A DNA stretch of 40,196 nt, taken from Gemmatimonadota bacterium. Lineage in GTDB: Bacteria > Gemmatimonadota > Gemmatimonadetes > Gemmatimonadales > GWC2-71-9. Where the stretch lies: NCBI GenBank assembly GCA_003221045.1, contig QHUC01000055.1:1-40196 (forward strand). The letters run 5' to 3'. The notes beneath the pieces are model-generated. The model saw only the letters and a program-made list of their open reading frames with translations. It had not been told where the DNA came from and searched no databases. The position numbers and the translations under genes are program-made. How positions within the stretch are numbered: position 1 is the stretch's first letter; each line of letters opens with the position of its first letter. Positions 1-40,196 of this stretch are shown here, one piece after another.

Positions 1-1
1 G

Positions 2-1855
2 GTTGGGACAATCGGAGCGGTGGATCGAGATGCCACGCCCCTGGGTGACGTAGCCTACGACCGGGTCGCCCGGCACCGGCTGGCAGCACTGGGCGTAGCG
101 AACCATCAGGCCGTCCACTCCCTGAATCTTGATGCCGCGACCGAGCCGGAGCCGCTCGATCACGCGCCCGAACGCCGTGGGTTTGGGTGCCTGCAGCTCT
201 TCGGCGGGAAGGTCGGGGTAGAGCGCCCGCATTACGGTGCCGAGCGCGATGTCCCCCCGCCCCACCGCTGCCTGGAGCTGCTCCGCGCTCCCCACCGAGA
301 GCGCGGCCGCCGCCGCGCGCAGCCGCGCATCATCGGGCGCGTCGAGCCGGCGCCGCCGGACTTCGCGCGCGAGGATCTCCTGCCCCAGCTCGAGGCTCTT
401 CTCGTGCTCTTCCTGGCGGATCCACTGACGGATCTTGTGCCGGGCGCGCGCCGTCTGCACGTGCGCGAGCCAGTCCCGGGAGGGCTTGGCCTGCGGGCTC
501 GTCATCACCTCCACCGTGTCGCCGTTCTTGAGCGGCCGGTGCAGCGGTGCGATGCGGCCGTTGATGCGGGCACCCTGGCAGTGCTGGCCTACCTCCGTGT
601 GCACGGCGAACGCGAGGTCGATCGGCGTGGCGCCTTTGGGCAAACGCTTGACGTCGCCACGCGGCGTGAAGACGAAGATCTCGTCCTGATAGAGGTCGAC
701 CTTCAGGAACTCGAGGAACTCCTCGGGCGTGTGGGTGTCCTGCTGGAGCTCGAGCAGCTGCCGGAACCAGGCCAAATGGCGGTCGAGCTCGTCCGGACTC
801 TTCCCGCCCTCCTTGAACAGCCAGTGGGCTGCGATGCCGTACTCCGCGGTGTGGTGCATCTCGCGGGTACGGATCTGGATCTCGTAGAGCTGGCCACTCG
901 GTCCGAAGACCGTGGTATGCAGGGACTGGTAGCCGTTCGACTTGGGGCTCGCGATGTAGTCCTTGATGCGCTCCTGCAACGGCGTCCACTTATGGTGAAT
1001 GACGCCCAGGACGTGGTAGCACTCGGGGATATTGTTCACGAGCACGCGTACCGCGAGGAGATCGTAGATCTCTTCGAACGGCTTGTCCCGCTTCTTCATT
1101 TTCTTATAGATCGACCAGAGATTCTTCGGACGGCCGGTAATCTCCGCCTCGGTGAGCCCGGCGCTCTTCAATTCCTCCGCGAGCGGCTCGCGCAGGCGCT
1201 CGATGGTCTGCTCACGCTCAACCTTCCGTGCCCGCACCTTCCGGGACAGCGCCCGGTAGTCCTCGGGCTCGAGGAACTTAAACGCCAGGTCTTCGAGCTC
1301 GGCCTTCACGCCCGCCATGCCGAAGCGGTGGGCCAGCGGCGCGTAGATCTCGCGGGTCTCGAGCGCGATCCGACGACGCTTCTCCGGGTCTAGGTGCTCG
1401 AGGGTCCGCATGTTGTGCAGGCGGTCGGCGAGTTTGATGATGATCACCCGCGCGTCTTTCGCGACCGAGAGCAACAGCTTGCGGTAGTTTTCTGCCTGCT
1501 CTTCCGCCGTCGACCGGAACGTGAGCGTCGACAGCTTTGTGAGGCCGTCCACCAGCTCCGCGACCTCGGGACCGAACGTGCCGCGAATATCCTCGATCGA
1601 GATGTCGGAGTCCTCCACGACGTCGTGCAGCAGCGCGGCGGCGATGGTGATCGAGTCCATCTGCTGCTCGGCGAGAATGGTGGCGACGGCCACCGAGTGC
1701 GACACGTAGTCGTCGCCCGATTGCCGTTTCTGGCCCCGGTGCGCCTGGGCGCTCATCCGGTAGGCCCGCGCCAGGAGATCGAGGTCGAGGCGGTCGCGCT
1801 GCTGCGCGACCGCCCGGGCGAGCTCGGGTGCGAGGAGGGGGGCGGTGCTGGTCAC
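2..1855 (-). CDS. relA: Bifunctional (p)ppGpp synthetase/hydrolase RelA/SpoT, 3' end beyond the window
   Basis: Translated by hand from GTG at 1855 (absent from the ORF track because there is no stop in the window): AHRGQKRQSGDDYVSH, LLHDVVED (HD hydrolase), IKLADRLHNMRTL, and C-terminal CCQPVPGD...GYVTQGRGISIHRSDCPN. Confidence 0.95.
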   Translation of the reverse strand, partial: MTSTAPLLAPELARAVAQQRDRLDLDLLARAYRMSAQAHRGQKRQSGDDYVSHSVAVATILAEQQMDSITIAAALLHDVVEDSDISIEDIRGTFGPEVAELVDGLTKLSTLTFRSTAEEQAENYRKLLLSVAKDARVIIIKLADRLHNMRTLEHLDPEKRRRIALETREIYAPLAHRFGMAGVKAELEDLAFKFLEPEDYRALSRKVRARKVEREQTIERLREPLAEELKSAGLTEAEITGRPKNLWSIYKKMKKRDKPFEEIYDLLAVRVLVNNIPECYHVLGVIHHKWTPLQERIKDYIASPKSNGYQSLHTTVFGPSGQLYEIQIRTREMHHTAEYGIAAHWLFKEGGKSPDELDRHLAWFRQLLELQQDTHTPEEFLEFLKVDLYQDEIFVFTPRGDVKRLPKGATPIDLAFAVHTEVGQHCQGARINGRIAPLHRPLKNGDTVEVMTSPQAKPSRDWLAHVQTARARHKIRQWIRQEEHEKSLELGQEILAREVRRRRLDAPDDARLRAAAAALSVGSAEQLQAAVGRGDIALGTVMRALYPDLPAEELQAPKPTAFGRVIERLRLGRGIKIQGVDGLMVRYAQCCQPVPGDPVVGYVTQGRGISIHRSDCPN

Positions 1856-1861
1856 GAATGG

Positions 1862-1890
1862 AGGATGGCGAGACCAGGCAGCCCAGTCAA
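1862..1890 (-). promoter_or_regulatory. Putative sigma70 promoter of relA, likely leaderless
   Basis: TTGACT-17 nt-CATCCT-6 nt-GTG start, with no Shine-Dalgarno sequence. Confidence 0.55.
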
Positions 1891-1945
1891 CGCGGGGTAC
1901 CAGGCCACCCAGGGCGGACGACGCAGCCGGTTGCGGCGCCTATCC

Positions 1946-2629
1946 TTACAGCAGCCCGGCCTCCGCAAAGCTCAGGTATCGGTCCCCCCCGACGATCACG
2001 TGGTCGTAGACCGGCACATCGAGGAGGCGCCCCGCATCCACGAGTTGCCGCGTCACCGACCGGTCGTCCGCGGAGGGGGTTGGGTCACCGCTCGGATGGT
2101 TATGCACGACGATGATCCCCGCCGCCGCCTCGGCGATCGCCGCGCGAAACACCTCCCGTGGATGCACCAGGGAGCTGTTCAGGATCCCGCGAGTGATCAA
2201 CAGATCGCCGAGCACCTGGCTCTGGCTGCCGAGGGCGAGGACGTGGAATTCCTCCACGGCCACGTCGCGGAACCGGGGCGCGTAGAAGCGCCGCACGTCG
2301 GCCGGGCCGCGGATTCGCTCGGGCGGCGGCTCCTGCTCCGCGCCCACGCGTCGCCCGAGCTCGAGCGCGGCCGCCACCCGCGCCGCCTTGCTGCGGCCCA
2401 CCCCCGGCACGAGCGCCAGCTCCGCCGACGGGCGGCCGGCCAGCCGGCGCAACGAACCGTCCACGCGTGCCAGCACGGCGCCGGCGACCGCGAGCGCGTC
2501 CTGCCCCGCGCACCCCGTCCCCAAGAGAACGGCGAGGAGCTCCTGGCCCGTCAGCGCGGACGGACCCACACTCCATAGTCGCTCGCGCGGGCGGTCACGC
2601 TCGGGACGCTCGGACAGACGCAGCACCAT
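1946..2629 (-). CDS. radC: RadC/JAB (UPF0758) family protein
   Basis: C-terminal part of the 883-aa ORF, from ATG 2629: RPRERL, HhH motif GVGRSKA, VHPREVF, HNHPSGDPTPSADD (JAMM), DHVIVG. Confidence 0.92.
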   Translation of the reverse strand: MVLRLSERPERDRPRERLWSVGPSALTGQELLAVLLGTGCAGQDALAVAGAVLARVDGSLRRLAGRPSAELALVPGVGRSKAARVAAALELGRRVGAEQEPPPERIRGPADVRRFYAPRFRDVAVEEFHVLALGSQSQVLGDLLITRGILNSSLVHPREVFRAAIAEAAAGIIVVHNHPSGDPTPSADDRSVTRQLVDAGRLLDVPVYDHVIVGGDRYLSFAEAGLL

Positions 2630-2714
2630 GCGGCCAACGTAGCGCCGGCCGACTGAGCCGGGGTACCCGAGGAGCGCGGGCGGGGGCCGGAAAAACCCGC
2701 CCCGCTTCTCTGCT

Positions 2715-7830
<5,116 letters not shown>

Positions 7831-7837
7831 CAACCCT

Positions 7838-8401
7838 CTATTCGCGATACAGCCCATACGCGGCGATGTACTCGCGCACCGCCTCGGGCACCAGATAGCG
7901 GATGGAGCGTCCCTGCCGCACGCGCTCTCGGATCATGGTAGCCGAGACGTCGAGCGCCGGCACCTCGACCACGCGCCGAATGGCCGGGTGCCGCGTGAGC
8001 GGCGCACCCGGCCGGGCAAAGACCACGACGTCCGCGAGGTCGGGGAGCGCGTCCACGTCGTGCCACGCCCCGAGGTCGCGGGCGGCATCCGTCCCCAACA
8101 ACAACGTGAATCGGTTCCCGGGCTCCCGTTCGGCGAGCGCGCGGAGCGTGCGCACGGTATACGACGGCGCTGCCAGGCCGAGCTCGATCCGCTCGACCCC
8201 GAGCCGCGGATTCCCGGCGACGGCCAGCTCGAGCATCCGGGCGCGCTGGTCGGGGGTCGCGACGTGCGCCGCCCGCTTGAAGGGCTGCTCCCGGGCGGGG
8301 AGAAACCGCAGCGTGACGCCCAGCGCCTCGCCCGCCGCTTCCGCCACCACCAGGTGGCCGACGTGCACGGGATCGAACGAGCCGCCGAACAGGGCCTCCA
8401 C
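7838..8401 (-). CDS. nadD: Nicotinate-nucleotide adenylyltransferase
   Basis: [11 protein letters not shown] (HxGH), [25 protein letters not shown]. Confidence 0.95.
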
Positions 8402-8407
8402 GCGCGG

Positions 8408-9157
8408 TCAGGAAGGCGCGGCGGCGCTCGAGTCGGCCGGACAAGATTTGTCGAGACCTTCGGTCTGTGGGAAGAAACGCCGCAGGTGCTCGCACGTCTC
8501 CTTCAGCTCGTCGGCATAGCCGATGACGCGATAGCTGTCGACGAGCCGCATCAACGCGTCGGGAACGCGGCTCGTCCCCGCGTAATTGGCAATCACGTCC
8601 TTGAAGTAGATGATCGCGGAATCGAACGCGCGGCGTTTGAAATAGAACATCCCGTTCTTGTAGTCCTTTTGGGAGAACCACTCGCGCAGCTGTCGCACGT
8701 GGACCTGCCCGCGGGCGGCCGCCTCCGTCCCCGGGTAGCGTCCCCCGAGCTCCTGGTAAATGGCCAGGGCTGTCTCCCCGTACGAGGGATCGAGCTCGGG
8801 GTCCTTCCAGAGCCGCACGTTGGCGTCGCCGGCGCGGAGCAGCGCCAGGGCGGCATAGTCGCTCGTGGGGAACTGGTCCGCGACCTGACGGAAATCGTGA
8901 GCCGCCTGCACCCGATCCCCGGTCTGGAAGTAGCACTCCGCCAGGTCGTATTGCACCTCGGCCATCTCGGGCTGGGTGGGCCCGATCTCGTACGCGAGCC
9001 GCCTGAAGAGCACCAGCGCCTTGTTGAACTTGCCCTGGCGGAGGAGCGCCCGGGCGCGCGTCAGATCGGCGACGGGGTCCGGCGCCGGCATCACGCGTGG
9101 GCCGTGGTGGCAGGCGGCCGCGACGACGGTGGCGGCGATCAGACAGAGGCGACGCAT
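8408..9157 (-). CDS. bamD: Outer membrane protein assembly lipoprotein BamD-like
   Basis: Lipobox AAAC after a signal peptide from ATG 9157, TPR helices, FPTSDYA, YFKRRAFDSAIIYF. Confidence 0.8.
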   Translation of the reverse strand: MRRLCLIAATVVAAACHHGPRVMPAPDPVADLTRARALLRQGKFNKALVLFRRLAYEIGPTQPEMAEVQYDLAECYFQTGDRVQAAHDFRQVADQFPTSDYAALALLRAGDANVRLWKDPELDPSYGETALAIYQELGGRYPGTEAAARGQVHVRQLREWFSQKDYKNGMFYFKRRAFDSAIIYFKDVIANYAGTSRVPDALMRLVDSYRVIGYADELKETCEHLRRFFPQTEGLDKSCPADSSAAAPS

Positions 9158-9162
9158 GGTCC

Positions 9163-10083
9163 TCACGGTTGTTTCGGCGGGGCCGGCGACGGTGCGTCCG
9201 CCTTCCCCAGCGCATTGATCTTCTGCTGCGCGCGCTGCGTGATCGTGTCTCCGGGGGTGCCCCCGGTCAGCGCCTGCTGATAATTCTCGAGGGCCGCCGC
9301 GACGTCGCCCTGGGCCAGCTTCACGTCGCCCAGGCCGATGAACGCCCCGCGGACCACATCCGCCGGTGCGCCGGGCGCGCTGGCGCGGCGAAACCAGTCC
9401 TCCGCCTCCGCCGGCTTGCCGGCGTCGAGCAGGCGCTGGCCTTCGACCAACGAGCACAGACCCAATCCCTCGCGCGCTTCGTCCGCCACGGCGGGCTCGC
9501 GCTGCCGCCGGATGACGCCCTCGAATACGGGGACCGCCGTGCCGCAGTCGCGCGCCCGCACGGCGCTCATCCCGTACACATACAGGAGCGAGTCGGTCAT
9601 GCGCGCATCCCCCGCGGCCGCGGCGGCACCCGGCAACAAGGCCATCGCTCCCGCCGTGTCGCCGCGATCGGCCGCATCGAGGGCCGCGAGTCGGGCGTAG
9701 CGGCCCAGCGGCCGACTCGGAGCCGCTGTCCGGAGGCCCGCCAGGCCCCGCGCCGCGTCGGTCCGATCGTTGGCGGCGAGCGCCGCACGGGCCACGCGCT
9801 CCAGGCCATCAGCGGCCTCTCCCGCCCGCGACCGGTCGGCCTGTGCAAGGGCGATGTAGGCATCCACGGCGGTGGCAAAGTCGCCGACATGCAGGGCCGC
9901 GGCGCCCGCTTTGGCGTTGAGACTTCCGCTCGAGGGATCCACCTTCAGGCCGAGCTGATACTCCGCCAGGGCGTCGCGGTAAGCTCCCGCGGCGTAGGCG
10001 CGGTCTCCGAGTTCTTCGTGGTCAGCGGCGCTCGGCTGGCACGCGAGGCCTACCACCACGCCCAAGGTCACCCAGCGTCTCAC
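9163..10083 (-). CDS. TPR-repeat lipoprotein, function unknown
   Basis: Lipobox GLAC and TPR-like helices (LGDRAYAAGAYRDALAEY, LGDVKLAQGDVAAALENY). Confidence 0.7.
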   Translation of the reverse strand: MRRWVTLGVVVGLACQPSAADHEELGDRAYAAGAYRDALAEYQLGLKVDPSSGSLNAKAGAAALHVGDFATAVDAYIALAQADRSRAGEAADGLERVARAALAANDRTDAARGLAGLRTAAPSRPLGRYARLAALDAADRGDTAGAMALLPGAAAAAGDARMTDSLLYVYGMSAVRARDCGTAVPVFEGVIRRQREPAVADEAREGLGLCSLVEGQRLLDAGKPAEAEDWFRRASAPGAPADVVRGAFIGLGDVKLAQGDVAAALENYQQALTGGTPGDTITQRAQQKINALGKADAPSPAPPKQP

Positions 10084-10913
10084 GATTTCTTCTTGCGCCC
10101 CCCGCCCCTATTCCCATCCCCCTCGCCACCCCGCGCGCGGTCGGACCGGGTCGGGGGGGGTGACTCGTGGTCACCCGACTCTCCGCCGGACATGGCCATG
10201 GACACCGCGGTGTCGTTACGCGCCAGCATGGCGAGATAGGCCTCCACCCTCGGATCCTCCGGCCGGCGTTCGCGGCAATCCTCCCACACGGCTTTGGCGG
10301 CGAGCCCGTCCCCGGCGAGGTAACAGGCGAGCCCGAGCATCGCGGCGGCATCGAGGTAGGTGGGCCGCGCCCGGACGATGATCTCGAAGTGCTCGCGCGC
10401 ATCGAGGGCCCGGCCGGCCTCGAGGAGCATGCGCCCCAGCTTATACCGCAAATCGTGAAACGCGGGTCCGAGTGCCAACGCCGCGTGGTACTGATCGATG
10501 GCCCGTCCCAGACCACCGGCCTCGAGGTACGCGTCCCCCAGGCGGGCATGTTGGTTCGCCAGCTTGGCGGCCACGTGCGCCGCGAACCCCTGGCGCGGCT
10601 CACCCCCGACCTGGGCGGCCCGCCGGAACGCTGCGTCCGCCTCCGCTTCGCGGCCGAGCTCGTTCAGGACGATGGCCCGGTGCACGAGGGCCTCTATGTA
10701 TTGCGGGTTCAGCGCAAGCGCCCGGTCGAGCTGGGCCAGCGCCTGCTCCGGCTGCCCGACCAGCGTGTAAGACAATCCGAGCAGATGATGCGCGTCGGCG
10801 AACGCGCGTCCGGTCGCGACCACATCCTCGAGGAGGTGGATCGCCCCGTAGTAGTCCTGCAGCTGAAATCGCTCTCGCGCCTGTCCGACGAGATGTTCAG
10901 GACTTACGTCCAT
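10080..10913 (-). CDS. TPR-repeat protein with a low-complexity charged tail
   Basis: Repeated TPR units (AHHLLGLSYTLVGQPEQALAQLDRALALNPQY and others). 4-nt overlap with the next gene. Confidence 0.8.
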   Translation of the reverse strand: MDVSPEHLVGQARERFQLQDYYGAIHLLEDVVATGRAFADAHHLLGLSYTLVGQPEQALAQLDRALALNPQYIEALVHRAIVLNELGREAEADAAFRRAAQVGGEPRQGFAAHVAAKLANQHARLGDAYLEAGGLGRAIDQYHAALALGPAFHDLRYKLGRMLLEAGRALDAREHFEIIVRARPTYLDAAAMLGLACYLAGDGLAAKAVWEDCRERRPEDPRVEAYLAMLARNDTAVSMAMSGGESGDHESPPPTRSDRARGGEGDGNRGGGRKKKS

Positions 10914-11722
10914 GGGTCGCCTCGTACCAGCGAACGAACAGTCGAATACCTTCCTCGATCCCTACCGTGGGCCGATAGCCGAGCTCGCGTTCCGCGCGCC
11001 GCAGGTCGGCCGCGGTGAGCCGCACGTCCCCCGGCTGGTCGCCGTGGCGTTCGATGCGCACGTCCTGCCGCAGGGTCCGTCCGATCAGGTCGATCAGCCG
11101 GTCGAGCCGCACGCGCTCCCCGCCGCCGATGTTGATGGGCTCGGCGACCCCGGCTGCCCGCGGCCGGCCGGTCCACTCCACGGCGGACAGGACGCCATCC
11201 ACGCAGTCCGTAATATAGGTATAGTCCCGCTCGCTCGACCCATCGCCGTGCATGCGGACCGGCTGCCCCTCGGCGATGAGGCGGGTGAAACGATGGATGG
11301 CCAGATCGGGCCGCTGGCGGGGCCCGTAGACGGTGAAGAACCGCAGGCAGGCGATCTGAAGACCGTACAGATGCGCGAAGGCCTGCGCCATGAGCTCCCC
11401 GGCCCGCTTGCTCGCCGCGTACGGCGAGATCGCTGTAGGAGGCGGGGTCCTCGAGGGACGGTCGGACGCCGGGGCGCGCCGCGAGGTGCAGCACGACCAA
11501 CACGCCGTCGAGCGGCAAGCCGTCACGCACAATGTCGACCTCGACGAAGCGGAACCCCGCCGTGCGTCGCAGCCCCTCGAGATTTCGCTCCTTCACGGCG
11601 CGCTCGTAGAATGGATCGAAGTTATCGAGGCCCACCACCTCGTCTCCCCGGGCCAGCAGCGCCTCACAGACGTGCGAGCCGATGAAGCCGGCCGCGCCCG
11701 TCACGAGGATCCGGGGGCTCAC
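10897..11722 (-). pseudogene. NAD-dependent nucleotide-sugar epimerase (UDP-glucuronate 4-epimerase-like) with an apparent deletion/frameshift at about 11430
   Basis: ILVTGAAGFIG...HLAARPGVRPSLEDPASY in one frame, then ISPYAASKRAGE...LRFFTVYGPRQRPDLAI in another. The SSSSVYG segment is absent. Confidence 0.85.
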
Positions 11723-12651
11723 CTCAAGAGCCCGCGAAAGTACTCGATGGTCCGGCGAAGACCTTCTTCCAGGGATACCTTCGGCTCCCAACCGAGCGTC
11801 TCGCGAGCGCGCTGGATATCGGGTTGGCGGACCTTTGGATCGTCGGTGGGGAGGGGCTCGACCGTGATCGGACTCGCACTGCCCGTGAGCTTCAGCACGA
11901 GCTCGGCCAACTGCCGCACGGTGAACTCGTCCGGGTTCCCGATATTCGTCGGCTCGGGTGCTCCACGCTCGAACAAGCGTACAATCCCTTCAATGAGGTC
12001 GTCGACATAACAGAACGAGCGAGTCTGGGAGCCGTCCCCGTACACGGTGAGCGGCTCGGCCTTCAACGCCTGGACGATGAAGTTCGACACGACGCGCCCG
12101 TCGTGGGGTCGCATGCGGGGGCCGTAGGTGTTGAAGATTCGGGCGATGCGCGTATCGAGCTCGTGGGAGCGATGGTACGCCATGGTCAAGGCTTCGGCGA
12201 AACGCTTGGCCTCGTCGTATACGCCCCGCGGCCCGACTGGATTGACGTTGCCCCAGTAGCTCTCGGGCTGGGGGTGGACCAGCGGGTCGCCATATACCTC
12301 GGAGGTGGAGGCGAGCAGCAGGCGTGCGCCCTTCGCCTTGGCGAGGCCGAGGGCTTTGTGGGTGCCGAGCGACCCGACCTTCAACGTCTGAATCGGGAGC
12401 TCCAGGTAATCGACGGGGCTCGCGGGGCTGGCGAAGTGGAACACGCCCTCGAGCGGTCCCGGGACCTCGATGAAGTTCGCGACGTCGTGGAGAACGAACT
12501 GAAAGTTGGGGTGACTCTTGAGGTGCTCGAGGTTTGTCTTGTTGCCGGTGCTGAAATTGTCCATGCCGACCACGCGGTGGCCCAGGGCCAGCAGTCGGTC
12601 GCACAGGTGCGAGCCGAGAAAGCCGCCGGCGCCGGTTACGAGGACGCGCAT
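11719..12651 (-). CDS. UDP-glucuronate decarboxylase (UDP-xylose synthase) family SDR
   Basis: [55 protein letters not shown]. Confidence 0.9.
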
Positions 12652-13955
12652 GCCACGGGGCGCCCGATGCTCTCATAGATGAATCCCAAGCGTGCCATCC
12701 GCTGTGGATCGTACAGGTTGCGCCCGTCCACGATCAGGGACCGGGACAGCGCGCGTTTGATGCGCTCGAAGTCGGGGTTGCGGTACTCGAGCCATTCGGT
12801 CACGATGGCGAGTGCGGCCGCGCCCTCGACGGCGCCGTACGCATTGGCTGCGTACGTCACGCGGTCGCCCAGGTGGCGGCGCGCGGACGCGGCCGCCGCC
12901 GGGTCGTGCACGCGCACGCGAGCTCCGGCCTCCAGCAGCTGCTCCACCAGCACGAGCGCCGGACTCTCCCGCACGTCGTCGGTCTCCGCTTTGAACGCCA
13001 GCCCCCACACGCCGATCGTGGCACCGCGCAGGTCGGGTCCCAGCCGCCGCTCCAGCTTCTCGAACAGGACCCGCTTCTGCCGCTCGTTGGCGGACTCGAC
13101 TGCCTGAAGGATCTCGAGCTGCACGCCGCGGTCCTGCCCGATCCGAATCATCGCTTTCACATCCTTCGGAAAGCACGATCCCCCATACCCCGGCCCGGGA
13201 AAGAGGAACGCCGGTCCGATCCGTCGGTCCGTCCCGATCCCCTTGCGGACGAGCGTGATGTCCGCGCCGACGGCGTCGCACAGTCGGGCGACCTGGTTCA
13301 TGAACGAAATCCGGGTCGCCAGCATCGCGTTGGCGGCGTACTTGGTCATCTCGGCCGACGGGAGGTCCATGAAAATGATCGGGTTGCCGGTCCGCACGAA
13401 CGGCGCGTACAGCTGGCTGATCACGTCCGCGGCGTCCGCCGAGTCCACGCCGACCACGACGCGATCGGGCTTCATGAAGTCTTCGACCGCGGCGCCTTCC
13501 TTGAGAAACTCGGGATTCGCGCAGACCTGGAACGGGGTCGTAGTGTGCTTGGCGATCTCGGCGCGGACCCGCTCCGCGGTGCCGACCGGCACGGTACTCT
13601 TGGTGACCACCAGCTTTGGCCGGTCCATGTGCCGGCCGATGGTGAGCGCGACGTCAAGCACATGCTGCAGGTCGGCCGACCCGTCCTCGTCGGGCGGTGT
13701 CCCGACGGCGATGAACACCACGTCGGCGTGTTCGATCGCGCCGCCCACGTCGGTCGTGAACTGGAGCCGTCCGTCCCGCTGATTGCGAATCACCAGGGGC
13801 TCGAGCCCGGGCTCGTGAATCGGTAGGCGGTTCTGTTTGAGGCTGTCGATCTTGGCGCCATCCACGTCCGCGCAGAGGACGTCGTTCCCCGTTTCGGCGA
13901 GGCACGCGCCCGCAACCAGCCCGACATACCCCGTGCCGACGACCGCGATCTTCAC
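12636..13955 (-). CDS. ugd: UDP-glucose 6-dehydrogenase
   Basis: [47 protein letters not shown]. Confidence 0.93.
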
Positions 13956-15355
13956 CGCGCTCCGCCCTTACGCCGCGCTTTCTCGAGCGCGTTTCGTGTG
14001 TCGACGATCACGCGGCTGCACCGCTCCACGAGCGCGTAGTCCACCTCGGTGTGATCGGTCACGATCACGACACAGTCGGCCGCGGCGATGGTCTCCGAGG
14101 TCAGCGGGAGCGACGTGAGGTCGATAGCCTCGTCCTTCAGCTTCCGGACGTGGGGGTCGTGATACGAAACCACGGCGCCTCGCCGCTGCAAGAGTCGAAT
14201 CACGTCCAGCGCCGGGCTCTCGCGGATGTCGTCGATGTCCTTCTTGTAGGCGACGCCCAGAACCAGCACCTTGCTGCCCCGCACCGCGCGTCCCTGTTCG
14301 TTGAGGAGGTCGACCACGCGCCCGACCCAGTACTCGGGCATCGCCGCATTGATCTCGCCCGCGAGCTCGATGAACCGGGTCCGGTAGTTCAGCGTGCGCA
14401 TCTTCCACGCCAGGTAGTGCGGATCGAGCGGAATGCAATGGCCGCCGACCCCGGGCCCGGGCATGAACTTCATGAACCCGAACGGCTTGGTGGCCGCGGC
14501 CTCGATGACCTCCCACACGCTGACGCCGAGCTTGTCGCATACAATTGCCATCTCGTTGACGAGCCCGATGTTCACGCTGCGGAACGTGTTCTCGAGGATC
14601 TTGACCAGCTCGGCCGCCTCCGTGGACGAGACCGGCACGAGCCGCTCGATCGCCGGCTCGTATACGGCCGTCGCCACCCGGCGACACGCCTCGGTGATAC
14701 CGCCAACGATCTTCGGCGTGTTGTGGGTGTTCCACTCGGGGTTGCCGGGGTCCACCCGCTCCGGAGAGAACGCGAGGAAGAAATCCTCACCCACTTTGAG
14801 TCCGGTCGCCTCGAGCGCCGGCAGCAACAACTCGCGCGTGGTGCCCGGGTAGGTGGTGGACTCGAGAACGATGAGCTGGCCGCGGCGCAGGGCCTGCTTG
14901 ACGGAGTTCGTCGCAGCGAGCACGTAGCTCACGTCGGGATCTTTCGTCTTCGACAGGGGTGTCGGCACGCAGATGGATACCACGTCCGGCTCGCGCAGTC
15001 GGGTCAGATCCGTGGTCGCCGCGAAGGCCCCCGCCTTGACGAATCCGGCCAGCTGCGCGCCCGGCACGTCCTGCACGTGGGAGCGCCCCTGATTCAGTCC
15101 GTCGACGACGTTGTTGCTGACATCGAAGCCCAGGACGCGGAAGCCCACGCGAGCGAACTCCATCGCCAGCGGGAGGCCCACGTACCCGAGGCCGACGATC
15201 CCGATCAGCGCGGAGCGGTCCTTGGCCTTCGCAACGAGGAGGTCGGCGCCGGACGCGGCGGGCGCAGCGGGCGCGGCGGGGGCGGCGGGGGCGGGGGGAG
15301 CGGCGGGAGCGGGGGCGCCGGCGGGCCCGGGGGAGCGTGCCGAGGGCGGGCTCAT
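13952..15355 (-). CDS. UDP-N-acetyl-hexosamine 6-dehydrogenase (WbpA/WbpO-like) with a Pro/Ala-rich N-terminal extension
   Basis: GLGYVGLPLA, CVPTP, ESTTYPGTT, FSPERVDPG, GPGVGGHCIPLDP. ATGA overlap with the upstream gene. Confidence 0.9.
   Translation of the reverse strand: MSPPSARSPGPAGAPAPAAPPAPAAPAAPAAPAASGADLLVAKAKDRSALIGIVGLGYVGLPLAMEFARVGFRVLGFDVSNNVVDGLNQGRSHVQDVPGAQLAGFVKAGAFAATTDLTRLREPDVVSICVPTPLSKTKDPDVSYVLAATNSVKQALRRGQLIVLESTTYPGTTRELLLPALEATGLKVGEDFFLAFSPERVDPGNPEWNTHNTPKIVGGITEACRRVATAVYEPAIERLVPVSSTEAAELVKILENTFRSVNIGLVNEMAIVCDKLGVSVWEVIEAAATKPFGFMKFMPGPGVGGHCIPLDPHYLAWKMRTLNYRTRFIELAGEINAAMPEYWVGRVVDLLNEQGRAVRGSKVLVLGVAYKKDIDDIRESPALDVIRLLQRRGAVVSYHDPHVRKLKDEAIDLTSLPLTSETIAAADCVVIVTDHTEVDYALVERCSRVIVDTRNALEKARRKGGAR
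15252..15326. repeat. Degenerate 9-nt tandem repeat encoding (PAA)n
   Basis: Units like gcgggcgcg/gcgggggcg, translating to PAGAPAPAAPPAPAAPAAPAAPAAS. Confidence 0.6.
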
Positions 15356-16356
15356 AGGCTGACCGGCGCGCCCCCCGCCGACAGGGAACGGGTAGCCGCG
15401 TCGAGTACTCGGACCACCGCCACACCGTCGGCGGCGCTCGCCCGGGGGCACTCCGTACGACGGGCGACGCGCACGAAATGGCCGAGCTCGGCGGCGAGCG
15501 GCTCCACGTTGGCGATCTTGGGAATGAAGATGTCGCCTTCCCGGATCGACAGCGCTTCGCCGTACGACCCGTACTCCGGTGGCCGCTCCACGCCCTTATC
15601 GTAGATCCGGAGCTTCTCGCGCGCCTCCATATCGTCGAACACCACCATCTTTGTCGCTCCCACCACCGTGAGTTTTCGCTCTTTGTGGGGGTCGAGCCAC
15701 GACAACTGCACGTGTGCGAGCACGCCGCTCCCGAACTCCATGGTCAGGAACACGACGTCCTCGACTTTCGGCTGCAGGTAGCTCTTCCCGTGCGCGGCCA
15801 CACGCACCGGGGTTTCCCCAAGCAAGTACAGTGCCACTGACACGTCGTGCGGCCCGAAACTCCAGAGGGCATTCTCGTCGGCGCGAACCTGCCCCAGGTT
15901 GACGCGAAGCCCGTACAGATAATAAATGCGACCGAGGTCCCCGCCCTGTACCAGGGCGCGGAGCCGCTCGACGGCCGGGTGGAACACGAGGAGGTGGCCG
16001 GCGAGCACGGGGACATCGTGCTTGGTCGCGGCCCGAGCGACCGCCTCCGCGTCGCTGGTGCTCAGGGCGAATGGCTTCTCGACCAGGCACGGCTTGCCGG
16101 CTTCGACGCACTGCAGGGCGATCCGGGCGTGCGTCGCGGCGGGGGACGCGATCACCACGGCCTCCACCCGACCAAGAAGATCCGTCACGTCTCCGGTGAC
16201 GTGCACCGCCGGGTATTGCCGTCCCAGCCGCTCGCGCGTCTTCACGTCGGCGTCGCACACCGCCGCCAGCTCCGCATCAGCGAGGGTCGCCACTGTGCGG
16301 ACGTGGTTCTTGCCCCACGCGCCGGCACCGATCACACCCACCCGGAGGCGGCTCAC
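15352..16356 (-). CDS. Gfo/Idh/MocA oxidoreductase (WbpB-like sugar 3-dehydrogenase by context)
   Basis: VIGAGAWG, EKP motif, FGPHD. Lies between the dehydrogenase and aminotransferase genes. Confidence 0.85.
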   Translation of the reverse strand: MSRLRVGVIGAGAWGKNHVRTVATLADAELAAVCDADVKTRERLGRQYPAVHVTGDVTDLLGRVEAVVIASPAATHARIALQCVEAGKPCLVEKPFALSTSDAEAVARAATKHDVPVLAGHLLVFHPAVERLRALVQGGDLGRIYYLYGLRVNLGQVRADENALWSFGPHDVSVALYLLGETPVRVAAHGKSYLQPKVEDVVFLTMEFGSGVLAHVQLSWLDPHKERKLTVVGATKMVVFDDMEAREKLRIYDKGVERPPEYGSYGEALSIREGDIFIPKIANVEPLAAELGHFVRVARRTECPRASAADGVAVVRVLDAATRSLSAGGAPVSL

Positions 16357-17468
16357 CGGTAGAACCCGCGAATCGTCTCGACCACGAAGCCGATCTGGTC
16401 GGCGGTGAGCTCGGGATAGATGGGCAGGGAGATCACCTCCGTCGCGGCCCGCTCGGCCTCCGGGAGCCGGCCCCGCTGGTAGCCCAGGTGACGGAAGCAG
16501 TTCTGGAGATGGAGCGGCACCGGGTAATAGACCGCGTTGCCGACACTGTGGCTCTTCAAATGCGCCTGCAACTCGTCCCGGCGCTCGACCCGCAGCGTGT
16601 ACTGATGAAAGATCGGCTCATTGCAGCGGTCGACCACCGGCGTCCGGACGGGTGACAGCCCGTCGAGGGCTTTGGTGTAGGACGCGGCGTGCTCGCGCCG
16701 CTTGCTCGACCAGGAGGCGAGGTGCGGCAGCTTCGCGAGCAGCACTGCCGCCTGCACCGAGTCGAGCCGCGAGTTGGTGCCGATCTCGTCGTGATGGTAC
16801 TGCTTCGCCCCGCCGTGCAGCCGCAGCTTGCGGAGTCGCTCGGCGGCCGCGTCGTCGGAGGTGACCATCATCCCGCCGTCGCCCCAGGCGCCGAGGTTCT
16901 TGCTCGGAAAGAAGGAATAGCCCGTGGCCCAGCCCAACTCGCCCGCCATGCGCCATTCGCCGTCGATGCGGCGGCGCGCCCCGATCGCCTGGGCCGCGTC
17001 CTCAATGATCTTGAGACCATGAGCGCGCGCGATCGGGATCAACCGCTCGATGGCGGCCATCTGGCCATACAGATGAACGGGCAGGATGGCCCGGGTGCGC
17101 GGGGTGACCGCCGCCTCCACCGCCGCGGGGTCGATGTTGAACGTGCCAGGCTCGATATCCACGAAGACCGGCGTGCCGCCGGCGTTGTGGATCGCCCCGG
17201 CGGTGGCGAAGAACGTGAACGGCGTCGTGATGACCTCGTCGCCCGGCTCCAGCCCGAGGGCCTTGAGGGGCAGAAGCAGCGCGTCGGTCCCGCTCGCGCA
17301 CGCGATGCCGTGTCTCGCGCGGGCGAGCTGGGCTACGGCGCTCTCGAGCTGCGGGACGGAGGGACCCATCACAAAGTGCTGCGACTCGATGACCGCTTGC
17401 AGGGCGGGCAGGACGTCGTCCTTGATCGCGCGATATTGCGCCACGAGGTCCAGTAACGGCACGTTCAC
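16353..17468 (-). CDS. DegT/DnrJ/EryC1/StrS PLP aminotransferase (WbpE-like)
   Basis: SGTDAL, PVHLYG, IEDAAQA, SFFPSKNLG, NSRLD. Confidence 0.92.
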   Translation of the reverse strand: MNVPLLDLVAQYRAIKDDVLPALQAVIESQHFVMGPSVPQLESAVAQLARARHGIACASGTDALLLPLKALGLEPGDEVITTPFTFFATAGAIHNAGGTPVFVDIEPGTFNIDPAAVEAAVTPRTRAILPVHLYGQMAAIERLIPIARAHGLKIIEDAAQAIGARRRIDGEWRMAGELGWATGYSFFPSKNLGAWGDGGMMVTSDDAAAERLRKLRLHGGAKQYHHDEIGTNSRLDSVQAAVLLAKLPHLASWSSKRREHAASYTKALDGLSPVRTPVVDRCNEPIFHQYTLRVERRDELQAHLKSHSVGNAVYYPVPLHLQNCFRHLGYQRGRLPEAERAATEVISLPIYPELTADQIGFVVETIRGFYR

Positions 17469-17504
17469 GGTGTCAGGGATCCGAAAGAAAGAGGGGGAAG
17501 GAAA

Positions 17505-18095
17505 TTACCCGACCCGGCCGGGCTGGGCAATGCGATGCAACGCGCCGTCCGACTCTTCATACGTCGCGCCGCAGCTCGCGCACGCCGCGGCGCCGCGCGC
17601 CACGACCAGACGCTCACCGCACTGGCACATCCAGCCCACGCGGCGGGCCGGGACGCCGACCATCAGGGCGTAGGCCGGCACGTCGGAGGTGACGACGGCG
17701 CCGGCCCCGATGAACGCATACTCCCCAAGGGTCACGCCGCAGACGATGGTGGCGTTGGCCCCGATCGACGTCCCCCGCTTCACGAGGGTGGCGCGGTACT
17801 CGTGCTTGCGCGACACGTGGCTGCGTGGGTTCAGGACGTTGGTGAACACGCAGGACGGTCCACAGAACACGTCGTCCTCGAGCGTGACGCCCTCGTAAAT
17901 CGAAACGTTATTCTGGATCTTCACATTGGCGCCGATCCGCGTGCCGGGCATCACCACCACGTTCTGCCCCAGACTGCAGCGCTCGCCGATCATCGCACCG
18001 GGCATCACGTGACAGAAGTGCCAGATCTTCGTGCCGCGGCCGATTTGGGCGCCGTCATCGACGTAGCTGGATTCGTGCACGAAGTAGTCTGCCAT
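17505..18095 (-). CDS. Hexapeptide-repeat N-acetyltransferase (WbpD-like) with a C-terminal Cys cluster
   Basis: [43 protein letters not shown]...CASCG. Confidence 0.9.
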
Positions 18096-19045
18096 CTAGG
18101 CTCCGATCACCTTTACCTCGAGCTCGAGCTCGACGCCGGTCTTCTTCGCGACGGTCTTGCGCACATGGTCGATGACCTTGAGCACGTCGCTCGCCGTCGC
18201 GGTGCCCGTATTCACGATGTAGTTCGCGTGCAGCGTCGAGACCTGGGCGCCGCCGATGGTGAAGCCCTTGAGCCCGCACTCGTCGATCAGCACGCCCGCT
18301 GTGCGCGGTCCGCCTGGATTCTTGAAGACCGATCCGGCGCAGGGCTGGTCGAACGGCGTGCCGGCCTTGCGCCAGCGGAACAGCCGGGCCTGCAGCTCCT
18401 TGAGCTTCGCCGGCGGCTCCTCGATCAGGGCCAGCTTCGCCTCGAGCACGATGACGTTCCCGAGGTTCGACGCCCGGTACTTAAAGGAGATCTGCTTGCG
18501 CCCCACCGACCGGACTTTCCCCTTGGCGTCCATCACGGTGGCCTCCGTGAGCACCTCGGCAAACTCCGCGCCGTGCGCACCGGCGTTCATATAGACGCCT
18601 CCCCCGACGGTGCCGGGAATGCCGATGAATCGCTCCACACCGGCGAACCCCGCCTCCGCCGTCCGGCGCGCGAGCAGCGGGGTCGCCAGTCCGGCCCCGA
18701 CGATGGCGGTGGCGCCCTTCATCTCGAAGCGGTCGAGCCCCTTGCCAATGCGGATGACGACGCCGGGGAAGCCCGCGTCCTTCACCAGGACGTTCGAGCC
18801 GAGACCGAGCGCCATCCAGGGCAGGCCGCGCTCCTGCGCGAGATCGAGCGCCTTGGCAACGTCCTCCGCGTCGGCCGGCTGGACGAGAAAGCGCGCCGGG
18901 CCGCCGATCCGGTACGTGGTGTAGCGCGCCAACGGCTCGTTCTCGAGCACGCGGCCGCGAAACTTGGGCTTCGGCGCCGGGGGCGGCGTCGCCGGCTTGA
19001 CCGCGAGCTTGCCCCCCTTGCCGGTCGGCTTCGCGGCGGCTTTCG

Positions 19046-24361
<5,316 letters not shown>

Positions 24362-24363
24362 CG

Positions 24364-24386
24364 AAAAAGGGGACCCAGGGTCCCCT
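24364..24386. terminator. Intrinsic terminator between convergent rpmB and rplQ (U-tract on the minus strand)
   Basis: AAAAA-GGGGACC-CAG-GGTCCCC hairpin. Confidence 0.7.
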
Positions 24387-24423
24387 CCGTTGTCTCGCAG
24401 GGCGCCCCGCCGCCCCCCGGCCG

Positions 24424-24780
24424 TCACTCACCCAACAGTTCGATGCGAGCGACGTCGGCGCCGTCACCCGCGCGGTGACCGAGCTTGGTGATGCGCGTGT
24501 ATCCGCCCGCCCGCGCCGCGAACCGGGGTCCGAGATCCTTGAATAGCCGGTGCGTCACGTCCCGATCTTTCAGCCGCCGCTCCACCAGGCGCCGCGCGTG
24601 CAGATCTCCGCGCCGCGCGAGCGTGATGAGCCGCTCCGCGTAGGGGCGCAGCTCCTTCGCCTTGGCCTCGGTGGTCACGATCCTGTCGTGCCGGAAGAGG
24701 CTCGTCGCGAGGTTTGCCAGCAGTGCCTTCTTGTGGCTCGCGGTGCGGGACAGCTGCCGGCCCTTGGCCCGGTGCCGCAT
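24424..24780 (-). CDS. rplQ: 50S ribosomal protein L17
   Basis: [36 protein letters not shown]. Confidence 0.97.
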
Positions 24781-25706
24781 TACTCCGCTTCTCCTTCACT
24801 CGCCTGCGCCTGCGGTGGCATGCCAGGATCGAGCACCTTCCACTCGGTGTCTGTCTCCTCGAACTTCATCCCGAAATTCAGGCCCTCCCGCCGGAGCAGC
24901 TCGGCAATTTCCCCCAGCGCCTTTTCGCCCACGTTCTTCACCTTGAGGAGATCCTCCTCGCGATACTGCACGAGGTCTCCCAACGTGCGGATGTTGGAAT
25001 TCTTGAGCGAGTTGACCGACCGGACCGACAAGCCCACGTCGTCGATCGAGCGGGCGAGCACTTCCCGCAACCGGCCCGTGGCGGCGCCACCGTTTCCGGC
25101 TGGCTGGGCGGCGACCATCGGCACTTTGCCGAAGTCCACGAAGAAGCGGAAATGCTCCTGCGCCAGGGCCGCCGCGTACGCGACCGCGTCTTCGGGAGAG
25201 ATGGTCCCATTGGTCTCGACCGTCAGTGTGAGCCCCTCGACGTAGCCCCGCCCCTTGTTCACGTACAATTCACCGCCGATTTCGCGGTCGTCCTGCACGG
25301 TGAACAGCAGCTGATCGGGATTCACGATGGTCACCGCGCTGTGCGCGTCGATATCGCGCGCGTACACCGGCCCGGCCTTGTCGTGCTTGATGTGGAGGAC
25401 CGCCTCGTCGACGTCCGCGGCGAGGACGAGCGTGAGCGCCTTGAGCCGCTGGATGATTTGGTGCACGTCCTCGACCACGCCGGGGATGGTCTGGTGCTCG
25501 TGGACCACCCCGTCCAACCGGAAGGCCCACACGGCGGCCCCGCGGAGCGAGGAGAGCAGCATCCGGCGCAGCGAATTGCCCAGCGTGTAGCCGTAGCCCC
25601 GCTCGAGCGGCTGGAGGCGGAACTCGGCGGCATTGGCATTGTCTTCCCGCTTGGTCATCTCGACCAGGTGCGGGCGAACCAGGCCCGTCAAATCTAGAGT
25701 CGTCAT
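24780..25706 (-). CDS. rpoA: RNA polymerase alpha subunit with an apparent in-frame internal deletion at about 25235
   Basis: [34 protein letters not shown] joined directly to [13 protein letters not shown], alpha-[13 protein letters not shown]...KNVGEKAL. Confidence 0.95.
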
Positions 25707-26341
25707 CACTTGGAATAGAGCTCAACGATTAACTGTTCTTGCGCGGCGATCGGGATGGCGTCGCGGGTGGGCCGCTGCGTCATCTTGCCGAGCGCCTTGT
25801 CGGTATCGACCTGTATCCAGGACACCGGTTGCTGGCGGCCGAACTGCTCGAGCGCCAGCTTCACCTGCACCAACTCGCGGCTTGCGTCGGCCAGCTTCAC
25901 TTCGTCACCCGGGCGCACCCGGAAGGACGGCACGTTCACCGTCCGGCTGTTGACCTGCACGTGGCGGTGACGGACGAGCTGGCGCGCCTGCCGACGCGAC
26001 ACCGCGAACCCCATCCGGTAGACGAGGTTGTCGAGCCGGCTCTCGAGCGCGACCAGAAGCGCCTCACCGGTCACGCCCGGCTCCTTCAGCACGCGATCGA
26101 AGATGTTGCGGAACTGACGCTCTGACAGCCCGTAGATCCGCTTGACCTTTTGCTTTTCCCGCAGCTGCCGCGCGTATTCGGAGGCTTTGCGCCGCCGCCC
26201 CGACGACTGGCCGTGCTGACCGGGCGCGTAGGCCCGCCGCTCGACGGCGCACTTCTCCGTCAAACAGCGCGTCCCCTTGAGGAACAGCTTCGTCCCCTCG
26301 CGGCGGCACAGCTTGCAGGCAGGACCCGTGTAGCGTGCCAT
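25706..26341 (-). CDS. rpsD: 30S ribosomal protein S4
   Basis: MARYTGPACKLCRREG, SEYARQLREKQK, LESRLDNLVYR, IVELYSK. Confidence 0.98.
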   Translation of the reverse strand: MARYTGPACKLCRREGTKLFLKGTRCLTEKCAVERRAYAPGQHGQSSGRRRKASEYARQLREKQKVKRIYGLSERQFRNIFDRVLKEPGVTGEALLVALESRLDNLVYRMGFAVSRRQARQLVRHRHVQVNSRTVNVPSFRVRPGDEVKLADASRELVQVKLALEQFGRQQPVSWIQVDTDKALGKMTQRPTRDAIPIAAQEQLIVELYSK

Positions 26342-26344
26342 CGC

Positions 26345-26737
26345 TCAGACCCGCCGCTTTTTCGGCGGCCGGCAGCCATTATGCGGGATCGGGGTCACGT
26401 CCCGAATCGAGCGGATCTGCAGCCCGGCGGTGGCCAGGGCCTGAATCGCGGATTCACGGCCCGACCCCGGCCCCTGCACCCGCACGTGCACGCGCCGCAC
26501 GCCGAGATTGAGCGCCTCACGCGCCGCCTGCTCCGCCGCCACCGTCGCGGCGAACGGCGTCGATTTCTTCGACCCCTGGAAGCCAGCCTTGCCCGAGGAA
26601 CCCCACGTGATGGCATTCCCCTGCATGTCGCTGATGGTGATGAGCGTGTTGTTGAAGGTCGCCGTGATATGGGCGATGCCTTCCGCCTCCACCACCTTCT
26701 TGACGCGCTTCGCGCCCGCCGCTTTCGCCTGTGCCAT
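26345..26737 (-). CDS. rpsK: 30S ribosomal protein S11
   Basis: [41 protein letters not shown]. Confidence 0.98.
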
Positions 26738-27121
26738 TTACTTTTTCAGCAAGGGCTTCTTCTTGCCCGCAATAGCGCGCCGCGGCCCCTTCTTCGTGCG
26801 CGCGTTGGTGTGGGTGCGTTGGCCGCGCACGGGGAGGTTCTTCCGGTGCCGCGAGCCGCGATACGTGCCGATGTCCATCAGCCGCTTGATGTTCATCGCG
26901 ACTTCCGTGCGCAACGCGCCTTCGACCTTGTAGTCGCGCTCGATCACCTGACGCAGCCGTGCCACCTCCGCATCCCGGAGGTCGCGCACGCGCGCATCCG
27001 AGTTCACCCCGGTCTCCGCGAGAATTCTCCTCGCGTTCCGAGGTCGGATGCCGTAAATGTACGGAAGGGCGTACAGGATTTTCTTGTCGCGCGGCAGGTC
27101 GACCCCTGCAATGCGTGCCAT
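26738..27121 (-). CDS. rpsM: 30S ribosomal protein S13
   Basis: [36 protein letters not shown]. Confidence 0.98.
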
Positions 27122-27124
27122 CCG

Positions 27125-27241
27125 CTACCCCTGCCGCTGCTTGTGCTTGGGGCTGCGCTTGCAGATGACGCGGATGACTCCCCGCCGCTTGATCACCCTG
27201 CAATGCTCACAGATCGGCTTTACGCTAGTCCGGACCTTCAA
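27125..27241 (-). CDS. rpmJ: 50S ribosomal protein L36 (TTG start)
   Basis: [46 protein letters not shown] upstream of TTG 27241. Confidence 0.95.
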
Positions 27242-27281
27242 GACGGGCGCTCCCGGGAAAAAATTTCCAATTGAATCTTGA

Positions 27282-27310
27282 ATTGTAGACGGCGCTGTAA
27301 GTTCGCGCAA
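27282..27310 (-). promoter_or_regulatory. Sigma70 promoter of the rpmJ-rplQ (alpha) operon
   Basis: TTGCGC-17 nt-TACAAT followed by an AT-rich leader in an otherwise GC-rich window. Confidence 0.7.
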
Positions 27311-27319
27311 GGGGCGGGA

Positions 27320-27739
27320 TTAGGGCGCGCTCCGCAACTCCGTCAGCACCCATTCGTCGCTCGTCTTTCGAAACCCGAGAAACACCGTTTCGCGACGCTC
27401 GTCGCTCGTGCCCGCCACCACGTACCGCCGTTCCAGCTCGGCGTAGCCGCGTTCCGGCTCGACCTCGCGAACCGCGCTCACCGTCAGCCGGCGCTCGACG
27501 CCTGCCCGGAGGTGACGGCGCAACAGCTCGAGGGCCTGGGCACGATCCACCGGCGCGGAGGGGTCGGCGCCTGGAATCTGGAGCACGATGCTAGGGCCTT
27601 GGCCCACAATCGCTTCCACATTGTGCCTCAGCCACGCCTGTCGCACGCGCTCGGCCGCTTCGGCGAGCGAGCCCTGGGCCCGCACGCCAACGCCCAAAAC
27701 GGCGCTGAGTAGCAGGACGATCGCCAGCGAGCGCAGCAT
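27320..27739 (-). CDS. Small secreted hypothetical protein
   Basis: Signal-peptide-like N-terminus (MLRSLAIVLLLSAVLGVGVRA). TGATG coupling with pyrF. Confidence 0.65.
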   Translation of the reverse strand: MLRSLAIVLLLSAVLGVGVRAQGSLAEAAERVRQAWLRHNVEAIVGQGPSIVLQIPGADPSAPVDRAQALELLRRHLRAGVERRLTVSAVREVEPERGYAELERRYVVAGTSDERRETVFLGFRKTSDEWVLTELRSAP

Positions 27740-28258
27740 CAGAGGCTCTCCATCAACCGCTGGTACACCCCAGCCGGGTCCGCGGCCTGGGTGATGGGAC
27801 GGCCGACCACGACGTGGGTCGCCCCGCGCCGCATCGCCTCGGCCGCCGTCACCGTGCGCGCGTGGTCGCCCCTCGCGTCACCGAGAGCCCGGATGCCAGG
27901 CACCACGATCCAAGGCGCGGGCCCGAGAGCGGCGCGAAGCAGCGTCAGCTCAAGCCCGGATGCCACGATGCCGCGGAGGCCGGCGCTCACCGCCAGCCGG
28001 GCGAGACGCTCGGTCTCGACTCCCATATCCGGCACGCCACGGCCTACCACCCGCTCGAAGTCGCCAGCGTCGTGCGACGTGAGCACGGTGACGCCAACGA
28101 GCGCCACCTCCCCGGCGGCGCTTGCCGCAGCGGCAAGAACCGCCGGCCCGCCCAGGGTGTGTACCGTCGCCATCGCCACCCCCTGCGCCCGGCCGCGCCG
28201 CCAGGTCCAAGGCCTCCCGCCCGCTGGGGAGATCGAACGCCACGATGAGGTCAGCCAG
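27739..28258 (-). pseudogene. pyrF: Orotidine-5'-phosphate decarboxylase with an apparent deletion/frameshift at about 28192; possible CTG start
   Basis: N-terminal (M)ADLIVAFDLPSGREALDLA, then in another frame MATVH..GG, GVTVLTS, VVPGIR, VVGRPITQAADP. The catalytic DxKxxD segment is absent. Confidence 0.85.
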
Positions 28259-29090
28259 GACCGAGCTCCCGCGCGATGCGCTCCGGGGCGCGCGGGTCGG
28301 CGAGTGCCGCAGTCCCGATCGCCACGAGCGACGCTCCCGCCGTCAAGTATTCGCGCGCGTCCCTCGCGGTGCGGATGCCCCCGACCCCGATGATCGGGAT
28401 GTCGACCTTGTCGTGCACTCGTCGGGTCGCCAACACGCCGATCGGAAGGAGCGCCGGACCGCTCACGCCGCCGGATCCGTTTCCCAGGCGCCCGTCGAGC
28501 GCCCCCGGTATTGTGTTCACGAGGGTCACCGCAGCCGCACCCTCCTGTTTCGCTACCGCGGCCATGCCGGCGATGTCCGGTAGCACGGGCGAGAGCTTCA
28601 CTACGATCGGTCGCGTGGCCGCCGCGCGACATCGCCGCACGAGCTCACGCAGTCCGTCGGGAGTCGCACCGAACTCGAGCCCACCGGCGCTTGTGTTGGG
28701 ACAGGACGCGTTCACCTCGAATGCCGTGATCACGGCGAGATGACTGAGGCAGGTGATCACGTGTACGTAATCGTCCACCGTCGCACCGGCGACGTTGACC
28801 AGCACCCGTGCGCGCTGGAGGTGTGTCGCGAGCCACGGGAGGTCGTGGTCGCGCACCGCCTGGACGCCGGGGTTCGCGAGACCGACGGCATTGAGCATGC
28901 CGCCCGCGAACTCGGCCACACGTGGCGCGGGGTGTCCGGGTCGCGGCTCCGGGGTGACCGCCTTGGTCACGATCCCACCGAGCGCGTCCAAATCGATGAC
29001 GTCGCGCACCTCGCGGCCGAAGCCGGCAGTGCCGGAAGCGAGCAGGACTGGGTTTTGGAACGTCGCGTCGAACAGCCGAACTGCCGTCAC
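28251..29090 (-). CDS. pyrD: Dihydroorotate dehydrogenase, family 1 catalytic subunit
   Basis: NPVLLASGTAG, TKAVT, MLNAVGLANPG, EVNASCPN, VKLSP, GGVSGPA, IIGVGGI. GTG start overlaps the amidase stop. Confidence 0.92.
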   Translation of the reverse strand: MTAVRLFDATFQNPVLLASGTAGFGREVRDVIDLDALGGIVTKAVTPEPRPGHPAPRVAEFAGGMLNAVGLANPGVQAVRDHDLPWLATHLQRARVLVNVAGATVDDYVHVITCLSHLAVITAFEVNASCPNTSAGGLEFGATPDGLRELVRRCRAAATRPIVVKLSPVLPDIAGMAAVAKQEGAAAVTLVNTIPGALDGRLGNGSGGVSGPALLPIGVLATRRVHDKVDIPIIGVGGIRTARDAREYLTAGASLVAIGTAALADPRAPERIARELGPG

Positions 29091-30172
29091 CGCCCCCTCG
29101 CCGGCGCCGCGACCGCGAGTTTCCGCTCGAACTCGAGGAGATACGCGACGATCCCGTCCGCGATGGCGCTCGCGATCTTGTGCTGACCGAGGCTCGAGGC
29201 CAGGAACGCCCCGTCCGTGCGATTGGTGGCGAAGCCGGTCTCGACCAGGATGGCGGGCCGCCGGGCCGTGGTGAGCACCATGAACCCCGCCTGCTGCACA
29301 CCGTGACCGCCTCCGGGATGGATGCGCGCAACGGAGTCCTGGACCAGCGCGGCGAGCTGGGCCGACTCGCGCAGATACTCGTTCACCTGGAGGTCCCTGA
29401 GGATGAACCCCAACGGACCGGTCGCTGCGCTCGACGCCCCCGTGAACAGGTCGCACTCCGCTTTGCAGAACGCCCCGCGATCGGCGAGGTCAATGAGGGT
29501 GTCGCCGGAGCGGGTGAGCGACGCGCCGATACCGCGCCGCATCAGCTCCGCTCGCAACAGGCGGGCGATGGCGAGTGTGATGTCCTTCTCCACCAGGCCA
29601 TCGGGGAAATACCGACCCGGGTTCCCCGGATCCACGCCTCCGTGCCCCGGGTCCACTACGACCGTGTGATGCAGGCGCAATCCGGTCATCGGGTTGGGCA
29701 CCGCCGCGGGCGAGTGCATTGGGGCGGATGGCGGAGGAGCGGCAGCCACCGCACCAGCCACGGGCAGCTCGACGAGTCGTGACCACGCCCCGGCCCCGGA
29801 GGCGTCCCAGCGATAGCGGCCGCCCAGCGCCCGCGGCACACAGTCCGCGAGCCAGTTCAGGGGCAGGAAGACCGTATCGCGCGCCACGTATGGCTCGCCC
29901 ACGAGCCCGTACACCACGCCGCCGACGCGCACGAACGGCGCGCCCAACTGGAAGACGAACTCCGTCCCCGAGAGTCCCACCGCCACGCGTGAGCCCTCGA
30001 GCGCCACGGTGAGTCCGAGCGGCGGCCCGAGGAGCGGCGCGGCGACGGCGGCGCTGCCGCGCTCGCTCGTCACGGGTACCGTGGTCTCCCCCCGCGGCGT
30101 GGAGATCAACACGACTTGGGGCGCCCGGGGAGGCGTCGCGATCGCGAGCCAGAGCCATAGCAGCACGCTCAC
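29087..30172 (-). CDS. N-acetylmuramoyl-L-alanine amidase (Amidase_3) with an apparent in-frame deletion at about 29444
   Basis: VVVDPGHGGVDPG, EKDITL, LTRSGD, AGFMVL, AILVETGFATN. The S-x-H-x-N zinc-ligand motif expected after DLF is missing. Confidence 0.85.
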   Translation of the reverse strand: MSVLLWLWLAIATPPRAPQVVLISTPRGETTVPVTSERGSAAVAAPLLGPPLGLTVALEGSRVAVGLSGTEFVFQLGAPFVRVGGVVYGLVGEPYVARDTVFLPLNWLADCVPRALGGRYRWDASGAGAWSRLVELPVAGAVAAAPPPSAPMHSPAAVPNPMTGLRLHHTVVVDPGHGGVDPGNPGRYFPDGLVEKDITLAIARLLRAELMRRGIGASLTRSGDTLIDLADRGAFCKAECDLFTGASSAATGPLGFILRDLQVNEYLRESAQLAALVQDSVARIHPGGGHGVQQAGFMVLTTARRPAILVETGFATNRTDGAFLASSLGQHKIASAIADGIVAYLLEFERKLAVAAPARGR

Positions 30173-30624
30173 GAGCGCGTTCCCTTGATGCCGCGCGCCA
30201 GCTCGCGCTCCGCCACGCGCCGCTTCAACTCCTCGCGCTTGTCGTGCAGCTTCTTGGCCTTCGCGAGAGCGATCGCAACCTTGGCGAGACCGTCCTTGAA
30301 GTAGAGCTCGAGGGGGACGATCGTGAGTCCCTTCCGACTGGTTCCGCCGATCAGCTTGCGGATCTCCTGTGCGTGGAGGAGCAGCTTGCGGGAGCGCGCG
30401 GGCGGCGGGTTGTTATAGCTCCCGGGCCGATAGGCCGCGATGGTCATCCCCTCGAGCCACACTTCCCCGTTGCGCACGTGCGCATAGGCTTCACCGAGAC
30501 TGGCCTTGCCGACGCGGAGCGACTTGACCTCCGTGCCCGTAAGCACGAGGCCCGCCTCCCACGTCTCCAGGAGATGGTAGTCATGTCGCGCCCGCGGGTT
30601 ACGGGCGATGGAGACTTTGTCCAC
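30169..30624 (-). CDS. smpB: SsrA-binding protein
   Basis: NPRARHDY, EAGLVLTGTEVKSLR, RKLLLH, TIVPLELYFK, KKLHDKRE. Confidence 0.96.
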   Translation of the reverse strand: MDKVSIARNPRARHDYHLLETWEAGLVLTGTEVKSLRVGKASLGEAYAHVRNGEVWLEGMTIAAYRPGSYNNPPPARSRKLLLHAQEIRKLIGGTSRKGLTIVPLELYFKDGLAKVAIALAKAKKLHDKREELKRRVAERELARGIKGTRS

Positions 30625-30635
30625 CGGGCCAGCGC

Positions 30636-30664
30636 AAGATAGAAACCGTCACGAAAGCGGTCAA
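30636..30664 (-). promoter_or_regulatory. Putative sigma70 promoter of smpB
   Basis: TTGACC-17 nt-TATCTT, 11 nt upstream of the GTG start. Confidence 0.6.
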
Positions 30665-30672
30665 GCCAAGAG

Positions 30673-30702
30673 TTGACTTGAGGTTATACCGCCGTCTATA
30701 TT
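30673..30702 (+). promoter_or_regulatory. Putative sigma70 promoter of tRNA-Leu
   Basis: TTGACT-18 nt-TATATT followed by a GC-rich stretch, back to back with the smpB promoter. Confidence 0.55.
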
Positions 30703-30717
30703 CGCCGTTCCCGCGCT

Positions 30718-30802
<85 letters not shown>

Positions 30803-30803
30803 G

Positions 30804-32231
30804 TCAGTATCTCGGCAGACTCCGGTCCACGTTCACCGCCCACGCGTCGATCCCGCCGCGCAGACTGCGCACTTTCGGAAAGCCTGCGGCCTTCAAGATC
30901 TCGAGCGCCTTGAGCGAGCGCGCGCCGTGATGACAGTGCGTCACGATCTCGCGGTGCCCGTCCAGTTCGCCGAGGCGGTCCGGGAGCTCACTCAGTGGAA
31001 TAAGCCGCGCACCCTCGATGTGCGCGATCGCGTGCTCGTGCGGATGGCGCACGTCGAACACCAGCAGCTCCGGGTTGAGGTGCCATTCGTCTTTCAGCTG
31101 CTCGGCGCTGATCTCCGCCCCTTCGTACGACGGCTCGGCGCCGATGCCACAGAACGCCTCGTAGTCGATCAGGGCGGTGATGGTAGGATGGCGGCCGCAC
31201 ACCGGGCAGTCGGGATCCTTCTCCAGCCGCAGCTCGCGAAACTGCAGCTTCAGGGCGTCGAACAGCACCAGGCGCCCGATGAGCGGCTCGCCCACGCCGA
31301 GGATCAGCTTGATCGTCTCCATCGCCTGGATCGAGCCGATGATCCCGGGCAGTACGCCGAGGACGCCCCCTTCCGCGCACGAGGGGACCAGTCCCGGCGG
31401 CGGCGGCTCCGAGTACAGGCAGCGGTAGCAGGGTCCCCGTCTCGCGTGGAACACCGATGCCTGACCCTCAAAGCGGAAAATGGACCCGTAGACGTTCGGC
31501 TTGTCGAGGAGCACGCAGGCGTCGTTCACGAGGTAGCGGGTCGGGAAGTTGTCTGTCCCGTCGGCCACGACGTCGAAGTCACGGATGATGTCGAGGGCAT
31601 TCTCGGATGTGAGCCGGGTTTCGAACGGCTCGACGCGCACGTTCGGGTTCAGGTCGTGGATGCGCGCCGCCGCGGACTCGAGCTTGCCCGTGCCGACCGT
31701 GGACGTGCCGTGCAGGATTTGCCGCTGCAGGTTCGTCTTGTCCACCACGTCGAAGTCCACGAGGCCGATGGTGCCGACGCCAGCGGCCGTCAGATAGAGG
31801 GCCGCCGGTGAGCCCAGGCCCCCTGCTCCCACCAGGAGCACCCGGGCCGCCTTCAGCTTCTTCTGGCCCTCGAGACCCACATCCGGCAGGATGAGGTGGC
31901 GCGAATATCGCAGGATTTCCTCGTGCGACAGGTGGGGCAGCACGTCTGCCACGGCCGTTCCTCCGGCAATACTCGGGATGATCGAAACGGTGTCCCCGGC
32001 CTTGACCGGCGTGTCGCGCTGGGCGAGCTGCCGGATGTCGCGGTCGTTGACGTACACGTTGACAAAGCTGCGCAGCCGGCCGTCGTCTGCAAAGAGATGC
32101 GGCCTCAACGGCGCGTGCTCGCCGGTGAGCCGGTCGAGCAACTCCCCCACACTCCCCCCCTCCAGCTGGACCGCATCACGCCCGCCCACGAAGGGACGCA
32201 GCGGTGTGGGAATCAGGATTGTCACTGCCAT
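30804..32231 (-). CDS. moeB: Fusion of a MoaD/ThiS/CysO-like sulfur carrier, a MoeB/ThiF (E1) adenylyltransferase and a rhodanese domain
   Basis: Residues 1-91 are beta-grasp-like and end IIPSIAGG. Then RYSRH, GAGGLG, DGTDNFPTRY, CYRC...SCAEGGVLG, CPVC, and rhodanese loop CHHGARS. Confidence 0.93.
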   Translation of the reverse strand: MAVTILIPTPLRPFVGGRDAVQLEGGSVGELLDRLTGEHAPLRPHLFADDGRLRSFVNVYVNDRDIRQLAQRDTPVKAGDTVSIIPSIAGGTAVADVLPHLSHEEILRYSRHLILPDVGLEGQKKLKAARVLLVGAGGLGSPAALYLTAAGVGTIGLVDFDVVDKTNLQRQILHGTSTVGTGKLESAAARIHDLNPNVRVEPFETRLTSENALDIIRDFDVVADGTDNFPTRYLVNDACVLLDKPNVYGSIFRFEGQASVFHARRGPCYRCLYSEPPPPGLVPSCAEGGVLGVLPGIIGSIQAMETIKLILGVGEPLIGRLVLFDALKLQFRELRLEKDPDCPVCGRHPTITALIDYEAFCGIGAEPSYEGAEISAEQLKDEWHLNPELLVFDVRHPHEHAIAHIEGARLIPLSELPDRLGELDGHREIVTHCHHGARSLKALEILKAAGFPKVRSLRGGIDAWAVNVDRSLPRY

Positions 32232-32665
32232 ACGACCTTCCGCTCCTCGTTGGTGATCGGCTCTTCCTCGAAGCTCCCACGATCGTCCGTGAGAACCCAG
32301 CTCTTCAGCTCGGCGGCGCTGCCCCGTCCCACGCCGACGATGACGTACGACAGCGTGGGCCAGGCGTGCTCACGGTCGAACGCCGATGGCACCGGGGGGT
32401 GATCGGGATGCGAATGATACACGCCGATGACCTCGAGGCCGTCGCGCTCGAGGCGCTCCTGCGCTCGCCGGAACGATTCGGGGTCGATCAAGTAGCGGTT
32501 GCGTGCCGCGTCGGTCCGTCGATTGACCAACGGCACCAGCTGAACCGCCACCTTGTAGTGCTCCTCGACGCTCCCGCCGATCAGGCCACAGGCCTCGGCA
32601 GGGTAGTCCGCCTCGCCGTGCCGGCGGATCGCCGCTACGTGTCGCGGATCGAGAACGAGCGTCAT
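32222..32665 (-). CDS. Mov34/JAMM (M67) metalloprotease, Mec-like
   Basis: YPAEACGL and YHSHPDHPPVPSAFD (E...HxHx7Sx2D). Confidence 0.92.
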   Translation of the reverse strand: MTLVLDPRHVAAIRRHGEADYPAEACGLIGGSVEEHYKVAVQLVPLVNRRTDAARNRYLIDPESFRRAQERLERDGLEVIGVYHSHPDHPPVPSAFDREHAWPTLSYVIVGVGRGSAAELKSWVLTDDRGSFEEEPITNEERKVVWQ

Positions 32666-33678
32666 TCGGATTTCCCCTCCCCCTCCCCCTCCCATTCCCC
32701 CGCGAGCCGACGGGGCTCGCTCAAGTAACGAGTGCCCGAGTCCGGCGCGACGACGACAACGACGGCGTCTGACAATCGGGCGTTCGGGCGGGGGCAGTCG
32801 GACAGAACCCGTTCCGCGGCCACGACTGCCGCCCCTGTGGACCAGCCCACGAGCAGCCCCGCCTCCCGCGCCAAGCGCCGGACCGCGCCTTCCGCCTCTT
32901 CCGTCACCACAAACTCGGTTCTGTCCGGCAGGGCGGGATCGTAGATTCCCGGCACGATCGCCGTTGCCAGGTGCTTCAGCCCCTCGAGCCCGTGGAAGGG
33001 CCCGTCGGGTTGCACGGCGACCAGCTCGATGTCCGCGTTCAATTCCTTCAAACGCCGGCCGGTTCCCATCATCGTGCCCGTCGTACCGAGCCCTGCCACG
33101 AAATGCGTCACGCGGCCGGCGGTCTGGCGCCAGATCTCCTCGGCCGTCGTCACGTAGTGTGACCGCCCGTTCGCCGGATGATTGTATTGATCCGCGTACC
33201 AGAACCGGTCCGGCTCGGCAGCCGCCAGCGCTCGTGCCGCCCGAATCGCTCCATCCGACCCGTCGAGCGGGTCCGTGAAAATCACCTCAGCGCCGTGCGC
33301 TTCGAGGAGTGCCTTCCGCTCGGCGCTGGCGTTGCGCGGCACGCAGACGGTCACCCCGATCCCCGCTGCGGCCCCGAGCATCGCGTACGCAATCGCCGTA
33401 TTGCCGCTGGACGCGTCGAGCAGGCGCTTGCCGGGCAACTCGCCGCGCGCGATCCCGTCCCGGAGTATGAACAGCGCCGGACGATCCTTCACGGAGCCGC
33501 CGGGGTTGAACCACTCGGCCTTGAGAAAGACGGGCGGCAGAGGGCGGCCCAGGGCGGTAGAGGGCGGTAGAGGTATCAGCGGCGTATTGCCCACCAGCGC
33601 CCACAGCGCGGGCTCAACGGGCGCGACCTCTACCGCCCTCTGCCGCCTTCTGCCGCCTTCTGCCGCCGCCGTTTTCAT
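32662..33678 (-). CDS. PLP-dependent cysteine synthase family protein (CysM-like)
   Basis: VGNTPL, KAEWFNPGGSVKDR, ASSGNT, QYNHPAN, GLGTTGT, PDSGTRYLS. ATG 33678 overlaps the sulfurtransferase stop. Confidence 0.92.
   Translation of the reverse strand: MKTAAAEGGRRRQRAVEVAPVEPALWALVGNTPLIPLPPSTALGRPLPPVFLKAEWFNPGGSVKDRPALFILRDGIARGELPGKRLLDASSGNTAIAYAMLGAAAGIGVTVCVPRNASAERKALLEAHGAEVIFTDPLDGSDGAIRAARALAAAEPDRFWYADQYNHPANGRSHYVTTAEEIWRQTAGRVTHFVAGLGTTGTMMGTGRRLKELNADIELVAVQPDGPFHGLEGLKHLATAIVPGIYDPALPDRTEFVVTEEAEGAVRRLAREAGLLVGWSTGAAVVAAERVLSDCPRPNARLSDAVVVVVAPDSGTRYLSEPRRLAGEWEGEGEGKSE
33533..33667. repeat. 42-bp imperfect inverted repeat of tandem 10-mers inside the cysteine synthase CDS
   Basis: Arm 33533-33574 matches the reverse complement of arm 33626-33667 at 37/42 positions. 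Unit is GGCGGYAGAR. Confidence 0.85.
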
Positions 33679-34401
33679 TCCGCTCCCTTCGCAATCGGCG
33701 CTCCCACCAGGTTCCCCCACTCCGTCCACGAGCCGTCGTAGTTGCGCACTTTCTTCACTCCGAGCAGGTACTTCAACGCAAACCACGTGTGGCTCGACCG
33801 CTCCCCGATGCGGCAGTAGGCGATCACTTCGTCTTTCCCGTCGATCACTTTGGCGCCTTTGTACAGCTGCACCAGATCCTCGTACGTCTTGAACGTGCCG
33901 TCCTGGGCGACCGCCTGACTCCATGGGATATTCCTCGCGCCCGGGATGTGTCCCGCCCGCTGCGCCGTCTCCGTCATGCCGGGCGGCGCGATGATCTCCC
34001 CGACGAATTCCGGTTTCGAGCGTACGTCCACGAGGGCCGTCTTCTTGGATTTGAGCGCCTTCTCCACCTCCGGGCGCTTGGCGCGGATCGCCGCGTTCAC
34101 TTTCTTCGGCACGGGGTAGGTTGTCCGCCGGATCGTCGGGCGCTCGGACACGAGCGGCCGGCCTTCCGCGACCCACTTAGCCCGGCCGCCGTTCATCAGC
34201 TTCGCGTTCGTGTGCCCGTACAGTTGCAGCAGCCAGAACGCGAACGCCGCGAACCAGTTGTTGTTGTCGCCGAAGAGCGACGTGACCCGCGTCGTACGCC
34301 GTCGTATCGACGTCGACTTCGATCAGCCGAACGGCGGGATCGTTCACGTGCGCGGCCACCCAATCGGTCGACACGAGCGCCTCGGGATGCGCGTATGGCA
34401 C
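33675..34401 (-). pseudogene. Tandem-domain sulfurtransferase (SseA/CysA rhodanese) with an apparent deletion/frameshift at about 34278
   Basis: GTG start with GGAGG RBS: [13 protein letters not shown]...[15 protein letters not shown]. Then in another frame [14 protein letters not shown]...NGG...GHIPGA...YCRIGERSSHTWF...NYDGSWTEWG. Confidence 0.88.
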
Positions 34402-34420
34402 GGTTGCCTCCAATCCGGTT

Positions 34421-34445
34421 AAACCCGACAGTGCCAGTCGGGTTT
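34421..34445. promoter_or_regulatory. Palindromic operator candidate (Rrf2/IscR type-1-like)
   Basis: AAACCCGAC-AGTGCCA-GTCGGGTTT, perfect 9-bp arms with a 7-nt spacer, between rrf2 and the sulfurtransferase RBS. Confidence 0.65.
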
Positions 34446-34475
34446 CAGTTGAAAAAAACAATCGGGACGGCGGGA

Positions 34476-34928
34476 CTAGTTCCCGGCCAGAACCCCGGCG
34501 ATTTGGTACAGCTCGGGTTCGTCGTGCGTGAGATCGGCGAGCGAGATGCCGGCCAGCAGATCGTTGATCCGGTGCTCGAGCATTCGCCAAACCGGCCGGA
34601 TGCTGCACGACGCGTCCGGACTACATCGCTGGGGATCGACGGGATGGAGATCGCAGTTCACTTCGAAGGTGACGTGCTCGGAGGCCTCGATCACGTCCTT
34701 GACGCTGATCGCCTGAGGCTCGCGGGCGAGGTGATAGCCCCCCTTGGCGCCGCGGACCGATTCCACCAGTCCACCACGCCGCAAGCGGAGGAGAATCTGC
34801 TCGACGTAATCGTGGGGCAACCGCTCTTGTTCGGCGAGCTCGCGCGCCGCAACCGGCCCCTGCCCCGCACGCTTGGCGAGGTGCAGCGACACGATCAACC
34901 CGTACTCGGCCCAGGTGGTGACGCGCAT
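34476..34928 (-). CDS. Rrf2 family transcriptional regulator with three Cys (IscR-like)
   Basis: [29 protein letters not shown] and C-x9-C-x5-C ([18 protein letters not shown]). Confidence 0.93.
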
Positions 34929-34934
34929 GGCTGC

Positions 34935-34963
34935 AATATGGGAGGGTAAGTCTCGGGATTCAA
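34935..34963 (-). promoter_or_regulatory. Putative leaderless promoter of rrf2
   Basis: TTGAAT-17 nt-CATATT-6 nt-ATG. Confidence 0.6.
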
Positions 34964-34964
34964 T

Positions 34965-35032
34965 GGGAGCGGGGAGCAGGGAGCGGTACCCTCCTCAGCA
35001 CCAAACGGTACCGCTCCCCGCTCCCCGCTCCC
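34965..35032. repeat. 26-bp inverted repeat made of 7-mer GGGAGCR units (REP-like or terminator hairpin)
   Basis: GGGAGCGGGGAGCAGGGAGCGGTACC, 16-nt loop, GGTACCGCTCCCCGCTCCCCGCTCCC. The one mismatch is a G-U pair on the minus strand. Confidence 0.85.
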
Positions 35033-35037
35033 GTTCG

Positions 35038-36072
35038 CTAACGGGCCCCACCAATCCGGGGGCTGAGCGACGCCCCCACCTGCACACCAAACACGTTTTC
35101 GCCGGAATTGCGCTGCAGCCACAGCAGGCGCCCGTTCAGGTTCCACATCAGATCCCCGCTATAAAAGTCCGCGCCGACGCCTCCCTGCGCCCCCTGCGCG
35201 ATGCCCCTGTCGGGGCCCTGGGAGTACACACCGGCGAGCAGAAACCCGGCCTCGCCGTACACCCGCCCCCACGCGGGCCGCACCGACGCTTCGTAGGCCG
35301 GAGCGAAGAGCACCGCGGTCTCGTCACAACCCGTGGAGGGGCAGCCGCTTGTGATTCGGAGTGGGGCCAGGTCGATCTGGACCGCGACGGTGCCCGCCTT
35401 CTTGGTGTCGCGTCGGAATCGGGCGCCGACGAATGGAGCGCGCCCGTGCAGGGAGCCGGAGATCGGGATGAGGAAGCTCGCGGCTGGACCCACCGTGCCA
35501 TCAAGGAACTCTCCGTTGCGGACGCCGCCGACCGTCACGGACGCGTTCGCCACGGCCTCGAGCGCCTGGATCTGACTCCCCGGGACTTCGAGGAACCGTC
35601 CCGCGACGGTGGCAGCCGCTGCGCGGCCGACATTGACTCGCACTCCCAGTCCGAAGGCCAGCGCGAGCTGGCTCGTGGCCGATGTGTGCGCGGTGCATGA
35701 CAGGACGATCAGGCAGAGCGAGTCGACCTCGGTGACTCGCGCGAGGCCGAGGGCCGTCAGGGCGAACGGCGCCACGAGACTGCGCGTGCCGACCGGGTAA
35801 TAGTACGAGTCGAGCCCATACAGGGTGAGCCGCCGGACACCGTGATCCGTCGAGAGATCGTTGTAGCGGGCGACGCTGAGCCCGATCTCGCTCTCGTCCC
35901 CAGTGATGAGGGCGGCCGTTCCGCCCCAGGACGGGAAGCTGTGGCTCGCGCCGGAAAGATCCTCGAGGCTGATCGACGAGTACGTCGGGCCAATTCGGAA
36001 TCGGTTTTGGGCGTGACCGGTTGAAACGATGACCATCGAGAGGGCCGCCGCGACTGCGAGTATCGCACGCAT
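35038..36072 (-). CDS. Secreted hypothetical protein, probable outer-membrane beta-barrel
   Basis: Signal peptide ending GHA, alternating amphipathic strands, two short Cys pairs (CLIVLSC, CPSTGC), C-terminal strand FGVQVGASL. Confidence 0.6.
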   Translation of the reverse strand: MRAILAVAAALSMVIVSTGHAQNRFRIGPTYSSISLEDLSGASHSFPSWGGTAALITGDESEIGLSVARYNDLSTDHGVRRLTLYGLDSYYYPVGTRSLVAPFALTALGLARVTEVDSLCLIVLSCTAHTSATSQLALAFGLGVRVNVGRAAAATVAGRFLEVPGSQIQALEAVANASVTVGGVRNGEFLDGTVGPAASFLIPISGSLHGRAPFVGARFRRDTKKAGTVAVQIDLAPLRITSGCPSTGCDETAVLFAPAYEASVRPAWGRVYGEAGFLLAGVYSQGPDRGIAQGAQGGVGADFYSGDLMWNLNGRLLWLQRNSGENVFGVQVGASLSPRIGGAR

Positions 36073-36158
36073 GGCGCAACGGATAACGAGCGCGGGGGTC
36101 GGGTTCGGTGACTCGAATCACGGCCCCCGGCCCCCCCCGGCCCCCCGAGTGACGCGAG

Positions 36159-36581
36159 TTACTTCATCAGCAATCCGACCAGGAGCCCCGTCACGTTCAT
36201 CCGCACCAGCCATGACACGGCGGTTGCCTTGAGCAACGGGCGCACCTTGTCGTACCACACGCCGCTCCCGAGCGTCGAGAGGAAAATGGTGGGAAGCCAG
36301 AGGACGGTGGCGAACTCCATGCCGGCAAGCACGCCACCGCTCTTCACCCAGAGCGCACCGCGGAACTGTCCGTAGAACCACGCGAACAGCACGCCGAACA
36401 CCAGCGCCAGGACGGCTGACTTGGGCAGGTTAGCGGCCATCATCTTCTTCCCTTCCTCGGGCGTGGGAGGGAACGTCCCGAACGCCTGCATCTCGGGACC
36501 AGTGAAGACCTTTCCCCACATCACGTAATCAGCGAAAAACGCACCCACGCCCCCGATCAGTCCAGCGACGATCCAGCTCAT
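36159..36581 (-). CDS. Small integral membrane protein (about 4 TM helices), function unknown
   Basis: Four hydrophobic segments and a strong AAGGAGG RBS. Confidence 0.7.
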   Translation of the reverse strand: MSWIVAGLIGGVGAFFADYVMWGKVFTGPEMQAFGTFPPTPEEGKKMMAANLPKSAVLALVFGVLFAWFYGQFRGALWVKSGGVLAGMEFATVLWLPTIFLSTLGSGVWYDKVRPLLKATAVSWLVRMNVTGLLVGLLMK

Positions 36582-36638
36582 GCGGGTTCCTCCTTCTGGA
36601 GTGTTGGACTGCAGACGGCCGTCCTTGCCGCACTCACG

Positions 36639-37921
36639 TCACGTCCGTTGCCCCGGGACTCCCAGCTCGGTCATGGCCAGCAGATCGAGCACTTCTTCCA
36701 GATCCTTGCCCTTGAGCAGGCCTTTCTCGATGACCAATTGCCGCACCGTGACGTTCTTCGCCACGGCCTCCTCCGCGAGCTTCGCCGCCTCCGCGTAGCC
36801 GATCTTCGGGGCGAGCGCCGTCACGAGCGCGGGGCTGCGCTCGAGCCAGTGCTCGCACTGCGCGCGATCGGCCTCGACCCCTTCCACGGCGCGCTCCGAC
36901 AGCACGCGCGAGGCGTTGGCGAGGAGCTGCATCGTGAACAGCAAGTTGTGGGCGATGACCGGCATCATCACGTTGAGCTCGAGCTGGCCCGCCTCGCTGG
37001 CGGTAGCGACGGTGACGTCGTTCCCCAGGGCCTGGTAGCAGACCATGTTCACCATCTCCGCGATCGACGGGTTCACCTTCCCCGGCATCCTGAGAGCGCC
37101 GCCGCGTCGCCCATCGACTGCATCAGCTGAACGCGATCCCTCCCCTCCCGGAGCTCGAGCCCGGTGATCGCCCGGAGATGCTTCACCACGAGTGGCGGGT
37201 ACGCCGGCTCGGCGTTCAGTCCCGTTCCGACCGCCGTGCCGCCAATCCCGAGATCGCGCAGGGCATCCGCGGCGCCGGCCACGCGGTCCCGGTTGCGCTC
37301 GACGGTGTGCCCGTAGGCGGTGAACTCCTGGCCGAGGCGAATCGGCGTGGCGTCCTGCAGGTGTGTGCGCCCGGACTTGAGAATGCGGTCGAATGCTCTA
37401 CCCTTCGCCAGGAAGGCGGCGGCCAGCCGCCCCATGGCGTCGAGGAGCGGGGTCAGCTCGGCGAGCGCGGCCAGCCGGATGGCCGTCGGGATCACGTCGT
37501 TGGTTGACTGGGCCATGTTGACGTGATCGTTCGGGTGCACCGGTGCGTAGGCACCGCGCCGAGCGCCCAGCAGCTCGTTCGCGCGGTTGGCGAGGACCTC
37601 GTTCGCGTTCATGTTATGCGAGGTTCCCGCCCCCGCCTGGTACGGGTCCACGACAAACTGGTCCCGGTGCTGACCCCCCAGCACCTCGTCGGCCGCCCGT
37701 ACGATCGCGTCGGCGAACTTCGGATCGAGACGGCCGGTTTCTTTGTGTGTGAGCGCGGCGGCCTTCTTGATCTGCACGACCGCGTCGACGAATGAGGCGA
37801 GGGGTCGGAGGTGGGAGATGGGAAAGTTGCGGCGGGCCCGTTCGGTTTGAATGCCGTAGAGCGCGTCGGCGGGAACCGGCAGTTCACCCAGGGAGTCACG
37901 CTCGACGCGGGTCGCGCTCAT
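36639..37921 (-). pseudogene. aspA: Aspartate ammonia-lyase/class II fumarase family with an apparent deletion/frameshift at about 37088
   Basis: RVERDSLG, YGIQTERA..NF, QAGAGTSHNMNANE, HPNDHVN.AQSTND, SGRTHLQDATP. Then in another frame MPGKVNP, GQLELNVMMP. The DLR...SGP...PGSSI segment is absent. Confidence 0.82.
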
Positions 37922-37976
37922 CGCCTCCGTCCGTCGTTCGGTCACGGCACCGTCGGTCTCGAACCAGGAATTGCCC

Positions 37977-38309
37977 ATGGATACCCAGGACCTGTTGCAC
38001 CACCTCGCCGATCGCGCGCGCTTCTCGGCCACGAAGCCGATCAAGATCGACTGCTTCCGCTCCACGCGGCTCCTCGTCGGTCTCAACTGCTTCGAGCCGG
38101 GTCAGGAGCAGAAGGTGCACGCCCATCCGGGCGCCGACAAATTCTATTTCGTTGTAAGTGGAAAGGCGAGGTTCGCCGTGGGAGAGGAGCGGTTCGAGGC
38201 ACGCCCCGGAGACCTCATCCTGGCCCCCGAGGGAGTTCCGCACGGCGTGGAGCGCGCGCACGAGCGAACGACGGTGCTCGTCGGGATCGCGCCGGCGCCG
38301 GCCGCGTAG
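37977..38309 (+). CDS. Cupin domain protein
   Basis: FEPGQEQKVHAHPGADKFYFVVSG and PGDLILAPEGVPHGV (cupin motifs 1 and 2). Confidence 0.85.
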   Translation: MDTQDLLHHLADRARFSATKPIKIDCFRSTRLLVGLNCFEPGQEQKVHAHPGADKFYFVVSGKARFAVGEERFEARPGDLILAPEGVPHGVERAHERTTVLVGIAPAPAA

Positions 38310-38310
38310 A

Positions 38311-38853
38311 TCACTTCGTCGGCTCGACCCGCAGGCTGTCGTTGAAACGATTGAAATATTCGGTCATCCCGATGACCAGCGTGATCTCGACGATCTGCCC
38401 CTCGTCCCACGCCGCCCGGAGGCGTCCGTAGAGCTCGTCGGTGACGTCGTGACCCCCCCGATGGATCACGTCGGCGTACTCCAGCGCCGTCTGCCACCCT
38501 TGCTCGAGCGCATCGATGGCTCGCTGCCCGCCACGATCCTGGATCGCCCCGAGCAATTCGGCGCTGGCACCCTTCTGTCCCGCCAGGACAGTGTGGGAGT
38601 TCAGTCAGTAACGGCAACGATTCAAGTGCGAGATGCGCACCCACAGGAGCTCTTTGAGGAGCGGCGGAACCGTTCCCTCATTCATCACGGTGCGGAAGTG
38701 CGCGATGAGGGTCCGCAGGTGCGCCGGGCGGAGGGCCACGGTGCGGAACATGTTCGGGATGTTCCCGCGCTCCTGCAAATAGGTGTCGAAGATGGGCCGC
38801 ACCTCGGGCGCGGCCTGCTCCGGCGTGAGTGGCGCAATGCGTGGAGCCGTCAT
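38311..38853 (-). CDS. AhpD/CMD-family peroxidase-like protein, probable selenoprotein (in-frame TGA at 38605-38607, 180 aa with read-through)
   Basis: ORFs 38605..38853 and 38311..38556 are in the same frame. Read-through gives KELLWVRISHLNRCRY-U-LNSH...ALEYAD...WDEGQIVEITLVIGMTEYFNRFNDSL. Confidence 0.85.
38575..38591 (-). promoter_or_regulatory. Candidate bacterial SECIS element
   Basis: mRNA hairpin CUGUCC-UGGCG-GGACAG starting 13 nt after the UGA, with a G-rich apical loop. Confidence 0.55.
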
Positions 38854-39725
38854 GTTGTCTCACCTCTTCGCTTTCCCCAACCGATCTTGAACACCTGCAC
38901 CGCCGCGCGATAGCCAAGGTAGCGCACCATCGCGTAGAAGCCGAGGACCGTCAGGAGCACCGCGGTATAGAAGCGCCACAGGAGGAGCATGCTGACTTGG
39001 CGCGAGCCGAAGTCCCCCGCAAAGCCGTTCAAGAACGCCACCTCGAGTCCCCCGCCTCCCGACGGGAGGGGCACAATGAGGGGCGCGTGGATCAGCGCGA
39101 GCGCACCGAAGAACATCTGGCCGAACGGCGGGGGGTGTGGCAAGCCCCAGGCGAGCGCCGGCAGGATGAGCGCGCGGGCGACCACGCTGATCACCGTGAG
39201 CAGCGCGCCCGACGCGAGCGCCCACCAGGGAGCGCGGCGGACGTGCGCCCAGGCGACGCGCCACTGGCGGCGCACGCGATGGCGGACGAACCCCGCGCGA
39301 GCGAGGCGTTGGAGCAGGTACGCGATCACCAGGACGAGGAGCGCGACGACCTCGACGCTCACCAGTTCGCCGGCGCGGTGGCGATGCAGCCAGGTCGCCG
39401 CGGCGTCCCGCCAGTCGGGCACGTAGTAGGCGAAGAGCGCTGCACCGGCGATCAGGAAGACGGGCCACTCGGCGGCCACCTCGACGCCGATCGCCACGAT
39501 CGCCGTGACCGGTCGCAGCCCCGCCTCGGTGAGGCCCAGAAAGCGCGCGGGCTCACCCCCGAGGCGATTGGGCGTCAGCTGTGAGGCGGCTTCACCGTAG
39601 AGATTGAGCCGAAACGCATCGTCGAACGAGAGACGGCCCCCTGCGGTCCAGACGGCGAGCTGGATCCGCCAGGCGCGGACCACGCAGTCGATGGCGAGCA
39701 GCGCCAGGGAGAGGAGGTGGCCCAC
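38850..39725 (-). CDS. Lysylphosphatidylglycerol synthase TM / flippase-like (UPF0104) membrane protein
   Basis: RAWR, LTPNRLGGEPAR, PLPSGGGGLE, LLLWRFYT, multiple TM helices. Likely GTG start at 39725. Confidence 0.8.
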   Translation of the reverse strand: MGHLLSLALLAIDCVVRAWRIQLAVWTAGGRLSFDDAFRLNLYGEAASQLTPNRLGGEPARFLGLTEAGLRPVTAIVAIGVEVAAEWPVFLIAGAALFAYYVPDWRDAAATWLHRHRAGELVSVEVVALLVLVIAYLLQRLARAGFVRHRVRRQWRVAWAHVRRAPWWALASGALLTVISVVARALILPALAWGLPHPPPFGQMFFGALALIHAPLIVPLPSGGGGLEVAFLNGFAGDFGSRQVSMLLLWRFYTAVLLTVLGFYAMVRYLGYRAAVQVFKIGWGKRRGETT

Positions 39726-39732
39726 GCCAGCG

Positions 39733-39921
39733 TCAGTCGGAGCAGTCGCCAAGGGGGTAGATGAAGCCGCAGTTCGGGCAGGGGTTCTTGCAGCCCCAGG
39801 GCCGGGGTAACACCTCGGCGCCACACCGCAAGCATGTCGGCTGCGGCTTACCCGAGGCGATAGGCGCCGGTGAGGAAGGGGTTGGTGTGGCGCTCGCGGC
39901 CCACGGTGGTTTCGGGTCCAT
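39733..39921 (-). CDS. Small Cys-rich zinc-finger-like protein, start uncertain
   Basis: CLRCG...GCKNPCPNCGFIYPLGDCSD-stop fills the gap between the MBL and flippase genes. Nearest upstream in-frame ATG is 39921, inside the MBL gene. Confidence 0.6.
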   Translation of the reverse strand: MDPKPPWAASATPTPSSPAPIASGKPQPTCLRCGAEVLPRPWGCKNPCPNCGFIYPLGDCSD

Positions 39922-40195
39922 GACCGCTGTACACAATGGTCGAATCGGGGAGCGTAAGCAACTCGCGCTCGATGCTCCGGATGAGCGTCTCCAGGTCGCC
40001 TCCGGGCAGGTCCGCGCGCCCGATGGAGCCCTGGAACAGCACGTCACCCGTGAAGACCACGCCCTGTCCCTCGAACACGACGCTGCCGGGCGAGTGTCCC
40101 GGCGCGTGGCGCACCCGGAACGCGAGCTCCCCGACGGGCAGAACGTCTCCGTGCGCGAGCGCCCGGTCTGGCTCGGGCATCGGCTCGGCGCGCAT
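39848..40195 (-). CDS. MBL-fold metallo-hydrolase (glyoxalase II-like), 5' end beyond the window
   Basis: APGHSPGS, FTGDVLFQGSIGRADLPGG, YSGHGPETTVGRER..NPF. Confidence 0.9.
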   Translation of the reverse strand: MRAEPMPEPDRALAHGDVLPVGELAFRVRHAPGHSPGSVVFEGQGVVFTGDVLFQGSIGRADLPGGDLETLIRSIERELLTLPDSTIVYSGHGPETTVGRERHTNPFLTGAYRLG

Positions 40196-40196
40196 G

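What the first reader, a model, noticed from the sequence alone, without database searches (positions are those of the whole stretch)
38311..38853. Hidden selenoprotein: AhpD/CMD-like protein with a CxxU motif and SECIS-like hairpin
Seen: two ORFs in the track are one reading frame split by a single TGA (38605-38607). The TGA sits exactly where the second Cys of the AhpD/CMD motif C-x2-C-x3-H belongs (C-R-Y-TGA-L-N-S-H). A 6-bp hairpin with a G-rich loop (CUGUCC-UGGCG-GGACAG) starts 13 nt downstream. Known: bacterial Sec insertion uses UGA plus an adjacent 3' stem-loop, and Sec replaces redox Cys in CxxC motifs. Inference: this is a 180-aa Sec-containing peroxidase/reductase that gene callers split in two. 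If the genome has no selA/selB/selC/selD, a conserved UGA here would point to a different recoding or split-protein mechanism, which would be more unusual still.
Basis: partly seen in the sequence, partly recalled or inferred. Interest (0 to 1): 0.85.

Follow-up and report, generated by a model that had tools for sequence, protein, structure and literature searches.

The report
AhpD-like selenoprotein gene, split by callers
This is a real but ordinary selenoprotein gene: a small AhpD-type redox enzyme whose active-site cysteine is replaced by selenocysteine, which gene callers cut in two at the UGA codon.

Summary
On the minus strand, 38853..38311 is one 180-codon frame with a single in-frame TGA (38607-38605, codon 83). 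It sits in the AhpD motif C80-R-Y-U83-L-N-S-H87.

- **Hairpin:** a 7-bp stem with a GGC loop starts 13 nt after the TGA.
- **Conservation:** in 46 of 46 related Gemmatimonadota loci the TGA is in the same column, and 45 keep all 7 hairpin pairs. Five of the 7 pairs show compensatory changes.
- **Cys forms:** 3 of 3 related loci with TGC/TGT in that column have no hairpin.
- **Second phylum:** 79 of 80 loci whose record titles mostly name Acidobacteriota MAGs carry the same TGA and GGC-loop hairpin.
- **Sec machinery:** the window's genome has selA, selB, selD (itself with a TGA) and tRNA-Sec.
- **Genetic code:** TGA is the commonest ordinary stop in this genome.

AhpD-like CxxU selenoproteins have been described since 2005, so this is a new member of a known kind. 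It falls below the cut-offs of the specific NCBIfam models and is fragmented in protein databases.

The gene lies in a conserved same-strand cluster: thioredoxin reductase, MBL-fold hydrolase, then the AhpD-like gene. Its exact substrate is not known, and there is no protein-level evidence.

The parts
38311..38853 (-). AhpD/CMD-family selenoprotein gene: 180 codons plus a TGA stop, read through at codon 83
   Evidence: translation. Pfam CMD 37.4 bits, cut-off 23. TIGR00778 40.8 bits, cut-off 27.8; relatives with one in-frame TGA; both halves conserved and in one frame in 49 of 49 loci.
38605..38607 (-). UGA codon 83, read as selenocysteine; the second position of the CxxC-type motif
   Evidence: Same column is TGA in 46 of 49 Gemmatimonadota loci and 79 of 80 P0044-related loci. 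It is Cys in 21 of 22 fetched database homologues and in PDB chains 2ouw, 2oyo and 6k40.
38575..38591 (-). SECIS-like hairpin: 7-bp stem CUGUCCU/GGGACAG with apical loop GGC, starting 13 nt after the UGA
   Evidence: 99.7% of cells paired, 5 of 7 pairs with changes on both sides, 0 of 500 shuffles as high; loop GGC in 125 of 125 TGA loci, and only 1-2 of 7 pairs in the 3 related Cys-form loci.
38593..38652 (-). Active-site segment: E68 (38652-38650), C80 (38616-38614), U83, H87 (38595-38593)
   Evidence: E68 and H87 are invariant and column 83 is 90% or more Cys in alignment A2/A3. These residues align with the Glu / C-x-Y-C-x-x-S-H of solved AhpD-like chains.
38861..38868 (-). Shine-Dalgarno-like AAGAGGTG, 7 nt upstream of the ATG
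   Evidence: Read directly from the sequence. Not tested.
38850..39824 (-). Upstream membrane-protein gene (LPG_synthase_TM, PF03706). Its TGA stop overlaps the AhpD-like ATG (ATGA). The start codon is uncertain.
   Evidence: 82.4 bits, cut-off 33.4. Present in 32 of 49 related loci.
39848..40195 (-). C-terminal part of an MBL-fold hydrolase gene (weak likeness to glyoxalase II). It runs off the window into a run of N.
   Evidence: Lactamase_B 52.6 bits. TIGR03413 49 bits, below its cut-off of 200.8. N run. Upstream on the same strand in 44 of 49 loci.
37971..38309 (+). Convergent cupin-domain gene ending 2 nt from the selenoprotein gene's stop. Context only.
   Evidence: Cupin_2 57.6 bits. 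Absent from many related loci.

Best explanation
38853..38311 (minus strand) encodes a 180-residue selenoprotein of the AhpD/carboxymuconolactone-decarboxylase superfamily. UGA codon 83 is decoded as selenocysteine by SelB and tRNA-Sec. They are directed by a 7-bp hairpin with a GGC loop that begins 13 nt downstream, inside the coding sequence.

Sec83 takes the place of the second Cys of the C-x-x-C-x-x-x-H motif. By analogy with AhpD-like proteins, Sec83 would be the attacking nucleophile on a peroxide or a partner disulfide. Cys80 would then resolve it as a selenenyl-sulfide, helped by the E68/H87 relay. The oxidised enzyme would be re-reduced by a thiol system, most plausibly thioredoxin reductase/thioredoxin, because trxB lies in the same conserved gene cluster.

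What is shown: the gene, the recoded UGA in that column, the conserved covarying hairpin, the Sec/Cys pairing and the Sec machinery. What is inferred: Sec insertion itself, the catalytic roles of the residues, the substrate and the electron donor.
For: **One frame and family.**
- The frame is single and carries C80-R-Y-U83-L-N-S-H87.
- Pfam CMD and TIGR00778 are above their cut-offs.

**Conserved TGA.**
- In the 61-genome 'relatives' scan, 36 of 38 matching places carry exactly one TGA, at 39-99% identity.
- In the 301-genome phylum scan, 29 of 34 places do.
- 30 of 30 loci examined show C-x-Y-U-L-x-S-H at the homologous place.
- In 49 of 49 loci both halves are conserved in one frame (mean 79.8% and 68.3% identity). 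In 47 of 49 they are separated by a single codon.

**Hairpin.**
- 46 of 46 TGA loci have loop GGC; 45 have 7 of 7 pairs and one has 6 of 7, across 13 stem variants.
- 5 of 7 pairs change on both sides, 99.7% of cells are paired, 0 of 500 shuffles reach this, and slid registers pair at 40-54%.
- The stem is built from codons that are rare in this genome: ACT 2.9% of Thr, GGA 10.8% of Gly, and in relatives TTG 7.7%, GCA 5.2% and AGA 0.9%.

**Sec/Cys pairing.**
- The 3 related Cys-form loci (L056, L066, L071) have only 1-2 of 7 pairs and use common codons.
- Database homologues at 69-79% identity have Cys in the column.

**Sec machinery in the same genome.**
- selA 522.5 bits.
- selB 250.8 bits (284.1 with its C-terminal part).
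- selD 387.3 bits, with its own in-frame TGA.
- tRNA-Sec 77.9 bits, called tRNA-SeC (anticodon tca) by ARAGORN.
- selA is above cut-off in 29 of the 35 relatives that carry the TGA form.

**No code change.** TGA ends 496 of 812 long ORFs, ends this gene, and ends the gene upstream.

**Second phylum.** 79 of 80 P0044-related loci, whose titles mostly name Acidobacteriota/Terriglobales MAGs, have TGA with the same hairpin.

**Function by analogy.**
- PDB chains 2ouw, 2oyo and 6k40 align Cys to U83.
- Passages of PMC8945050 report that a D. radiodurans mutant lacking DR1765 (6k40) is more H2O2-sensitive, and that variants mutated in the CxxC cysteines complement less well.
- trxB (TIGR01292, 359.6 bits, cut-off 343.45) and an MBL-fold gene lie upstream on the same strand in 11 of 14 sampled relatives.
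Against: - There is no protein-level or expression evidence. Nothing here shows that selenium is incorporated.
- The hairpin in this one sequence is not significant on its own (z = -0.77; 2.6% background).
- No Rfam family matched the region at E up to 10, apart from one chance snoRNA hit.
- The genome's selD has a differently shaped hairpin with a UCA loop. No other plausible selenoprotein gene with a GGC-loop hairpin was seen among 45 candidates in the genome. So a shared SelB recognition motif is not shown.
- The protein is below the cut-offs of the models most specific for AhpD-like selenoproteins: TIGR01926 56.3 against 81.8, NF053654 76.1 against 310.
- The lower helix (11-13 with 36-38) shows no covariation.
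- The genome is a draft, 85% complete in 281 contigs.
- The peroxidase role, the Trx/TrxR donor and the roles of E68, C80 and H87 rest on analogy and gene neighbourhood only.
Confidence: 0.9

Rival explanations
1. The TGA is a true stop. The locus is a decayed gene, or makes an 82-residue N-terminal fragment, possibly plus a separately started C-terminal piece from the TTG at 38556.
For: Table 11 gives exactly these two ORFs. Public protein collections hold such fragments.
Against: - The same TGA is kept in 46 of 49 Gemmatimonadota loci and 79 of 80 P0044-related loci.
- Both halves are conserved in frame in 49 of 49 loci.
- The stretch between the TGA and the first possible restart (L84-L100, including the invariant S86-H87-T88) is conserved as protein. 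It would be untranslated in a split gene.
- The fragment would end just before the catalytic residue.
Confidence: 0.03
2. The UGA is read through, but not as selenocysteine. Candidates are Trp, Cys or Gly from a suppressor or near-cognate tRNA, or a variant genetic code.
For: Four database homologues show W in this column. Read-through chemistry cannot be seen from DNA.
Against: - TGA is the commonest stop in the genome (496 of 812 long ORFs). It also terminates this gene.
- Loci related to one W-bearing protein have TGA in 79 of 80 and TGG in none, so W is probably a gene-calling artefact.
- Homologues have Cys, the classic Sec partner.
- A covarying local hairpin and a full selA/B/C/D set are what Sec decoding needs.
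Confidence: 0.04
3. The TGA is an assembly or base-call error for TGC/TGT in this draft genome.
For: The genome is a fragmented draft. A neighbouring lyase gene looks frameshifted.
Against: The same codon occurs in 45 other Gemmatimonadota genomes and 79 further genomes, together with the hairpin and the rare codons that go with it.
Confidence: 0.01

Closest known systems
AhpD-like protein selenoprotein family (COG2128 / TIGR01926, CxxU). Sources, all as passages found by term search: PMC1088965 (2005), PMC1794560 (2006), PMC2398784 (2008), and the table in PMC13188914 (2026)..
   Same: - CxxU redox motif in an AhpD/CMD-type protein of about 180 residues, with Cys homologues widespread.
- A bacterial SECIS with a small apical loop containing G, directly after the UGA.
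- Full-length alignment to TIGR01926 (residues 5-178 to profile positions 2-175 of 178).
   Different: - It scores 56.3 bits against the TIGR01926 cut-off of 81.8, so it is not a member by NCBI's rule.
- It belongs to a Gemmatimonadota/Acidobacteriota-type clade. My two searches found no paper dealing with selenoproteins of Gemmatimonadota (listings and abstract starts only).
- I could not fetch the published representatives to compare them directly.
NF053654 'YciW-related (seleno)protein' and NF041238 'alkylhydroperoxidase-related (seleno)protein' (NCBIfam)
   Same: These are curated AhpD-related families known to include Sec forms. NF053654 is the best NCBIfam match, over residues 5-177.
   Different: 76.1 bits against a cut-off of 310, and 30.2 bits against 175. 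It is a relative, not a member.
AhpD-like protein DR1765 of Deinococcus radiodurans (PDB 6k40), and the 'peroxidase-related' chains 2oyo and 2ouw
   Same: Sequence-level homology over nearly the whole length (E 2.6e-9, 1e-9, 6.5e-12). The C-x-Y-C-x-x-S-H motif and the upstream Glu are aligned. The DR1765 mutant is H2O2-sensitive, and variants mutated in its CxxC cysteines complement less well (PMC8945050 passages).
   Different: Those proteins have Cys where this one has Sec. No activity data exist for this clade. The fold could not be compared because the structure tool was off.
Mycobacterium tuberculosis AhpD (TIGR00777)
   Same: Same superfamily and the same CxxC...H active-site logic. Its residue numbering and its role as AhpC reductase are recalled, and partly supported by PMC8945050 passages.
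   Different: TIGR00777 did not match this protein at E <= 0.001. It matched 8 of the 23 proteins in alignment A3. No lipoamide-system or ahpC neighbour was seen. Here the neighbour is trxB.

Membership tests
Bacterial selenoprotein gene (SelB-dependent UGA recoding) | In-frame UGA with coding conservation on both sides | tested here: met
   In 49 of 49 loci both halves are in the same frame, with mean identity 79.8% (N-terminal half) and 68.3% (C-terminal half).
Bacterial selenoprotein gene (SelB-dependent UGA recoding) | Stem-loop immediately 3' of the UGA with a small apical loop containing G. The criterion is from PMC1088965 passages. The numeric limits of the bSECIS model are only recalled. 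| tested here: met
   7-bp stem, GGC loop, 13 nt after the UGA. Covariation in 5 of 7 pairs. Loop GGC in 125 of 125 TGA loci.
Bacterial selenoprotein gene (SelB-dependent UGA recoding) | Cys in the same column of homologues (Sec/Cys pair) | tested here: met
   21 of 22 fetched homologues have Cys. Cys loci L056, L066, L071 and L095. PDB chains.
Bacterial selenoprotein gene (SelB-dependent UGA recoding) | selA, selB, selD and tRNA-Sec in the same genome | tested here: met
   All four are above their curated cut-offs. ARAGORN calls tRNA-SeC (tca).
Bacterial selenoprotein gene (SelB-dependent UGA recoding) | Selenium actually incorporated at the UGA | not testable with these tools
   Needs 75Se labelling or mass spectrometry.
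AhpD / CMD superfamily | Match to Pfam CMD (PF02627) and the TIGR00778 AhpD core domain above their cut-offs | tested here: met
   37.4 bits against 23. 40.8 bits against 27.8.
AhpD / CMD superfamily | C-x-x-C-x-x-x-H motif with an upstream conserved Glu | tested here: met
   E68, C80, U83 and H87. E68 and H87 are invariant in A2/A3. They align to the same residues in 2ouw, 2oyo and 6k40.
AhpD / CMD superfamily | All-helical AhpD fold | not testable with these tools
Only sequence matches to solved AhpD-like chains are available.
TIGR01926 'peroxidase-related enzyme' (the model listed for the AhpD-like selenoprotein in PMC13188914) | Whole-protein score at or above the curated cut-off (81.8 bits) | tested here: not met
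   56.3 bits, although aligned end to end. All 23 proteins of A3 match at E <= 0.001, best 4.1e-27. Scores against the cut-off are not listed for the others.
NF053654 YciW-related (seleno)protein | Score at or above the cut-off (310 bits) | tested here: not met
   76.1 bits.
Rfam SECIS families | Match to any curated SECIS covariance model | tested here: not met
   Nothing relevant at E up to 10 in 38200-38950. Whether Rfam holds a fitting bacterial model was not checked.

The most novel reading that the evidence does not exclude
This may be a distinct subfamily of AhpD-like selenoproteins shared by Gemmatimonadota and Acidobacteriota, which no model I searched captures: TIGR01926 and NF053654 fall below cut-off and Rfam gave no hit. 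Three features would define it.
- An almost invariant in-frame SECIS: a 7-bp stem and GGC triloop exactly 13 nt after the UGA. It forces rare codons and fixes the residues L-A-(G/R)-(Q/R).
- Membership of a conserved trxB / MBL-fold hydrolase / AhpD-like module, suggesting a thioredoxin-reductase-fed selenol enzyme.
- Sec-to-Cys reversions, once with the SECIS decayed (L056) and once with it still intact (L095). The 2006 survey reported such reversions in only four selenoprotein families, mostly FdhA and SelD.
Probability: 0.35. Interest if true: 0.4.

Novelty: new member of a known kind. Interest (0 to 1): 0.3.

Why it matters
- **Annotation.** The gene is mis-annotated in practice. Close relatives appear in protein collections only as fragments ending at ...CRY, or with W at the UGA. 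That hides an active-site selenocysteine in at least 125 genomes from two phyla common in soil-type metagenomes.
- **Gene finders.** The locus shows cleanly how an in-frame SECIS constrains codon choice and even amino acids. It could therefore serve as a test case for selenoprotein-aware gene finders.
- **Function.** The link to trxB and an MBL-fold hydrolase gives a testable handle on what these uncharacterised AhpD-like enzymes do.
- **Limits.** It does not change what is known about Sec decoding.

Tried and rejected
- **Rfam scan of 38200-38950 at E up to 10.** No SECIS family matched; the only hit was a chance snoRNA.
- **Single-sequence folding.** Not significant, so the case rests on comparison with relatives.
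- **GC3-based scan of the genome for other TGA-interrupted genes.** It returned 63 candidates that look like adjacent genes in one frame. It missed both this gene and selD, so it is uninformative and was dropped.
- **Scan for other TGA sites with a GGC-loop hairpin and open frames.** Of 45 hits, only this gene looks like a selenoprotein. So the GGC loop is not shown to be a genome-wide SECIS signature. selD's hairpin has a UCA loop.
- **Lower helix 11-13 with 36-38 from the MFE fold.** 86.7% paired, no covariation. Not claimed.
- **Tree of 150 rows (FastTree, local support only).**
  - At least 7 Sec/Cys changes, of which 3 are forced by well-supported branches.
  - A 70-row clade has Sec forms at its base and 28 Cys forms nested inside it, which suggests Sec-to-Cys reversion.
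  - The root is weak. The two outgroup rows are not one side of any branch and one falls on the wrong side of the best branch.
  - The database is also biased against Sec forms, because they are split and fall outside the length window.
  - Direction is therefore not claimed.
- **Rows dropped before that tree.** P0039, P0044, P0055 and P0074 (W in the column); P0079 (E); P0066, P0067, P0072 and P0084 (truncated). At the input step I also dropped P0001, P0002, P0123, P0064, P0092, P0032 and P0027, proteins outside 150-215 aa, and loci L051, L055 and L069.
- **Literature.** Searches for 'Gemmatimonadetes' with 'selenocysteine' (14 papers) and 'Gemmatimonad' with 'selenoprotein' (20 papers) listed nothing that, by title and abstract start, deals with selenoproteins of this phylum. 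I read none of those papers. Supplements were not consulted, and the tables of BSepDB (PMC13326102) may well list such genes.
- **Not used.** Complex prediction, read laying, the look-up of sequencing runs and the protein-atlas search, because the open questions would not have been settled by them.
Full report
**What is in the sequence.**
The feature lies on the minus strand. From the ATG at 38853-38851 to the TGA at 38313-38311 there is one 180-codon frame, interrupted once by TGA at 38607-38605, which is codon 83. Table 11 splits it into 38605..38853 (82 aa) and 38311..38556 (81 aa, TTG start). The TGA sits in C80-R-Y-TGA-L-N-S-H87.

Thirteen nucleotides after the TGA comes CUGUCCU-GGC-GGGACAG (38591-38575). 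The ATG overlaps the stop of the upstream gene (ATGA), and AAGAGGTG lies 7 nt upstream of it.

**Is the hairpin more than chance?**
Not in this sequence alone. The 68-nt fold has z = -0.77. In this 68% G+C genome, 2.6% of 59,644 TGA trinucleotides are followed by a 7-bp or longer hairpin of SECIS-like geometry, and 0.08% by this exact geometry. The case therefore rests on comparison with relatives.

**Family.**
- Pfam CMD scores 37.4 bits (cut-off 23), and the AhpD core domain TIGR00778 scores 40.8 (cut-off 27.8).
- The protein aligns end to end with TIGR01926 'peroxidase-related enzyme' (56.3 bits, cut-off 81.8). It also aligns with NF053654 'YciW-related (seleno)protein' (76.1 bits, cut-off 310). 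Both are below cut-off.
- Solved relatives 2ouw, 2oyo and 6k40 (AhpD-like DR1765) align their C-x-Y-C-x-x-S-H with C80...U83...H87.
- In 22 fetched homologues, E68 and H87 are invariant and column 83 is Cys in 21. The first Cys is T or S in three of them, so position 83 is the better conserved of the two.

**Conservation of the TGA.**
- Among 61 genomes of the same genus, family and order, 38 places match at E <= 1e-10. Of these, 36 contain exactly one TGA, at 39-99% identity.
- Among 301 genomes sampled across the phylum, 34 places match at E <= 1e-15 and 29 have one TGA. That tally includes two genomes flagged unpublished, which I left out of everything below.
- 30 of 30 loci examined show C-x-Y-U-L-x-S-H at the homologous place.
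- In 49 of 49 loci the two halves are in one frame. In 47 of them only the single codon lies between the two matches. Mean identity is 79.8% (N-terminal half) and 68.3% (C-terminal half).
- The stretch between the TGA and the first possible restart codon is conserved as protein. This rules out a split gene.

**The hairpin is a conserved RNA element tied to the TGA.**
- In 46 of 46 TGA loci the loop is GGC. The stem has 7 of 7 pairs in 45 loci and 6 of 7 in one, across 13 different stem sequences.
- One locus (L070) has a wholly different stem, CGCAGCU/AGCUGCG, in the same register.
- On the 46-row alignment, 99.7% of stem cells pair and 5 of 7 pairs change on both sides. No shuffle out of 500 reaches the observed values, and sliding the partner by 1-3 columns drops pairing to 40-54%.
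- The changes couple synonymous and non-synonymous sites. For example, Leu CUG to UUG goes with Gly GGA to Arg AGA.
- The stem uses codons that are rare in this genome: ACT 2.9%, TTG 7.7%, GCA 5.2%, AGA 0.9% and GGA 10.8%.
- The three related loci with TGC/TGT (L056, L066, L071) have 1-2 of 7 pairs in that register and use common codons.

**Sec machinery and genetic code.**
- The window's genome (85% complete, 281 contigs) has selA (522.5 bits) and selB (250.8 bits, 284.1 with its C-terminal piece, in a 656-codon open frame).
- It also has selD (387.3 bits), itself with an in-frame TGA in G-A-G-U-A-C-K followed by a hairpin.
- Its tRNA-Sec scores 77.9 bits, and ARAGORN calls it tRNA-SeC with anticodon tca.
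- Of the 35 relatives with the TGA form, 29 have selA above cut-off and 3 have contig-edge fragments. The other 3 have none, and those genomes are 65, 76 and 85% complete.
- Two of the Cys-form genomes (G154, G157; 100% and 96% complete) gave no selA match. The third (G181) has selA.
- TGA ends 496 of 812 long ORFs, ends this gene, and ends the upstream gene, so the code is standard.

**Beyond the phylum.**
- Four database homologues (about 50% identical) show W in the column.
- I took one of them (P0044) to the species-genome collection. Of the 80 best loci, 79 have TGA, one has TGC and none has TGG. Most titles name Acidobacteriota/Terriglobales MAGs and a few name other phyla.
- All 79 have a GGC loop. 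The stem has 7 of 7 pairs in 76 of them and 5 of 7 in three.
- The W is therefore most likely TGA translated as W by a gene caller. I could not see those proteins' own DNA.
- The single TGC locus (L095) keeps a perfect hairpin, which looks like a recent Sec-to-Cys change.

**Annotation state.**
- The best full-length database hits are Cys forms at 79% identity or less.
- Entries more than 80% identical cover only 40-50% of the query.
- The six of these I looked at end at ...NRCRY, some fused to upstream reading frames.

**Neighbourhood.**
- Upstream on the same strand are an LPG_synthase_TM membrane protein (82.4 bits) and an MBL-fold hydrolase. Beyond the window, past a run of N, lies thioredoxin-disulfide reductase (TIGR01292, 359.6 bits, cut-off 343.45).
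- The MBL gene is upstream on the same strand in 44 of 49 loci.
- trxB plus MBL are both upstream on the same strand in 11 of 14 sampled relatives, Cys forms included.
- The membrane protein is present in 32 of 49 loci.
- A fumarase/aspartase-type lyase lies downstream on the same strand.

**How it most likely works.**
- SelB-GTP-Sec-tRNA(Sec) binds the GGC-loop hairpin as the ribosome reaches UGA83 and inserts Sec. This is the established bacterial mechanism, as summarised in PMC1088965 passages. It is inferred here, not shown.
- Sec83 replaces the more conserved Cys of the AhpD motif. By analogy with AhpD-like proteins, it would attack a peroxide or a partner's disulfide, and Cys80 would resolve the intermediate.
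- The analogy rests on DR1765. Its mutant is H2O2-sensitive, and variants mutated in its CxxC cysteines complement less well (PMC8945050 passages).
- The conserved trxB neighbour suggests re-reduction through the thioredoxin system. [quoted passage not shown]
- Substrate and donor remain open.

**What is known.**
- AhpD-like (COG2128, CxxU) and CMD-domain (PF02627, CxxU) selenoproteins were described from the Sargasso Sea in 2005. They were counted among the most abundant families in the GOS data: 299 and 70 sequences, against 902 and 207 Cys homologues.
- They appear in the 2006 genome survey and in a 2026 review table, where 'AhpD-like protein' is tied to TIGR01926 (passages).
- This locus is therefore a new member of a known kind.
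- What may be new is the clade: it is below all specific model cut-offs, spans two phyla, has a nearly fixed SECIS and sits in the trxB-MBL context. The signs of Sec-to-Cys reversion may also be new.
- A FastTree of 150 rows needs at least 7 Sec/Cys changes, and 28 Cys forms nest inside a clade with Sec forms at its base. Rooting and sampling are too weak to fix the direction.

**Verdict.**
I put about 0.9 on this being a genuine selenoprotein gene. Interest is modest (0.3): it is a correct catch of something gene callers miss, but of a kind known for two decades.

Paper supplements were not consulted.

Noticed in passing
G000 contig C5, locus L010 (selD, minus strand): The genome's selenophosphate synthetase is itself a selenoprotein: G-A-G-U-A-C-K with an in-frame TGA, followed by a strong hairpin. 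That hairpin's loop is UCA, unlike the GGC loop of the AhpD-like gene.
   Followed up: partly
L073:693-1655 (-), i.e. G000:C122 just beyond the window's end: A thioredoxin-disulfide reductase gene (TIGR01292, 359.6 bits) lies upstream of the MBL-fold gene on the same strand. The order trxB, MBL, AhpD-like is kept in 11 of 14 sampled relatives.
   Followed up: yes
L073, about 497-545 (immediately after window base 40196): A run of N interrupts the MBL-fold hydrolase gene. Its N-terminal part continues in another frame beyond the N run. The cause could be a scaffold gap or withheld bases.
   Followed up: no
window 36639-38101 (-): The fumarase/aspartase-type lyase gene appears frameshifted near 37073-37100. 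The Lyase_1 match stops at profile position 251 of 312. The ...MPGKVNP... continuation is in another frame (36639-37397). This is either an assembly error or a broken gene.
   Followed up: partly
L095 (genome contigs locus; title names an uncultured Acidobacteriaceae MAG): This is the only one of 80 P0044-related loci with TGC instead of TGA. It still has the perfect 7-bp GGC-loop hairpin, so it looks like a remnant SECIS after a recent Sec-to-Cys change.
   Followed up: partly
L056 (G181), same genus as G090 and G295: This is a Cys form (TGT) with the hairpin gone (1 of 7 pairs), in a genome that still has selA. Two genomes of the same genus carry the TGA form. The protein is identical to database entry P0016, which NCBI names as from a Gemmatimonadales bacterium.
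   Followed up: partly
database proteins P0039, P0044, P0055, P0074; also P0079: Four homologues carry W at the Sec column, probably TGA translated as W. One (P0079) carries E there and has a roughly 26-residue insert; this is unexplained.
   Followed up: partly
database proteins P0100, P0104, P0121: These homologues lack the first Cys of the motif (T or S instead) but keep the second. This suggests a one-Cys mechanism in some branches of the family.
   Followed up: no
G000:C197:1388-1867 (-), locus L051: The same genome holds a second, distant AhpD-like paralogue: 28% identity, no in-frame stop.
   Followed up: no
window 30717-30802 (+): tRNA-Leu (anticodon cag). It also gave a weak sub-threshold hit to the tRNA-Sec model (33.3 bits).
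   Followed up: yes
L039 and L053: In two relatives the AhpD-like gene is inverted relative to the MBL, membrane-protein and lyase genes. The gene itself, its TGA and its hairpin are intact.
   Followed up: no
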